From contig OZ219753.1 of the NCBI GenBank assembly GCA_964291315.2, forward strand, positions 928,001-992,000: a stretch of 64,000 nt of DNA. Reading direction: 5' to 3'. The position numbers were made by a program, and so were the translations under genes. Below the pieces are notes generated by a model. The model saw nothing but the letters and a program-made list of their open reading frames with translations, did no database searches and was not told where the DNA came from. Shown piece by piece: positions 1-64,000 of this stretch (its first letter is position 1; the number at the start of each line of letters is the position of its first letter). Origin of the DNA: Candidatus Poribacteria bacterium (lineage in GTDB: Bacteria; Poribacteria; WGA-4E; WGA-3G).

Positions 1-1
1 G

Positions 2-553
2 GCATCTCACTCCCCGGACGGATTCAGGGGACAAGAACGGTCTGAATTTCTAAGATTCTTAAGGAATGAGAGACGTGAAACCCTCCTTGAAATCGGTTGT
101 GGGCATGGGCAAGACGCACAGCACTTTCAAAAGCAAGGGATCCGGGTTTTCGCGGTAGATAACACTCCAACGATGGTGAAACTCACCTCGGAAAGGGGGG
201 TCCCTGTGCGGCTCTTAGATTGCTACGATCTCGACGAAATTAAGGAGACGTTTGATGCTGTCTATACCATGAACTGTCTCTTACACATACCGAAACGCGA
301 TTTCGATCGCGTTTTGAGATTAATCTCAAACCGACTCAACGAAAACGGGTTAATGTATTTGGGTATGTGGGGTGACGAAAACTTCGAGGGCATCTGGGAA
401 AAGGACAGATATGAACCGAAGCGTTTTTTCTCCTTTTGGCAAACAGCAGTGATGCTTCAAGTCCTACAGCCGCTATTTAGGTTGGAATACTACCGGCGAT
501 TAGAGCCGCATCGAGGCAGAGTTTTCAATTCTTTTATTCTTCGTAAACCATGA
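2..553 (+). CDS. Class I SAM-dependent methyltransferase (5'-truncated by window)
   Basis: The frame of ORF 173..553 is open back to position 2 and encodes LLEIGCGHGQDA (SAM motif I), then AVD and FDAVYTMNCLLH. Confidence 0.85.
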   Translation, partial: ASHSPDGFRGQERSEFLRFLRNERRETLLEIGCGHGQDAQHFQKQGIRVFAVDNTPTMVKLTSERGVPVRLLDCYDLDEIKETFDAVYTMNCLLHIPKRDFDRVLRLISNRLNENGLMYLGMWGDENFEGIWEKDRYEPKRFFSFWQTAVMLQVLQPLFRLEYYRRLEPHRGRVFNSFILRKP

Positions 554-611
554 ACTGTTTGATAGGGCACATGTGCTGCCGCGGAGAGCGCACTAATCCT
601 CCTTCTGCCCT

Positions 612-2231
612 CTAGACATTTAAGCCTGCCGCGTGTCTTCCCGCAGCGGGATCCCCTGCAGCACAGTACGTCCCGTTTTCGCTATTGACATGGAGCATGA
701 CAGGCTCGGCAATGGCAGTGGCTTGTGTTTTAAGTTGGTGCCCCCGTTTCACAAGTTCATGCCGAACAGTTTCACTCACATCGTCACTGATTGTCAGTGA
801 CCCTGCCTGTTTAAAAGTCTCTACACGGTTAGGGTTAGGATCGAAGGAGTCTTGATGATGATCTGTGGCAAACCGGGGAGCTGTAACGGCATCTTCGGGT
901 TGCATGCCAAACTCAATGAAATTCAACAGCAGGTTCAGCGTGGCTTGGTCTTGCAAGTCTCCGCCAGCCACACTAATCGCTAAAACTGGGGCTTCGTCCT
1001 TAAGTACCAATGTAGGAGTCAAGGTAATTCGCGGACGTTTTCCTGGTTGGATACAGTTCGGATGTCCGGGTGTCGTGTTCAGGCTTCGTAAACGGTTGCC
1101 ATAACTGACCCCGGTCGGTCCAAGCGTACCGCCCGCGTGATACACGTTAGCGCTCGGTGTAGCAGCAACGACATTTCCCCATCGGTCAGCGACCACGCAC
1201 GTTGTTGTTCCGCCGACTCCCGGTCTGAAAAGCCCTTCTGCTTTTAAAGGTTTCATTTTTTCTACATCGCCGGGTCGTGCTTCTTGTGACGCAGCGTTCA
1301 TATCAATTAGGGATCGGCGGATTTGGGTATACGCATCCGAAAGCAGTGCAGATAGCGGAACGTCCACAAATTCCGGGTCGCCGTAGTACATGTCCCGATC
1401 GGCCATCGCCAATTTGAGAGCCTCGGTGACGATATGCACGTACTCTGCTGAGAAATGCCCCATCGATTTGAGATCAAAGCCTTCCAGTAAGCGGAGCGCT
1501 TGACAGAGATAGGGCCCCTGGGTCCACGGACCGCACTTGTAGACTGTATATCCGCGATATTCTACGCTTACGGGGTCTTCAACGCGCGTAGCATGCGCAG
1601 CGAGGTCCCTTTTTCGAAGGAAGCCTCCGTTTTCAATGTAAAATGTCTCTAGGGTGTCGGCAATATCGGTATTAACGCCGTTCCGCCCGTAGAACCGATC
1701 GCTCGCTGCCTGCACTTTTTCCTCACGGTTTCCAGGTGTTCCTCGCTCCTCTTCGATCAACCGACGGAGGGTGATGCCTAATTCAGCGTGCCACTCTGCT
1801 TCCCCGTCATCTAGGAGGGTCAGTGTGGGGGCAACGATGTCCTCAAACGTTTTTGTGCCGTACAGCTTGAGCGTTGTTGTGCAGAGATCCACAACTGAGG
1901 GTACAGGTGCCATTTTGATGTCCCGATCCGGGATACCGTTTTCCATATACCAATTGATAGCTGTTTCGGACAGTGGGGCGCTTCCTTGTCCAGAGAGCGC
2001 TTTCACTTCCTGTTTCGCGGCGTTATAGATAAGGAGCGGCACTTCGCCGCCGATGGAGCATGCGCCGTGGTCGGTAACGTTGAGGGCGAGAATTGTGCCC
2101 GCTGCTGCATCTGCGGCGTTCCCACCTGCTTCCAGAATTTCGATCCCCGCTGCGACAGCCGGCGCTCCACCTGCCGCAACAACGCCTGTTTTGCTAACCG
2201 CTCTCCAACCAATTTCTTGTGCGTTTGCCAT
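612..2231 (-). CDS. Gamma-glutamyltransferase family protein
   Basis: GGNAADAA, nucleophile region GGTTTCVVADRWGN, PGKRPRITLTP, AGDP; 539 aa. Confidence 0.9.
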   Translation of the reverse strand: MANAQEIGWRAVSKTGVVAAGGAPAVAAGIEILEAGGNAADAAAGTILALNVTDHGACSIGGEVPLLIYNAAKQEVKALSGQGSAPLSETAINWYMENGIPDRDIKMAPVPSVVDLCTTTLKLYGTKTFEDIVAPTLTLLDDGEAEWHAELGITLRRLIEEERGTPGNREEKVQAASDRFYGRNGVNTDIADTLETFYIENGGFLRKRDLAAHATRVEDPVSVEYRGYTVYKCGPWTQGPYLCQALRLLEGFDLKSMGHFSAEYVHIVTEALKLAMADRDMYYGDPEFVDVPLSALLSDAYTQIRRSLIDMNAASQEARPGDVEKMKPLKAEGLFRPGVGGTTTCVVADRWGNVVAATPSANVYHAGGTLGPTGVSYGNRLRSLNTTPGHPNCIQPGKRPRITLTPTLVLKDEAPVLAISVAGGDLQDQATLNLLLNFIEFGMQPEDAVTAPRFATDHHQDSFDPNPNRVETFKQAGSLTISDDVSETVRHELVKRGHQLKTQATAIAEPVMLHVNSENGTYCAAGDPAAGRHAAGLNV

Positions 2232-2311
2232 CAGCTGTCTTTCTCCTTTACTCTGATGAGTCTTGTATCAGAAATTGTTAGTCTGTGCAAAGGTTCTCTT
2301 TGTCCAAAGCC

Positions 2312-2398
2312 GCGCACTTTTGTAGCCTAACTCGTTAGGATGCGCAGATTTTCTGTGTATTCAAAAATGAACCCAATAATTATCAAACTTGCGTTAAG
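2312..2398. repeat. Dispersed ~85-bp intergenic repeat (MITE/REP-like), copy 1
   Basis: Aligns by eye with 42063-42148 (CTTTTGTA...TATTCAAA.ATGA...TTATCAA.CTTGCGTTA). Confidence 0.6.
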
Positions 2399-2419
2399 CT
2401 GTAACCAACGGTATCCTTT

Positions 2420-4816
2420 TCAGATCATATTATCATCGTTAGAGTCTGCGGCGTTGCTCGGTTGCGGCTTCGGCAGCGCAGACGACTGAGGTGCCGGCAG
2501 CTGGATGTCCATAGGTGCAGCAATGTAGTTCCCCTGGCGGTCCATCAATCTGATCCTCATTCTATCTGACCACATGTGCCTGGGTGCTTGAATGGAGATA
2601 ATAGCATTTTTCTCGCCGTTGAAGTAATCATGCCCTATAACTATGATGTCGGCAAGCCTGTAAATTTTGGCTTGATGTAATCCTAAATCCGCTGCGGCTG
2701 CGATTTCTAGCTTGATAGTATCAGCGCCAACTGCAGTGAGCTTAAGGGTGCTCTGGTCAACAGAAGGCAGAACAACATTTCTCTCGTTGTCATTGAAATG
2801 GTAGTGTTTATCTAACCATCGCGCCTCATACTCTTCTAGTGCGTACGGATCCATACCTTCAGGTTTATGAAACAGTCCAAAGGTATGCCCGAGCTCATGA
2901 AAGATCACCTCTGCAGTGAGTCCTCTACTATTGCCGGCTATGATAGCGGTGCCGCCACATCTGTACCCGGACAGGGACCATCCGACCCCCCAGAGGTTGC
3001 CGTCTACGAATTTCGCGCCGCCTACAATAATCAATCGCACGCGATCCTGTTTATTCCAGGGAGGAGTGTCTTCGTTGAATCTGTCGGGCAGTTCAGGTTT
3101 CAGTTTTCCATAGGTGTCCTCGGTTTGACTGTAGCTGCGCCACCCGTTACGGCCGTTGAATTTATGAATTATAATCTCGCCATCGGTATCCCGATCTAGT
3201 CTGAACGTTTTACGTCCGAATCCGTGTCGGTTCATCTCTTCTGCGCATAGCGCTTGTGCGGCTTCTATCGTTCGTTTGATTTTGTCTGTTGCTATTTCTT
3301 CGGCATCACTGGGCTTAAAATAGACGCAATCCACTATAAAATTGCCCGTATATCTATTTGTGCCAACGTTGTCATCATCGGCATCATCAGCATCATCGCC
3401 ACCGGAGCCGTCGTCATTGTTATCATCAGTCTCGTCCGAGGTTTCTGCTAAAACGGGTGTTGGCGTAACCGGCGCAACCGGTGCAGCCGGCACTGACTTC
3501 ACACATCGAAACCCGAGGTCACCGCCCGTGCTCATCGGGAAACTATAGTCACGATTCGAGACGCGAACAACCGAGGCTGAATAGAACCAAGAGCCGCCAC
3601 GCAACACGCGCTGCGAATCAACGGTTGTATAGGTGTCTATTATGGTGCTGTCGCCTGACAACGGGTTCTGCGCGGGGGAGGTGTCATAGAAGTTGTCGAG
3701 ATACGTATCGAGACACCACTCAAATACGTTTCCTGCCATATCGTAGAGCCCATAGCCGTTGGCGGCGTATGTGCCGCCTGGGGTTGTGTCCGCGATATTC
3801 CATCCGTAGTTCGCCTGGGTCGTGTCTATGGTATCGCCCCAGGGATATTGCTTGCCGGCTAAGCCGCCGCGTGCGGCGTATTCCCACTCTGCCTCGGTGG
3901 GGAGTCGTTTTCCTGCCCAGGCAGCATACGCCATCGCCCCGTACCAGCTCACCCGAACAACAGGATGATTTGCATATCCGGTCTTCGCACGATACGTTCC
4001 CGCTATAAGCTCAATGCGCACATCGCTGCTACCGAGAGACAGCCACGTATGACCCGCATCCGCATGTTTCCCTTTCGCATTGAGAAACGCCGCGTATTCT
4101 GCGTTCGTCACCTCATGCGTATCCATATGAAACGCCTCTACAGAGACAGGGTGAACGGGACTTTCATCGGTGTCGCCTGTGGTGCTGCCCATCTGGAAGG
4201 TGCCTGCGGGGATCAGCACCATGCCCGCAGGGCCCGTGTCTTGTTGAATCGCGGGCGTGCTGCTGCTATTGTCAGTGTTGTCGTTTTCATCGTCCTCGTT
4301 GACAAGCGACACCGGCTCGCCACTCAGAGACACCCATGCCGATGTAACTGTCACATCTGAACCGCTTGAGTACCGCAGGAAACCGTCCGAATGAACCAAC
4401 ACATCGCCCGAATGATCCGAATACAGGAGCTGATCCACCGTCACGGAAGTATCAAATGCCTCAGAAACAAGCCGAAACGACCGATCCGGATGCACCCAGA
4501 AATGAGATGTCGATGCACTGCTCTCCGGTTTTAGTGCTCCTGCCGAGTTTGCAATACGGAAATAGATACTGTTATCCGCCCATGAATAAAATGAACGGCT
4601 CTTACCTGGGCGAATACGGTAAGTTCCGCGCGTCCGGAACCCCCTCGGGAATCCTTTTTTTGGTTTCCCAGCCTTCCACGTTGAACGGACTACATACACG
4701 TTCTCATCTGTCTCATTTGTTATGACGCTTTTCTGCCATTCTTGTGCGTTTGCAAATGAGGCACCCAAAAACAGGAGCGCCGCAAAAGCAGACAAAATAA
4801 ATACTGTTGTTCGCAT
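2420..4816 (-). CDS. Secreted multidomain protein: unrecognised N-terminal domain + FGE-sulfatase (SUMF1-like) domain + HExxH zinc-peptidase-like domain
   Basis: Signal peptide MRTTVFIL...ANA; FQMGS, RLPTEAEWEYAARGG, NGYGLYDMAGNVFEW, RVLRGGSW, GFRCV; HELGHTFGLFH. Start moved to the ATG at 4816. Confidence 0.85.
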   Translation of the reverse strand: MRTTVFILSAFAALLFLGASFANAQEWQKSVITNETDENVYVVRSTWKAGKPKKGFPRGFRTRGTYRIRPGKSRSFYSWADNSIYFRIANSAGALKPESSASTSHFWVHPDRSFRLVSEAFDTSVTVDQLLYSDHSGDVLVHSDGFLRYSSGSDVTVTSAWVSLSGEPVSLVNEDDENDNTDNSSSTPAIQQDTGPAGMVLIPAGTFQMGSTTGDTDESPVHPVSVEAFHMDTHEVTNAEYAAFLNAKGKHADAGHTWLSLGSSDVRIELIAGTYRAKTGYANHPVVRVSWYGAMAYAAWAGKRLPTEAEWEYAARGGLAGKQYPWGDTIDTTQANYGWNIADTTPGGTYAANGYGLYDMAGNVFEWCLDTYLDNFYDTSPAQNPLSGDSTIIDTYTTVDSQRVLRGGSWFYSASVVRVSNRDYSFPMSTGGDLGFRCVKSVPAAPVAPVTPTPVLAETSDETDDNNDDGSGGDDADDADDDNVGTNRYTGNFIVDCVYFKPSDAEEIATDKIKRTIEAAQALCAEEMNRHGFGRKTFRLDRDTDGEIIIHKFNGRNGWRSYSQTEDTYGKLKPELPDRFNEDTPPWNKQDRVRLIIVGGAKFVDGNLWGVGWSLSGYRCGGTAIIAGNSRGLTAEVIFHELGHTFGLFHKPEGMDPYALEEYEARWLDKHYHFNDNERNVVLPSVDQSTLKLTAVGADTIKLEIAAAADLGLHQAKIYRLADIIVIGHDYFNGEKNAIISIQAPRHMWSDRMRIRLMDRQGNYIAAPMDIQLPAPQSSALPKPQPSNAADSNDDNMI

Positions 4817-5095
4817 ATTAAACCTTTTTTTTTTTATTAATTTCATTATTAACATTCTAACAGATTTTTTTTTCTATTGCAACCCGCAAAATGCTGTGGA
4901 TTCAGTCGCACAATTTTCCGCCACGGTAATTTAAGCTTGTGATCTTTCCCGAATTGTGATAGACTACATTCGAGAAGGAGTGAACCGTGGTAGCGTGAAG
5001 TACGAACAGCTCAAAAAGCATGACAGGTGCTAACGGGGGCGTATTTTGTTCCTCATGCACAAAGCTGACACAGATGTAACCTATAGATTACTGCA

Positions 5096-5668
5096 ATGAA
5101 AATTCCGAGCGTTGTTATCAGCGGCGATGTCTCACAAGCGGGAACCTATATCCTACGGATCCGCCTTAAAGAAGATACTGCATTAACATTCGGAGGGTTC
5201 AAGAAGGGGAGACCGATTTCACTCGGCGCCGGGGACTACACCTATGTAGGCTCTGCGCTTTCAGAAAAGGGGGCCACTTCACTTGCCCGTCGGCTCACTC
5301 GTCACGCAACGCGCAGCGCCGATAAACCACCACACCTTATCCGAGCGGAGATGATCAGATGTTTCATTGAATGCGGTTTAGAACCTCGCAACCCGCTGCC
5401 GAAGCACGACAAAACCTTACATTGGAACATCGACTTCCTGCTGGATCTACAGTGCGCGGAGATCATAAATGTGCTCGCTGTCCGTTCGCCTGAGCGTCTG
5501 GAAGTTAAAATTGGCAGACACCTCGAAAACGATCCATGCACGGAGATTATTGAAGCAGGATTGGGCGCGAACGATACGTCGCGGAGCACCCACCTGTTAC
5601 GAATCGACGCAGGTGAGACGTGGTGGGCATCGCTCATAGATAACATTACAGACTGTTTTGAGAGTTGA
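5096..5668 (+). CDS. DUF123 / Uri-superfamily GIY-YIG-like nuclease
   Basis: GTYIL...YTYVGSA...RLTRH...HWNIDFLL pattern. Confidence 0.75.
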   Translation: MKIPSVVISGDVSQAGTYILRIRLKEDTALTFGGFKKGRPISLGAGDYTYVGSALSEKGATSLARRLTRHATRSADKPPHLIRAEMIRCFIECGLEPRNPLPKHDKTLHWNIDFLLDLQCAEIINVLAVRSPERLEVKIGRHLENDPCTEIIEAGLGANDTSRSTHLLRIDAGETWWASLIDNITDCFES

Positions 5669-5730
5669 AACGTTTTACAAAGCTCGCCCCTGAATTTTTA
5701 CATATATAAGAGAATCACTTTGAGGTAAAT

Positions 5731-6843
5731 ATGCACGATCCACGACTTGACCAGCTCGCAAACGTACTGACGACCCATTCTACCAAAATCCAACCCGATG
5801 AAGTTGTGCTCATAGAGGGCATCGACATTCCACAGGAGATGGTCATTGCTCTTATTCGCGCCGTCCGGAAGGCTGGTGGAATCCCGCTTGTTGAGCTTAA
5901 GCAGAATCGCATTCAACGCGAAATTATCCTCGGTGGGAACGAGGCCGGCATAAAATTAAGCGGTGAATACGAAACATACCGTATGAAAAAGGTTCAGGCG
6001 TACATCGGCATCCGGGGCAGTCACAATATCACAGAGATGTCTGATGTACCGTCGGAGGCGATTCAACGTTATCAAAAGTGCTGGGTGAAGCCTCTCAATG
6101 CGATCCGGGTACCGCACACGAAATGGGTTGTTCTCCGGTGGCCCTACCCGTCGATGGCACAACAGGCAAAAATGAGCACAGAGGCGTTCGAGGACTACTA
6201 CTTCGATGTGTGTACGCTGGACTACAGTCGGATGGAACGTGCCATGCAGCCGCTCAGATCTCTCATGGAGGAAACGGACGATGTCCACATCACCGGGGTG
6301 GGCACTGATTTGCGCTTCAGCATCAAGGACATACCGGTTATCCCGTGCGCCGGCGAGAAGAACATTCCGGACGGCGAATGCTTTACTGCCCCCGTTCGAG
6401 AATCGGTCAACGGCAAAATCCGTTTCAATACCCCGACTATCTATCAGGGAACGACTTTTACGGATATTCAGCTCCACTTTGAGAACGGCAAGATCGTCGA
6501 GGCAACTGCGAACAACACGCAGAGACTCACAGATATTCTCGACACAGACGAAGGTGCGCGCTATATCGGTGAGTTTGCGATTGCGTTCAATCCGTATATC
6601 AGAGAACCGATGCTGGATATTCTGTTTGACGAAAAGATTGCAGGGTCCTTTCACTTTACGCCCGGTCAGGCGTATGAGGAAGCCGACAACGGTGTCAGCT
6701 CTGCTGTGCATTGGGACATGGTGATGATCCAAACGCCCGAGTATGGCGGTGGCGAAATGTACTTCGATGGAGACTTGATCCGCAAGGAGGGTCGCTTTAT
6801 TCACACCGATTTGCAGCCGTTAAATCCAGAGAACTTAAAATGA
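5731..6843 (+). CDS. M29 family aminopeptidase
   Basis: NIPDGECFTAP, GARYIGEFAI, LFDEKIAGSFH, SAVHWDM. Confidence 0.92.
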   Translation: MHDPRLDQLANVLTTHSTKIQPDEVVLIEGIDIPQEMVIALIRAVRKAGGIPLVELKQNRIQREIILGGNEAGIKLSGEYETYRMKKVQAYIGIRGSHNITEMSDVPSEAIQRYQKCWVKPLNAIRVPHTKWVVLRWPYPSMAQQAKMSTEAFEDYYFDVCTLDYSRMERAMQPLRSLMEETDDVHITGVGTDLRFSIKDIPVIPCAGEKNIPDGECFTAPVRESVNGKIRFNTPTIYQGTTFTDIQLHFENGKIVEATANNTQRLTDILDTDEGARYIGEFAIAFNPYIREPMLDILFDEKIAGSFHFTPGQAYEEADNGVSSAVHWDMVMIQTPEYGGGEMYFDGDLIRKEGRFIHTDLQPLNPENLK

Positions 6844-7325
6844 GCAGAAACCAACACCCTGTCTACGGAGACCCGCGACGATTTGAAGCCGTCGCAGATT
6901 TCGTCGCCTCGCGATACGCCAACAGGATCCAGTGCGTTGCGGATGTCGCCGGTGGCAAAGGGATATTAACACGGCTTCTCACAAAAAAGAAAAACTTTGC
7001 ATGCGAGCTCATCGATCCGAGGCGCGCGGTTCTCAAAGGTATTGAGCATCGACCTGAACAATTCGAGCCTGAGATGGCGGACTACTACGATCTGTTAGTT
7101 GGGCTCCATCCGGACGGTGCGCTTCGTCAATTAGGAGAGGCTGCACTCGTTCGTCCTGCTATAATTATTCCGTGTTGCAATTTCTGGGATGAACAGCGGC
7201 GCGGGCAGTCTGAATTATTAACTGCAATTGAAGACTTTTACCGCCGACACGCCGTCCGATTTGAACGGATTGCGCTGGGCTTCAAGGGACCGAAAAATAT
7301 CGCTATCGTATCCGAACCCGCTTGA
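6840..7325 (+). CDS. Hypothetical methyltransferase-like protein
   Basis: ATG overlaps the upstream stop (ATGA); VADVAGGKG, VGLHPD and IIPCC motifs. Confidence 0.7.
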   Translation: MSRNQHPVYGDPRRFEAVADFVASRYANRIQCVADVAGGKGILTRLLTKKKNFACELIDPRRAVLKGIEHRPEQFEPEMADYYDLLVGLHPDGALRQLGEAALVRPAIIIPCCNFWDEQRRGQSELLTAIEDFYRRHAVRFERIALGFKGPKNIAIVSEPA

Positions 7326-7353
7326 TTCTCAAAGCAGAGAAGGGACCATAAAT

Positions 7354-8820
7354 ATGGCACAACATCCCAATATTCTTTTCCTACTCACCGACCAGCAACG
7401 TTTCGATGCCCTCGGATGCAACGGGGCACCGATATGCAGAACGCCCGCCGTTGATGACATCGCAGCGACGGGGATGCGATTCACGAACGCCTACACACCT
7501 ATTGCACTCTGTTCACCCGCACGAGGGTCGCTGCTCACGGGACTCTATCCTCATAATCACGGACAACTTTCAAATATGGGAAATTTTAACGGTGTGTTCG
7601 CGAACCAGATCCTCGACAAACCCGCGTATCCAAAACTCTTAAGCCAAGCAGGCTATCGAGTGAGTTGCATCGGCAAATGGCATCTCGCCAAGGAAGGCGA
7701 TACAGAATTCTGGGGATACCACAAGTGGCACCCCTATAGCGAGTGGCATCAGTGGCTCCGTGATGACGGTATTGACTTCAGGATCGACAGGGACGCTGTG
7801 CAGCCGTTTGAATGGGGCGGCGAGGCACCGTTCTACGGAAAACTCCCGCTGCCGGCAGAACGCACGATGGAGGCCTGGACGGCAGATAAAACCATTGAAC
7901 TGCTCAACGACTACGCCGATTCTGAACAACCGTTTATGATCGCAGCGAACTTCTTCGGACCGCACTTCCCCTACGCCGTACCAGCCCCTTACCATGCCAT
8001 GTACGACCCAGATACCGTTGAACGGTGGGGCAACTTTGATGAACAGTTCATCAACAAACCGCTCATTCAACAGAAGGAGATGCTCCGATGGAACGCCAGC
8101 CATCTGACGTGGCCGGACTGGCAGAAAGTCATCGCTGCCTACTGGGGGTTTTGCACCTTTATTGACGACCAGATCAGACGAATCCTCGACTGCCTTGAGG
8201 CGAACGGTTTGGCAGAAAACACCGTTGTCCTCTTTTCAACCGATCACGGCGATATGCTCGGCAGTCATCGCTTGTTCAACAAAGGTTTCCACATGTACGA
8301 GGAAACACATCACATCCCGCTTGTGATCCGTTGGCCTGGCACAACGCCCCCCGGCACGACATGTGACGCATTCGTGAACCTTGTAGACCTCATGCCGACC
8401 TTCTTAGACCTCTGCGGCGCATCCATGCCTGAACATCTCAATACCGGCAGGCAACCCCCACCGAAACTTGACGGTAGATCAATCGTGCGGCTGTTAAAAG
8501 GCGAAACCGTGGACGATTGGCCCGACGATGCGTTCGCTGAATTCCACGGCTACGAACCAACCCTCGCCTCCGTTAGAATGGTAAGAACGGACTCATGGAA
8601 ATACGTCTACAACCCTTACAGTGAAGATGAACTCTACGACATGAAGAGCGATCCGCACGAACTCCATAACGTAGCCAACCAGCTCGGCTATAAGCACGTT
8701 CTCCGACGCATGAAAGAACGTATGGTTAAACGTTTACGACAAACGAGAGATAACATCGCTATGGAAGGCGGGTGGCAGAGCAATTCCTTCGACCTGCTGA
8801 TCTCCGACCGCGAGCAATAG
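7354..8820 (+). CDS. Cys-type (formylglycine-dependent) sulfatase
   Basis: PNILFLLTDQQ, CSPAR (CxPxR), GKWHL, STDHG, ELYD. Confidence 0.93.
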   Translation: MAQHPNILFLLTDQQRFDALGCNGAPICRTPAVDDIAATGMRFTNAYTPIALCSPARGSLLTGLYPHNHGQLSNMGNFNGVFANQILDKPAYPKLLSQAGYRVSCIGKWHLAKEGDTEFWGYHKWHPYSEWHQWLRDDGIDFRIDRDAVQPFEWGGEAPFYGKLPLPAERTMEAWTADKTIELLNDYADSEQPFMIAANFFGPHFPYAVPAPYHAMYDPDTVERWGNFDEQFINKPLIQQKEMLRWNASHLTWPDWQKVIAAYWGFCTFIDDQIRRILDCLEANGLAENTVVLFSTDHGDMLGSHRLFNKGFHMYEETHHIPLVIRWPGTTPPGTTCDAFVNLVDLMPTFLDLCGASMPEHLNTGRQPPPKLDGRSIVRLLKGETVDDWPDDAFAEFHGYEPTLASVRMVRTDSWKYVYNPYSEDELYDMKSDPHELHNVANQLGYKHVLRRMKERMVKRLRQTRDNIAMEGGWQSNSFDLLISDREQ

Positions 8821-8901
8821 TTTGTGTTGCTACCTTGTGCAACATCATCCGTTGTAGCATGGTTTCCTGTTAGGCTGTGCCGCATAGCCCTCAGAAAAAG
8901 G

Positions 8902-8930
8902 TTGAAACCCCAAAATATGCGTGGTATGAT
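8902..8930 (+). promoter_or_regulatory. Sigma70-type promoter
   Basis: TTGAAA-N17-TATGAT with extended TG, 45 bp upstream of ORF 8976. Confidence 0.6.
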
Positions 8931-8975
8931 TGGAATTAACCAGAAACCTAACAATTTTATGATAGAGGTAATATT

Positions 8976-9752
8976 ATGTTTGGCGATGTACTTTCCCGCC
9001 GCTGGCTCCAAGTAGGGCTGGCGTTCTTTGTGCTGCTGGTGGTCGGTAGCCTGCTGTATAGTTGCCACCCTCAACGCACGACAGAAAAAGCGATGGAACA
9101 GCACAACCGATCTTTGCAGGAGCATGCGGAACAGAACGAGACACGCCCCGCAGCAGTTGACGTTCCGACAGAGACCGAGACACCCGTACGTGTGAATACA
9201 CTCGATGAAAACCCGGACACACCGACCTCCGAGGCGACCGAGGAGCTACCTAACGAGATCGAAGATACATCCTTGCCCGAAGACTCCACCGCAGAGGAGG
9301 ACATCGCCGAGGATGTCCCTGTTTCGCCCTTCGGCTTTGGACCGTATCCTGAAATTCCAGCCGATTTCCCCCACCTTCAAAGTTGGGATCAAATCGTAGA
9401 CGAGTCAGACCCAGACTGGGAGTTAATGGCACGCGTCATGATAAAACTCTGGAAACAGGGAACTGAAGTGATTGCTGCGGACATGACGAACGGCTTGGTA
9501 TATCCGACGCTCAAGGATACGCTCTATATCGAATGGGGTGAGACGAGCGGCCCTGATGGACCTGTTAGATACATTTTACAGGTGTCCGGCGATCCCGCGG
9601 CCGCGATGCGTCTGGAATCCATCACTGAAAACTTAGGGGAACATGAAAGTCTCTCCGAAGCGGATCTGCCTTCAGATATAACCTTCATCCCTTATAGTGA
9701 AGGAGGCATTGACCCGTACACATTTTTGGATTTACCCAAAAATAGGAGGTAA
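8976..9752 (+). CDS. Membrane-anchored acidic hypothetical protein
   Basis: N-terminal TM helix, acidic linker, VSPFGFGPYPEIP; GAGG RBS. Confidence 0.8.
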   Translation: MFGDVLSRRWLQVGLAFFVLLVVGSLLYSCHPQRTTEKAMEQHNRSLQEHAEQNETRPAAVDVPTETETPVRVNTLDENPDTPTSEATEELPNEIEDTSLPEDSTAEEDIAEDVPVSPFGFGPYPEIPADFPHLQSWDQIVDESDPDWELMARVMIKLWKQGTEVIAADMTNGLVYPTLKDTLYIEWGETSGPDGPVRYILQVSGDPAAAMRLESITENLGEHESLSEADLPSDITFIPYSEGGIDPYTFLDLPKNRR

Positions 9753-9757
9753 CACCG

Positions 9758-10354
9758 ATGAAAAAGATGAGTGTTATTTTTAGCTTGATATTGACATTCT
9801 TTTTCTGTGTCGACGTTTTGAATGGTTACAACTCACAGCTTTACAAGAAAACTTCACTCGAAAAGTTTGTCCGCTCTAGAGCGCGAGAGAGACCGTCTCC
9901 GCCGAATGCGGTCAGTGCCTACACGAAAGCATTGTCTCAAGTGGATATAGACTACCCTGAAGAAGGGCGTGGTGAAAATCATATCAAGTATGAAGGATAC
10001 GCCTACCTGAAGGCCTACGGCTGGAAAGGTACCTACCGCATATCTGCTTCAGCATACAGTTCTTCTTCGTCGCAAAGCGGTACATGGTGGTCTGGGGTGT
10101 ATAGGGAGTTCAACCCGAGGCAGACAGTGAGCTATTCGCAAAATCTCGATGACACTTATGCGATAGATTATTTCTATTATGTGCATGGAAAAGCCGCCGT
10201 AGATGGCATTCGTTACCAATCCGATCCAACGAACACTTTTTCGTCTGAAGCAGATGCTCACAATTTCAGTTACAGCTCACGTGTCACGTGGGATTGTAAA
10301 CGATCAAAATCTAGTAACATCTATAATGGTAGTCTCTGCAGAATGTGTAACTAA
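9758..10354 (+). CDS. Secreted Tyr/Ser-rich hypothetical protein with C-terminal Cys
   Basis: AGGAGG RBS, signal peptide, ends C...CRMCN. Confidence 0.75.
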   Translation: MKKMSVIFSLILTFFFCVDVLNGYNSQLYKKTSLEKFVRSRARERPSPPNAVSAYTKALSQVDIDYPEEGRGENHIKYEGYAYLKAYGWKGTYRISASAYSSSSSQSGTWWSGVYREFNPRQTVSYSQNLDDTYAIDYFYYVHGKAAVDGIRYQSDPTNTFSSEADAHNFSYSSRVTWDCKRSKSSNIYNGSLCRMCN

Positions 10355-10429
10355 TGGTCATAAAACGTTTTTAACTCTCCGGCAGGTAACCTATGGGTTA
10401 CCTGCCATACAAAGAAGGTTGTGTTGTTT

Positions 10430-10786
10430 ATGAAAAAATCTGTTTCAAGCATATTCAAGATTTTATCTAAAGTGTTGATCTGCCTCCTCTTGTTCAGTTT
10501 GTGGTCTCCGCTAATCGTTCCGATCCTCTTCTATTTCACTTTCGCAGACTCCACAATGAAGGCTCAGCTGCTATGGGATTGGGGCGAGTTCAATGGCATG
10601 GTGTACTCGACAGAAAAAAGTAAAGATGAGGGAATCACGCTCCATTTTGAAGATAAAGCTCTTTTAGTTGCGAAAAAAGTCAGTGACCTCGGCTTTTTAT
10701 GGATCCCTATTGGGTTCCTCTGGGCATTTTCAAGCAGGATATCTTCCTTCTTCCGACGCGATGTGGAGACACAAACACCGTTGTAG
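10430..10786 (+). CDS. Small membrane protein (2 TM)
   Basis: Two hydrophobic segments; ATG at 10430 downstream of AAGAAGG. Confidence 0.55.
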   Translation: MKKSVSSIFKILSKVLICLLLFSLWSPLIVPILFYFTFADSTMKAQLLWDWGEFNGMVYSTEKSKDEGITLHFEDKALLVAKKVSDLGFLWIPIGFLWAFSSRISSFFRRDVETQTPL

Positions 10787-10942
10787 CATAGGCTGTTAGT
10801 CTGTGCTACACTCGTAGCATAGACTCTACTTGTAGCGTAGAGCGCCCACATGGGAGACAGCTGTAGCATAGACTCTACTTGTAGCATAGGTTGTTGGTAT
10901 CCTGTGCAATACGTGTAGCATGACCTGTTAGTCTGTGCTACA
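10782..10942. repeat. Cluster of GTAG-type REP-like palindromes (TGTAGCATAGGCTGTTAGTCTGTGCTACA and derivatives)
   Basis: Six GTAGC units with hairpin potential; related units near 2321, 8853, 17641 and 42072. Confidence 0.75.
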
Positions 10943-10953
10943 CAGTTTTTAAT

Positions 10954-10982
10954 TTGAATACTAAAAACAATTATGGTATAAT
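10954..10982 (+). promoter_or_regulatory. Sigma70 promoter of the DUF499 operon
   Basis: TTGAAT-N17-TATAAT with TGn extended -10. Confidence 0.75.
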
Positions 10983-11022
10983 TAACATATAACTAAAAAT
11001 TTAGATTAATAGGAACAAGATC

Positions 11023-11145
11023 GTGAGCAACCCGAACATATCAACAAAAACATCAGCGATGCCACTCTATCGCACGGGGCAGAGCAGCGCCCTCCGCTCC
11101 GGTACACAAGTCCTCACCTATTACCGCCCCCCCCCGCTTTACTAA
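11023..11145 (+). CDS. Putative 40-aa leader peptide containing a C9 tract
   Basis: AGGAA 7 nt before GTG; MSNPNISTKTSAMPLYRTGQSSALRSGTQVLTYYRPPPLY*; C9 at 11127-11135. Confidence 0.45.
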   Translation: MSNPNISTKTSAMPLYRTGQSSALRSGTQVLTYYRPPPLY

Positions 11146-11254
11146 AGTTAAGTAGTTTTAAAAGCCAGCGCCCTAAACAATTCATATCAGGTTCTGATGC
11201 CTGCACGCCGTCTCCACTGTCTGTCGATAATCCGGGTCGGGGAGGGGGCCAACC

Positions 11255-14200
11255 ATGAACGCGATAGAACGGCCCTGCCGAGATATTCTCAACAGGGCGC
11301 TCGACATCTATCGCGATGCCATGCGCCCCTTCATCGTCAACACTTTGAAACAGGTGCGCGGCAGAACCGTCGAAGAAATCCTTTACGACTCACTGCCCAA
11401 ACAAGAGCTCCAATTCCAAGAACGTCTGCAAGCGAACGGCGGCGACGTTGAGGCCGTCATCGACATCAGCAATTTCCCTGCCCTCGTTAGCAGAAATTGG
11501 CACGGGGAGGCCTTTAGCCGGCGATTCAACGGCGATATGACGGTGCAAAATCACTTATACGTCATCGCGCAAGCCCGTAACAAAGCCGCACACCCTGATG
11601 GCACCGATCTTGATGCCGAATACACCCGGGCCCGCTTGCACGACATCGCCGACGTACTCGGCAGGATTAACGCGCCTGAGCAGAAACAGCGGGTTGAGGA
11701 GCTGCGGCAGGAACTCACCGGCACCGAAGAAAAAGCACAGCCGACTTCAGCAACAGGCAGCCGCAACGCATCTGCTACAGCCGCACGCCCAAGGCCCGCT
11801 GCCAATAAGAGTGGTCTCAAGCCTTGGCGCGAGGTGATCCCCCCAAATCTTGAACTCACACAAGGCACTTTTGAAGACGCAGAGCTGGCAGCGAATCTAC
11901 AAGAGGTCTACGATGGACGCGCCAGCGCAACCAGCTACGGCAACGCTGTCAGCTTCTTTAAGCAGACGCATCTCACAGCAGGTCTCCGATCGCTGCTGAC
12001 CAGCGCCCTCCAACGTCTTGCAGGCAAGGGCAGCGCACCCGTGATCCAAACCAAAACAGGATTCGGCGGCGGCAAAACGCACGGCCTCATCGCTCTTTAT
12101 CATCTCGCCAAGAGCATCGACGAACTCACACAACTCCCCGCTGATCCCGATACGGATAACTTGCGCGCCGACATTCACGCCATCGCGCAGGAATCCGGAT
12201 GGGACGGGGCGCGAAATCTGCAGCCCAAAGTCGCCGTCCTAGAAGGCACTTACCTGGCACCCACAGATCCCGAGGTGACAAAAGAGAACGGAGACCCGCT
12301 CAATACGCTCTGGGGAGTCATGGCGTACCAACTCGGCGGGCAGCCCGCATACAACCTCATCGGCGAGGCAGCGAGACGACAAGACTCCGCACCCCTCGGC
12401 GCACAATTGGACAAACTCTTTGAACACGTAGGACCTTGCGTCATCCTTATAGATGAACTGGTCGCTTACATGCTCAACTTCAACGACGACGATCTGCTCG
12501 GCGTGCATTACACCTTTATCCAAGCGCTCACCGAATCCGCACGTCGCGCAAAAAACGTCGTGGTTGTCGTAACGTTGCCAACGAGTCAACAGGAAGCAGG
12601 CGGCATCGAAGGCGAAACCATCCTCGCAACGCTTGAGGTCCGTATGGAACGCATCGAAGCCATCTGGAAACCGCTGGAGACCAGCGAATCATTTGAAATC
12701 GTACGCCGCAGACTCTTCGGCAACCAGATCGACGAAACTGAACGCGACCGCACCTGTGAGGCGTTCGTCGCCATGTACAATAGAAACCGGAAGGTATTCC
12801 CGCAAGGGGTGCACGAGCAACGTTACCTCGACCGCATGAAGGCGTGCTATCCGATCCACCCCGAGATATTTGAACGTCTCCACGCCGACTGGTCAACCAT
12901 TCACAGATTCCAACGCACGCGCGGCGTGCTGCGCCTCATGGCGAGCTGTATCAGCCGACTCTATCGAAGTAACGACAACTCGCCGCTCATCATGCCGGGG
13001 AACCTACCGCTCGACGATCCGAGCGTCACCGGCGAATTTGAGAAAATCCTGCCGGGGCGTTGGGAGGCGGTCTTCGCGGAAGCGGACAGCAATGACGGGC
13101 GCGCAGACCTCATCGACCAGCAACGAAAAGATTTCGCACAATGCGGGGGCGCGGCGCGCCGAATCGCACGAGCTGTCTTCCTCGGCAGCTGCCCCGGCGG
13201 CGCTATCCGCGGCATCGATACACCCCGCATCCTCCTCGGCACTGCACAACCGGGACACAGATCTAGCGTCTATACCGAAGCACTCACCGAAATGCGCGGC
13301 AGCCTCCACTATTTCTACAACGATGAGAATAGATACTACTTTCACACCGAAGAAAATCTCAACAAGGTCGCCATCGACCGCGCAGAGCAGATCAGCGAGG
13401 CGGAACTCCACGAACACATCGTCTCGCAAATCACGGAGGCTGTCAGAAGGCACACATCGAAACCGGTTATCTGCCCGGAGGACTTAGAGGCTGTCCCGGA
13501 CAGAGATGTGCCCCACCTTGTTATCCTGCCGCCCGATAAGCTACTGCGGAGCCGTTCCGCGGAAACCGACGAGGCAACGTCTGCAGCAGAGCGCATCCTC
13601 AAGCAGCACACCACGGGCAAACGCGTCTATCAGAATACGCCCCTCTTTCTTGCATCAAAAACAGACGATATGCGGGATCTAAAGAGCTACACGCGCGAAT
13701 ACCTCGCTTGGCACTCCATTACACAAGGTGACCAGCGCATCCGAGGTCTCAAAGATGAGCGTCTAAGGCAGGCGCAAGCGAGCCTCAGGAAAGCAGAGGA
13801 AGCTGTCCGTAGAACCATCCCAAAGGCGTGGCGATTCGCCATTGCACCGGCACAACTCGACCCGCAACATCCGGAACTTACGTTGACACCCGAACAGACG
13901 AAGGCCGCAGAGACCGGCGACATCGTGGAAGGCGCCTTGGAGGCACTCAGAACACGGGGGGCCCTCATCGGCTACGAAACCCCGGAAGAGCTCAACGCAC
14001 GCTTAACCGAATACATATGGAAGGATCAAAACCACATCAGCGTTCAGAAGGTGTGGGAAATGATGGCACAATACGTCCATATGCCCAGATTGGAAACCAG
14101 AGAAGTGCTCACAACTGCGGTTAAAGAGGGCGTGGAAAACGGAACCTTCGGATACGCAGAACGCTACGATGCCGATCAAGAAGACTACCACGGGCTGCAC

Positions 14201-14824
14201 TTTAAACAAGAGATAGCTGCCTTAACGCCCGAAGGGCTGATCGTCAAACCCGACATCGCAAGCGTTAAACCGAAACTCACACTGGCATCTCTCACACCCG
14301 TCTTGGACGAACACGTCTGGGGCACCAAACAGCCGCACATCCAGGTCGAACAGGTCCACCAGATGATGCCCGCACACTTCGACGAAGACGATCTGAAAGA
14401 GGGAAGCTTGATTGAATCGATTGAAAGAGGGGTGCCTGATGGGCAATTCGGTTACGCTACCGGAATCGCCGAAGACACCGACACCTACGAAGACCTGTTT
14501 TTCCGGCAGGCACTACCGCCAAACGTTGTAACCCTCAACGGACTGCTGATTGAACCCAGCACCGCCGCTGCCCAAAAAGAGACCGCAACCTCAGGTGCCA
14601 AACGCATCGTCGCCCGCAAAACTGTGGCAGGTGAAATTTCGCTTGACGACATAAATGACCTCCGCGAAGAGATCATCGCCCCCTTACGGGCAGACGGCGG
14701 CAACGTTAACATAGAGATTAGCATCACCGCCGATAAAGCAGAGGGGTTCTCTCCAAACATTGAACGTTCTGTCAAAGAAAACGGGGTTCAACTCAACGTT
14801 GAAGTTGAGGCTGAACCCAAATAG
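11255..14824 (+). CDS. Swt1-like HEPN + DUF499 AAA+ ATPase (BrxC-related defence ATPase)
   Basis: RNKAAH (Rx4H), LKPWREV, Walker A GFGGGKTH, Walker B ILIDE, YPIHPE, FQRTRGVLR. Confidence 0.9.
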   Translation: MNAIERPCRDILNRALDIYRDAMRPFIVNTLKQVRGRTVEEILYDSLPKQELQFQERLQANGGDVEAVIDISNFPALVSRNWHGEAFSRRFNGDMTVQNHLYVIAQARNKAAHPDGTDLDAEYTRARLHDIADVLGRINAPEQKQRVEELRQELTGTEEKAQPTSATGSRNASATAARPRPAANKSGLKPWREVIPPNLELTQGTFEDAELAANLQEVYDGRASATSYGNAVSFFKQTHLTAGLRSLLTSALQRLAGKGSAPVIQTKTGFGGGKTHGLIALYHLAKSIDELTQLPADPDTDNLRADIHAIAQESGWDGARNLQPKVAVLEGTYLAPTDPEVTKENGDPLNTLWGVMAYQLGGQPAYNLIGEAARRQDSAPLGAQLDKLFEHVGPCVILIDELVAYMLNFNDDDLLGVHYTFIQALTESARRAKNVVVVVTLPTSQQEAGGIEGETILATLEVRMERIEAIWKPLETSESFEIVRRRLFGNQIDETERDRTCEAFVAMYNRNRKVFPQGVHEQRYLDRMKACYPIHPEIFERLHADWSTIHRFQRTRGVLRLMASCISRLYRSNDNSPLIMPGNLPLDDPSVTGEFEKILPGRWEAVFAEADSNDGRADLIDQQRKDFAQCGGAARRIARAVFLGSCPGGAIRGIDTPRILLGTAQPGHRSSVYTEALTEMRGSLHYFYNDENRYYFHTEENLNKVAIDRAEQISEAELHEHIVSQITEAVRRHTSKPVICPEDLEAVPDRDVPHLVILPPDKLLRSRSAETDEATSAAERILKQHTTGKRVYQNTPLFLASKTDDMRDLKSYTREYLAWHSITQGDQRIRGLKDERLRQAQASLRKAEEAVRRTIPKAWRFAIAPAQLDPQHPELTLTPEQTKAAETGDIVEGALEALRTRGALIGYETPEELNARLTEYIWKDQNHISVQKVWEMMAQYVHMPRLETREVLTTAVKEGVENGTFGYAERYDADQEDYHGLHFKQEIAALTPEGLIVKPDIASVKPKLTLASLTPVLDEHVWGTKQPHIQVEQVHQMMPAHFDEDDLKEGSLIESIERGVPDGQFGYATGIAEDTDTYEDLFFRQALPPNVVTLNGLLIEPSTAAAQKETATSGAKRIVARKTVAGEISLDDINDLREEIIAPLRADGGNVNIEISITADKAEGFSPNIERSVKENGVQLNVEVEAEPK

Positions 14825-14839
14825 AGGGGAGCGACCCGA

Positions 14840-17623
14840 ATGAACCGTGCCAAGAAACTGATTGAGGTCGACCTCCCCTTAGACCACATCAACCGTGAAT
14901 CCTCGCGTGAAAAGTCAATTCGCCACGGACACCCTTGCACACTGCACCTCTGGTGGGCCCGCAGACCGCTCGCTGCCTGTCGAGCCGTCCTCTTTGCCAG
15001 CATGGTCGACGATCCCGGATCCTATCTGGATGAACCACAGGCGCAAGCCGAACGCGAGAGACTTCATGCGCTTATCAGGCAACTCGTGAAGTGGGAGAAC
15101 ACCACCAACGAAGGCGTTTTGGCGAAGGCGCGTTATGAGATTGCCCGGTGCATCGCCCGCTCGCGCGGAGAGACCGCACCCACAGAGTCAGAAGCGGTCT
15201 TGCGCTACCTGGCTGAAAACGCACCAACGGTCTACGACCCGTTCTGTGGCGGCGGCTCCATTCCGCTGGAGGCGCAACGACTCGGGCTCCCCGCGCGCGC
15301 CTCAGACCTCAATCCGGTGGCAGTGCTCATCAACAAGGCGTTGATGGAGCTGCCGCCTCAGTGCCACGGTCAACCGCCCGTGAATCCGATTGCAGACTCG
15401 TTGAAGGGGTGGCGCGGCACCTCCGGACTGGCAAACGACATCCGCTACTACGGACGTTGGATGCGTGAAGAGGCACACACCCGCATCGGACACCTCTATC
15501 CGAAGGCGAAGCTGCCAGACGGAACCGAGGCCACCGTGATCGCGTGGGTATGGTCGCGCACAGTGCAATGCGCCAACCCGGCGTGCCGGCTCACCATACC
15601 GCTAATCAAAACCTTTCAGATCTCTAAAAAAAACAGAAACAGGCACTGGACCCGCCCTGTCGTCGACGCAACATCGCGAACGCTCTCCTTCACTGTTCAA
15701 GATCACCGTAACGGAGTGCCAGATACGGGCACCGTGAGCCGCCACGGAGTTGTCTGCCCTGCGTGTGGTGCCTCTGCCAAATTAGAATACGTCCGGGAAC
15801 AGGCAAGAGCCGGCAAGATGGGAGAAATCATGCACTCTATAGTCGCGGAAGGCGACCGGAGGAAACTTTTCGTCTCTCCAACGGAGGCCCACATCCAGAT
15901 CGCCCACTCTGCTGCGCCGGAGTGGAAACCGACAAGCCGGCTGCCAGAGCAGGCGCTGGGATTTATGATCCAGAACTACGGTGTGACGGAGTGGCACGAG
16001 CTCTTCACCGCGCGGCAGCTCGCCGCCTTGAGCACCTTCAGCGATCTGCTGTCAGAGGTTCGGCACGCTATTCTACAAGACGGGGGGACAGAGACATATG
16101 CGGACACCCTCTGCACCTATCTATCCCTCGCCGTCGGGAAAATGGCTGCCAGTGGAAACAGGGGTACAATGTGGGAAAACACGCGTGAAGTGATCGCTCA
16201 CTCTTTTGCGATCCAGGGAATTGGCATGACTTGGGATTTTGCGGAAGCCAACCCGTTCTCCGCCTCAACGCGAAACTGGATGGGGCATATAGAGCTCATA
16301 GCGAAAGCCGTGGAACGGCTGCCGGCTGCCGCCAACAGAAGCGAAGTGTATCAGGCGGATGCCGCCACAACGCCACACGCAGCGGATGCCCCCATCGTCG
16401 TCACGGATCCCCCGTACTACGACTACATCGGGTATGCGGATCTTGCCGATTTTTTCTACGTTTGGCTCAGGAAACCGCTGCGAGGCATCTATCCCGAGCT
16501 GTTCGCCGGCATGGCAACCCCCAAAGCAGAAGAAATCGTTGCAAATCGGCACCGCTTCGAGAACCCGCGCCTCCGTTTTGAGGAACGTTTGCGTGAGACG
16601 CTAAAGCGGCTCCGCGAACGTTGCTCCGGTGAATACCCGACCGCCATCTTCTACGCCTACAAACAGCAAGAGGAGGAGCGCGGCGGCAGAGCCTCCACGG
16701 GCTGGGAAACGATGCTCACGGCGCTCATTTCCACCGGCTACCAGATAGTCGGCACGTGGCCCATGCGCACAGAAAGTACTACCAGATTACGCGCGCAAAA
16801 CTCAAATGCCATCGCCTCTTCTGTGGTTCTGGTTTGCCGGCCGCGCCCCGACACCGCGCAAAATATCGGGTTGGGCGCGTTCCTCAACGCCCTTAGAGCT
16901 GAAATGCCCCCTGCGCTCGACCGACTCACGCGCGAGGCACACATCGCGCCCGTGGACCTTGCGCAGGCCGCCATCGGCCCGGGCATGGAGGTGTATTCGC
17001 GCTACAAGAGCGTCAAAACCACCCGAAACGGGAAACTAGAGACGGTGTCTGTGCGAGAGGCGCTCATCAAAATCAACGAGGAAATCGACAGATACCACGC
17101 CGAGCAGGAAGGCGAGTTCGACTCACATACCCGTTTCTGCCTTGCATGGTTCAAGCAGCACGGGTTCGACGCGGCCGCCTACGGCAGTGCGGAGGTGCTG
17201 GCGCGCGCAAACAACATCAGCATCGATGCGCTGCATGGGCGGGCCCTCACGGCTGAAAGAGGGAGCGTGCAGCTGTTACCGCTTGGCGCTTACGACGACA
17301 ACCATCCGAATGCGAAGTTGTTGCTGTCGGAGATAACCACGTGGGAGGCGTGCCATCTGATGGCATACCACCTCAACCCCAGCAATGAAGAGGGTAGGGG
17401 TATAGACGGCGCAGCAGAAGTGGGGCGCGCAATGCACAGCAACGAAACCTCTGACCCGATTGGATCCGTAGAACGGCTCGCCCGAATCCTCTATAGTCAT
17501 TACGATCGGCAGGGCAACGCTGAGAACGCTGTGCTTTTCAATACGCTTGTGACCTCTTGGGACAGGATCGATCAACAAATCCACGATGCACAGCAAGGTT
17601 CGTTGTTGCATGGTTCTCCGTGA
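14840..17623 (+). CDS. DUF1156-containing adenine-specific DNA methyltransferase with Zn ribbon
   Basis: LHLWWARRPLAACRA, DPFCGGGSIP (motif I), CANPAC/CPAC, TDPPYY (motif IV). Confidence 0.9.
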   Translation: MNRAKKLIEVDLPLDHINRESSREKSIRHGHPCTLHLWWARRPLAACRAVLFASMVDDPGSYLDEPQAQAERERLHALIRQLVKWENTTNEGVLAKARYEIARCIARSRGETAPTESEAVLRYLAENAPTVYDPFCGGGSIPLEAQRLGLPARASDLNPVAVLINKALMELPPQCHGQPPVNPIADSLKGWRGTSGLANDIRYYGRWMREEAHTRIGHLYPKAKLPDGTEATVIAWVWSRTVQCANPACRLTIPLIKTFQISKKNRNRHWTRPVVDATSRTLSFTVQDHRNGVPDTGTVSRHGVVCPACGASAKLEYVREQARAGKMGEIMHSIVAEGDRRKLFVSPTEAHIQIAHSAAPEWKPTSRLPEQALGFMIQNYGVTEWHELFTARQLAALSTFSDLLSEVRHAILQDGGTETYADTLCTYLSLAVGKMAASGNRGTMWENTREVIAHSFAIQGIGMTWDFAEANPFSASTRNWMGHIELIAKAVERLPAAANRSEVYQADAATTPHAADAPIVVTDPPYYDYIGYADLADFFYVWLRKPLRGIYPELFAGMATPKAEEIVANRHRFENPRLRFEERLRETLKRLRERCSGEYPTAIFYAYKQQEEERGGRASTGWETMLTALISTGYQIVGTWPMRTESTTRLRAQNSNAIASSVVLVCRPRPDTAQNIGLGAFLNALRAEMPPALDRLTREAHIAPVDLAQAAIGPGMEVYSRYKSVKTTRNGKLETVSVREALIKINEEIDRYHAEQEGEFDSHTRFCLAWFKQHGFDAAAYGSAEVLARANNISIDALHGRALTAERGSVQLLPLGAYDDNHPNAKLLLSEITTWEACHLMAYHLNPSNEEGRGIDGAAEVGRAMHSNETSDPIGSVERLARILYSHYDRQGNAENAVLFNTLVTSWDRIDQQIHDAQQGSLLHGSP

Positions 17624-17640
17624 GCTTGTGCATAGCCGGA

Positions 17641-17701
17641 CTTGTAGTATAGGATGTTGGTTTCCTGTGCAATACTTGTAACATAACCTGCCAACCTGTG
17701 C
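17641..17701. repeat. REP-like repeat, direct copy of 10878-10938
   Basis: 51/61 identity by manual alignment. Confidence 0.75.
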
Positions 17702-17714
17702 CTCCGTTTTAACG

Positions 17715-18074
17715 ATGAACACCTCTCTATTTCGCATCCAGTACCAATTAGAGCAGGGGCGGGTCCCCTTCACCCGGGAGACAGTCTCGAATCTCCCGAA
17801 GCGGCGCTGCGGCCTCTATGCCCTCTGGTTAACCGATGCGATAGGCGGATATGAGCGTCTCTACGTTGGGGTCTCAACGACGTGTATCCGCCGGCGCTTG
17901 CTCCAACATCTCTCCGATGAACAGAATCCAGAGCTTCGGATACAACTGCGCACCTTCGGGGAACTCATCCATTTTTCTGTCGTTTTTACTGAGGATCCGA
18001 AGCAGACGTTGGCATTAGAGACGGAATTAATTCGCAGTTGGCAACCGGAGACGAATCGGCATAAATTGCGTTAG
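17715..18074 (+). CDS. Stand-alone GIY-YIG nuclease
   Basis: GLYAL...LYVGVS...IRRRLLQH...LETELI...QPETN. Confidence 0.8.
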   Translation: MNTSLFRIQYQLEQGRVPFTRETVSNLPKRRCGLYALWLTDAIGGYERLYVGVSTTCIRRRLLQHLSDEQNPELRIQLRTFGELIHFSVVFTEDPKQTLALETELIRSWQPETNRHKLR

Positions 18075-18105
18075 TCTGTTTTCGTTTTTCGGTTGGTGGT
18101 TCCTG

Positions 18106-18160
18106 CGGGACGTTTTCAACCTCATGCAAAAACCGGGTATCAACAAGCAGATAGCTCTCG
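18106..18160. repeat. Imperfect direct repeat flanking the Rpn pair (left copy; right copy 20740-20794)
   Basis: Identical core TCAACCTCATGCAAAAACCG plus AACAAGC.GATA.CTCT. Confidence 0.7.
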
Positions 18161-18178
18161 AGACGTATGCGAAAAAAC

Positions 18179-18207
18179 TTGACAGCGGATAGAAAGATAG
18201 GTATAAT
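18179..18207 (+). promoter_or_regulatory. Perfect consensus sigma70 promoter
   Basis: TTGACA-N17-TATAAT. Confidence 0.8.
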
Positions 18208-18383
18208 TGGAAGCAGACACGCCCGAGGGAAAATGGGGGAGTGTTCCGCATAGAGATATTTTGGTTTTCGTTTGACTTTCGCAGTCAGTGTGTGGTAGAC
18301 TATAGTATTACCTTATCCATGATAACTAATGATACCGGAAAGGAGTGCACTAGCATTGCTGGCATTCAGTCAGTGCAGCGACT

Positions 18384-19421
18384 ATGCGAGATCAACAAGA
18401 ATCTAAGCGGCATAGCCAATACGATACTGTTTCCAAGGCGATTATCCATCAAAACCCACAGGATTGGACGGAGTTCGCCCTCGGAACCACAGACGTGGAG
18501 GCGATCCGGGTTTTAGAGACCGAGCAGCCGACCGTCCAATCAAACAGAGCGGATAGTTTCATAGAGGTGCGTGTGGGTGGTGAGCCTGCGATTGTGCATC
18601 TTGAGATCCAGACGCGTGACAGCGGCGCGGTGCCGATGCCGTATCGTATGGCGGGCTACATCGGCAGGGGCATAGAGCAGTTTCAGTTGCCGATTTACTC
18701 ACATGTGATCTACCTGCATCCGCGTGCGGGCCGGCGGGATCCTGGAGCGTATGTTCAATCGTTTCCTGGGTATGAGGTTCGTATCGGCTACAAGGTGATT
18801 CGTCTGTATGATATAGAGGGTTCTCATTTTCTGGATTCGGGTGTGAAGGGTTTGATCCCGTTTACGCCGTTGATGCGTCCGTCGGGTGATGCGTCTGGTG
18901 CTGCGTGGCTTCGGCGGTGCGTATCGGTTGCGGAGTCAGTGTATGCGGAGAGTGCGTCAAAGGGAGACTATCTGGCAGATTTAGCGATATTGAGCGGTTT
19001 GATATTTGAGTATTCGTCGATTCGTGAGGCGATAATGGAGGCGATCATGCAAGAGTCATCGGTTATTCAACATTTTCTTCAGCAAGGCATAGAACGCGGT
19101 CTTGAGCAAGGCATAGAACGCGGTAGAGAGGAGGGTCTTGAGCAAGGCATCGAGCAAGGCATAGAGCGCGGTAGAGAAGAGGGTCTTGAGCAAGGCATCG
19201 AGCGGGGTGCCCGAGAGAGTCTGATAGAAGGCATTCTTGAGACCTTGGAGCTGCGTTTCAACGCTAGCGCCTTGTCGCAGGTTGCGTCTGCTCTGGGGCG
19301 TGTTCAGTCTCTGCCGCGTCTCAAGGCACTCCGCCGTGAGGCACTGCAGACAGCGAGCCTCGGTGCATTCCAAGAGGCATTGGAGAGGAGCCGAGACAGC
19401 AACGGGAACGCCTCGTCTTAA
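18384..19421 (+). CDS. Rpn/YhgA-like PD-(D/E)XK nuclease, copy 1
   Basis: RADSFI...HLEIQT, RMAGY, C-terminal EQGIERGREEGL repeats, LELRF tail. Confidence 0.88.
   Translation: MRDQQESKRHSQYDTVSKAIIHQNPQDWTEFALGTTDVEAIRVLETEQPTVQSNRADSFIEVRVGGEPAIVHLEIQTRDSGAVPMPYRMAGYIGRGIEQFQLPIYSHVIYLHPRAGRRDPGAYVQSFPGYEVRIGYKVIRLYDIEGSHFLDSGVKGLIPFTPLMRPSGDASGAAWLRRCVSVAESVYAESASKGDYLADLAILSGLIFEYSSIREAIMEAIMQESSVIQHFLQQGIERGLEQGIERGREEGLEQGIEQGIERGREEGLEQGIERGARESLIEGILETLELRFNASALSQVASALGRVQSLPRLKALRREALQTASLGAFQEALERSRDSNGNASS
19080..19207 (+). repeat. Intragenic tandem repeats of 12-bp units (EQGI/ERGR/EEGL)
   Basis: Repeated GAGCAAGGCAT and GA(A/G)CGCGGT units. Confidence 0.85.
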
Positions 19422-19586
19422 TGCGGATGTGGCAGAGCCTGCTAGTTTCTGCTGTAGGTTCAGTATCTGTGCTTTGTGGTATGGTTTGCTACTCTATTTC
19501 TTTGATTTTTGCGGTTTGTATGTGGTAAATTATACTATTAACTCAGTAGTGCGAACAGAAAGGATAGCAGGAGCATTCCAGGGCGT

Positions 19587-20666
19587 ATGAGAGATCAACA
19601 ACAGTCAAGTGTTAAGCGGCATAGCCAATACGATACTGTTTCCAAGGCGATTATCCATCAAAACCCACAGGACTGGATGGAGTTCGCCCTCGGCACGGCG
19701 GATGTGGAGGCGATCCGGGTTTTAGAGACCGAGCAGCCGACCGTCCAATCAAACAGAGCGGATAGCTTCATAGAGGTGCGTGTGGGTGGTGAGCCTGCGA
19801 TTGTGCATTTGGAGATACAGACGCGGGATAGCGGCACTGTGCCGATGCAGTATCGTATGGCGGGTTACATCGGCAGGGGCATAGAGCAGTTTCAACTGCC
19901 GATTTACTCACATGTGATCTACCTGCACCCGCGTGCGGGCCGGCGGGATCCTGGAGCGTATGTTCAATCGTTTCCTGGGTATGAGGTTCGTATCGGCTAC
20001 AAGGTGATCCGTCTGTATGATATAGATGGTTCTCATTTTCTGGATTCGGGTGTGAAGGGTTTGATCCCGTTTACGCCGTTGATGCGTCCGTCGGGTGATG
20101 CGTCTGGTGCTGCGTGGCTTCGGCGGTGCGTATCGGTTGCGGAGTCAGTGTATGCGGAGAGTGCGTCAAAGGGAGACTATCTGGCAGATTTAGCGATATT
20201 GAGCGGTTTGATATTTGAGTATTCGTCGATTCGTGAGGCGATAATGGAGGCGATCATGCAAGAGTCATCGGTTATTCAACATTTTCTTCAGCAAGGCATA
20301 GAACGCGGTCTTGAGCAAGGCATAGAACGCGGTAGAGAGGAGGGTCTTGAGCAAGGCATCGAGCAAGGCATAGAACGCGGTAGAGAAGAGGGTCTTGAGC
20401 AAGGCATAGAACGCGGTAGAGAAGAGGGTCTTGAGCAAGGCATAGAGCGGGGTGCCCGAGAGAGTCTGATAGAAGGCATTCTTGAGACCTTGGAGCTGCG
20501 TTTCAACGCTAGCGCCTTGTCGCAGGTTGCGTCTGTTCTTGGGCGTATTCAGTCTCTGCCGCGTCTCAAGGCACTCCGCCGTGCGGCACTGCAGACAGCG
20601 AGTCTCGCTGCATTCCAAGAGGCATTGGAGAGGAGCCGAGACAGCAACGGGAACGTCTCGGCTTAA
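19587..20666 (+). CDS. Rpn/YhgA-like PD-(D/E)XK nuclease, copy 2
   Basis: Near-identical to copy 1, with one extra 12-aa repeat unit. Confidence 0.88.
   Translation: MRDQQQSSVKRHSQYDTVSKAIIHQNPQDWMEFALGTADVEAIRVLETEQPTVQSNRADSFIEVRVGGEPAIVHLEIQTRDSGTVPMQYRMAGYIGRGIEQFQLPIYSHVIYLHPRAGRRDPGAYVQSFPGYEVRIGYKVIRLYDIDGSHFLDSGVKGLIPFTPLMRPSGDASGAAWLRRCVSVAESVYAESASKGDYLADLAILSGLIFEYSSIREAIMEAIMQESSVIQHFLQQGIERGLEQGIERGREEGLEQGIEQGIERGREEGLEQGIERGREEGLEQGIERGARESLIEGILETLELRFNASALSQVASVLGRIQSLPRLKALRRAALQTASLAAFQEALERSRDSNGNVSA
20289..20452 (+). repeat. Intragenic tandem repeats of Rpn copy 2
   Basis: Same units as copy 1, 36 bp longer. Confidence 0.85.
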
Positions 20667-20918
20667 GATTTTTCTAAGCTCGGCTGAGCGTTCGTCTTGA
20701 CATCTCGTAAAAGCATTACGCCAACTCGCTGCCCAGCCACGGAACGCCCTCAACCTCATGCAAAAACCGAGTGGTAACAAGCGGATACCTCTGGCGTTGA
20801 CTTCACATGAGTAAGACGTTGGTAATCTGCTCGAAAAGTTATCACGTCGGATTTGAAAAAAAAACAGAACTGTGATAACATATCTATTAAATTCCTATTC
20901 GTAGGACGGAGAGCATTA

Positions 20919-23108
20919 ATGATTATCACAGTTCACGAAAGTTACCGTCGGAAAAGAGACCACACTGAACAGCTGCTCTTCGCTGTGGTTGAGCAAAATA
21001 CCCCCGGTGCTGTTAAAATACCTTTGTTTCCACAAGAGGAAACGGACGCGTTCACATTCTGGTTGGACAAGGCGCTCATCCAACGTTTAAACCTTTGGGA
21101 GTGGTTTCGCAACTACGCCAGAGAGGCTGAAGTCTCAACCGCTGGGATCCGCGGGCCACAAAATATCTTATATCCTTGGGACACCCGCTTTCCGATTAAC
21201 CAGATTGGGATTGTCTTAGCCACGCTTGCCAAGAGCCTTGTGGCTAATGAAATTGCCGATGGAAAGTGCGTCGAGAAAATCGGAGGGCGTGAAGTCCGAT
21301 ACAATTCAGAGAAGTATCTAGAACACATTGCGCGCATCCAGGCTGCGCAGGGCATCTGTACCTACGTACCGAAAGCCTTCGGTACGCTACCGATCTGGAT
21401 GGCGTCGTTCTTGATTTTCACGTTGGACCTCGATGGCGGTGAACACGTTACGTCAAGCCACTCCGTCAGTACCAAGAATGCGACTAAAGACCTCAACAAT
21501 CAGGGCAGTCAGTATCTGCCTGAAGAATCCGCGCGTTTTGTCAACAAGATCGAAGAGATTCTCAAAACGGCTGAAATTGAAGGTTACCCTATCCGGTTCA
21601 GTGCAGTCAACGACACACACATAGACTTTGATCGGCTTGATGAGCTCCACGACGGTGTACAACTCTACGCTCGCTACCTTAAAGCCGGTGTCGCGACGGC
21701 TGCGAATCTCGACCTGATTCGTAAGGTCAAACCCCGGGTTGTCGTGGATTGCGTCGGCGGCTGCATGTATCGCCCGATGCGCGCGATCTTCGAGCGATTA
21801 GGGATCGCTAGCTCTGTCCGGTGGCTACATACCGAAGCGGACCCGCTTTATCACAACATCGGCAAACTTGACCGCAATCCGAAAAGTGGCAGCGTTGAAT
21901 TTTACGACCTTGGTTGCGACTTCAGCATCCGTGATGTTGTCAAATCCGTAGATTATGCAACCAAACTGGAAGCCCAACCCGTTGGTACGGTGATCGAGGC
22001 TACTGATCCGGACGGTGATAGACTTGTGGTTTGTCAGATAGAAAGAGCGTCGCGTGCGGAAACGTTAGAAGGCCTCGGCATCGATGTACTGGACCTCGGT
22101 GATGAGCGTCTCTTGACAATTTACACGCCCAACCAAGCGTTTCTGATGTTGATGGATTTCTACGCTAAACAGCTTAAAACTTCCGGGCTCTGGTCAAACC
22201 ATCCGCGCTTCATGATTAAGACGACGCCGTCCGCCCTTGCCTGGGACCAGTGGGCGGCTGCAAACGGTGTCCGTGTGGTTAACGTGCCGGTCGGTTTCAA
22301 GGAAATCGCTGCTGTCATGAAAAAAATAGAGCGTCAAATTGTCAATGCCCCGGAGGCACCTGTTATTATCCAAGATGTCTACGGTGAGACGATCTCACTC
22401 GGGGTTCAACCGAGGCTTCTTTTTGCCGGTGAAGAGAGCGGTGGTATGATTACCGGGCCCGAAAATCTGATTCGGAGCCAAGGGGGTCGTGCAGCTATTG
22501 CGATGCGCGAGAAATCCGCAGGCGAATCCATGATCCTAGTAACTGCGCTCACCGCCCATTGCCAGGGGGCCAACAGCTTTCTCTCCGATTACCTTGCTGC
22601 TCTTTTTAATGAAAGTCACATCACTGCGACCTGCGATGTACGGGTGGACATTACCTATTACAATGAATCTGAGCCGAACCCAGAAAAACTACGCGCGGCA
22701 CAGCTAGTAGGCGAAACAAGTCGCGACAAAAACGACTTATTTTTTCTCGGAATCGCTATTGCTCTCCACGATGGGAAGATAGGCCTGGATCAGGCGCGTA
22801 ACATCCTTTCAGATGCGCTTCCTGATCTCAACTTCAAGGATCTGGAAGATGTCCGGTTTGTCGGAGACGGGAGCTATCTCAGATTTCGTGATAAGTGTGT
22901 TGAAGTGCGAAAATCCGGCACTGATGCAAAGACGAAAGCTTACGCTTCCGGTAAAGATAAAGAAGAGTGCCGGAAGTTTGCCACAAAATTCGGTGAGGCC
23001 AGCGGCGAATTAACCGAACTTTATAAACAACAGATAGGTCAAGATTATCTAAAAAATGTTGAAAAGCGGGCCCGCCAAATCTATAACGCCTTTCAGTTGC
23101 ATCAATAA
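20919..23108 (+). CDS. Alpha-D-phosphohexomutase (PGM/PMM) family protein, divergent
   Basis: STAGIRG, TSSHS, TDPDGDR, GEESGG, RKSGTD. Confidence 0.8.
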   Translation: MIITVHESYRRKRDHTEQLLFAVVEQNTPGAVKIPLFPQEETDAFTFWLDKALIQRLNLWEWFRNYAREAEVSTAGIRGPQNILYPWDTRFPINQIGIVLATLAKSLVANEIADGKCVEKIGGREVRYNSEKYLEHIARIQAAQGICTYVPKAFGTLPIWMASFLIFTLDLDGGEHVTSSHSVSTKNATKDLNNQGSQYLPEESARFVNKIEEILKTAEIEGYPIRFSAVNDTHIDFDRLDELHDGVQLYARYLKAGVATAANLDLIRKVKPRVVVDCVGGCMYRPMRAIFERLGIASSVRWLHTEADPLYHNIGKLDRNPKSGSVEFYDLGCDFSIRDVVKSVDYATKLEAQPVGTVIEATDPDGDRLVVCQIERASRAETLEGLGIDVLDLGDERLLTIYTPNQAFLMLMDFYAKQLKTSGLWSNHPRFMIKTTPSALAWDQWAAANGVRVVNVPVGFKEIAAVMKKIERQIVNAPEAPVIIQDVYGETISLGVQPRLLFAGEESGGMITGPENLIRSQGGRAAIAMREKSAGESMILVTALTAHCQGANSFLSDYLAALFNESHITATCDVRVDITYYNESEPNPEKLRAAQLVGETSRDKNDLFFLGIAIALHDGKIGLDQARNILSDALPDLNFKDLEDVRFVGDGSYLRFRDKCVEVRKSGTDAKTKAYASGKDKEECRKFATKFGEASGELTELYKQQIGQDYLKNVEKRARQIYNAFQLHQ

Positions 23109-23187
23109 GAGACAGTACTCATAAGTGCAACTGCTCTACTGAAGACTGAAGGCAGATAATTGATGACAAATCCAAAGGAGAATTATC

Positions 23188-24261
23188 ATGGTCAGAACAA
23201 TTATTATCTTGCTCGGAATCTTGATTGGGACTGCCTCTTTTTTGTCTATAGACATAGTTGCGCAGGCAGAATGGACTGTCCTGCGTGAAGACGATATCCT
23301 CCGCGGGGACGGTATTGAGGGCATGTTGCACGATGTCTATTTCACAAATAACACAAACGGATGGGTGGTCGGAGATAACGGTTTAATATTGGTAACAACC
23401 GACGGCGGCACAACTTGGACGAAGCTGGATGTCGATATGCGTCCCCCGGGCACCGGACAGAGGCAAGGCGCCCCCCCGGGCGGTATGTTTGGCCGGGGTG
23501 GCCCTGTGCCCCTCTATAATATCCATTTTATAGACGCAAATGTTGGGTATATCACCGGGGGCAGAGCCACTATCCTTAAAACCGAGGATGGCGGCAAAAC
23601 TTGGGCGCGTAAAATCGCAATGAGCGATACTCCTGGGCGAGATGGCAGACCCGGGCGTCTCCGAGCCAATTTGATGGGTATCCAGATGATTAGTGAAACA
23701 ACCGGATTCATCGCTGGATCCGAAAATACGATCCTCAAAACAACCGATGGTGGGGAAACGTGGGTGGGCAGCTCTGAACGCGCACGCGTCGGTGAGACTC
23801 GCAACAACCTTGAAAATATCTGGTTCGTTTCTCCAACGACAGGTTGGGTCATCGGCTCCTTCGGAACGCTCATGCACACAGCAGACGGCGGCGAAACCTG
23901 GGAAAAACATGATCCCGGATTCGATAACAACCTATTCGGTATCCATTTCTTCGATGAAAACACCGGATGGATTTGTGGACAGGAAGGACTCATCTTACAT
24001 ACGGCTGACGGCGGCGAAACATGGACGGAACAAAAAACTGAATCTTATGACGACCTGCACGATATTATCTTCGTCGATGCTAACGTCGGTTGGGCGGTGG
24101 GAGGCTTCAATTCTGTTCTACATACCCAAAATGGCGGCCAGACGTGGACGCTGTCTAATATACCGGGCAGTGCAACCCTCAAAGGCGTTCATGCAACCGA
24201 TCAAAATCACTGCTGGACAGTCAACGATTGGGGAGTCATCGCAGGATATAAGTCAGAATAG
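23188..24261 (+). CDS. YCF48-like secreted beta-propeller (BNR/Asp-box repeats)
   Basis: Signal peptide; repeated T.DGG.TW and GW.VG motifs. Confidence 0.88.
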   Translation: MVRTIIILLGILIGTASFLSIDIVAQAEWTVLREDDILRGDGIEGMLHDVYFTNNTNGWVVGDNGLILVTTDGGTTWTKLDVDMRPPGTGQRQGAPPGGMFGRGGPVPLYNIHFIDANVGYITGGRATILKTEDGGKTWARKIAMSDTPGRDGRPGRLRANLMGIQMISETTGFIAGSENTILKTTDGGETWVGSSERARVGETRNNLENIWFVSPTTGWVIGSFGTLMHTADGGETWEKHDPGFDNNLFGIHFFDENTGWICGQEGLILHTADGGETWTEQKTESYDDLHDIIFVDANVGWAVGGFNSVLHTQNGGQTWTLSNIPGSATLKGVHATDQNHCWTVNDWGVIAGYKSE

Positions 24262-24349
24262 GTATCCGTTAAAATCAATACGCAATGCACGCGCGTGCTG
24301 CTGCCCGGTCAATCTATGGGACGTGTGTGATACCTAAAAAGGAGAACTG

Positions 24350-25561
24350 ATGTCAGAACTGAAAAACCACAATGTCACCATGCTCGGCACGGGACTCATC
24401 GGAATGTTTTATACGATGACGCTCCACAGCCAACGTGGGGCGGATCGCGTTCACAGCGTCTACTCTCGACGCAAAGAACGCGCAGATGCGTTTGCTGAAG
24501 AGTGGAATATCCCGCATGCAACCGCTGATCTAACGGAAGCCGTCAATCACCCTGAGACCGATACTGTCATCATCGGGTTACCGAACAACTTGCATCTGAG
24601 GGCCGTGGAGTTGGCTGCTGCTGCCGGCAAATCCATTCTTTGCACAAAGCCTCTGGGACGTACTGCTGCCGAGGCGAGGGTGATGTTAGATATCGTTGAA
24701 AGCGCGGGCATATTCGGTGGTTATCTTGAGGATCTCGTCTATCCTCCAAAAACGCTCAAAGCGCTGGCATCCGTTCAAAACGGTGCGCTTGGTAAAGTTC
24801 TATGGGTGCGTTCCCGCGAAACACACCCCGGGCCCCACAGCGATTGGTTCTGGGATTTGGAGCAGGCTGGCGGTGGTGCTATCGTCGACATGGGATGCCA
24901 CTGCATTGAGATCATCCGAAACTTTGTAGGGAAGGATAACAGGCCTCTTGAGGTAATGTGCTGGGCGGACACGCTTGTGCATCCTATTGATGCGGAAGAT
25001 CACGGCATCGCGCTCATCCGGTTCGAGAGCGGTGCAATGGGACAGTTCGAAGTCGGTTGGGCGTTCCGCGGTGGTATGGATCTACGTGACGAAATCTCTG
25101 GGAGTGAGGGCACTATCTGGCTCAACCACTGGCTCCGGACAGGCTACGAAATGTTCACAGCGGTTGGGCAAGGCGGATATGTGGCAGAGAAAGCAGAGAG
25201 TGATACGGGCTGGCTTTTCCCTGTCGGTGATGAAGTGGCAGAGCTCGGTTACCGGGATATGTTCCTTGATATGTTCAATGCGATGGACGAAAAACGTGAG
25301 CCCTTGGAAACCTTCTACGACGGATACGTCGTCAACGCCATCATCGATGCGTGCTATAAATCGGCCGACTCAAAACAGTGGGAGCCGGTCGACATTCAAG
25401 ACTGGCGGGGCTCCCTCGAAGCTACTGACATCGTAACCGTTCAAGGCGATGCTGATGAACGTTATGCCCACCTCAAAGATGAGCGCATGCCCGACGGCAG
25501 CCTCAAACGTATCTTCAGAGAGCGGGAGACCGGTGAGATTATTGAACGGATAGAAAGTTAA
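24350..25561 (+). CDS. Gfo/Idh/MocA family oxidoreductase
   Basis: [23 protein letters not shown]. Confidence 0.9.
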
Positions 25562-25568
25562 AAAGAGA

Positions 25569-25612
25569 AGGCGATTGCAGCTCAGTCTTCACACTGGACT
25601 CGGCAATCGCCT
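25569..25612. terminator. Hairpin between convergent genes, likely intrinsic terminator
   Basis: AGGCGATTGC/GCAATCGCCT stem; T-rich tail on the minus strand. Confidence 0.65.
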
Positions 25613-25638
25613 GTATTCATTGTTCATTGGATTTTCCT

Positions 25639-26265
25639 TTACCCAATCAGCCCGAGGGTTTGACATGCCTGTATCAACTTCCGCTCCACCTGTTTTAGGA
25701 GTTGGTTGACTCTCGGCTTGCTGAGTGCTAGAGCTTCAGCGATGTTGCGCTGTTTCATATTTGCACGAATGCATGTGAACACTTGCTGCTCGCGGCTGGT
25801 CAGGCAATCTTCCAGCTGGGGCAGCGCTCGTTCAAAATCGGTATTCCACATCTCCCAGATGAGTGCATCCACAAAGTTATCTTGTACCTGCGCGCTTGTT
25901 TCTACGCCCTCTTGAAGAAAATCGTTTGCACTGAAAGCGGGTGTAAAACGTTGAAGGTGTTGCTGCTCTGTTTTCTTGGCTCTTGTCAAAGCCCCACAGA
26001 TTCTTGGAAGCATATATGTTCGGAAACAGGCCCCTTGTATGTTGTCGGGTTTAAATCCGGGTCCTTTTTTCCAAAGCGTTATCCGTGCAATTTGCAGTAG
26101 GTCGTCCTGAAAAGATGGGAGTGCTGGTGCCGCGTTTGCAGTACACTTTGCACACCGCTTCAAGTCAGCTTCAAAGCGAATCAACGTTGCGTTATCTGCC
26201 TCGAAAACCCCTTTGTGCGCATACGGGGGACACTTCGGGCCCTTGAATTGACATCTCAGCGTCAT
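25639..26265 (-). CDS. Sigma-70 family alternative sigma factor
   Basis: Region 2-like DDLLQIARITLW...GACFRTY; region 4 LTSREQQVF...IAEALALSKPRVNQL; AGGAGG RBS. Confidence 0.8.
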   Translation of the reverse strand: MTLRCQFKGPKCPPYAHKGVFEADNATLIRFEADLKRCAKCTANAAPALPSFQDDLLQIARITLWKKGPGFKPDNIQGACFRTYMLPRICGALTRAKKTEQQHLQRFTPAFSANDFLQEGVETSAQVQDNFVDALIWEMWNTDFERALPQLEDCLTSREQQVFTCIRANMKQRNIAEALALSKPRVNQLLKQVERKLIQACQTLGLIG

Positions 26266-26504
26266 AATCTACCTCCTGGCACATGTTTGTTCTAAAACGA
26301 TGCGTGTCCCGAAGATAGCAACCCACGAAACACAGCATCACACACTTGGTTCGTACATATTTCCTCACAACTAAAAACGTAATTTGTATTCGCGTTTGCA
26401 AAAGTTGCAAACAACCAATAGACTCTCCTATAAATATAGCACAGTGCCCATTTTCGAATCAAGTAAAAGGGTGGTAAAGTTTTGTTACAAGGATCCAGTC
26501 TCTT

Positions 26505-28925
26505 TTAATCTGCAGCATGTGTTGCCAAAAATTCAGGGTTAGAAGTTATATCGGCGGGATACCGAATTTTCCAAACCTTTATCTTGGCTGTTTCTACATT
26601 TTCTGTGGGGAACACGGAAACAAAAGCGTCGCTTGCCAATCCTCGAAAAAACAGTCGAACGGAGAGGTTGTTCCAACCGACCGGTGGTATATAGTAGGCC
26701 CTATGAAGCCGTGCTTGCTCATCAAAGTAGAGGACGGCGCCTCCCATCGAGACAGATTCAAGGTTTGCTTGCGTATCAAGCAGGTCAGGATTCAGCCTTG
26801 CTCGGTTTTGAGAGTCGACACGTCTGTTACCAACGAAGGCAGCATGAGGCATTTCAACCTGTGTTCCGTCTTTCAGGCGCGCGGTCACTGAAAGCGTTTT
26901 GTCAAGGTCGGTACTAAAGTTAAGGTCAATCGCTACAAAAGGCGTAGCATTTGTGGAGGCAAACAGACGGTATTTAGTACCTGCTGCATAATGTGCGTGT
27001 AAGTCTATCAGCTCAAACCTCCGATCAAAGTTAGCGTCGCTGCCAATAAACGAATACCCTCGGGCGTGTCGAACCAAGTCATTTTCGGTTAGCATCAAAT
27101 GCGTTGCACCATGCGTCTTAAGAAATGCCAACGCTTCTTTCTCGGATTGGGCGGAGAAAACGTGCCGGCAATAGAGATGTATCCAGTGTTGAATGAAGTG
27201 ATCTTGATCGATGACCGTCTTAACGCCGCCAAGGACGTTGAGCATGCTGCCGTATCCCCAATTCGCAGCGACCACGGTGGTGTCGTTAAGTTCTGCTTTT
27301 ATCCAACTTAATCCTTTCTCCAAGGTTGTGCCGCCGGGTACTACCTGTCTCAGGCCATTCGCTGCGTAGACACTTCTTTTGGCGTATCCGCCGCCCGGCA
27401 ACCAAAACAGAAGGGCAGCTAACATCGCAACGGCGGTGCCGCTTTTTAATACAGTCTGCGGAATCCTTAAGTTAATCTTTTTTCTCACAGTTTCTGATAT
27501 AACGCTCACAAATTCTATGGCAAAGAAAACAGTAGGCACCCCAATAAAGAAATCGTACCGTTTTGCGTCACGAGAGAGTGCTACCCAAAGTATGAACCAC
27601 GCTGCTAAAGCCACATAACAGAGCTCGTTTTTCACAGGGGCTTTTCGCCAGAGGGCAACTCCCAACGCAGCGCCTGCAACTAAAATCAGTGAGCAGAAAA
27701 AGAGAAGATCACACATCTCTGTACCGAAGAAGCTACGGAGCGGCTCCTGAAAGAACGTCGTCAAAACAAATAAACCGATTGGCAGAACTAAAACCGTGCC
27801 TTTTTGTTCCCACAGCCGCATGCTGGCGACCATCAAGCCGATGCTCCCGAGTAACCAGACCCCTCCGAACCGAAACATCCAATAATCGTAATGCGGTGTC
27901 CTTAACTCTGTAACCGTCTGCATTAACCGACTATCGCTAAACGGAACAGTGCTTAGATCAAACGTGTGTTGCTGACTGAGAAAATAGAGGCCTCCAATCA
28001 TAAGACTAAACAAGGTTAGCAAAAAGGCTATCAATCGCGCGTGAGAACGGAACCGGTTCAAAAACGCTTTTCTGGTTTCAAGCAGGGCCCTGATAGAATA
28101 CAACGCCAAAACCACTAAGGGAGGCATTAACATTAATGCTGTCAGATGCGTGGAAAATCCTTGAGTGCTTCGATAGGCGGGGGAGAAAAGAAATAGCCCT
28201 GGCACAAACATCAAAACCCATAACAGATACTCTCCTATAGGATTAGTTTCTTCTGAAGCGATAAACCGCCACACTTCTGCGCAAAGGATCACTAAGACGA
28301 AAACACCGAAACCTTCCCAAGCTAAACCACCTAGGAAAACAAAAAAGCCTGAAAGCGCTGCGAGGATAAAACGCGGCCTCCGGCGTTGGGTTTGTTCCTT
28401 TGCTAAATACGTAGTGACAGCAAGTACGCCCAACAGCCAACAAAAACTGTCTCGATCACTGAAACCGGCAGCACTGCGCTCCACCGCACTCGGCAAGGTT
28501 GCCAACAGCACTCCTACACTCATCGCAAAGGTATATCCATAAGCTCGGTTGAGAAAAAGACAGAGGGCTCCTAATCCAATTACGAAGCAAACCACGGGAG
28601 CAAAGAGCATGAAATCGTACAACGATAGCGTGGGGTAGAAAAGTGTCGTCAACTTGTGGGTATATGCAACCACATAAGGGTAGAGGTTCAACGTTTGTCC
28701 TAAATCTCTACCTATCGGTACCCATCGAGACATATCACGTTCGGGTAATTGTCCATGTTCAGATACAAGTTGTGCCTGCGAAAAATAGAGGTAGGCATCT
28801 GTCTCCGTGAACTGTCCAAATGGAATGTTATCGACCCCTTGGATGCGGATCCAGAAGGCAATAAATAGGATAACACACAAAATCCCCCATTTCCCAATCT
28901 CCGAAGCGAGCTGAATAGTTTTCAT
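26505..28925 (-). CDS. STT3/AglB/PglB-family oligosaccharyltransferase-like membrane protein
   Basis: TETDAY, DMSRWVPIGR, RSAAGFSDRD, AWEGF, TVTE, many TM helices, NWGYG at the WWDYG position, KTVIDQD. Confidence 0.85.
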   Translation of the reverse strand: MKTIQLASEIGKWGILCVILFIAFWIRIQGVDNIPFGQFTETDAYLYFSQAQLVSEHGQLPERDMSRWVPIGRDLGQTLNLYPYVVAYTHKLTTLFYPTLSLYDFMLFAPVVCFVIGLGALCLFLNRAYGYTFAMSVGVLLATLPSAVERSAAGFSDRDSFCWLLGVLAVTTYLAKEQTQRRRPRFILAALSGFFVFLGGLAWEGFGVFVLVILCAEVWRFIASEETNPIGEYLLWVLMFVPGLFLFSPAYRSTQGFSTHLTALMLMPPLVVLALYSIRALLETRKAFLNRFRSHARLIAFLLTLFSLMIGGLYFLSQQHTFDLSTVPFSDSRLMQTVTELRTPHYDYWMFRFGGVWLLGSIGLMVASMRLWEQKGTVLVLPIGLFVLTTFFQEPLRSFFGTEMCDLLFFCSLILVAGAALGVALWRKAPVKNELCYVALAAWFILWVALSRDAKRYDFFIGVPTVFFAIEFVSVISETVRKKINLRIPQTVLKSGTAVAMLAALLFWLPGGGYAKRSVYAANGLRQVVPGGTTLEKGLSWIKAELNDTTVVAANWGYGSMLNVLGGVKTVIDQDHFIQHWIHLYCRHVFSAQSEKEALAFLKTHGATHLMLTENDLVRHARGYSFIGSDANFDRRFELIDLHAHYAAGTKYRLFASTNATPFVAIDLNFSTDLDKTLSVTARLKDGTQVEMPHAAFVGNRRVDSQNRARLNPDLLDTQANLESVSMGGAVLYFDEQARLHRAYYIPPVGWNNLSVRLFFRGLASDAFVSVFPTENVETAKIKVWKIRYPADITSNPEFLATHAAD

Positions 28926-29083
28926 GTTTAAGCCTCCGCATTCTATAGGAACGTTTAGAATGAATTAGATGAGAAAAAATGCCTCTCTGTTTTTAGGTTT
29001 CACTATAAACAGTGTCTAAAGTTGGCACCCCAGCAAACCGCTGCGATGCCAACCCGTACAGCAACGTTTGAAATCCCCGCGTA

Positions 29084-29923
29084 TCACTCATCGGCGTCTT
29101 CTAGGACCTCATCGCTAAATGCAGCTTCTATCACCGCGGGGTCTTTTGTCGGGTCCTGGAGCAAGAGCTGTTTGAATTCCATCGCCGCTTGTGGGTCCAG
29201 TCTCTTGAAGATGCGCATAGCCTCTACCTCGCCAAACTCCTCTAAGAGCGGCTGAAGTATCGCCTTAAAACGCGGACTCGGATCAACAGGTTTCACAATA
29301 GGCCCAAACGTCGGGTTATACGGCCGCCCCGAAGCCTTTATCTCCTCCAGAGACTCAATAGTTCTCTGAGTGTCCGGATGGGGCCAGAGTTCATTTGTTG
29401 CCCTTACGTGTGCGAGAGCTTCGTCAATAGTTTCAGGTATCTCCGCCATCATTTTGTATGTACCGACAGCAATCGCCTCGGCGAGTTCCTCAATCCCTGG
29501 TACATCGCTGAACTGTTTAATGAGCTGCGCGCGCTTATATTCCGCATAGAGAGCTGGATCGGTCGTCTCATACCATCTGGAAGGCGGATACGGCTCGCCT
29601 TCCTCGTCCGCTGCCGCTTCCTCGTCCTCTTTGAAGATCAGTGCTGTCCAGGGATCAACGTCTCCGTGGGTGTGTGCAGCACCATCATCGTGCAACCAAG
29701 AAGCCTCGGGTGACTTCTTAGAATCCGCTGCACCCGTCTGGGAGCCCTCATCGCCTGTGTGTGATGCCTCAGCCGGCAGCGTGTTGTGATCATGCCGCTC
29801 CACTGTCTGCGGTGCCGCGATACGGCCGCTAAACTGGCGCTTGTCAACCTGCAGGTAAACCGCTAAACCAACGCAAAATACCAAAACCGCAACCGAGGCT
29901 ATTCGTAAAACTCGCAGTATCAT
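29084..29923 (-). CDS. Array partner protein A1 (membrane-anchored, acidic)
   Basis: MILRVLRIASVAVLVFCVGLAVYLQVD anchor; paralog of A2-A4. Confidence 0.85.
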   Translation of the reverse strand: MILRVLRIASVAVLVFCVGLAVYLQVDKRQFSGRIAAPQTVERHDHNTLPAEASHTGDEGSQTGAADSKKSPEASWLHDDGAAHTHGDVDPWTALIFKEDEEAAADEEGEPYPPSRWYETTDPALYAEYKRAQLIKQFSDVPGIEELAEAIAVGTYKMMAEIPETIDEALAHVRATNELWPHPDTQRTIESLEEIKASGRPYNPTFGPIVKPVDPSPRFKAILQPLLEEFGEVEAMRIFKRLDPQAAMEFKQLLLQDPTKDPAVIEAAFSDEVLEDADE

Positions 29924-30124
29924 CTTTTCCCCTTCTTCTTTCCGTCCGTTGTTAGAGTTGGCACCCCAATAAACCACTGAGATGCCAACGATCTATTCTT
30001 TCATTACGCGCGGAATGATGGGCTCATGTAAAGGTGTGTGCTATTCCTCTAAACACATCAATAAGCACTCGGAGGATTTTCCGCTTGCACGTATCTTGAC
30101 ATGAGCCAATTCCGCTACCAGAGG

Positions 30125-30430
30125 CTACCACGGAGCGCAGCAGCCACTGCAGGACGTCACACGGTCAGTAGTCTCTCTGTCCCGATTAACATAGTACGTA
30201 TCGTGGTCGCTGTGAAAAAACACTCTGTGGTACCATGGCTCATCGGTATCCGAGTAGGGTCTCGATATGTCAATACATGTCTGGCCGCCGTCCTGGGTAC
30301 ACTTATAATACTCCGTACCGCTCCAGACTCTTCTTGGACCTGCCTCGGTTTTCCCCGGGAGGGTCATGATAGCTACCGGTGCTGCTATCATGACGAGGAG
30401 GATAAAGAGCGCGAAACTTTGCCTTAACAT
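30125..30430 (-). CDS. Secreted Cys/His mini-protein P1
   Basis: AAGGAG RBS, signal peptide ending TEA, ends SCSGCCAPW; paralog of P2. Confidence 0.85.
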   Translation of the reverse strand: MLRQSFALFILLVMIAAPVAIMTLPGKTEAGPRRVWSGTEYYKCTQDGGQTCIDISRPYSDTDEPWYHRVFFHSDHDTYYVNRDRETTDRVTSCSGCCAPW

Positions 30431-30784
30431 TTTCTATCTCCTTTTTTAGGTTGTGTGAAGAGGAAGGTTATGTGAGATCCGCTGATACATCCGTTGTATC
30501 AATCTGTCCTCAGAAAACTTCCTTCCACTTGCCTATATTATTCGCCAACGTCATTTCTGGCGATCTTCACTATATACTACCACAACTATATATTAATTAT
30601 CAACAGAAAAAGTTAACAGTAAGATCATTTTTTGCAGTTTTTCTCAAAAATTCGCTCAATCCCGCAATTTAACTCGGAACTTACCCAAAAACGCAACTGC
30701 ACAACCTTGTTTTCAATGGAGGCATGCACACCGAAAAGAGTTGGTTGCACATCACACGATCTTTCGCATGCGTGCGTTGTTAAA
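30431..30784 (-). promoter_or_regulatory. Duplicated promoter/leader block upstream of P1 (copies 33089-33429 and, diverged, 34548-34760)
   Basis: Near-identical ~340-350 bp non-coding block with an AT-rich promoter-like segment and a long leader hairpin. Confidence 0.75.
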
Positions 30785-30853
30785 ATTGGCACCCCAGCAA
30801 ACCACTGAGATGCCAACGATCTATTACTTGCATATCAACTGAACCCCCGCGTA

Positions 30854-31651
30854 TCACTCATCATCACTAAATAGCGCCTCTGTCTCCGCCGGGTCTCTTG
30901 TCGGGTCCTGGTGCAAGATCCGCTTGAATTCCATCGCCCCTTGTGGATCTAGCATCTTGTAGATGCGTATGGCCTCTACAAAGCCAAATTCCTCTACAAG
31001 CGGTCTAACGATCGGCTCAAAACGCGCACCCTCATCAACCTGCTCCACAATAGGACCAAACGACGGTTCCCCCGAACCCTCTACCCAATCCACATACACA
31101 GTAGTTCTCCGAGTGTCCGAATTCGGTAAAATCTCGCTTGATGCCCTTACGTGTACCGTAATTTCAGGATTCTCCGTCATTATGTTGTATGTCTGGGCAG
31201 CAATTTTCTCAGCGAGCTCCTCAATCCCCGGGACATGGCTGAACTGTTCAATCAATAAGGAGCGATAATATTCAGCAAATAGGGCAGGATCACTCATATC
31301 ACTCCATTCTGGAGACGAATACGGCTCGCCTTCCTCATCTGCTGCCTCCTCGTCCTCTGTGAAGATTAGTGAAGTCGACGGATCAACGTCTCCGTGGGTA
31401 TGCACAGAGCTATCATCGTGCAACCAGGATGCCTCGGGCGACTGCTTAGAATCCGCTGCACCCATCTGGGAGCCCTCATCGCCTGTGTGCGATGCCTCAG
31501 CTGGCGGTGTGTCGTGATCATGTTGCTCTGCTGGCGGTGGTGCTGGGAGCCTGCTGCTAAACTGGTGCTTGTCAACCTGCAGGTAGACGGCTAAACCAAC
31601 GCAAAACACCAAAACGGCAACCGAGGCAATTCGCAAAACTCGCAGTATCAT
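30854..31651 (-). CDS. Array partner protein A2
   Basis: Paralog of A1/A3 with a divergent central segment. Confidence 0.85.
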   Translation of the reverse strand: MILRVLRIASVAVLVFCVGLAVYLQVDKHQFSSRLPAPPPAEQHDHDTPPAEASHTGDEGSQMGAADSKQSPEASWLHDDSSVHTHGDVDPSTSLIFTEDEEAADEEGEPYSSPEWSDMSDPALFAEYYRSLLIEQFSHVPGIEELAEKIAAQTYNIMTENPEITVHVRASSEILPNSDTRRTTVYVDWVEGSGEPSFGPIVEQVDEGARFEPIVRPLVEEFGFVEAIRIYKMLDPQGAMEFKRILHQDPTRDPAETEALFSDDE

Positions 31652-31762
31652 CTTATCTTCTCCTTCTTTTTTTCGCATGCGTCCGTTGTTAAAGTTGGCA
31701 CCCCAGCAAACCACTGAGATGCCAACGATCTATTACTTGCATATCAACTGAACCCTCGCGTA

Positions 31763-32584
31763 TCACTCATCATCACTAAATAGCGCCTCTGTCTCCGCCG
31801 GGTCTCTTGTTGGGTCCTGGTGCAAGATCCGCTTGAATTCCATCGCTCCTTCTGGATCCAGTCTTTTGAAGATGCGTATAGCCTCTACAAAGCCAAATTC
31901 CCCTATGAGCGGCTGAAGGATCGGCTTAAAGCGAGCCCCCTCATCAACCGGCTTGACAATAGGCCCATACGTGGGTTTATACGGCCGCCCCGAAGCCTTT
32001 ATCTCCTCCAGATATTCAATAGTTCTCTGAGTGTCCACATCCGGAAAGAGTGCGTTTGATGCCCTTACGTGTGCGAGAGCTTCGTCAATAGTTTGAGGTA
32101 TCTCTGCCATCATTTTGTATGTGCCGACAGCAATCGCCTCGGCGAGTTCCTCAATCCCCGGAACATCGCTGAACTGTTTAATCAGGGAGACACGGTTATA
32201 TTCCGCATAGAGAGCTGGATCGGTCGTCTCATACCATCTGGGAGGCGGATACGGCTCGCCTTCCTCGTCCGCTGCCGCTTCCTCGTCCTCTTTGAAGATC
32301 AGTGCTGTCCAGGGATCAACGTCTCCGTGGGTGTGTGGAGCGCCATCATCGTGCAACCAGGATGCCTCGGGCGGTTTCTTTGGATCAGTTACACCTGTCT
32401 GGGAGTCCTCCTCGCCTGTGTGTGATGCCTCGGCTGGCGGTGTGTCGTGATCATGTTGGTCTGCTGGCGGTGGTGCTGGGAGCCTGCTGCTAAACTGGTG
32501 CTTGTCAACCTGCAGGTAGACCGCTAAACCAACGCAAAATGCCAAAACGGCAACCGAGGCAATTCGCAAAACTCGCAGTATCAT
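31763..32584 (-). CDS. Array partner protein A3
   Basis: Paralog of A1/A2; AAGGAGG RBS. Confidence 0.85.
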   Translation of the reverse strand: MILRVLRIASVAVLAFCVGLAVYLQVDKHQFSSRLPAPPPADQHDHDTPPAEASHTGEEDSQTGVTDPKKPPEASWLHDDGAPHTHGDVDPWTALIFKEDEEAAADEEGEPYPPPRWYETTDPALYAEYNRVSLIKQFSDVPGIEELAEAIAVGTYKMMAEIPQTIDEALAHVRASNALFPDVDTQRTIEYLEEIKASGRPYKPTYGPIVKPVDEGARFKPILQPLIGEFGFVEAIRIFKRLDPEGAMEFKRILHQDPTRDPAETEALFSDDE

Positions 32585-32785
32585 CTTTTCCCCTCCTTCT
32601 TTCCGTGCGTTGTTAAAGTTGGCACCCCAATAAACCGCTGAGATGCCAACCACCTATTCCTCACATTACATACGGAATGGGCTCATGTAAAGTATGTGTT
32701 ATTTCTCTAAACACATCAATAAGCACTCGGAGAACATTTACTACTTGCACATGTTCTTGACACGAGCCACTCTCGCTCCGAGAGA

Positions 32786-33088
32786 CTACCACGGAGCGCA
32801 GCAGCCGCTGCAAGACGTCACGATGTCAGTAGTACGGTTGTCGCGATAAACATAGTTCGTCTCGTGAGGTCTGTGAGACTCTCTGTGGTTCGAGGGCTCA
32901 TAACTCTCCGAGTAGTATCTCCATTTATCAACACAGGTCTTGCCATCGTCCCTGACACACTTATAGTACTCCTTACCGCTCCAGACCGTTATTGGACCCG
33001 CCTCGGTTTTCCCCGGGAGAGTCATGATAACTACCGGTGCTGCTATCATGACGAGGAGGGTCAAGAGTGCCAAACTTCGCGTTAACAT
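32786..33088 (-). CDS. Secreted Cys/His mini-protein P2
   Basis: Paralog of P1 with the same Cys scaffold. Confidence 0.85.
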   Translation of the reverse strand: MLTRSLALLTLLVMIAAPVVIMTLPGKTEAGPITVWSGKEYYKCVRDDGKTCVDKWRYYSESYEPSNHRESHRPHETNYVYRDNRTTDIVTSCSGCCAPW

Positions 33089-33491
33089 TTTTTTGCTCCT
33101 TTTATAGTGTGTGAGGAGGAAGGTTATGTGAGATCCGCTGATACATCCGCTGTATCAATCCGCCCTCAGAAAACTTCCTTCCACTCGTCTATATTATTCG
33201 CCACCGTCATTTCTGGCGATCTTCACTATATATATTACCTCTCGGCAGAAAAAGTTAAGGGTAAGATCGCATTTTTTTGCAGTTTTTCTCAAAAATTCGC
33301 TCAATTCCGCAATTTAACTCGGAACTTACCCGAAAACGCAACTGCACAACCTTGTTTTCAATGGAGGCATGCACACCGAAAAGAGTTGGTTGCACATCAC
33401 ACGATCTTTGGCATGCGTCCGTTGTTAAAGTTGGCACCCCAATAAACCACTGAGATGCCAACCTGTAGACAAACCTTTGAAACCGCGCGTA

Positions 33492-34547
33492 TCACTCGTC
33501 GGGGTCTTCTAGGACCTCATCGCTAAATATAGCCTCTATCTCTGCGGGGTCTTTTGTCGGGTCCTGGAGCAGGAGCTGTTTGAGTTCCATCGCCCCTTGC
33601 GGGTCCAGTCTTTTGAAGATGCGTATAGCCTCTGCCTCGCCAAATGCTTCTACAAGCGGTTGAAGAATCAGTGCAAAACGTTCATCTTCACCAATTTTTG
33701 AGGTATAGGGCTCCTTGGAATCTGTTATGCGCTCTAGATACTCAAGCGTTCTCTGGGTGTCCGCATCGGGAAAGAGCTCGTTTGTTGCCCTTATGTGTGC
33801 GACCGCTTCGTCGAGGGTCATGGGTATGTCTGCGCGCGTTTTATATGTGCCGACAGCAATCGCCTCGGCGAGTTGCTCAATCCCTGGCACATCATTGAAC
33901 TGTTTAATCAGGGAGACACGCTTATATTCGGCATAGAGGGCGGGATGACTCGTCTCATGCCACCCTGGCGGTGGATCCGGCCTTGCGGACTCGCCCTCTG
34001 CGCCGGCAATATCTACGGTTTCATCGCTAAATATAGCTTCTATCACTGCCGGGTCTTTTGTCGGGTCCTGGAGCAAGAGTCGTTTTATTTCCATCGCCGC
34101 TTGCGGGTCCAGTCTCTTGAAGATGCGCATAGCCTCTACTTCGCCAAACTCCTCTAAGAGCGGTTGAAGAATCAGTGCAAAACGTTCATCTTCACCAATT
34201 TTTGAGGTATAGGGCTCCTTGGAATCTGTTATGCGCTCTAGATACTCAAGCGTTCTCTGGGTGTCCGCATCGGGAAAGAGCTCGTTTGTTGCCCTTATGT
34301 GTGCGACCGCTTCGTCGAGGGTCATGGGTATGTCTGCGCGCGTTTTGTATGTGCCGACAGCAATCGCCTCGGCGAGTTCCTCAATCCCTGGCACATCATT
34401 GAACTGTTCGATCAGGGAGACACGCTTATATTCGGCATAGAGGGCGGGATGACTCGTCTCATGCCCCCCTGGCGGAAGAGACTGGACAGCTGCTGGTGCT
34501 GCTATCATGACGAGGAAGGTGAGGAGTGCTAAACTTTGCCTTAACAT
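33492..34547 (-). CDS. Chimeric array protein A4: P-type signal peptide + two tandem A-type domains
   Basis: MLRQSLALLTFLVMIAAP followed by an internal duplication with 504-bp period. Confidence 0.85.
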   Translation of the reverse strand: MLRQSLALLTFLVMIAAPAAVQSLPPGGHETSHPALYAEYKRVSLIEQFNDVPGIEELAEAIAVGTYKTRADIPMTLDEAVAHIRATNELFPDADTQRTLEYLERITDSKEPYTSKIGEDERFALILQPLLEEFGEVEAMRIFKRLDPQAAMEIKRLLLQDPTKDPAVIEAIFSDETVDIAGAEGESARPDPPPGWHETSHPALYAEYKRVSLIKQFNDVPGIEQLAEAIAVGTYKTRADIPMTLDEAVAHIRATNELFPDADTQRTLEYLERITDSKEPYTSKIGEDERFALILQPLVEAFGEAEAIRIFKRLDPQGAMELKQLLLQDPTKDPAEIEAIFSDEVLEDPDE

Positions 34548-34993
34548 TTTTTTGCTCCTTTTATAATAGTGTGTGAAGAGGAAGGTTATGTGAGATCCGC
34601 TATATCCGTTCGTTCTCAGGGAACTTCCTTTCACTTTCTTATATTATTCGCTAATGCCATTTCTACAGAAAAGTTAGTAGTAGGGTTGCCATTTTCAAAA
34701 ATTCGCTCAATTCCGAAATGTAGTTCGGAATTTATCCAAAACTTAACGTCACAACTGTCCGTTAAATTGAGTGACGTATTCTGTTTCTATAATAGAGACA
34801 TGCCCACTGAAAAAAGTTAGTCACAAATCACATTTTTTTGATATAATGCAAGGAAGTCCGTTCAATTCGGCTCAAACAGATTCTGGAAAATATGGAGAAG
34901 AACGGTTTTATCCGTTGGCAGTGACAAGATCACAACGACGTGTGGATGGATTAAGACACCTGTCCTGCGTTAACAACTCGGAGGGGATAACAC

Positions 34994-35845
34994 ATGGACG
35001 CAAGCTGGTTAGACTATTGTGCAACTGCAGAGCAGCTCACAACATTTAACGACACCGGGTATCTCATTGTTGAGGATGCTATTAGTGCTGAGATGACAGA
35101 TGGCTTAGAGGCAGTTGCAGACCGAATTGATGCCGAAGAACGCGCCAAAACAGGGATAGAACCACACACATTACTATCCAAGTTTCGCGCTGTCTCTGAA
35201 GACGACTTGCTATTGGAGCTGCTCGACACTAAGAAGGTGTTTCCGCTACTTTGGGACATCCTGGGTTGGAACATCCAACTCTATATCTCACATCTCATCA
35301 TGTACCCGCCGGAGCCTCCGGATACGCCTCGCGTTAGCAGAGCGGCGCATTGGCATCAAGACGGCGGTAGACCTGTTCCGGAAATGGAGCGTCCACATCC
35401 GCGTCTTTCATTGAAGGTGAGCTATTGGCTAAGCGATGTGGTCGACCGCGACAACGGTGCAATGCGTCTTATTCCCGGGAGCCATACGCTCGATACACGC
35501 CCGCCCAACAGTGAAAACGATCCTGATGGAGATCCAGAAGGAGCAATGGATCTGCTCGTCAAACGCGGCACTGCTGTCCTCTTCGATAGACGGATGTGGC
35601 ATTCACGCGGTTGGAATTTCTCTGATGTAACGCGAAAAGTACTCTTCATGGGATATAGTTACCGTTGGCTGCGGGGTCTAGATTACAATCTCATGCCGTC
35701 GGCGCTTCTTGAAAAATGTAGTCCGATTCGACGGCAATTGTTAGGCGATGGTGTGGATATTAAAGGCTGGTGGCAACCTACGGACGCTGACGTGCCCTTA
35801 AAGACATGGATCGCAGAACATCGCGGCACAGAGCATTTACGCTAG
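34994..35845 (+). CDS. Phytanoyl-CoA dioxygenase (PhyH) family protein
   Basis: GYLIVEDAI, WHQD, IPGSH, WH; GGAGG RBS. Confidence 0.9.
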   Translation: MDASWLDYCATAEQLTTFNDTGYLIVEDAISAEMTDGLEAVADRIDAEERAKTGIEPHTLLSKFRAVSEDDLLLELLDTKKVFPLLWDILGWNIQLYISHLIMYPPEPPDTPRVSRAAHWHQDGGRPVPEMERPHPRLSLKVSYWLSDVVDRDNGAMRLIPGSHTLDTRPPNSENDPDGDPEGAMDLLVKRGTAVLFDRRMWHSRGWNFSDVTRKVLFMGYSYRWLRGLDYNLMPSALLEKCSPIRRQLLGDGVDIKGWWQPTDADVPLKTWIAEHRGTEHLR

Positions 35846-35908
35846 ACAACTTCCAATCAGAAAGAACCGTCATGCCAAAATATCCGCCACCGCATCTGTA
35901 TTGTGTTG

Positions 35909-36628
35909 TTACTTGGTGCGTCTAATCCGGGCCCATGTTGTTGCAAGTTTCCCGATGGATTCAACCTCTGCGGGATCCTCCATCACAAATTCCTCAGGGG
36001 CCTTCTGATGGTCAGAAAGGCGCAATCCGTCAACGACACAGTTCGTCGGAAATTTTGGATCCGGTGGAGAAGCGTTATTAATCTCAAAGGTTTCCGCGAA
36101 CACGGTAGGTCCTTTTTTGAAAGGGGCATCCCCTTCGAGTTTGCCATCTAGATAGAGTTTCAAACCGTCTGGTCCCCAAGTGCCTGCCATGTGATGATGC
36201 TCTCCGCTTTTCCATTTCAGTGCTGCGCTGTCTGCGTTATGCCATGCACCGGCGCTTTTAATCCTCATTCGGGCGATCCCACCGGTGTCGAATTGTAGAA
36301 ATATGGCGTCGGTTCCGCGTTTGTAAGTCATGAACATGAAAAGTTCACTCTCGATCTCCGCGGTGTCCAAGCCCATCGTTACCCATAACTCGACACTCCC
36401 TTCGTCAAGGTTGACAAGGTGTCCATCCACTGGAAAGTGGATAACGTCGCCTACTTCTTCGCTCACAAACCCGTTGCCGTATTTCCCTGGTTTGAAGCTT
36501 CCTCCGTCAACAGTGGCTCCCTCCTTTTCAACTTCCGCTTTGCTCTCCAACGCAGAAAAGAAAGTTTCCTCTGCCATAGCCGTAGAAACACAAAGCAGCG
36601 TAATTGTCAAAAAGTACAGTGCTCTCAT
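35909..36628 (-). CDS. Secreted LamG/concanavalin-A-like domain protein
   Basis: Signal peptide, GSVELW, HHMAGTW, LYLDGK, C-terminal VESIGKLATTWARIR. Confidence 0.85.
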   Translation of the reverse strand: MRALYFLTITLLCVSTAMAEETFFSALESKAEVEKEGATVDGGSFKPGKYGNGFVSEEVGDVIHFPVDGHLVNLDEGSVELWVTMGLDTAEIESELFMFMTYKRGTDAIFLQFDTGGIARMRIKSAGAWHNADSAALKWKSGEHHHMAGTWGPDGLKLYLDGKLEGDAPFKKGPTVFAETFEINNASPPDPKFPTNCVVDGLRLSDHQKAPEEFVMEDPAEVESIGKLATTWARIRRTK

Positions 36629-36746
36629 AATATTTTCTCCTTTTTCTCAATAAAGTTTATGGACTCTTTCGGTTTTTGGCGTGTTGATCCGATGTAAGTA
36701 CCCCGTAAAAAAATTAGAGGCCGCGTTTATGCCTGTCCTCTCTCTA

Positions 36747-38024
36747 TTATTCTGATTTGAGTTTAGTAACGAGATATTCTTGTCCGCGGTTACCCTTTAC
36801 GCGATTGCAGTGTCCGCAAAGCAGCTGGAGATTGGAGGTATGATCAGTGCCTCCGACGGATTTGGCAATGATATGGTCAATTTCAAGGTGTTGTTCTTGG
36901 AAATGCTCTTTGCATCCGCTGCAATATCCTTTCTGCTTGCCATATAGCGCTGTTCTGTTTTCCGGTCTGTTGTAGCGTGGGAGCTTACCTAGATCTGTGC
37001 GTTTGGGAATATCTGTTCGGTGAATAATCTTCTGGAACAGGCCTTGCTCGTTTTTTATGCGTCTGACGACTAGCTCTGCGGCTTTCGGGCTGATGTCAAT
37101 ACCTATCCAGTTGCGCTGCAGTCTATCTGCTGCTACGCAAGTTGTTGCGCAGCCACAGAAGGGGTCAAAGACAACGTCGCCTGTGTTGCTGGATGCCTTG
37201 ATGATGCGTTCTAATAACTTAAGCGGTTTCTGTGTCGGATAGCCTGTCTTTTCTGCGGATCTTGGCCCAACAATAGACATGTTCCATATATCATCTATTG
37301 CGGGGCCTGGGGGTTGTTCGGGTTGTTGGACATCGTAAATTTTTCTTCCTTCTTGTTGCCACATAGGTAATTTAGCGATCACTTTGGGGTTGGATCTGTC
37401 ATAGATCGAAACGATTTTTTTTCCACCGCTTGATTTTGTGTTGTATCCACGTTGTTGTATCTGCTTCTGATTTTCTGTTAAGGCTTTATGATAAAGCTTG
37501 TTAAAGTTGTAATCTTTTGTAGCAGAATACATCAAGATAGTATCGTGATTCTGTTGGAAGTATCGAGCTTTATTCGGAAACTTCTTATAGTGCCACACAA
37601 TCTCGTTCCGAAAGTTCTGCCTTCCGAATACAGCGTCCATCATAATCTTGAGATAATGCGACATAGTTGGATCGCAGTGTAGATAGATAGAGCCTGTATG
37701 AGTGAGGACCCGTTTCATTTCCAGCAACCGCACTGCCATGTAGATGAGATATGCCTTATCGCTGTCTACGATTGCAGCGTGGATAACACGGTTGAGAGCG
37801 GGATGCTTTGTCTCAATGAGGTCGAGCCAGGTGATGTCTACATCGTTGAGCGTCCAGGTATCCTTGAACTCGGCGCCTGCGGCTTGTGAGCCGATGGGGG
37901 CAGCGTAGTTTGCTTTGCTATTGAAAGGTGGATCGAGATAGATGAGATCAACGGATTGAGTGTTCATGCCGCGCATGATCTGTAAGTTGTCGCCGGTGAA
38001 GATGGTTTTTGGTTTGATGTTCAT
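36747..38024 (-). CDS. Beta-class amino-DNA methyltransferase fused to a C-terminal HNH endonuclease
   Basis: DLIYLDPPF, YPTQKP, DPFCGCATT; CSGC...IDHII...NLQLLCGHCN. Confidence 0.9.
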   Translation of the reverse strand: MNIKPKTIFTGDNLQIMRGMNTQSVDLIYLDPPFNSKANYAAPIGSQAAGAEFKDTWTLNDVDITWLDLIETKHPALNRVIHAAIVDSDKAYLIYMAVRLLEMKRVLTHTGSIYLHCDPTMSHYLKIMMDAVFGRQNFRNEIVWHYKKFPNKARYFQQNHDTILMYSATKDYNFNKLYHKALTENQKQIQQRGYNTKSSGGKKIVSIYDRSNPKVIAKLPMWQQEGRKIYDVQQPEQPPGPAIDDIWNMSIVGPRSAEKTGYPTQKPLKLLERIIKASSNTGDVVFDPFCGCATTCVAADRLQRNWIGIDISPKAAELVVRRIKNEQGLFQKIIHRTDIPKRTDLGKLPRYNRPENRTALYGKQKGYCSGCKEHFQEQHLEIDHIIAKSVGGTDHTSNLQLLCGHCNRVKGNRGQEYLVTKLKSE

Positions 38025-38068
38025 AGTGTCCCTTTTTTTATTCATTGGGCTTTGGAGGCATATCGCTG

Positions 38069-38902
38069 TTACGACGCTCTCGCGTCCTGCAACCTCTGCT
38101 GGTCGCGGTTCGGTTTTCTAGAGAGCGCGTAGACATATGGCGATGTTAGCTGCTGATTCGGCACGCGAAGCGCCGCCAATAGGTTGCCTACAACAATATC
38201 GGTTAAGTTAACACATTTGCAAACCACTTCATGTCCCCATTTACCGATAACGGTGCGCCATGGAGAGTAATCGACAACACTTAGCTTGAGGGGGCCGCCC
38301 GTATAGCCGTACGCGGTCACATCAAAACCGGCGGCGTGCAATCTTGTAGCCAGATGCTTGGGTGGAATTACGTTGTGAGTCGCCAAGAGCTTCGGACTTG
38401 CAACGCGGGCTATTGGTGTGTACATCCCGCGCAAATTCGGTGCTATCGTCAGCATCGTCCCCCCGGGTTTGAGAAGATGATACATCTCCTCTAGAATCGC
38501 CCGCGGGTCACTGAAATGCTCTATTAACCCCATGGAGTACACGAAGTCAAACGCTGCGTGCTGCTCTTTGACGTATGTGAACAGGTCTTCACAGATAATT
38601 GTACCTTTTGCGCCTGCAAGTGCAAGGTTGCGTTCAGCGAGTTGACACCCCAATGCTGAAAAATCGACGCCGTAGCAGTCGCTTTCATAGCGCTGGGAAA
38701 GATACGGGAGCCATAACGAATCGGCGCATCCCAACTCAATGAGTGTTGGCTGTTTAAAACCGGAAAGCGCGCGATGGAATAAATCAGCGAGTTGGCGATT
38801 TGCTACATAGATCCAACGCAGATGGCGCACCTTATGCTGTTGAGCGTCCCAAAGCGTTGTCCAATAAGCTTCGTCTGTGAGTGGTGTAAATTTTGCGCCC
38901 AT
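38069..38902 (-). CDS. Class I SAM-dependent methyltransferase
   Basis: LIELGCA, GVDFS, FDFVYSMGLIEHF, LKPGG. Confidence 0.85.
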   Translation of the reverse strand: MGAKFTPLTDEAYWTTLWDAQQHKVRHLRWIYVANRQLADLFHRALSGFKQPTLIELGCADSLWLPYLSQRYESDCYGVDFSALGCQLAERNLALAGAKGTIICEDLFTYVKEQHAAFDFVYSMGLIEHFSDPRAILEEMYHLLKPGGTMLTIAPNLRGMYTPIARVASPKLLATHNVIPPKHLATRLHAAGFDVTAYGYTGGPLKLSVVDYSPWRTVIGKWGHEVVCKCVNLTDIVVGNLLAALRVPNQQLTSPYVYALSRKPNRDQQRLQDARAS

Positions 38903-38903
38903 A

Positions 38904-40394
38904 CTAATTTTCCTCTGATGCAACTGCATCGTGCTCCAAAATAGGACACAAGTCACAGAGCCAATCCGAACAATAGTTTTTGTGGAGGCGAAGAATCCCT
39001 TGCTCAATTTTGGCTGTTGGTTTCAAGTGCCGCAGCTGCTGCGCTTCAGTAAAGATTTGTTCATCAATCTTACGGATAATCTTGTTTCCGGATGACTTTG
39101 GAGCGACACTATATAGGTTTAGAATGGTCTCTTGCAATGTCTGGCTCTCCGATTCAACTGCCCAGATATAGACAACCGGTAAAATTTTATTGACAATAAT
39201 CTCCACTGCTCTCTGATTTCCGATCAGGGCCATCTTGCGGGCAGTGCTTACCCCGAAGGTACTGTGTGTTTCCCAATAGCCCGTCGCTTCAAGCGTCAAC
39301 AACGTTTGTAGTTCCTTCGTAATAGCTTTTTCGGTATCCGTGGATGCGGACTTTTCACATGTGGGCAGAAAATACATCATTAGACTGCCTTGACATTGAC
39401 CTATTAATTGACTCATTGCGGCGATACGTCGGATAGGATGGTTCGCGGGTCTACCGGCGAAACGCCAGTGAGTCTCTCGCATGCGCCGCGGCATCTCTGC
39501 ATATGCGGAAGTTGACCATAACGTCTCTAACGTTCTAATACTCGGATCGCTGGCTGCCTCATCAGAGAGTGGTTTCTCCCGCTGTGACGGTAGGAGTCCG
39601 GCAATTCCAAACAGAATAGCCTGAGTCTCTGCCTCGGATTTCTGATCGAGATCGGCGAAGGGAACGTGCTGTGCTAGCTCGCGCATCGCCTTGCTATTTT
39701 GACTATACCCCAGTGCCTCCATAATGCCCTCATAGAGAATTTGCTCAAAATCGAGCCGCGTTCTTAGAATACGCACGGACTCTGCTTTCTCTAGGAAACG
39801 TTCACGTCCCAAAGACTCAAAAACGCCTTTCAGCGCTTCCATATTCAGCGGTTTGCCTGTGATTCGACAGCTACCCTCGGCTGCTGTTTTTTCTTCGGCA
39901 GTATCGTATAGATCGCCGATGGGTTTGTCGATCCATTTCAGCATCTCCAAAGTTGGAACACGTTTGCCGTTCTGAAGGCGCGTCCGCAAATTGAAGTCAT
40001 CGTTAAAGAAGACGGCGTGGAGAATAACACGATTATACCGCGAATTGAGGTGATGTTTGTGTGCATACCATTCCGAGGAACAGACATGGATCTCAATATC
40101 GCCAATACAGAGCTTGCCATCAATCTCAATCTCGGCATGCATGAAATCGGGTCCCTCATCATGGTTCCAAACGCCGGGTTTTAACACACGGATTGGGCGC
40201 CTGTCAATTGATTCCATATCGGTGTCGAAAAAACGTTGATCATTCCATACCTTCTGTACAGAGGCCTCGTCTATTTTTTTTAAATCCGGCTTGTAGCTCT
40301 CATCGATCTCTCTGAACTGTTTTTTGAACTGTTTAAGGGGCTGTTTAAAGTTAGTTATATCATTCATAAACATTCCTATATTCTTTTTATTCAC
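38904..40394 (-). CDS. DUF2851 family protein
   Basis: PGVWNHDEGPDF, GDIEIH, HHLNSRYNRVILH, RPANHPIRRI, C-terminal CDLCPI. Confidence 0.85.
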   Translation of the reverse strand: MNKKNIGMFMNDITNFKQPLKQFKKQFREIDESYKPDLKKIDEASVQKVWNDQRFFDTDMESIDRRPIRVLKPGVWNHDEGPDFMHAEIEIDGKLCIGDIEIHVCSSEWYAHKHHLNSRYNRVILHAVFFNDDFNLRTRLQNGKRVPTLEMLKWIDKPIGDLYDTAEEKTAAEGSCRITGKPLNMEALKGVFESLGRERFLEKAESVRILRTRLDFEQILYEGIMEALGYSQNSKAMRELAQHVPFADLDQKSEAETQAILFGIAGLLPSQREKPLSDEAASDPSIRTLETLWSTSAYAEMPRRMRETHWRFAGRPANHPIRRIAAMSQLIGQCQGSLMMYFLPTCEKSASTDTEKAITKELQTLLTLEATGYWETHSTFGVSTARKMALIGNQRAVEIIVNKILPVVYIWAVESESQTLQETILNLYSVAPKSSGNKIIRKIDEQIFTEAQQLRHLKPTAKIEQGILRLHKNYCSDWLCDLCPILEHDAVASEEN

Positions 40395-41020
40395 TTCGCC
40401 TCCTGAATTTCGGTCAGGAGTGCTTGCGTCGCGATAGCTGGTTCAGGATGTGCGCACACAGCGGAGATCACAGCAATGCCGTGTGCGCCTGCCCGAATTA
40501 CATCACTGGCGGTTTCTACGCCAATGCCGCCGATGGCGATAACAGGGCATGCCGCGATGTCACACATTCGCTGGAGATGCTCTAGGCCCTTAGCCGTTTC
40601 CGCGTCTGGTTTTGAAGTTGTGCCGTAGATGGGACCGAACCCGATGTAATCAGCGCCTTCTGTAATTGCTTCGAGTATTTTTTCTTCAGTTCGAGCAGAT
40701 GCCCCAATAAGAGCTTCCGGCGGGAAAATCCGTCTCCCGATGGAGACGTGCATATCGTCTTGCCCAAAGTGCGCACCTGCTGCACCGACAGCCAGCGCGA
40801 TGTCTGCTCTGTCATTCACAATCAACGGAATTTTATGCGCCTTACATACTTCCTGCATCTTTTGTGCGGTTGCTATCAATTCGCGAGTTGTGCCGTGTTT
40901 TTGTCGAAATTGCACCGTATCCGCCCCACCTTGAATTGCCAATTCCGCTAGTTCGGCATGTGTGAACTGAGATTGCAGCCTTGTATCCGTGATAACGTGA
41001 AGAACGCCGATATTTTTCAT
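40391..41020 (-). CDS. thiE: Thiamine-phosphate synthase
   Basis: VQFRQK, IVNDRADIA, HFGQDD, GPIYGTTSK, AIGGI. Confidence 0.93.
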   Translation of the reverse strand: MKNIGVLHVITDTRLQSQFTHAELAELAIQGGADTVQFRQKHGTTRELIATAQKMQEVCKAHKIPLIVNDRADIALAVGAAGAHFGQDDMHVSIGRRIFPPEALIGASARTEEKILEAITEGADYIGFGPIYGTTSKPDAETAKGLEHLQRMCDIAACPVIAIGGIGVETASDVIRAGAHGIAVISAVCAHPEPAIATQALLTEIQEAK

Positions 41021-41387
41021 GAAACGTTTTTACTCACTCAATAGGCGAGGTCTCTGGCCTCACCGGTTTTCCGTAACAAAACAACCACATTCATCTACCT
41101 GCTAGCCAACACCATGATGTAAGGCCCCTAAGCACTTCCTGATGATTGATATGAGGACACCTATGAATCGATTACGGAATGCCGCTATAAGACAATTAAC
41201 TTGGCATATTACCTAATATCTGATAAATTAGGGTGCGCAGTTAAGAACGTCTGTTCTGACAATTCATGCCTACGCGGATCTATCTAGGCGGAATATCGGT
41301 TACAGATGCCCCTCTTAACTCATCACGGATAGCTAGCTAACAACGGCTAACTTTATCATTTAGTATATCACATCTAGGAGACACTTT

Positions 41388-42023
41388 GTGAATAATCTGT
41401 TATTTCAATCCGGAGACAAGGTTCTTTTCATCGGAGATAGCATCACAGATTGCGGGCGGCGCGATGCGCACGCGCCCTTAGGGCACGGATATGTCCGCAA
41501 AATAAGCGAGCTCATCACTGCAAAATATCCACAACGGGACATCACTTATGTCAACAAAGGCATTAGCGGCGATATTGTTGAAGGCTTAGAAAAGCGCTGG
41601 GATCCTGATGTTATTGCCGAAAAACCGGATTGGCTCTCCGTTAAGATCGGTATTAACAATGCCGGTCGGCAGCATGCGGAGGGTGTTTCTACGGAAGAAT
41701 ATTTACCTATTTGGGAGGCATGCTACCGCAGAATCCTCACACACACAAAAACCGAACTGGATATCCCTCTTTTTCTGTTTGAAATTTTCTACATTGAGGA
41801 AGACGTTGATATGCCGCGCCCGTTGGCTGTAGATGCGTATAACGAGAGCATTCACAGACTCGCCAAACAGTTTGACGCACGCTTGGTCCGCACAAATGCT
41901 GCGTTTGATCGCGCTGTTGCTGCCCGCCCCGGTGCGCTGTGGACAACGCAAGACGGTGTTCATCCGAACGCTGAGGGACATACCTTAATGACATTAGAAT
42001 TCCTTAAGCGGGCGGAGTGGTAA
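41388..42023 (+). CDS. SGNH/GDSL hydrolase
   Basis: FIGDSIT, GISG, GINN, DGVHPN. Confidence 0.9.
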   Translation: MNNLLFQSGDKVLFIGDSITDCGRRDAHAPLGHGYVRKISELITAKYPQRDITYVNKGISGDIVEGLEKRWDPDVIAEKPDWLSVKIGINNAGRQHAEGVSTEEYLPIWEACYRRILTHTKTELDIPLFLFEIFYIEEDVDMPRPLAVDAYNESIHRLAKQFDARLVRTNAAFDRAVAARPGALWTTQDGVHPNAEGHTLMTLEFLKRAEW

Positions 42024-42062
42024 CTGTTTAGCAAAAACTTCTCTGTTTAGGACAGATGGCTA

Positions 42063-42148
42063 GGGCGCTTTTGTACCATAACTGTTGGGTTGTGCCAGGG
42101 AAGCTCTTTATTCAAAGATGAGCTGCATATTTATCAAGCTTGCGTTAG
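42063..42148. repeat. Dispersed ~85-bp intergenic repeat, copy 2
   Basis: Aligns with 2312-2398. Confidence 0.6.
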
Positions 42149-42158
42149 AATAAAAAAC

Positions 42159-42188
42159 TTGACAGATTAAATAAGTTTGTGGTATCAT
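42159..42188 (+). promoter_or_regulatory. Sigma70-type promoter
   Basis: TTGACA-N18-TATCAT with TGn. Confidence 0.65.
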
Positions 42189-42350
42189 TAACTCGTTGAC
42201 TTGAAAAGCAGGTAAGACGTTAATGATCTGCTTAAAGATGACAAATAATAATGGGCAACCGGCTATGACCGGAAGTTCAGTTTAGTCAATTCCGTCCTCT
42301 CCTTTTGAAAAGGAAGGTGGGAGGGAAACGCAACATAGGAGAATTTTTCA

Positions 42351-42989
42351 ATGAAAACGTATGTGACGATCCCGAAACTTATCATTGCAGTGCTTGCTAT
42401 TGCCGCCTGCGGTTTCACTTTTCACGCTTGGAGTAAGGCGCAGACTAGTTCGAATAGCCCCTCGGCTATATCGGAGCTAGAAGCAGAACTGCAATTCATC
42501 ACCGAGCTTGAGGCGAAACCCACGGAACCCGGCGGCGTGGCGAAACCTCATTCGAAAGTAGTTTTGCAATTTATCACTGAACCTAATGAGAAACCGACGG
42601 AGCCGGGCGAACTAGAACCCGCTCTTGTGCATGCAAGGCAACAGGCCTCCGAGGACAGTCTGCTTCTGCCGTCGGAAAAGCAGCTGACAGCTCCTAAACA
42701 ATCGGTACTGCTTGCGAACTATCCGAACCCGTTCAACCCGGAGACCTGGATTCCCTACGATCTTGCAGATGCGGCTGATGTGAAAGTCTCTATCTATTCA
42801 GTCGATGGCAGTCTGGTCCGGATGCTCTCCTTAGGGCATCAGGCTCCCGGTGTCTACCAGAGCAAGTCGCGTGCAGCGTATTGGGACGGTCGCAATGAAG
42901 CTGGGGAAACTGTTGCAAGCGGTCTCTATTTCTATACGATTGAAGCAGGTTCCTTCACTGCAACCCGTAAAATGTTGATAATGAAGTAG
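42351..42989 (+). CDS. Secreted protein with FlgD-Ig/T9SS-type-A-like C-terminal domain
   Basis: LLANYPNPFNPETWIPY...AAYWDGRN...VASGLYFY...TRKMLIMK. Confidence 0.88.
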   Translation: MKTYVTIPKLIIAVLAIAACGFTFHAWSKAQTSSNSPSAISELEAELQFITELEAKPTEPGGVAKPHSKVVLQFITEPNEKPTEPGELEPALVHARQQASEDSLLLPSEKQLTAPKQSVLLANYPNPFNPETWIPYDLADAADVKVSIYSVDGSLVRMLSLGHQAPGVYQSKSRAAYWDGRNEAGETVASGLYFYTIEAGSFTATRKMLIMK

Positions 42990-43099
42990 TTATCAGCATA
43001 ATGGTGCGAGCTTGAAAATAGGTACAGCGTGATCGGGATACATCTTTATCCAAATATTTGTCAAGCTCGCGCCACCAATAACAGAGGAGAACAAACGAA

Positions 43100-44938
43100 A
43101 TGTTACGGAGTGAAATGAAACTTTTGGTAGTGTTAGGGCTTGTGTGTCTCTTTGCAACCCCCCAGGCTTCCGCGCTTAACATTGTGACGGGAGGTTCCCA
43201 AACGCACCTGCTTAAAGCCAAAACGTTCCTTATCTGGGCGAAAGCTACTGCGGATCCAGCGGTCTCTGCTAATAACGGCATCACGAACGCAGCAACAGGG
43301 AAGGTGTACGGCAGTTGGTCCTCCACAGCTGATCCAAAGTACACCTGGCTTTTCGGTGACCTACGGGATAGACTCGAAGGCGGTCATGGGCTTCTCCTTA
43401 CAGTAAAAGCGCCGTCACAGGCTCAGTTTGATGACAAGTCCAATGAGTATAGCTTGAAACCTAATCCGACAGCGGAGGAGGCGATGAAGCTCAAGCACCA
43501 ACTCGTTATCACCGAAATAATGTGGGGACAGGATACCCCTTCAAGAGCCTTTACCGCAGATAATCCGCAGTGGCTAGAAATCTACAGCCAAGGCGCTATG
43601 AAAAAGAACGATGGCATCGGCCTGCACAATACTAGAAAACTTCCTGACCGTCTAGCGTATCGCCCAGGTGAGCTGTTTGAGCGTGAGGAAGGTGGTATCC
43701 TGAACAAGTATGTCGTTCTGGATCGTGTACACACGGTCGATCGTTTTGGGCAGACTTGGCAGCTGAAAGGCAGCAACGGGAATACCAAAGGCACACCTCC
43801 AACCCCAATGGTCTCTATGTATCGGAAGATCGATCTGGATAGCACAGGGAAGGCGTATGCGTATGAAAATGGAAAGCTGAAGGGACTCGGATACGGGAGT
43901 GAACCCGGTTCCTGGGAGGCTTCTGCGGGCTCGATTAACCTCGAGGGTCAGTACATCGGTTCCCCCGGCAGCGTTCATGTGCCTGTTGTCGCTTCGAATA
44001 AGGTCAAGACTAAAATTGCTAAATTGGAAGAATGGAAAGAGACCATCGTCACAAATAACACCAAAGACGATGTGACCGTGGTCTCCTCGACATGGCACGC
44101 CGCTGAAAACACTGGAAGCGGAGTCCCAGCCGGGTATAAAGTGCGGGGCCACTACTTAATCGAACCCGGGAAATCCCGCGCATTCTATTCTTGGTCAACT
44201 AACAGCATCTATCTCCGTGTCGCAGACGATACAGGTGCGATCAAACCGACGAGTGGCATGACGACGATCCCTTTCTGGATCCATCCAACCTTGAAATTCC
44301 GGGTCGTCTCACAACGTTTTGCGGGTTCTGTCACGGTAGATAACCTCGATGAGGCCGAGCCTTCGAGCGATCAATTGGTGCAGTCGGACGGGTTTATAAG
44401 GTACTTAGGCGGCACTGATGTGACGATCACCCGGGATTGGGTCTATCTGAGTGGAACGGGTATCACTCCCCCGCCTGTCAGCGATGAAGCGCCTCCTTAC
44501 GTTGTCCCGGATTGGACACAGAGCATCGTAAAGAATATGACGACAGAGAAGTTGTATGTGACCTACTCCACACAGAAAGCTGTGGATGAGGCCGAGGGGT
44601 GGCCCGCAGGATACCGGACGCGCGGTTCCTATCGTATCTATCCGGGGCAGTCGATGACGTTTCATTCGTTTGGGAATAACCATATCTATTTCCGTATTAC
44701 AAACAAGGAGAATGCGTTAAAACCGGAGAGCAACACGGAGACGGTGCAATACTGGAGTCACGAGACGTTTTGGCGTAGGTTTCGGTTAGTCTCGACTGCA
44801 TTTGGTCCGATAAAGAGAAGTGATCTGCTCTACTCGTCGTGCCTGAGGAGCAAGTTAGTTCTATCTGATGGTTATATTCAGTATCCAAGCGGTTCTACAG
44901 TGACCGTCACTCCTCAGTGGGTGCCGGTAGCGGATTAG
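43100..44938 (+). CDS. Secreted protein: lamin-tail-like domain + two copies of an unrecognised ~140-aa domain
   Basis: Signal peptide; LVITEIMW...QWLEIY...GSPG; two repeats homologous to the N-terminus of 2420..4816. Confidence 0.8.
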   Translation: MLRSEMKLLVVLGLVCLFATPQASALNIVTGGSQTHLLKAKTFLIWAKATADPAVSANNGITNAATGKVYGSWSSTADPKYTWLFGDLRDRLEGGHGLLLTVKAPSQAQFDDKSNEYSLKPNPTAEEAMKLKHQLVITEIMWGQDTPSRAFTADNPQWLEIYSQGAMKKNDGIGLHNTRKLPDRLAYRPGELFEREEGGILNKYVVLDRVHTVDRFGQTWQLKGSNGNTKGTPPTPMVSMYRKIDLDSTGKAYAYENGKLKGLGYGSEPGSWEASAGSINLEGQYIGSPGSVHVPVVASNKVKTKIAKLEEWKETIVTNNTKDDVTVVSSTWHAAENTGSGVPAGYKVRGHYLIEPGKSRAFYSWSTNSIYLRVADDTGAIKPTSGMTTIPFWIHPTLKFRVVSQRFAGSVTVDNLDEAEPSSDQLVQSDGFIRYLGGTDVTITRDWVYLSGTGITPPPVSDEAPPYVVPDWTQSIVKNMTTEKLYVTYSTQKAVDEAEGWPAGYRTRGSYRIYPGQSMTFHSFGNNHIYFRITNKENALKPESNTETVQYWSHETFWRRFRLVSTAFGPIKRSDLLYSSCLRSKLVLSDGYIQYPSGSTVTVTPQWVPVAD

Positions 44939-45020
44939 GTATTCCGTGGCGAGCGGTTTTGAGAATCCCTCGCCATTTATCCGCTGGGATAAATCGCTGA
45001 AAGGCGCTGAAAATACAAAC

Positions 45021-45070
45021 AAGGGCGTGATAGTCGCTAGGATTCCCCTAACGGATTATCACGCCCTTTT
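45021..45070. terminator. Intrinsic terminator-like hairpin
   Basis: AAGGGCGTGATA/TATCACGCCCTT stem ending in a T run, between convergent genes. Confidence 0.7.
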
Positions 45071-45089
45071 CTATGCAAAAAAAAGACAC

Positions 45090-45584
45090 TCACTCGGTAT
45101 CGATCCGTTTCTGTACCTGCTGTTTGCTAGCGGTCCAAACGTTGTTGCCAATATCAAGCAGTTGCGGGGCGAAACGAGAGTTCTCAATCTCGCTCTTGAA
45201 GCGATCTCCAGCATAGGTGTTAAGCAGAATAAGCACAAAAGCGATTAAAAGCCCGCCTGAGGCAATGCCGAAGCAGAGCCCTAGCAGCCGATTCAACCAC
45301 CCTAAAACCCCCTTCTCAATAACTCGCTGGACGCGTTCGAAGAGGGTATCTACGATAAGAGTGACAACGATAATGAGGGCTACAATGCTTGTCCATTTCG
45401 AAAAAGCCGGGTTTTCTATGAGCTTTTGGATTAAGGGGGCTACGGTAGGCCAAAAATGAAAGGCCGCAGCGAAGCCTGTGATCAGCGCGAATATCCCCCA
45501 TGCGCTCCGAGTAAAACCTGCTCGGTAACAACTCAGGCCGGCTAAGGCAACAAGGATGAGGATACCGATATCTAATTTGGTCAT
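45090..45584 (-). CDS. CvpA family membrane protein
   Basis: LDI...GF, LGWLNRLLGLCFG, ENSRFAP. Confidence 0.85.
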   Translation of the reverse strand: MTKLDIGILILVALAGLSCYRAGFTRSAWGIFALITGFAAAFHFWPTVAPLIQKLIENPAFSKWTSIVALIIVVTLIVDTLFERVQRVIEKGVLGWLNRLLGLCFGIASGGLLIAFVLILLNTYAGDRFKSEIENSRFAPQLLDIGNNVWTASKQQVQKRIDTE

Positions 45585-45613
45585 TGTTTATGAGTGGTTT
45601 GACATCTATGTGC

Positions 45614-46681
45614 TTAGGATACCCCTGCTAGCGGTACTTCCGTCAAACCCTGCTCAAATACCTTCTCAAATGCAGCTGCTGTGTCGTTACCGATCCGGAG
45701 CTCGTGGAGGAATTCACGGATTTTCGGGAACCCGAATTCATGGATGAGGAACGTTGCTATCGATGCCGATTGGATATAAGCCAATTTGCGGGTGTGTATG
45801 GGCAGTTCGCTAAATGGGTGGCTCAACGTTGCAAACGAAAGTAGCCGATTTTTGTCAATAGCGTTCTTTAACACAAACCGCTCGGATTGGAACATCGGAC
45901 GAGCTATGTTTTGTGCAAGTCCTTCGTTAAGCCACACGGGGCAAGATCCGTCTGTTAGATGATCAACCAACAAATGCACCCATTCGTGTCGTAACAGCGC
46001 GTATAGGACGCTCAGGACGGGATCCCCTGCGGCGCAGTATTCCAAGTGAATGCTGCCGTTGTAAAACCCACTTGCCCACTTTGGAAGCGAGCGTTGAACT
46101 TGGTTAGCGCCGCTCGAATTAGTAATCGAAACGGAAGGGGGGAGGAGCGGGTAGCATCCAAACATCTTGCCCAAGTCAGCGCGCGTTTTATGAACCAGTT
46201 GGTAGATGTCCCACATTGCTTGTGGACTCATGGCAGAGGGGCAGATGAGCTTGAAGGAATTAGAAACTACGACCTGTTTAGTAGGTTGCGTGGGATCTTG
46301 TTCCAACCGTTTAAGGAATGCTTGAGGCGGCGGTTCCCGAAGATCGTTTGAACAAATTAGCGCGTCATAGCATGCTTTTTCGTCAAGCACCCGCGCTTTT
46401 CGCCTCAAGGCGGTTGGTGAATCTGGGCATAACCGCAAGGCGATGTCAAGACATGCCAAGGCGTTATCCCACTTTCCAATCATCTCGTAGGCTTTCGCGA
46501 TATCTGCATAAATGTAGTGGTGCTGTACCGAACCCAATTTCAAGCCAGCAAGGTAGTGTTGGATTGCCTCAACATAGCATGCTTTCCTGTAACTGAGCGC
46601 TGCTTGTCGAAAATGCGATAGCGCCAGTGAACGGGTATAATTTAAGCGCACTGTTTCTACAAGGAAATGAAGCACATTCAA
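45614..46681 (-). CDS. TPR + peptidase MA-like metallopeptidase
   Basis: N-terminal TPR-like helices; LRHEWVH...PVWLNEGLA. Confidence 0.85.
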   Translation of the reverse strand: MNVLHFLVETVRLNYTRSLALSHFRQAALSYRKACYVEAIQHYLAGLKLGSVQHHYIYADIAKAYEMIGKWDNALACLDIALRLCPDSPTALRRKARVLDEKACYDALICSNDLREPPPQAFLKRLEQDPTQPTKQVVVSNSFKLICPSAMSPQAMWDIYQLVHKTRADLGKMFGCYPLLPPSVSITNSSGANQVQRSLPKWASGFYNGSIHLEYCAAGDPVLSVLYALLRHEWVHLLVDHLTDGSCPVWLNEGLAQNIARPMFQSERFVLKNAIDKNRLLSFATLSHPFSELPIHTRKLAYIQSASIATFLIHEFGFPKIREFLHELRIGNDTAAAFEKVFEQGLTEVPLAGVS

Positions 46682-46732
46682 GACAGCCTGCCAATGTACA
46701 GCACCCCCCTTCTCCTATGTGATTGCGAATGT

Positions 46733-47380
46733 CTATTTAATATCAACGATCTTAAAACTGACTTTTCCGCATTTTAGGGTAGTTCCGGATTGAACGCGAG
46801 CCTGCGTTTCAACAGGTTGATTATCAACATAAGTTGCATCGGAGCTCCCTAAATCTGTAAGGTATACTTCTTCGTCTTTGGCTTCAAATCGAACGTGTAG
46901 ACGAGAAAGCGTCTGGATGGTGTTATAGCGTTTTGATACTTCTCGGGGTGCAACTGATTGCTCAGTGTCCCAGGATTCTACGGCATCGGCAGTTGGTAGG
47001 GACCCGTCAACCTGCATAATTTCAGTTGTCTCGCTGCCCATTCCTTGTGGACTGTAGCCAAATTGCGGCATCAGTCCATCGGTAGCAACCGTTTCCGGTG
47101 TTTCGCCTCGAATTTCCGCCATGACCCGCGCGCGAGATCGTTCTTCTGCTCCAGGGCGCGGTAGGATGTTTTCTCGCTCTTCAAAGCGGTAATGGGCAAA
47201 GTCGACCAGCTGTTTCAAGGGTTGAAACTCTGGCAAATTATTACTGTTTTTCAAAAGGCGTTTCTGCTTACGTGATAACCTTTCATTTTTTAACCATCGC
47301 GTATATGCTTCTAATACCTCGGCTTTCTTCAGCTCATCTGCTGAGATATTAGGCCTTCGCAATCTTTTCCAAAAGCTCAT
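46733..47380 (-). CDS. Protein with a degenerate C-terminal FHA domain
   Basis: SRLH...LTDLGSSDATYVD; GGAGG RBS. Confidence 0.75.
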   Translation of the reverse strand: MSFWKRLRRPNISADELKKAEVLEAYTRWLKNERLSRKQKRLLKNSNNLPEFQPLKQLVDFAHYRFEERENILPRPGAEERSRARVMAEIRGETPETVATDGLMPQFGYSPQGMGSETTEIMQVDGSLPTADAVESWDTEQSVAPREVSKRYNTIQTLSRLHVRFEAKDEEVYLTDLGSSDATYVDNQPVETQARVQSGTTLKCGKVSFKIVDIK

Positions 47381-47455
47381 AATGGTTAATCCTCCCATTA
47401 ATTTATGTTCACTAAATTTCTATAGATTTTTTCGAAGCTTGCAAGAAGCACATGT

Positions 47456-48070
47456 TTAATATATCCATTGGATACCTTTAGCGATCAGAATTTTGCGCAG
47501 CTCTTCCGTACACCGGAAGATCCATATCTTCACAGTGCCGTCTTTCCTATTGAGGATGCGAGCAATCTCTGCAATACTGTATCCCTCTAAGTGGCGCAAC
47601 ATCCACGCGATGCGGTGGTTCGGTTTTGTCACTTGCTCTAGGGCGGCCTCCAAGAGTCTTTGTGCTTCGGCGGCTTCAAATTCTTGTTCGGGTCCTGGAC
47701 ATGGATCTTCATATTCACTCAACGGTTGCTCGTCTTCACCGGGTAAACCACTGAGCGGTCGGTCTCGGATCCGATCCCGTTTCCGTATCGCGTCAATGAT
47801 TGTATTTCGTGCTACTGTATTTAGCCATGCTTGAAAACTGCCCTGCTCAGTGTCCCATTTGCCCAGCTTTTGCCAGACCTTGATAAACACATCTGAGGCG
47901 ACCTCTTCCGCATCTTGGTAGTTCCCAAGCATTCGGTGAGCTTTGTTATACACCCACTTATAGTGCTTGTCGAACAATTGCCTAAACGCAGCATCATTAC
48001 CGGCTTTCGCTTGCGTTGCGAGATAGGTATCTTCGACAGCAGATAAGTCCTTAGATATTTGGCGCGCCAT
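47456..48070 (-). CDS. ECF sigma factor
   Basis: DAEEVASDVFIKVW, FQAWLNTVARN, GYSIAEIA...GTVK. Confidence 0.92.
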   Translation of the reverse strand: MARQISKDLSAVEDTYLATQAKAGNDAAFRQLFDKHYKWVYNKAHRMLGNYQDAEEVASDVFIKVWQKLGKWDTEQGSFQAWLNTVARNTIIDAIRKRDRIRDRPLSGLPGEDEQPLSEYEDPCPGPEQEFEAAEAQRLLEAALEQVTKPNHRIAWMLRHLEGYSIAEIARILNRKDGTVKIWIFRCTEELRKILIAKGIQWIY

Positions 48071-48346
48071 TACTATCTGCTCCTTTACCTATAAAAAATC
48101 CTTATAATAACATGCTAAATCATATAACGTAGATGCACCCAACTGGGTTTCAAAATATCGAAAAAAACAGTGGAAATGGTGCGTTCTGGAGAATCAACAT
48201 CTAACGAACATCATATTAAAAGATTATCTTAATTTTACTGTATTTTTCCGCAATGTGTCAACAAAAAAGAGGCTTTGCTTGGGTTTTTAACATTCCTAAT
48301 AGTTTATAAGTGAAAAGATAAAACGTAATTTTGGTGTCCAAGGTGC

Positions 48347-49432
48347 TTAAAATCCTGAAAATTGTAAATTAGATACCACTTCCTCCAACACAACTGTGGC
48401 GTAGCTGCCTGCTGGTAGTATGAAACTCAGACAGATACCTGTATTATCGGCTGCGGAAACATCCTCAAGGGTCATGGGTATCCGTAAAGCTCTGCGCGTA
48501 CCGGGTAACCGGATCCCAACAACCTTACGAAATGCCTCACGGTAAATCCGTTCATCGCGGAGAGCAGCGGATTCTAATGCCAATACATCGCCCGCGGGTA
48601 GACGCATTTTGTATCCGAAAATTGGGCCCGATGGACTGATTTCAAAAGCGTCTGCCCGATGTTGTTCGTGCTTCGCGCTCTTAACGAGAAAAGGGGCTCC
48701 GTTGCTATGTTTTATTGCGAGATCGCCATCAGAAAGTTTCTCTAAGTCCGGGGATCGTTTCGCCAGAATACAATTAAACAGGTACGCCTGATATGCGGAT
48801 AAAAATAATTTTCGGAGACGATATGGAATACATAGGACTGCGTTGGCTGCAGATGTGCATGCTAATTCCCGTTGTATCCGCCGAGTAACAGCGTTCGGTA
48901 TTGCGCCATCTGTAAGGATATACTGCATCACCGTTTCCCAGTCCGCCCTCATTAAAGCTTTACCGATCAGATGTGAATTGTTTCTATTTCCGAATCGCTG
49001 AATGCCGAACCGATTGGGGACACCTTTGGTTACCAATTCTTCCATCACAGTCTTGATTGTTTGAAGTTGGGTTTGATCGAAGGCACGCACTGTTATTCGA
49101 AAGCGGTTGCCTGACAAGTGGCCCACTCTCAATTTATGTCTGTGCCGTTCTGCCCATAATACGTCGATAACTGGTTGTCCAATCTTCAAAACCTGTTCTG
49201 GGGGTATGCCTTCTACAGATAACACCTGTGTTGTGATTGCATTTTTATCTTTTAGCCCGGCGTAACCGAAATTTCGTGGAGGCACTTGTAGCTCTCTTGC
49301 AATTCGGTTGATCGCCTCTAATGTGGTCAGGTTAACTTTCCGGATAGCAAAAAAGGTATGTACTCCTTCACACGCGGGTTCATAAAGCGGGAGTTCTTCA
49401 ACAATAAAGTCTTCAGGGGCTATGTTCAACAT
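48347..49432 (-). CDS. truD: tRNA pseudouridine(13) synthase
   Basis: PEDFIVEE, GYAGLKDKNAITTQ, GNRF, PNRFGIQRFG, GSYATVVL. Confidence 0.93.
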   Translation of the reverse strand: MLNIAPEDFIVEELPLYEPACEGVHTFFAIRKVNLTTLEAINRIARELQVPPRNFGYAGLKDKNAITTQVLSVEGIPPEQVLKIGQPVIDVLWAERHRHKLRVGHLSGNRFRITVRAFDQTQLQTIKTVMEELVTKGVPNRFGIQRFGNRNNSHLIGKALMRADWETVMQYILTDGAIPNAVTRRIQRELACTSAANAVLCIPYRLRKLFLSAYQAYLFNCILAKRSPDLEKLSDGDLAIKHSNGAPFLVKSAKHEQHRADAFEISPSGPIFGYKMRLPAGDVLALESAALRDERIYREAFRKVVGIRLPGTRRALRIPMTLEDVSAADNTGICLSFILPAGSYATVVLEEVVSNLQFSGF

Positions 49433-49701
49433 TGTAGCTGCTGCTTTCAGCGATCTATTTGTTGGAAGGTTTTATTCCTCTATGGGAAATTATAGTATCT
49501 ATGAAAAACGTGGGAGTTTGTATCTTATTATAGGCGCTAAAAGTTATATTTGTCAATTCGTATTTCTTGTGAAATCCCTGCAATCCACATTCAGGTGCTT
49601 ACCAACACCTATCCTTCTGGCAGGAAGGCCCCTTACCAAGAACACCTACTAAACCACAACTGCCAACCCTTAAAGATTGAATATCTCATAGCAATATTTG
49701 T

Positions 49702-49730
49702 TTGCTATCTTCAATGAATTGTGATATACT
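49702..49730 (+). promoter_or_regulatory. Sigma70-type promoter
   Basis: TTGCTA-N17-TATACT with TGn, upstream of AGGAGG and the ferredoxin fusion. Confidence 0.55.
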
Positions 49731-49763
49731 TAATGTTGAAGCACCAGCAAAAAGGAGGGAAAA

Positions 49764-51023
49764 ATGGCTTACATAATTTGTGAACCGTGCATTGACGTAA
49801 TGGATACTGCCTGTGTTGATGTTTGTCCCGTTGACTGCATACATACCACGGAAGGCGAAAAGCAGCTTTATATTAACCCTGATGAGTGTATTGACTGTGC
49901 AGCATGTGTACCCGCATGCCCTGTCGATGCCATCTCCATGGAAAGTGATGTGCCTGCCGATTGGCAAGGATATATTGAGATAAACCGTAAATTTTTTGAG
50001 ACCTTCGTCAAACCCGAAACCACAGAAAGTGCGGACGACGAGGCGGGGACAAAGCGCAAGGTCAAGGAACAGGGCATCCCTGAAGAATTCGTGCAAGTGC
50101 CAGAAGTGCCAGATTCACGGTTGCGGCCCCCGTTTAATCTTTTGACAATGCTCATGCAGCCGCTCCTTGGTGCGTTCTCAGCGAAGTTTAAAATACAACT
50201 TGAGGAAATAGCTGGAAATTCAAGAGTCTTCAGTGCAGCTGTATCAACTGGCATCAACTGTTTAATTAACATAGCGCTTTATCCGATTCTCTTGTTCTTG
50301 ATCGCTGTCAGAGTGCAAGGGGCCAGCGTTTTCACCAGCCAAGGCAATCTGATGATCTTTTTGGGGATAGTGATTGGAATCGCAGAGGGTCTTTATCGAT
50401 TTAAAGATGAATTCAATTCCACCGTCGAGCAACAACGTTATGGTGCAGCGTTCTACGGTTGGCTTCCTTCGTTAGCTGCTCTGCCGCTGTTAAAGGCATT
50501 CCGTTCTGTGCTGGTCGTTACGCCTGAAACGGGGCGTACAACAGTCCCCGGATCGGTAGATACCGCTGGTGCTGTCTACTCCGATGATGTGCGAGAGCGT
50601 TACAGACGTTACGGTATGGTGAACCGCATCACAGAAACGGCGAATCACTACGAAGTTGAAATTGAGTTCCCCAGATGGGTTCCCAATTCTGTTGCGAAAG
50701 AAAAGTATGAACTGCCCGATCGAATGCCCGACTACACCTATGAAATTAATCTGCATTCACCCTATGTACCTGGCGAAACACCGCACCCTGAAAGTATTTT
50801 AACTGTTCAGACGCAGCTGGATGATCCAAGGTTCGCTTCTGTATTGGGACGTGCAAGTTCGTTTCCAAACGGTTTCACAAACATCTTACCGCTCTCAGGG
50901 CAACCCGAGGATTTTCAGGCGGTTTATCGGGACAAGGTACTGACAATTGTCGTCGCGAAAAATGGAAGCTGTGAGGCACTTGGGCTTGAGCCGACGGTCC
51001 ATTACGCGAAACTTAAGGGATAG
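49764..51023 (+). CDS. Dicluster (7Fe-type) ferredoxin fused to TM helices and an HSP20-like C-terminal domain
   Basis: CIDVMDTACVDVCPVDCI, CIDCAACVPACPV; hydrophobic helices; ETANHYEVEIEFP...AVYRDKVLTIVV. Confidence 0.8.
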   Translation: MAYIICEPCIDVMDTACVDVCPVDCIHTTEGEKQLYINPDECIDCAACVPACPVDAISMESDVPADWQGYIEINRKFFETFVKPETTESADDEAGTKRKVKEQGIPEEFVQVPEVPDSRLRPPFNLLTMLMQPLLGAFSAKFKIQLEEIAGNSRVFSAAVSTGINCLINIALYPILLFLIAVRVQGASVFTSQGNLMIFLGIVIGIAEGLYRFKDEFNSTVEQQRYGAAFYGWLPSLAALPLLKAFRSVLVVTPETGRTTVPGSVDTAGAVYSDDVRERYRRYGMVNRITETANHYEVEIEFPRWVPNSVAKEKYELPDRMPDYTYEINLHSPYVPGETPHPESILTVQTQLDDPRFASVLGRASSFPNGFTNILPLSGQPEDFQAVYRDKVLTIVVAKNGSCEALGLEPTVHYAKLKG

Positions 51024-51170
51024 CACAACCGCTAATCTAACGTGGTCTTGTAGATATTTGGCTTATCTCTAAATAAAGCGAAGCCGCTGGTATAGGGAAG
51101 CGCAACGCTTTCATTTTTTTATTCAACGCAGTTACCGATGCTTTTCGCACCTCTTAGGAAAATCACAGAC

Positions 51171-51681
51171 ATGAATGCTGATCTTTTACAACTTATCATA
51201 GATTACACCACAAAAGAACACGCCGAAATCAACGCCAAGCTGCTCGGCAAGTCTAAAGACAATAAAGGTCGAACACTGTGAAATCAAACCTCGTAATGTT
51301 CGCTCGGATGCAAAACGTCCTCGTAAATTAAACGGTGCAGGTAATTTTACAGATTACACTTGGGCAAAGTTCCAAAGGCACCAAACGGAGAACCCGAAGA
51401 TGCTAGTTGCTGGTTTTGTTGATGGCATCCTCATTCACATATTCGAGTTTAGTTTCAACGAACCAGGTTTCACATCTCGTTTGCGCGATAGACTTGAGGA
51501 CAGATTTCCAAATGGCGACATCACCGGGCAATACCTACGAAGTGCAGCTTTTTCATTTGGTCATTACAAAGATGCGGATAGCTTGAAAATAATTTATGCC
51601 GCGTCCGGGCAGAAACTCATCAAAGCACAGCTCTACATAACAAAAGGGGTGTTCGAGCATTTGGAGAAGACAACACAATGA
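51171..51681 (+). pseudogene. Frameshifted/deleted restriction-endonuclease-like gene
   Basis: 36-aa ORF 51171-51281 with RBS. Another frame resumes near 51265 (HCEIKPRN...KLNGAGNFTDYT...MLVAGFVDG) and ends overlapping the methylase ATG. Confidence 0.65.
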
Positions 51682-52613
51682 ATATTGCCAAGAACCGTCT
51701 TCTTAAAGAGGACTTGTTGGACAGTAGACAAATTACAGGGGCCACCCTCGAAGAAGGGAAACTCATTGAAGGCAATACTCTTAGCGTTCTAGATAAGATA
51801 GACGATAATGTTATCAATGTCGGGATTACTTCGCCTCCATATAACAAGCAAGAAAAACAGAAAGGCTGGCTTGTGAAAAATGTGGTGTATGATGCCTACA
51901 AAGATGCTGTGCCTGAACCCGAGTATCAGCAGAACCAAATAGATGTGCTGAACGAGATTTACCGGGTAACCGCACCCGGCGGTTCATTTTTCTATAATCA
52001 TAAACTCCGATGGAATAGAGGCAACATGTATCATCCTATGGACTGGCTGCGTAAAACCGAATGGACAGTAAAGCAGGAGATCATTTGGGACAGGGCGATC
52101 GCAGCAAACATACGTGGCTGGCGGTTTTGGCAAGTAGAGGAGCGCGTTTATTGGTTGTATAAGCCTATCGGAGACTACTTAATCGGAAAAGAACTGAGAT
52201 CCTGTGATGCGAAGTTGACATCTGTATGGCGCGGTGTGCCTGAAAATGGCAGGAAGAATCCGCATCCTGCCCCCTTTCCTATCTGGCTGCCAGCCCGTGT
52301 CATTATATCCATCCTGGGTACAGAAACACAAGGGATTGTGCTAGACCCCTATATTGGCAGCGGCACGACCGCTGTTGCAGCAAAGCTGTTAGGACATAAA
52401 TATATAGGCATTGACAGAAGCCCTACGTATTTGAAGATGACCAGCGGCAGAGTGGATAATGCTCTTAATGAGATGCCTAAAATCCAAGAAGAACTCGCGT
52501 TGCATGATGTACGGACGAGCTTTAAGGAACGCAAATCACAAGGTAGGAACGTAGGTAAATATCGTAAAACAGACGATAACAATGACGAAAACCAGCAGAA
52601 TTTTCTTACATAA
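51678..52613 (+). CDS. Beta-class site-specific DNA methyltransferase (N4C/N6A)
   Basis: ITSPPYN, HPAPFP, LDPYIGSGTT. Confidence 0.92.
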   Translation: MNIAKNRLLKEDLLDSRQITGATLEEGKLIEGNTLSVLDKIDDNVINVGITSPPYNKQEKQKGWLVKNVVYDAYKDAVPEPEYQQNQIDVLNEIYRVTAPGGSFFYNHKLRWNRGNMYHPMDWLRKTEWTVKQEIIWDRAIAANIRGWRFWQVEERVYWLYKPIGDYLIGKELRSCDAKLTSVWRGVPENGRKNPHPAPFPIWLPARVIISILGTETQGIVLDPYIGSGTTAVAAKLLGHKYIGIDRSPTYLKMTSGRVDNALNEMPKIQEELALHDVRTSFKERKSQGRNVGKYRKTDDNNDENQQNFLT

Positions 52614-52706
52614 GAGGGTTTCCCCTAAAATAATGATAGAACCAGGGTTCTCTAACCCTTAATTAAAGCAAAACCTCCTTTTTCCAAACTCACATTAATA
52701 TAGACT

Positions 52707-54053
52707 ATGCTCGATAAAAAAACGCTTGTCGCTTGGGATAAGCGTTATCTCTGGCACCCGTTCACTCAAATGCAGGATTGGTTGGCAGAAGAACCAGTTA
52801 TTATTCAACGCGGTGACGGGTGCTACCTCACTGATATTGATGGCAATCGGTATATTGACGGTATGGCATCTATGTGGACGAACATCCACGGACACACTCA
52901 TGCTGAGATCAACACGGCGCTCAAAGCACAAATTGATAAAATCGCGCACAGCACATTGCTCGGTTATAGTAATGTACCCGCAATTCGACTTGCAAAAAAA
53001 TTAGTAGAACTCACGCCGGCCGGGCTCAATAAGGTATTTTATTCGGATAACGGTTCAACCGCTGTCGAAGTTGCTTTGAAGATGGCATATCAGTATTGGC
53101 AGCATAGGGGACAACTCCGACGTAAATGGTTTATTCACTTTGACAAGGCATACCACGGGGACACCATAGGTTCTATGAGCGTTGGCGGGATTGATAGTTT
53201 CCACACGGCTTTTGATCCGCTCCTCTTCAGAAGTATCCGTGTATCTGCTCCTGAAGTCTATCGCTTCTGCAATACGGATGCCTCGCGGGTTAAAGTCGAA
53301 TGGCTCAATGCCGTAGAGAGCGCACTTTCGGAATATACTGGACAAATTGCTGGTATCATTGTGGAACCCTTAATTCAAGGGGCTGGCGGGATGCTAATTT
53401 CCCCGAAAGGATTTTTGAAAGAACTCTCAGCATTGGCAAAACGGTCGGAAACCCTTCTCATCGTTGATGAAGTGATGACAGGTTTTGGACGCACCGGCAA
53501 AATGTGGGCATGTGAACATGAAACCGTGACTCCTGACCTCTTATGTACAGCTAAAGGTCTCGCTGCCGGCTATCTTCCACTTGCTGCGACGTTAACCACA
53601 GATGAAATTTATAACGCTTTCCTCGGTGAATACAGAGACCTCAAAGCTTTCTTCCACGGACACACCTTCACTGGCAACCCTCTAGCTTGTGCTGTCGCCC
53701 TAGAAAATATTGCTATTTTCGAGCGTGAAAACCTGCTTGCCCGGCTCCAACCGACTATTGAACACTTCGGAAATCGGCTTCAACACTTCTATACGCTCCC
53801 GCATGTCGCAGACGTGCGGGTATGTGGATTTGCTGCTGGTGTGGAGCTAATGAAAAACCGAGACACCAACATGTCTTATCCATTGGAAGATAAGGTCGGT
53901 ATCAGGGTTTGCAAAGAGGCGCTCACCCGTGGTGCCCTGCTTCGTCCGCTTGTTAATACCATTGTCTTGATGCCACCGTTGCAGATTTCGATGTCAGAGT
54001 TAGACACACTTCTAGATATCGCTTACGCGTCAATAGAGGCTGTGACACGGTAA
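52707..54053 (+). CDS. bioA: Adenosylmethionine-8-amino-7-oxononanoate aminotransferase
   Basis: LWHPFTQM, DNGSTAVEVALKMA, YHGDT, DEVMTGFGRTG, AKGL, HGHTFTGNP. Confidence 0.95.
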   Translation: MLDKKTLVAWDKRYLWHPFTQMQDWLAEEPVIIQRGDGCYLTDIDGNRYIDGMASMWTNIHGHTHAEINTALKAQIDKIAHSTLLGYSNVPAIRLAKKLVELTPAGLNKVFYSDNGSTAVEVALKMAYQYWQHRGQLRRKWFIHFDKAYHGDTIGSMSVGGIDSFHTAFDPLLFRSIRVSAPEVYRFCNTDASRVKVEWLNAVESALSEYTGQIAGIIVEPLIQGAGGMLISPKGFLKELSALAKRSETLLIVDEVMTGFGRTGKMWACEHETVTPDLLCTAKGLAAGYLPLAATLTTDEIYNAFLGEYRDLKAFFHGHTFTGNPLACAVALENIAIFERENLLARLQPTIEHFGNRLQHFYTLPHVADVRVCGFAAGVELMKNRDTNMSYPLEDKVGIRVCKEALTRGALLRPLVNTIVLMPPLQISMSELDTLLDIAYASIEAVTR

Positions 54054-54078
54054 AGAGCATAGCATTCTGTAAAAGAAA

Positions 54079-54119
54079 AAAAATGGTAGGGTGAGCTTAA
54101 AACTCGCCCTACCATTTTT
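54079..54119. terminator. Bidirectional terminator (GTAG-type hairpin)
   Basis: AAAAATGGTAGGGTGAG/CTCGCCCTACCATTTTT between convergent genes. Confidence 0.8.
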
Positions 54120-54137
54120 AAAATTTGCTAAAAACGC

Positions 54138-56276
54138 TTAGAAGCTTGCGCGGCGCACTGCCATATTTTGGGCTCTATCCGTTACTCGAATGGTAATTGT
54201 ATGCAAACCTTCGGGGAGTTCGCCGGTTTCCAATAAAAGTTTTTCCTGTTTGGAATCGAAGATGCCATCATCAGGGAAGATTGCTTTCCAGTGTTCATCA
54301 CTGTCGATTTTATAGACTGCTTTCTCTATTGGTGTGCTTATATCCAAAACATCACAAGAGATTTTGTATGTGCGATTACCGTTCGCGATGATTTGAACTT
54401 CTCCAATAGAGGGTTGCGTGTTATCTATCTCAAACGGGAGGCTAACCTTCTCAACAGATTTTGCCCAACCAATTGGGTTGCTAAGTTTGTCAGTAGCAAC
54501 GGCCTTTACGACGTATTGACCGTCCCCAACGGTGGTGATGTCCCATTCGTATTCCGCTTTGGAAAGTTCTTTTTTTAGAAGCCGCCAGTTGCTATCCGTA
54601 ACTGCTTTGTAGTAGAGGGTATACTGCAACGTATCATCGTTTGGATCTTCTACTTTCCAGTTAACCTTCCAGTTTTTGGTAGGGGCGTTATTTCCGTTAT
54701 TGGATCGCCCGCTGTCGCCGCCGCGCGGCCCCGGGGGAGCTAATCCGCCAGGGGAGCGCCGGCCTTGTTCTCTATTCCTACTGCTTCTACCGTCATCCAC
54801 CTCGATACTCGTAAACCGTGGTTCAATATTTGCCTGCGCTGAAGCGAGCGTAACCTTTTTCAAGGTAGGTGTTTGCGCTTCATCACTCGTTGTGAACTTC
54901 GCGCGCCACTGGATGTACTGTGCATCGGCGTTCGGTATCTGAGAACCTTCTGCAGTGGTCAATGCCTCTGACCAGTCGTTCCATGTGTCATCCGGCTTTT
55001 TGGTATTTCCAGTACGGGTTGAAAAGGAGATAGATGCCCCTTCGCTCATTTCACCTTTCCATGAGAGCTTTCCCCAACGTGACAGACTTTGGGCGTTATG
55101 AACTGTTGACTCAAGCGTGCCTTCTTTAACGTAAGTCTGTGTGAGCGTAAAGAGTTTACCGGGGTTGCCTGTAGCGAGGAGCGTTTGAGTTTTCCCTGCC
55201 AGCTCTTTTTGGTGTATGGCGATGACCTGGTTTGCTGAACACTTTCCGACTTCAACGTAATCTCCGCTCATCGGGTTAATCCGGTAGAGTTTTCCATCAT
55301 CTCCGGTCCCAGCGAGAATTTGGGTGTCACTTTCGAGGACGATCGCCAAAATGAGCGGTTCAGGCGAATTCCAAACGGGTACAACAGTCCCATCCGGTCG
55401 GATTTTGTAGATGTTAGACGTGTTTTCTTCCGGCGGGCCACCACCAGGCGGCGGCGGTGCACTCGGCGGCGGCGGACCATTTGGCCCCCGGCGGCCCCTT
55501 GAAGGTTCCGCGGGTGCCGAGGTAACAACTGCGGCGTACAGATTCCCTTGACTATCTACCTCAAGTGCACGCACCTCTTTTTCTTTTGCTTGATAGATGA
55601 CCTTCGCTGTACCATCGTTCATAACATGGTAGATGATACCATTGTCGCTGCTGCCAGCATAGAAACTGTTTTCCTGAACCAGCAGCGTCATGATGTTCTT
55701 CTCTTCAGCATCAAAGAGGACGCTTGATTCCCCTTCCGGTGTGATTTTGTAAATCTTACCGTCTGTACCTGTTGCAGCGTAGAGATTCCCCGCTTCGTCA
55801 AACTGCAGCGCCCATACGTACTTATCACCTTTATTCAGAATTGTCTGAGGTGGTGTGGTGGCATCAGTGATTTTGTAAATCAACCCGTCAGGTCCTGTAC
55901 CGGCGTAGAGAGCATCGTCGGGACCGATAGCGAGACTATAAATTGTAACTTCTGGTGAATTGTAATAAAGTTCTGCGCTGTCCGCACCTGCGTTAACTTT
56001 ATAAATTTTCCCTTCGTTCCCGGTGCCAGCATAGAGATTTCCTGCTGCATCCTCAGCAAGTGCCCATATCTGTGTTTCCTTCAGCTTTGTAAAAGAATCA
56101 ATTTTTGGAGCTAACATTACGGCACCCGTACTCGTCAGTGATAGTCCTTTGCGTTTGCCTGCCTCAAAATCGGCGTGATGTTTCTGCTCCCACACAGAGG
56201 TCTTGACTGCAAGTGCTGCGTTTGCGAAAGTAAAGATGGTTAAAAGAAGACTCCAAAAGGAGATGACACGGCGCAT
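54138..56276 (-). CDS. Secreted beta-propeller + FN3-like domain protein
   Basis: Signal peptide MRRVISFW, repeated LYAGTG..G.IYK blades, DPNDDTLQY, IDNTQP. Confidence 0.8.
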   Translation of the reverse strand: MRRVISFWSLLLTIFTFANAALAVKTSVWEQKHHADFEAGKRKGLSLTSTGAVMLAPKIDSFTKLKETQIWALAEDAAGNLYAGTGNEGKIYKVNAGADSAELYYNSPEVTIYSLAIGPDDALYAGTGPDGLIYKITDATTPPQTILNKGDKYVWALQFDEAGNLYAATGTDGKIYKITPEGESSVLFDAEEKNIMTLLVQENSFYAGSSDNGIIYHVMNDGTAKVIYQAKEKEVRALEVDSQGNLYAAVVTSAPAEPSRGRRGPNGPPPPSAPPPPGGGPPEENTSNIYKIRPDGTVVPVWNSPEPLILAIVLESDTQILAGTGDDGKLYRINPMSGDYVEVGKCSANQVIAIHQKELAGKTQTLLATGNPGKLFTLTQTYVKEGTLESTVHNAQSLSRWGKLSWKGEMSEGASISFSTRTGNTKKPDDTWNDWSEALTTAEGSQIPNADAQYIQWRAKFTTSDEAQTPTLKKVTLASAQANIEPRFTSIEVDDGRSSRNREQGRRSPGGLAPPGPRGGDSGRSNNGNNAPTKNWKVNWKVEDPNDDTLQYTLYYKAVTDSNWRLLKKELSKAEYEWDITTVGDGQYVVKAVATDKLSNPIGWAKSVEKVSLPFEIDNTQPSIGEVQIIANGNRTYKISCDVLDISTPIEKAVYKIDSDEHWKAIFPDDGIFDSKQEKLLLETGELPEGLHTITIRVTDRAQNMAVRRASF

Positions 56277-56461
56277 TGAAAATGCCCTCCTATAGGCTTG
56301 GCGAAGCTTGAAAACGGTGTTGCAAGCTGCCCAATTTAAGTTTTTGTATATAATTCGTTTAGCCTTCCAGGCCTGTAAAGAGACAAGCACCTATCCAGAT
56401 CTAACTACTGAGCTAGACAGGGGAAGGTTACATGCCTCCATTTTTTTTGTGCTGTTTGCTA

Positions 56462-58342
56462 CTATTCAGCGTTTCTGTCGACAACCAAGCGGATGATGCC
56501 GCTTCCAGATATAACGTGATCAGTGGGGACTCTATCAATGTGCAAGGTCGTTCCAGTCGTGTAACCACTACCCCCAGACTGCTTTGCGGTGTTCATCACA
56601 GACATCACTGACAGGGGTAAACTCTCGAATTCTTTTCCTTGAACGGTCAGGCCTGGTTCAGGCACAAACAGTTCCATAATAATGTCGGCGTTATTTTCCC
56701 CACGTTTCAGCAGTTCAACAAGCTGGTTGATGTTCTTATGACGAAAATTAAACGGGGCGCGAGCCCGCTGCCACGCCTCGTGAAAATTTGCATTACCGGC
56801 GAGAAGCATGATAAGACCTTCTGGCGTATCCTTAGGAATCGTTATGGTTCCTATTTCTGTTATTGGTGATTCAAGGTACGGCTGAAGCGTTACTTCTACT
56901 TCAACAGTATCGCCCGGACGGTACCGGAGCTTATCTATCCGAAGGCTCTGAATCCGCGCTGTCCGCCGTCTGTCTCCTATTTTTAGATCAAGGTTGACGT
57001 TCTCGACCTGAACATTTGTATAAGAATTATTGCCTAGTTGTGCTAGCGGCGACAGAAGAGTCATCATGACTCCTGCCCCTGGTGAACTGCTGGAAGAATA
57101 GATATTCTTGTAAACCAACTCACGCGTCTTAAGGTCGGGATGATCTTTCAGGGTAACAACTGCTTCCAGATTGAGCGTGTGGTCGTTACCATAGAATTCA
57201 AGTCCATCTATTAAAAACCACGCAGCCATTCCGGTATAGATAGGAGAAAAACTACGATGCCGAATTACTTCATAATACTTCTGGTGTTGTTTTCCATCCG
57301 TTGTCTGTAAATTCATATTTACCGGGATGTAGCTCGGATGTCGTCCTATGATGCCAGCGATCGCAGGGTCTCGGTCTTGCACTAGGGTGCCGATGGGTTG
57401 CGTTGGAGATGCCCACTTGACAGAACGTGTCCGCATTGGTAGAATATAATGTACATAGCCACCAGAAAGCGGCAGGTTGACGTTACCTTCTCCAAATCCG
57501 GCATGTCCATAGCCAAGTAACTCGTTTCCAGCTGTATAGGTAATCGTTCCATAGCCGAATAACGTGACATCGCCGCGCACAAACTCCGTTCCTACTATTT
57601 GCCCGGCCTCCACAGGTGATTCTTTTACGGGGCTCCCACTGCCGGCTGTTTGCACTGGTGTAAAATTAAACCTATCAAAAAGCGACTTAACAATCTGCAT
57701 CGCTTCTGGGTTAAGCGCTGGCAGAGCAACGGGTATGGATAACCTGGTCGAATGCTCCCGCCCCGGGGAATCGACAATACTCTTCAGAAGGCCTGCCCCA
57801 AAAGATTCGCGTTCTTGCAGTGCTCTACCCTCATGGAATAGAGAGAGAAATTCATCTGAATCTTCAAAACTGGTTGCATTTTCTGTGCCGAGGTTAAAGA
57901 GTTGGGTGCCTTCGTAAGTCAAATTAGGTTTCATTCCGCGTTGGGCTACCTTCACCATTAATTCGATCGGTGTTACACCAAAGAGATTTGAATGTTCGCG
58001 CTGATTGAACGATCCGAGTGACACTGCCCCGGCGAGTCTTCCGGCAATGTAAACTGGACTCCCGCTCATACCGCCGGCGACCCCCGTTCGTTTGAAATTA
58101 TCGCTAAGCCCCTCGCACCAGATCACATGCCAACCCGGGGAAAAATTGTATTCGATGCTAACAACTTTGCATTCAAATTCTTCGACAGTTATTCCGGAAA
58201 ACACCGTGTAGCCCTTTGCGCTCATACCTTGTTTCACTTCGGACAACGGCATAAATTTTTCAGCATCCCACTCGATCTGCGAATAAGCATGGGGTGCAGT
58301 CAAACAGAACACGACAAGCATACAAAGCAAAGCCTTTTTCAC
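56462..58342 (-). CDS. SpoIVB peptidase S55 domain protein
   Basis: GTG start after GAGGAG; GYTVFSG, GMSGSPVY, GYGH. Confidence 0.85.
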   Translation of the reverse strand: MKKALLCMLVVFCLTAPHAYSQIEWDAEKFMPLSEVKQGMSAKGYTVFSGITVEEFECKVVSIEYNFSPGWHVIWCEGLSDNFKRTGVAGGMSGSPVYIAGRLAGAVSLGSFNQREHSNLFGVTPIELMVKVAQRGMKPNLTYEGTQLFNLGTENATSFEDSDEFLSLFHEGRALQERESFGAGLLKSIVDSPGREHSTRLSIPVALPALNPEAMQIVKSLFDRFNFTPVQTAGSGSPVKESPVEAGQIVGTEFVRGDVTLFGYGTITYTAGNELLGYGHAGFGEGNVNLPLSGGYVHYILPMRTRSVKWASPTQPIGTLVQDRDPAIAGIIGRHPSYIPVNMNLQTTDGKQHQKYYEVIRHRSFSPIYTGMAAWFLIDGLEFYGNDHTLNLEAVVTLKDHPDLKTRELVYKNIYSSSSSPGAGVMMTLLSPLAQLGNNSYTNVQVENVNLDLKIGDRRRTARIQSLRIDKLRYRPGDTVEVEVTLQPYLESPITEIGTITIPKDTPEGLIMLLAGNANFHEAWQRARAPFNFRHKNINQLVELLKRGENNADIIMELFVPEPGLTVQGKEFESLPLSVMSVMNTAKQSGGSGYTTGTTLHIDRVPTDHVISGSGIIRLVVDRNAE

Positions 58343-58885
58343 AACATTTACTCCTCTCCAAACTATTGGACATCTATTTATGTTCACTACAATATATCTT
58401 TTGTAAATCAGTTGAATAGTGAAATTATCTAATTTACCTTTTCGCTGTTTCAATCCCGCAAGCGACACGTCTAGTTAGTCGGAAGATCTGTAGATTTTTA
58501 CATACGCTTGAGGAGAAAAAGAAACACTATTTAATGTAAGTATTGATCGCCCCACGAAATGGATTAAAAACATAACACTAATCTATTATTATACCCAATG
58601 ATAGCTTCAATGTCAACATGAATTAACAAAAATTTGGTATCACCCAGCTCTCTTGTTGGAAGATTATCCAAATCCTGACTGCTGACTTATCAACTATCAT
58701 CCTGCCAACCCTTGAATTCTAGAGATCTGTTAACATGGAAGGAGGTACTTCTAAAAACACCTACTCCTAGCAGTTGACAACTGATGTCCAAAGCTAAATA
58801 GCCGTAGATTATCTCTATTTCACTTGCTCTTTTCTCGTTCGCATGTTATTTTAAAAAGAAAAAGAGTCTAGGAGTTGCCCATAGC

Positions 58886-60427
58886 ATGCCCGATACTGCT
58901 TGCATCCTCTCAATTGACCAAGGCACAACAGGCACAACCACTCTCCTCGTTGACCTAGAGGGTAACATCACCGCCCAGGGCTATAAAGAATTTACACAGT
59001 TCTACCCGCATCCCGGTTGGGTAGAACACGATCCAGAGGAAATTTGGCACGCCACGCTACGAGCAATAGACGCTCTCTTTGAAGACAACCGTCCGAATGT
59101 TGTTGCTATAGGTATCACAAATCAACGCGAAACTACGCTTATCTGGGATAGACAAACAGGGAAACCGATCTATCCAGCAATTGTCTGGCAATGCCGACGC
59201 ACTGCAGATATATGCATTGCCCTCGAAAAAGAGGGATTTGCCGAAGAAATAAGGACAAAAACAGGTCTTGTGCTTGATGCTTACTTTTCTGGAACAAAGA
59301 TAGCATGGATACTAGACAACGTTAGCGGTGCCCGGGAACGCGCAGAGCGTGGTGAACTGGCATTCGGAACTGTAGACACGTGGTTGTTATGGAAGCTAAC
59401 AGATAAAGCAGTACATAAAACGGATTATACAAACGCATCGCGCACGCAGCTCTTTAATATCAACACACTTTCATGGGACGAAGATCTTTTGGAAATCTTC
59501 AACGTCCCAAGGTCTGTGTTACCCGAAGTTTGTCCCTCTGCTAACAATTTCGGCACTGCCAATTTTTACCGTAATTTTTGGCTTGAAACCTTCGGTAAAA
59601 ATATATCCTTAGACGGTATTCCTATTGCCGGGGTTGCAGGCGATCAGCAGGCAGCGCTCTTCGGTCAGTTGTGCACAGAGCCCGGCATGGCAAAAAACAC
59701 CTATGGTACGGGGTGTTTCCTTATGCTAAATACGGGTACTGAAAAGGTTGACACAGAGACGGGACTTCTAACAACACTTGCTTGCAGCTTAGATGAAAAC
59801 CCAGTTTACGCCTTAGAAGGAAGTGTGTTCGCCGCCGGGGCTGCTGTCCAATGGCTCCGAGACGGGATTCACATTATCAGTACAGCCCGGGAAACCGAGG
59901 ACATCGCAAACCGTATCTCCGATGCGGGCGGTGTTTTCGTTGTGCCTGCTTTTACCGGGCTCGGGGCACCGTATTGGGACCCCGAAGCACGAGGCGCTAT
60001 CCTCGGACTCACTCGAGGCACCACGCGCGAACAAATCGTCCGGGCCACCTTAGAATCAATCGCTTATCAATCGGCGGATGTCGTTGCCGCTATGCTTGAC
60101 GAGACAGATGGGAGGATCCATCGATTACGCGTAGACGGCGGTGCTGCCGCAAATAATTTTCTCATGCAGTTCCAAGCGGATATTCTCGGAATAGATGTAG
60201 AACGCCCCGCGCAAATAGAGTCAACCGGATTGGGCGCTGCATACCTTGCGGGAATTACCACCGGTGTATGGAGCAATATGGAAGAGCTAGAGGCGCGTCG
60301 ATCTAAGCAAGCGAAACTCGACAACAAAACACTTAAAGCCAACGTTTTTTCACCACAAATTAACGCAGACCAACGCAATCTAAAACTCGTGCAGTGGAAA
60401 AAAGCCGTGCGACGAGTGATGAGTTAA
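58886..60427 (+). CDS. glpK: Glycerol kinase
   Basis: IDQGTT, GWVEHDP, TNQRET, GDQQAALFG, KNTYGTG, LGAPYW. Confidence 0.95.
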   Translation: MPDTACILSIDQGTTGTTTLLVDLEGNITAQGYKEFTQFYPHPGWVEHDPEEIWHATLRAIDALFEDNRPNVVAIGITNQRETTLIWDRQTGKPIYPAIVWQCRRTADICIALEKEGFAEEIRTKTGLVLDAYFSGTKIAWILDNVSGARERAERGELAFGTVDTWLLWKLTDKAVHKTDYTNASRTQLFNINTLSWDEDLLEIFNVPRSVLPEVCPSANNFGTANFYRNFWLETFGKNISLDGIPIAGVAGDQQAALFGQLCTEPGMAKNTYGTGCFLMLNTGTEKVDTETGLLTTLACSLDENPVYALEGSVFAAGAAVQWLRDGIHIISTARETEDIANRISDAGGVFVVPAFTGLGAPYWDPEARGAILGLTRGTTREQIVRATLESIAYQSADVVAAMLDETDGRIHRLRVDGGAAANNFLMQFQADILGIDVERPAQIESTGLGAAYLAGITTGVWSNMEELEARRSKQAKLDNKTLKANVFSPQINADQRNLKLVQWKKAVRRVMS

Positions 60428-60428
60428 A

Positions 60429-62126
60429 ATGAGACTCCAATGGAAATATTCGCTTGTTATCAATCTCAGCGTGATGGCAATTCTTGTAGCATTTTACTTT
60501 TTTGATAGCATCCGTGTCCGGAGTGAAATGAATGCCCTTCACGCCTTAGGAGCAGAACGGGGGGCTGAACTGAGGAAGATCGTTGAAAACACAATTCTTA
60601 ATTCCATTGAGAAAAAGATCGAAACTACAGAGGTATTTGATGCGAAGCAACTGGATCAAATGCTGAATAAGTTGAAGCGGGAACATCCGGATATGCGTGA
60701 TGTGCTGAATGTCCACGTCTCTTTAAATGATACACGGGTTCGTGCCAGTCTACTTGCTGCTGAAGCTGCTGTTGATATAAATCTTGATCCGGAGGATCTT
60801 AAGCAAATTGACACAAAAGGCGCGATAATACATACTGTTGAAGGCCAGAATGCAACGGCTATTGTTATCAAATACATTGTGCGTTTGACCGGGCCGAAAC
60901 CTGTCGAGCTGGAAGCGCACGATTTTGCATACGAACCTCTGCTAGATGATGGGACGTTGCCGTATGAAATCTGGGTGAGCGTGTTTGGCGAAAATGTTTA
61001 CGTGCCGGACGACCCCTTATTAACCGAGGAGAAAGGGAAACGCTGGCGAATGACAGATCACGGAAAAGGCGATCTCTATAATCTGTGGAAGCAAGGTGAT
61101 ACCTTGTGGATTCAGAAAGCGTTAACCGGCTACATACAAGTACTTTTTGATGTCCCTTATATCGACAGGTCGATTCGATACTCGCTGCTGATGCATGCAG
61201 TACTCATCGTTATTGTTGGAGCCCTACTTGTGATTCTGATTGATTTGACGACGAATCAGCTGATTATGAAGCCTTTAGAACGTATGACAGAGATTGTTCA
61301 GAGGGCAGAAAGCGGGCAATTCTCATCTCAGGAGACCTATTCGTCGGATGAAATCGGGAGGGCAACCTATAATCTTGCAAAGATGCTTTGGCAACTCCGT
61401 GATTCGCATTCAAGACGGATTGCGGCTTTAGGTCAATTTGCGGCCGGTGTAGCTCACGAAATCCGCAACCCGCTGAATTCGATTGGTATGACGGCGCAAT
61501 ATCTGAAATCTGTCTTTTCCCAGCCGAAGGTTAATCCTGAAGATATTGAAGAAGCGAGGGAACTTTTAGAGATTGTTGACGGAAAGATAAGTGAGCTGAA
61601 GCAAATTTCGGAGCAATTCCTCGCTTTGAACCAACCAAGAAGATTAAATATGGAACCCGTAAATCTCAACCTGCTCATGGACGGGGTGCTATCCGAATTC
61701 ACGCTCGTCGCGGAAGAGGCGAAAGTTCAGATAATTAGAAGCTATGATGAAACCGTGCCTGATATTCCATTAGATTCGACGTTAATGCGGCAGACGCTTT
61801 TTAATCTTGTCCAAAATAGCATTCAAGCTATGCCCAAAGGCGGCAGTGTTTATGTAACCACCGTGTTGGAGCAAATAGAGAGCGTCTCTCCGCAGGTCGT
61901 CCTTGAAATCAGAGATACAGGCATTGGTATTCCTGATGAAATCCAGGATCAGATTTACGATGCCTATTTTACTACGAAAGACGCTACGGGCGGTACCGGC
62001 CTCGGCCTCGCAATCTCACATCAGATTATCACTGCACATAAAGGCAACATCGAGGTTCGCAGTAAGATGGGCATGGGAACGGCTTTTAAAATCAGGTTTC
62101 CGCTTGAGCAAGGTAAAGGTCCTTAA
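60429..62126 (+). CDS. Membrane sensor histidine kinase (HAMP-HisKA-HATPase)
   Basis: Two TMs, AHEIRNPL, NLVQNS, DTGIG, GTGLGL. Confidence 0.93.
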   Translation: MRLQWKYSLVINLSVMAILVAFYFFDSIRVRSEMNALHALGAERGAELRKIVENTILNSIEKKIETTEVFDAKQLDQMLNKLKREHPDMRDVLNVHVSLNDTRVRASLLAAEAAVDINLDPEDLKQIDTKGAIIHTVEGQNATAIVIKYIVRLTGPKPVELEAHDFAYEPLLDDGTLPYEIWVSVFGENVYVPDDPLLTEEKGKRWRMTDHGKGDLYNLWKQGDTLWIQKALTGYIQVLFDVPYIDRSIRYSLLMHAVLIVIVGALLVILIDLTTNQLIMKPLERMTEIVQRAESGQFSSQETYSSDEIGRATYNLAKMLWQLRDSHSRRIAALGQFAAGVAHEIRNPLNSIGMTAQYLKSVFSQPKVNPEDIEEARELLEIVDGKISELKQISEQFLALNQPRRLNMEPVNLNLLMDGVLSEFTLVAEEAKVQIIRSYDETVPDIPLDSTLMRQTLFNLVQNSIQAMPKGGSVYVTTVLEQIESVSPQVVLEIRDTGIGIPDEIQDQIYDAYFTTKDATGGTGLGLAISHQIITAHKGNIEVRSKMGMGTAFKIRFPLEQGKGP

Positions 62127-62157
62127 CAGTCCCGCTCAGATAAGGAGGATTCGGACA

Positions 62158-63549
62158 ATGGCATCAATACTGATCGTAGATGATGATCGAGCCCAACTAA
62201 CAATTCTGAAACGTATTTTGAAACGAGAAGGTTATACTGTAGAAGTTGTCGCCGACAGCCACGCCGCGCTAGGGACCTTGGAGGAGCAGATGTTCGATCT
62301 CGTTATCAGCGATATGTGGATGTCTTCGCGCTTTGAGGGGCGTGATCTGCTTCGAAGAATAAAGCGGACGGATCCAGATTTACCCGTTCTTATCATGACG
62401 GCTTACGCAGAGCTTAACGATGCTGTCAACCTTGTCGCTCACGAAGGAGCGTTTTACTACCTTGAAAAACCTATTCAGATTGAGGTTCTTAAACGAGAAG
62501 TAAAACATGCTCTGCAGACCCGTGGTGCCCTGACAGACATTGAAGAGGAAAGCGACGCGTCAACTCCTGACATTCAGGTTGATGAAATTGTGGGTCAAAG
62601 TGAGAAAATGCGCGAACTCTTGAAAAATATGGCGCGAATTCTTCACCGCGGCGTTACTCAGGTACTGATTACAGGAGAAACGGGGTCAGGTAAAAGTCTG
62701 ATCGCCCGTGCGCTTCATAAGCACGGTGCCCGAAAAGAGAAGCCGTTCATAGCTATTAACTGCGGTGCAATTCCGGATACACTTATTGAGAGCGAACTAT
62801 TTGGACACGAAAAGGGAGCTTTTACAGATGCGGCGCAGCAGAAAAAAGGGCTTTTTGAGGTGGCGAACCACGGTGTGCTTTTTCTTGATGAGATCGGGGA
62901 TTTACCTATTCAAACCCAGAGCAAACTTTTACAAGTCCTTGAGGAACGAGAGATCCGGCGCATCGGTGGGACCCAGAGCATCAAAGTAGATGTCTGTGTA
63001 ATCGCTGCAACAAATAAGGATCTCATTCAAGCGGTTCGAGATGGGGGCTTCCGAGACGACCTCTATTTTCGGTTGAATGTTATTCCGCTACACATACCGG
63101 CCTTAAGGGAACATCCGGAAGACATTCCGCTGCTTGTGAATTTTTTAATCCAAAAGTTTAGCAACGAGTATGTTGAGGCTTTACCTAAGCAGGTCACCCC
63201 GCAAGCGATGTCTGCCCTCAGGCGTTATGAGTGGCCCGGCAATATTCGGCAGTTAGAAAATTACCTTCGGCGTATCTTTGTTCTCTCAGAAAATGAGGTG
63301 ATTGATAGGAACGAGCTTCCTCCGGAGATCTTAGATACCTCGCTGCCGACCACAGATATTGAGTTTGATATTCCAGAGGAAGGTGTTTCCCTTGATGAAA
63401 TTATCAAAGAATATATCTGCAGGGCATTAGAAAAGAGCAAAGGCACACAAATTCAAGCTGCAAATTTGCTTGGCATCTCGCGTCGGAAGCTTCAGCATCG
63501 GATGCAAAAATATGGACTCCAGAGCCGGGACTTCAAAGCGGAGCAGTAA
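62158..63549 (+). CDS. Sigma-54-dependent response regulator (NtrC family)
   Basis: AAGGAGG RBS; ILIVDDD, GETGSGKS, GAFTDA, FLDEIG, WPGNIRQL, Fis-type HTH. Confidence 0.93.
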   Translation: MASILIVDDDRAQLTILKRILKREGYTVEVVADSHAALGTLEEQMFDLVISDMWMSSRFEGRDLLRRIKRTDPDLPVLIMTAYAELNDAVNLVAHEGAFYYLEKPIQIEVLKREVKHALQTRGALTDIEEESDASTPDIQVDEIVGQSEKMRELLKNMARILHRGVTQVLITGETGSGKSLIARALHKHGARKEKPFIAINCGAIPDTLIESELFGHEKGAFTDAAQQKKGLFEVANHGVLFLDEIGDLPIQTQSKLLQVLEEREIRRIGGTQSIKVDVCVIAATNKDLIQAVRDGGFRDDLYFRLNVIPLHIPALREHPEDIPLLVNFLIQKFSNEYVEALPKQVTPQAMSALRRYEWPGNIRQLENYLRRIFVLSENEVIDRNELPPEILDTSLPTTDIEFDIPEEGVSLDEIIKEYICRALEKSKGTQIQAANLLGISRRKLQHRMQKYGLQSRDFKAEQ

Positions 63550-63656
63550 TAGGTATTGATGACCGTCACTCGTCAAAAACCGGCGGTGAAAGAGACTCGG
63601 TGACAACACACAAGAAACTTCTGAATCCACAACCGAAACTGTGCTGCCAACAGCTA

Positions 63657-63998
63657 TTAATACCGTAGGATGTGAGGATCAATTTCCTGTGACCATCGAT
63701 CGATACCGCCCAATAGATACTTAGTCGATTTAAAACCGAGTTGTTGCAAAAGAAACGCCGCATCAAGACTTCGCATACCCCAGTGGCAATAGACCACCAA
63801 TTCACACCCGGGTTTAATTTCTCTAAACCGCTTCAATAACTCGCTGACCGGAATGGAAATTGCCCCTTCAAGGTGAACCATCTGATACTCCCACTCCTCC
63901 CGCACGTCTAAGAGAACAAACGATTTACCTTCCTGCATCATCGCTTTAAGATGCTGTGGTGTAATACTATAGGTATCTGTGTCTAGCGGAAAGATTGC
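63657..63998 (-). CDS. Rhodanese-like domain protein (5'-truncated by window)
   Basis: LLDVRE, YCHWGMRS, LLGGIDRW; frame is open to the window edge (SITPQHLK upstream). Confidence 0.85.
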   Translation of the reverse strand, partial: AIFPLDTDTYSITPQHLKAMMQEGKSFVLLDVREEWEYQMVHLEGAISIPVSELLKRFREIKPGCELVVYCHWGMRSLDAAFLLQQLGFKSTKYLLGGIDRWSQEIDPHILRY

Positions 63999-64000
63999 CT

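Follow-up and report, generated by a model that had tools for sequence, protein, structure and literature searches.

A single co-oriented array in the genome of an uncultured sponge symbiont, Candidatus Poribacteria (4.4-Mb genome), encodes exported proteins (P), partner proteins that are either N-terminally anchored or secreted (A), an enzyme of the STT3 fold (OST), and a sigma factor with four N-terminal cysteines (Cys4 sigma). Every P-type start in the array is preceded by a conserved promoter and a structured leader, and the cassette lies in what comparison across genomes marks as a hypervariable island, with a conserved housekeeping flank on either side. The locus is tentatively read here as an amplified, Poribacteria-specific, autoregulated envelope cassette in which the OST probably acts on, or together with, P and A through a non-canonical acceptor, a reading that is held with somewhat less than even confidence.

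The window is the whole 64,000-nucleotide stretch of DNA that was analysed. ORF coordinates reproduce the minus-strand gene order proposed in the initial annotation (A4, P2, A3, A2, P1, A1, OST, sigma, terminator), and the OST start codon at 28925 lies 95 nt past the last hairpin (29021), which is the spacing originally claimed. The terminator is present 3′ of the sigma gene as a strong stem followed by a U-run (approximately 25556-25612, minus strand, by RNA fold), a structure that a simple terminator scan overlooked. The features of the locus are as follows.

25556..25612 (-): intrinsic-terminator-like stem and U-run, 3′ of the sigma gene; RNA fold gives a long stem, then UUCUCUUUUU
25639..26265 (-): sigma-70/ECF-type sigma factor, 208 aa, with an N-terminal Cys4 extension (C5, C12, C38, C41); TIGR02937
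26433..26462 (-): sigma-70-like promoter match TTGATT-18-TATATT with TG, in the OST-sigma gap; consensus scan, pattern match only
26505..28925 (-): STT3/AglB/PglB-fold GT-C glycosyltransferase (OST), 806 aa; profiles, AF2, Foldseek
29021..29053 (-): hairpin H1, A1/OST gap; fold -26.1 kcal/mol
29084..29923 (-): A1, 279 aa, N-terminal anchor, disordered linker and two helical domains; AF2, A6 profile E 5.9e-44
29957..29989 (-): hairpin H2, P1/A1 gap; fold -22.5 kcal/mol
30125..30430 (-): P1, signal peptide and ~70-aa mature part with 5 Cys and C-terminal CSGCCAPW; ORF, alignment
30431..30784 (-): promoter/leader block 1, TTAACT-N16-AATATA from 30616, then a ~100-nt structured 5′ leader
30785..30817 (-): hairpin H3, A2/block 1 gap; fold -21.1 kcal/mol
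30854..31651 (-): A2, 265 aa, most divergent anchored copy, 65-72% identity to A1/A3; sequence comparison, profile
31694..31726 (-): hairpin H4, A3/A2 gap; fold -23.2 kcal/mol sense, -13.2 kcal/mol antisense
31763..32584 (-): A3, 273 aa, 82% identity to A1; sequence comparison
32618..32650 (-): hairpin H5, P2/A3 gap; fold -19.4 kcal/mol
32786..33088 (-): P2, 100 aa, 67% identity to P1; sequence comparison
33089..33429 (-): promoter/leader block 2, TTAACT from 33258; alignment, motif scan
33430..33462 (-): hairpin H6, A4/block 2 gap; fold -23.3 kcal/mol
33492..34547 (-): A4, 351 aa, P-type signal peptide and two tandem A modules, without anchor or linker; A6 profile E 4.9e-74
34548..34860 (-): promoter/leader block 3, shortened copy without an upstream hairpin; alignment

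Expansion of the array by duplication, as had been proposed, is upheld by repeat analysis, which reveals a tandem duplication with a period of 2658-2661 nt. The ORFs of the operon are P, A, OST, and sigma only, and the flanking genes encode a Gfo/Idh-type oxidoreductase and a phyH-type dioxygenase. The operon ORF list holds no genes for lipid-linked-glycan synthesis, the locus has no transporter or processing protease, and PADLOC returned no relevant match on it. A contig from a sequencing run, which may derive from the source sample, spans 25600-29165 with 0 differences; the repeat array is fragmented into short contigs in three sequencing-run assemblies.

P carries a Sec-type signal peptide, and A1-A3 an N-terminal membrane anchor, in agreement with the initial annotation (sequence; AF2). 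Alignment of P reveals four invariant Cys residues and an invariant C-terminal CxxC. The AF2 model of A1 has a helix at residues 2-32, pLDDT <50 over residues 31-107, and pLDDT >90 over residues 110-200, and the model suggests that the helical domain of A is TPR-like. Foldseek with the A1 model gave no match at E<=0.001, the best (E>1) being TPR-like domains, and the ESM Atlas gave no usable match for the A domain or P1. By their sequences, P and A are tiny, unnamed, lineage-restricted families. A4 departs from the anchored copies in that its N-terminus matches residues 1-25 of P1 (68% identity, tblastn), and its two A modules are spaced 504 nt apart (repeats D1/D4). The proposal that P and A are glycosylated fares poorly: N-X-S/T is absent from P1 and A1-A4, P2 has one that is not conserved, the OST has no WWD pocket, and the P and A alignments contain no invariant Asn. 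The description of the products as diversified mini-proteins stands in part, as the dN/dS of P1/P2 (0.63) is raised but below 1, and hence positive selection on P is not established. Co-folding of P1 with A1 gave a median score of 0.22 against a mark of 0.32, and is counted neither for nor against binding.

Six copies of the 33-nt hairpin are confirmed, one at each cistron boundary of the P/A part of the operon. The pattern GTTGGCA-N19-TGCCAAC (<=1 mismatch) matches 6 times in the window where 0.01 matches are expected, a number that 0 of 100 shuffles reached, and TTGGCA-N19-TGCCAA occurs at 7 sites in the whole 4.4-Mb genome, namely the six locus copies and one unrelated site. Folded as sense-strand RNA, the copies all form a stem of 13-14 bp with energies between -19.4 and -26.1 kcal/mol and z between -3.4 and -6.1, a stability matched by 0 of 200 shuffles; the antisense strand of H4 reaches just -13.2 kcal/mol because several of the pairs are G.U. 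All 8 copies compared, those of another species among them, have identical outer 7-bp arms (GTTGGCA/TGCCAAC). The related cassette of another genome (G058) keeps the hairpins, with one-sided changes that preserve pairing, and the A1-OST junction is spanned by this hairpin family in both genomes. More broadly, hairpins of -18 kcal/mol or lower occupy 34/83 cassette gaps versus 17/150 control gaps, and unrelated strong hairpins are found at the P-A position in other cassettes. None of the six was called by the terminator scan under the intrinsic rule of a GC-rich stem plus U-run (0/6); their tails read CUUUAACAACG and have no U-tract. Rfam 15 covariance models run over 25000-35500, hairpin and 5′ leader included, gave 0 matches at E<=1. 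The sigma-54 promoter consensus is TGGCAC-N5-TTGC, and a reading of the hairpin as a sigma-54 promoter was rejected by eye against it: on the sense strand the GC element is shifted by 4 nt from its register, and the antisense strand has none.

The promoter/leader block is present in three copies, 5′ of P1, P2, and A4, as claimed (repeat families D9, D11, D13, and D14; alignment). Blocks 1 and 2 are identical at 315 of 338 aligned bases, and these upstream non-coding blocks are thus 93% identical, whereas the synonymous sites of P1/P2 differ at 25%. The last gene does encode a sigma-70/ECF-type factor (TIGR02937, 52.7 bits against a cutoff of 42.9, E 3.6e-14, residues 53-199), with Pfam r2 and r4 models scoring under their cut-offs. 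Its four cysteines (C5, C12, C38, C41) are conserved in 7/7 family members inspected, and the Cys4 sigma family is present in 49 of 61 genus genomes. Profile searches found no anti-sigma factor family match among the operon proteins, and A has no cytoplasmic domain in the AF2 model. The claim of a co-regulated module is partly sustained, in that the promoter motif TTAACT-N16-ATATA is found ahead of operons ending in this sigma family. The motif lies <6 kb upstream, on the strand of the sigma gene, at 11/24 sigma loci, eight of which fall among the 21 loci outside the motif definition; the 4.4-Mb genome has 9 hits in all, and 627 kb of OST-only loci have 1. The motif looks sigma-70-like, so that the housekeeping sigma could read it.

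The assignment of the enzyme to the STT3/AglB/PglB fold is supported by profiles, AF2, and Foldseek. The AF2 model (pLDDT 82, pTM 0.83) matches AglB 7e9s (E 2.4e-15), PglB 5ogl (E 1.9e-14), and yeast and human STT3, with AglB, PglB, and STT3 matches at E 1e-13 to 2.4e-15 and TM 0.54-0.70, and the best 19 Foldseek matches are all AglB, PglB, or STT3 (E 2.4e-15 to 1e-9, TM up to 0.61/0.70). TIGR04154 scores below threshold (E 7.7e-14, 51 bits against a cutoff of 450), and Pfam gave no match at E<=1; many OST homologs have a precomputed PF02516 match, and one is called Stt3 by its source. PMC8342417 places the first DXD motif of STT3 in EL1, the second DXD in EL2, and TIXE/SVSE in EL5, and assigns to WWDYG the Ser/Thr(+2) pocket of OSTs. 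Aligned to human STT3A, the OST family profile covers the first acidic loop, the DxD, and the WWDYG region, with D43 matching the Asp of ‘EFDPY’ and D157-R-D159 matching ‘YDNE’. D43, D157, D159, and E340 are invariant in 31/31 family members; the TIXE/SVSE-like T-V-T-E340 fits the pattern, with E in 31/31, in a loop that the profile alignment to solved chains misses. The WWDYG segment reads NWGYG in the OST, and across the 31 members W and G alone are invariant (family form x-W-x-[Y/H]-G, first position N/S/E/G/D, Asp in 3/31). No DK/MI motif was recognised by eye in the conserved D-Q-D-H-F-I-Q-H-W-I. By alignment, the OST retains the catalytic acids but carries a degenerate form of the WWDYG Ser/Thr-pocket motif, so that an acceptor other than N-X-S/T is probable. 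OST paralogs are numerous, with up to 16 matches per genome, and at some paralogous loci a GT2 or CDP-alcohol phosphatidyltransferase gene lies downstream of the OST.

With regard to other genomes, a survey of OST neighbourhoods gave a divided answer on the proposed linkage to P, A, and sigma: it recurs in G058, but an A-domain gene lies upstream in only 7 of the 66 other OST loci surveyed, out of roughly 800+ OST homologs. G058 encodes P (100 aa)-hairpin-A (283 aa)-hairpin-OST-sigma, in which the OST is the closest ortholog (80% identity) and the sigma is 49% identical to that of the window; the P-hairpin-A-hairpin-OST order sits there in a different genomic context. Two further genomes (G076 and G042) have a small secreted protein, an anchored protein, an OST (54%), and a sigma, and a second locus in the window’s own genome combines an A-like gene, a small CxCC protein, a PMT_2 GT-C enzyme, and a sigma paralog. 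Seen from the sigma factor, the linkage to the OST did not hold, since an OST adjoins 0 of the 10 closest sigma orthologs, although an A-like gene does so in 5/10. Nine of these ten have a syntenic locus with P-like, A-like, and sigma genes and no OST, and the OST is thus dispensable for the P-like/A-like/sigma module. Paralogs of the Cys4 sigma also close operons whose exported products are of unrelated kinds, PD40 beta-propellers among them. The flanks of the island are 85-90% identical across genomes, versus 59-63% for sigma and 30-35% for A.

Many OST paralogs of the genus are preceded by genes for small Cys-tailed exported proteins and anchored proteins, and the intergenic gaps carry strong hairpins. 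Upstream of 20/46 other OST loci, versus 14/466 control anchors, lies a gene for a small exported protein whose final 16 residues include two or more Cys; the rule, once fixed, held at 6 of 20 further OST loci (26/66 combined). A juxtamembrane motif for the anchored partners, [YF]x3[DEN]x[KRQH]xFx2[SNGTE][LI], was defined post hoc after the loci had been seen; it occurs at 12/46 loci and 0/20 fresh ones, and was dropped as a general rule. The statement that the layout has no described precedent holds in so far as no account was found, yet the window is one case of a pattern widespread in the genus. This locus type was not met among the listed Poribacteria papers on oligosaccharyltransferase, STT3, or N-glycosylation, or in a term search of PMC7203096.

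We infer all functional steps of the cassette model from sequence. The linked sigma would drive the TTAACT-N16-ATATA promoters and so its own synthesis too, in a positive loop, with a basal level supplied by the weak sigma-70-like site in the OST-sigma gap. The U-tract-free hairpins may stabilise intercistronic 3′ ends or act as leaky attenuators, which would make P and A transcripts more abundant than those of OST and sigma. Once exported by Sec, P and A would encounter the OST on the outer side of the inner membrane. This enzyme, with its catalytic carboxylates but without the +2 Ser/Thr WWD pocket, would use a non-canonical acceptor to modify P or the disordered linker of A. The TPR-like domain of A could be an adaptor or chaperone, and tandem duplication together with the P/A gene fusion in A4 may have diversified the set.

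Eukaryotic OST has non-catalytic subunits, and P and/or A could likewise belong to a multi-protein OST complex, as accessory subunits or specificity adaptors rather than substrates, with each OST paralog having its own partners; both this role and the functional analogy are judged unlikely. The number of OST paralogs (up to 16 matches per genome), many with their own anchored and small Cys-rich exported genes upstream, fits such subunits, as do the invariant CxxC of P, a TPR-like A domain with no conserved Asn, and the lack of sequons in P1 and A1-A4 and of conservation of the single one in P2. The nine P-like/A-like/sigma loci without any OST argue against it, tandem amplification and the P dN/dS of 0.63 suit cargo better than fixed subunits, and the hairpin placement implies an excess of P over OST. 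Alternatively, P and A could simply be envelope or surface proteins of a Cys4 sigma regulon and the OST a passenger recombined into the variable island with no functional coupling, an explanation considered about as improbable as the preceding one. It accords with the missing OST at all ten sigma orthologs despite syntenic flanks, with sigma paralogs at the end of operons for unrelated cargo such as PD40 beta-propellers, and with a G058 sigma at 49% identity versus 80% for the OST. However, G058 retains P-hairpin-A-hairpin-OST in a different context, one hairpin family joins A1 to OST in both genomes, and Cys-tailed exported genes are enriched upstream of OSTs (26/66 versus 14/466).

Markedly less probable is that P is a secreted antimicrobial or signalling mini-protein decorated by the OST, with A as its anchored immunity protein or receptor and the extra A copies as orphan immunity genes. 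P is small, exported, disulfide-capable, and variable between tandem copies, with the highest dN/dS at the locus, A copies outnumber P copies, and A2 has no P of its own. The hairpin directly 3′ of a small gene also recalls the precursor-attenuator-enzyme layout of bacteriocin operons, and the locus would then be a periplasmic, Sec-dependent counterpart of glycosylated bacteriocins, an analogy given the same low weight. Profile searches and PADLOC show no similarity to bacteriocin, toxin, immunity, or defence families, however, dN/dS is below 1, A4 is secreted rather than anchored, and the locus has neither transporter nor processing protease. There is similarly little expectation that the 33-nt element acts as DNA, whether it is a palindromic operator bound by a dimeric regulator or the recombination site behind the duplications. 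Outer arms invariant in 8/8 copies, including another species, would fit a protein-binding palindrome, and copies lie at every duplication junction, but G.U pairs make the stem far stronger on the sense strand (-23.2 versus -13.2 kcal/mol), the observed changes preserve RNA pairing, and other cassettes have unrelated strong hairpins at the same P-A position.

A wider extension of the envelope-cassette reading, which is regarded as doubtful, is that a large family of dedicated STT3-type enzymes has evolved in Poribacteria; each member would be encoded together with an exported Cys-tailed mini-protein and an anchored adaptor of its own and would attach glycans or another lipid-linked group to a non-N-X-S/T acceptor, possibly the C-terminal CxxC tail, with some wired to an anti-sigma-free Cys4 sigma. 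If true, periplasmic protein maturation would gain a new mode and the STT3 fold a new acceptor chemistry. To our knowledge, STT3-family enzymes are regarded as near-universal readers of Asn-X-Ser/Thr, and a clade with the catalytic centre but without the Ser/Thr pocket, with as many as 16 copies per genome accompanied by private sets of exported proteins, points to a possible new acceptor rule for a textbook enzyme. The locus also supplies a candidate for the cognate promoter of an uncharacterised Cys4 sigma family, an intercistronic RNA hairpin that is conserved between species, and two nameless protein families, P and A, in an uncultured sponge symbiont whose surface biology is believed to mediate interaction with the host.

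Each part of the cassette has counterparts among known systems. Intercistronic stem-loops set differential mRNA stability, and bacteriocin and RiPP operons have a precursor-attenuator-enzyme layout; as in these, a stable U-tract-free hairpin lies directly 3′ of a small, presumably abundant product and 5′ of larger genes, but here it is sixfold repeated and its sequence is kept between species. REP-like palindromes, in contrast, are dispersed genome-wide in many copies, whereas the six copies here are all at one locus. CorE is an ECF-type sigma with a built-in Cys-rich sensor extension, and autoregulated ECF sigma operons are known. The sigma of the window resembles them as a small sigma2-sigma4 protein with a Cys-rich extension in an operon that it probably controls, and, as with CorE-type factors, an anti-sigma gene is not evident. 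It differs in that the Cys4 module is N-terminal, the sigma gene is last, behind exported cargo, and the putative promoter is TTAACT-N16-ATATA, unlike classical ECF promoters. The OST resembles AglB, PglB, and STT3 in a predicted fold match that spans the multi-pass GT-C membrane domain and the C-terminal globular domain, and differs from them in its replaced WWDYG, its scores below the Pfam and TIGR04154 cut-offs, and its many paralogs per genome. In pgl-type loci of Campylobacter the STT3-family enzyme works on the periplasmic side and has exported proteins as its substrates. The window shares the STT3-family enzyme and the exported proteins; unlike pgl loci, its operon has no glycan-assembly glycosyltransferases or flippase, the linked proteins lack the D/E-X-N-X-S/T of pgl substrates, and the genes that accompany the OST encode candidate partner proteins and a sigma factor.

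The module is real and recurrent, and its parts are separable. In the window, the eight genes are all encoded on the minus strand and follow the order that the initial annotation had proposed, with P1 and P2 as small exported cysteine-bearing proteins and A1 to A4 as helical proteins, the first three of which carry an N-terminal anchor:

33492-34547, minus strand, A4
32786-33088, minus strand, P2
31763-32584, minus strand, A3
30854-31651, minus strand, A2
30125-30430, minus strand, P1
29084-29923, minus strand, A1
26505-28925, minus strand, OST, 806-aa membrane protein
25639-26265, minus strand, sigma factor, 208 aa

The array has a duplication period of 2658-2661 nt and is closed by a stem and U-run of canonical form 3′ of the sigma gene. 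A4 is a chimera in which a P-type promoter/leader block and a P-type signal peptide precede two tandem A modules (33492-34547), and would thus be a secreted rather than an anchored A protein.

Neither the P nor the A family is matched in Pfam, NCBIfam or PADLOC. The P family is very rare: three proteins among 5.8 billion belong to it, and G058, the genome that holds the closest OST ortholog, adds one uncalled copy. It conserves E40, Y42, C44, C52, E64, H68, H76, T78, T87, D89, V91, C94, C97 and P100, including a CxxC at the C-terminus. In the model of A1, a membrane helix spans residues 2-32, a disordered linker occupies 31-107, and two helical domains are predicted with confidence. Comparison of A with solved structures yields no significant match, the best being weak ones to TPR-like domains. 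A 96-position profile of the first A domain finds 332 representative clusters among 1.84 billion at E ≤ 0.001, and nine of ten sampled matches lack a Pfam domain. A search with A1 detects the family in 19/24 genomes of the genus and in 0/16 from three further families of its order. P1 and A1 to A4 have no N-X-S/T site, and the single site in P2 is not conserved. The dN/dS ratios are 0.63 (P1/P2), 0.25-0.43 (A pairs) and 0.14 (OST).

By sequence comparison the window locus is a hypervariable island, since its interior is far more diverged than its flanks and its size differs between genomes. Among the ten closest sigma-ortholog loci, nine have the Gfo/Idh-type and BNR flank genes (71-90% identity) and seven the phyH-type one (85-88%), while sigma identity is only 59-63%. 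Aligned with these relatives (L024-L033), the window flanks (24350-25561 and 34994-35845) are 85-90% identical between species and the cargo about 30%, and the island measures 9 kb in the window versus 2-3 kb in the relatives. Ahead of sigma, the ortholog loci have a 103-aa P-like gene (25% identical, with the same Cys pattern) and a 276-aa A-like gene; among the closest ten, none has the OST and five have an A match. P-like, A-like and sigma genes exist together without an OST, and an OST with exported partners exists without sigma. Adjoining the island, a 432-aa ORF (36747-38045, minus strand) resembles a DNA methyltransferase that carries an HNH-like segment at its C-terminus, judging by eye from DPPF and HNH-type motifs.

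The closest OST ortholog (G058, 80% identical) lies in a neighbourhood other than that of the window, ordered P-hairpin-A-hairpin-OST-sigma, with a 49%-identical sigma paralog. Two 54%-identical OSTs have other small secreted and anchored proteins upstream and the sigma family downstream. A further 46 OST loci were surveyed (six top-ranked matches and forty down the ranking, skipping matches with too little upstream sequence and not counting the window's own genome). The OST is immediately preceded by A-domain genes in 6/46 and has sigma downstream in 3/46; upstream of it, 20/46 encode a small exported protein whose tail is Cys-rich, versus 14/466 control anchors. Another 20 OST loci were scored for Cys tail, A domain and a juxtamembrane motif after the rules had been fixed, and yielded six, one and none, respectively. 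This motif (Y-x3-D-x-K/R-x-F-x2-S/N-L-P, in 12/46 loci) stands just past the membrane helix in many anchored partners whose outer domains differ, both A-type and other, with examples upstream of OSTs in L048, L052, L057, L060, L080 and L086. In a second cassette type, the genes directly before the OST encode a small exported protein very rich in Cys, a WD40-repeat protein and a MacB/FtsX-type permease (L053, L061, L064, L068, L071, L074, L088, L089, L100-L103 and L108); some of these loci also have a secreted protein of about 340 aa ending in GWQYAF. Downstream of many OST paralogs is a gene for a GT2 (PF00535; L049, L054, L072, L077, L080, L081) or a CDP-alcohol phosphatidyltransferase (PF01066; L052, L076, L079, L085, L089), both possible donor-lipid enzymes.

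The window's own genome contains a second locus (A-like, small CxCC protein, PMT_2 GT-C, sigma) as well as a locus where an ECF sigma gene precedes an OST paralog. A third P-type promoter copy with a leader start (G000:C4:3097129, minus strand) precedes an A-type cassette, L009 4500-12001, that has no OST; its anchored, secreted and A-type lipoprotein genes resemble those ahead of OSTs in other genomes.

The sigma factor scores above the TIGR02937 cutoff, and its family occurs in 49/61 genomes of the genus, with paralogs as the last gene of operons for unrelated exported proteins such as PD40 propellers. An N-terminal C-x6-C...C-x2-C module is common to all seven family members printed. No anti-sigma gene lies near these sigma genes, so the Cys module may be a built-in sensor. 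The module, carried by the window's sigma (25639-26265) and by paralogs in L005, L027, L039, L040, L044 and L045, resembles a zinc ribbon. The putative promoter motif TTAACTTT-N11-15-ATAT[AT] occurs within the 6 kb upstream of sigma and on its strand in 11/24 sigma loci, eight of which are among the 21 loci outside the motif definition. It has nine occurrences in the whole genome, two of them the P1 and P2 blocks, and one in 627 kb of OST loci without sigma. The promoter/leader block is present in three copies, ahead of P1, P2 and A4. Upstream of P1 and P2, the two blocks are identical at 315/338 bases while 25% of synonymous sites differ between the genes, which points to a regulatory region under constraint or gene conversion. 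A 5′ leader of about 100 nt separates the putative promoter from the P or A4 start codon:

30431-30560, minus strand, 5′ leader copy
33089-33215, minus strand, 5′ leader copy
34548-34665, minus strand, 5′ leader copy
L044 11462-11591, the copy of a relative

The predicted fold has the same long stem and inner hairpin in the window and G058, with one G-C to A-U exchange in the inner hairpin. With its fold kept and no match in Rfam, the leader is a candidate cis-regulatory RNA.

The intergenic hairpins (GTTGGCA-N19-TGCCAAC) number six, against 0.01 expected by chance from a pattern count, and no other related copy occurs in the 4.4-Mb genome. Each is predicted to fold, as RNA of the sense strand, into a stem of 13-14 bp (-19 to -26 kcal/mol); the opposite strand folds less stably (-13 kcal/mol), since several of the pairs are G.U. 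A terminator scan found a U-run after none of the six. The two hairpins of G058 have outer arms in common with the window copies and differences that preserve pairing, and an unrelated 13-14-bp hairpin separates the P-like and A-like genes of one OST-less sigma-ortholog locus. Strong hairpins occupy 34/83 cassette gaps, versus 17/150 control same-strand gaps.

The OST has no match in Pfam and scores 51 bits for TIGR04154, below the cutoff of 450. Its homologs are named as Candidatus Poribacteria proteins by their sources, many with PF02516 and one annotated Stt3. A profile of 31 members can be aligned to human STT3A over the first acidic loop, D-x-D and WWDYG region, and the AlphaFold model (pLDDT 82, pTM 0.83) matches AglB, PglB and yeast and human STT3 with E down to 2.4e-15. 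Profile and predicted fold place the protein in the STT3 family, despite scores under the curated cut-offs. The OST family is present in 57/61 genus genomes (up to 16 matches per genome), 72/81 genomes of the window's taxonomic family and 84/121 of the phylum. D43, D157, D159 and E340 are invariant in 31/31 members; the WWDYG segment is NWGYG in the window and x-W-x-[Y/H]-G across the family, its Asp being present in only 3/31. This pattern suggests that the clade keeps the catalytic centre and has lost the +2 Ser/Thr reader.

Literature searches found no published description of such a layout, which we infer to be an autoregulated envelope cassette. The sigma factor would read TTAACT-N16-ATATA promoters, the hairpins would grade mRNA levels along the operon, and the WWD-less OST would act either on P and A or in concert with them. 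Anatomy, fold, conservation and associations are shown by the analysis; the roles in regulation, RNA function, modification and binding are inferred. According to PMC8342417, WWDYG and DK/MI together make up the Ser/Thr pocket for the sequon; compared with the STT3 described there, the pocket motif WWDYG is degenerate in the OST clade of Poribacteria.
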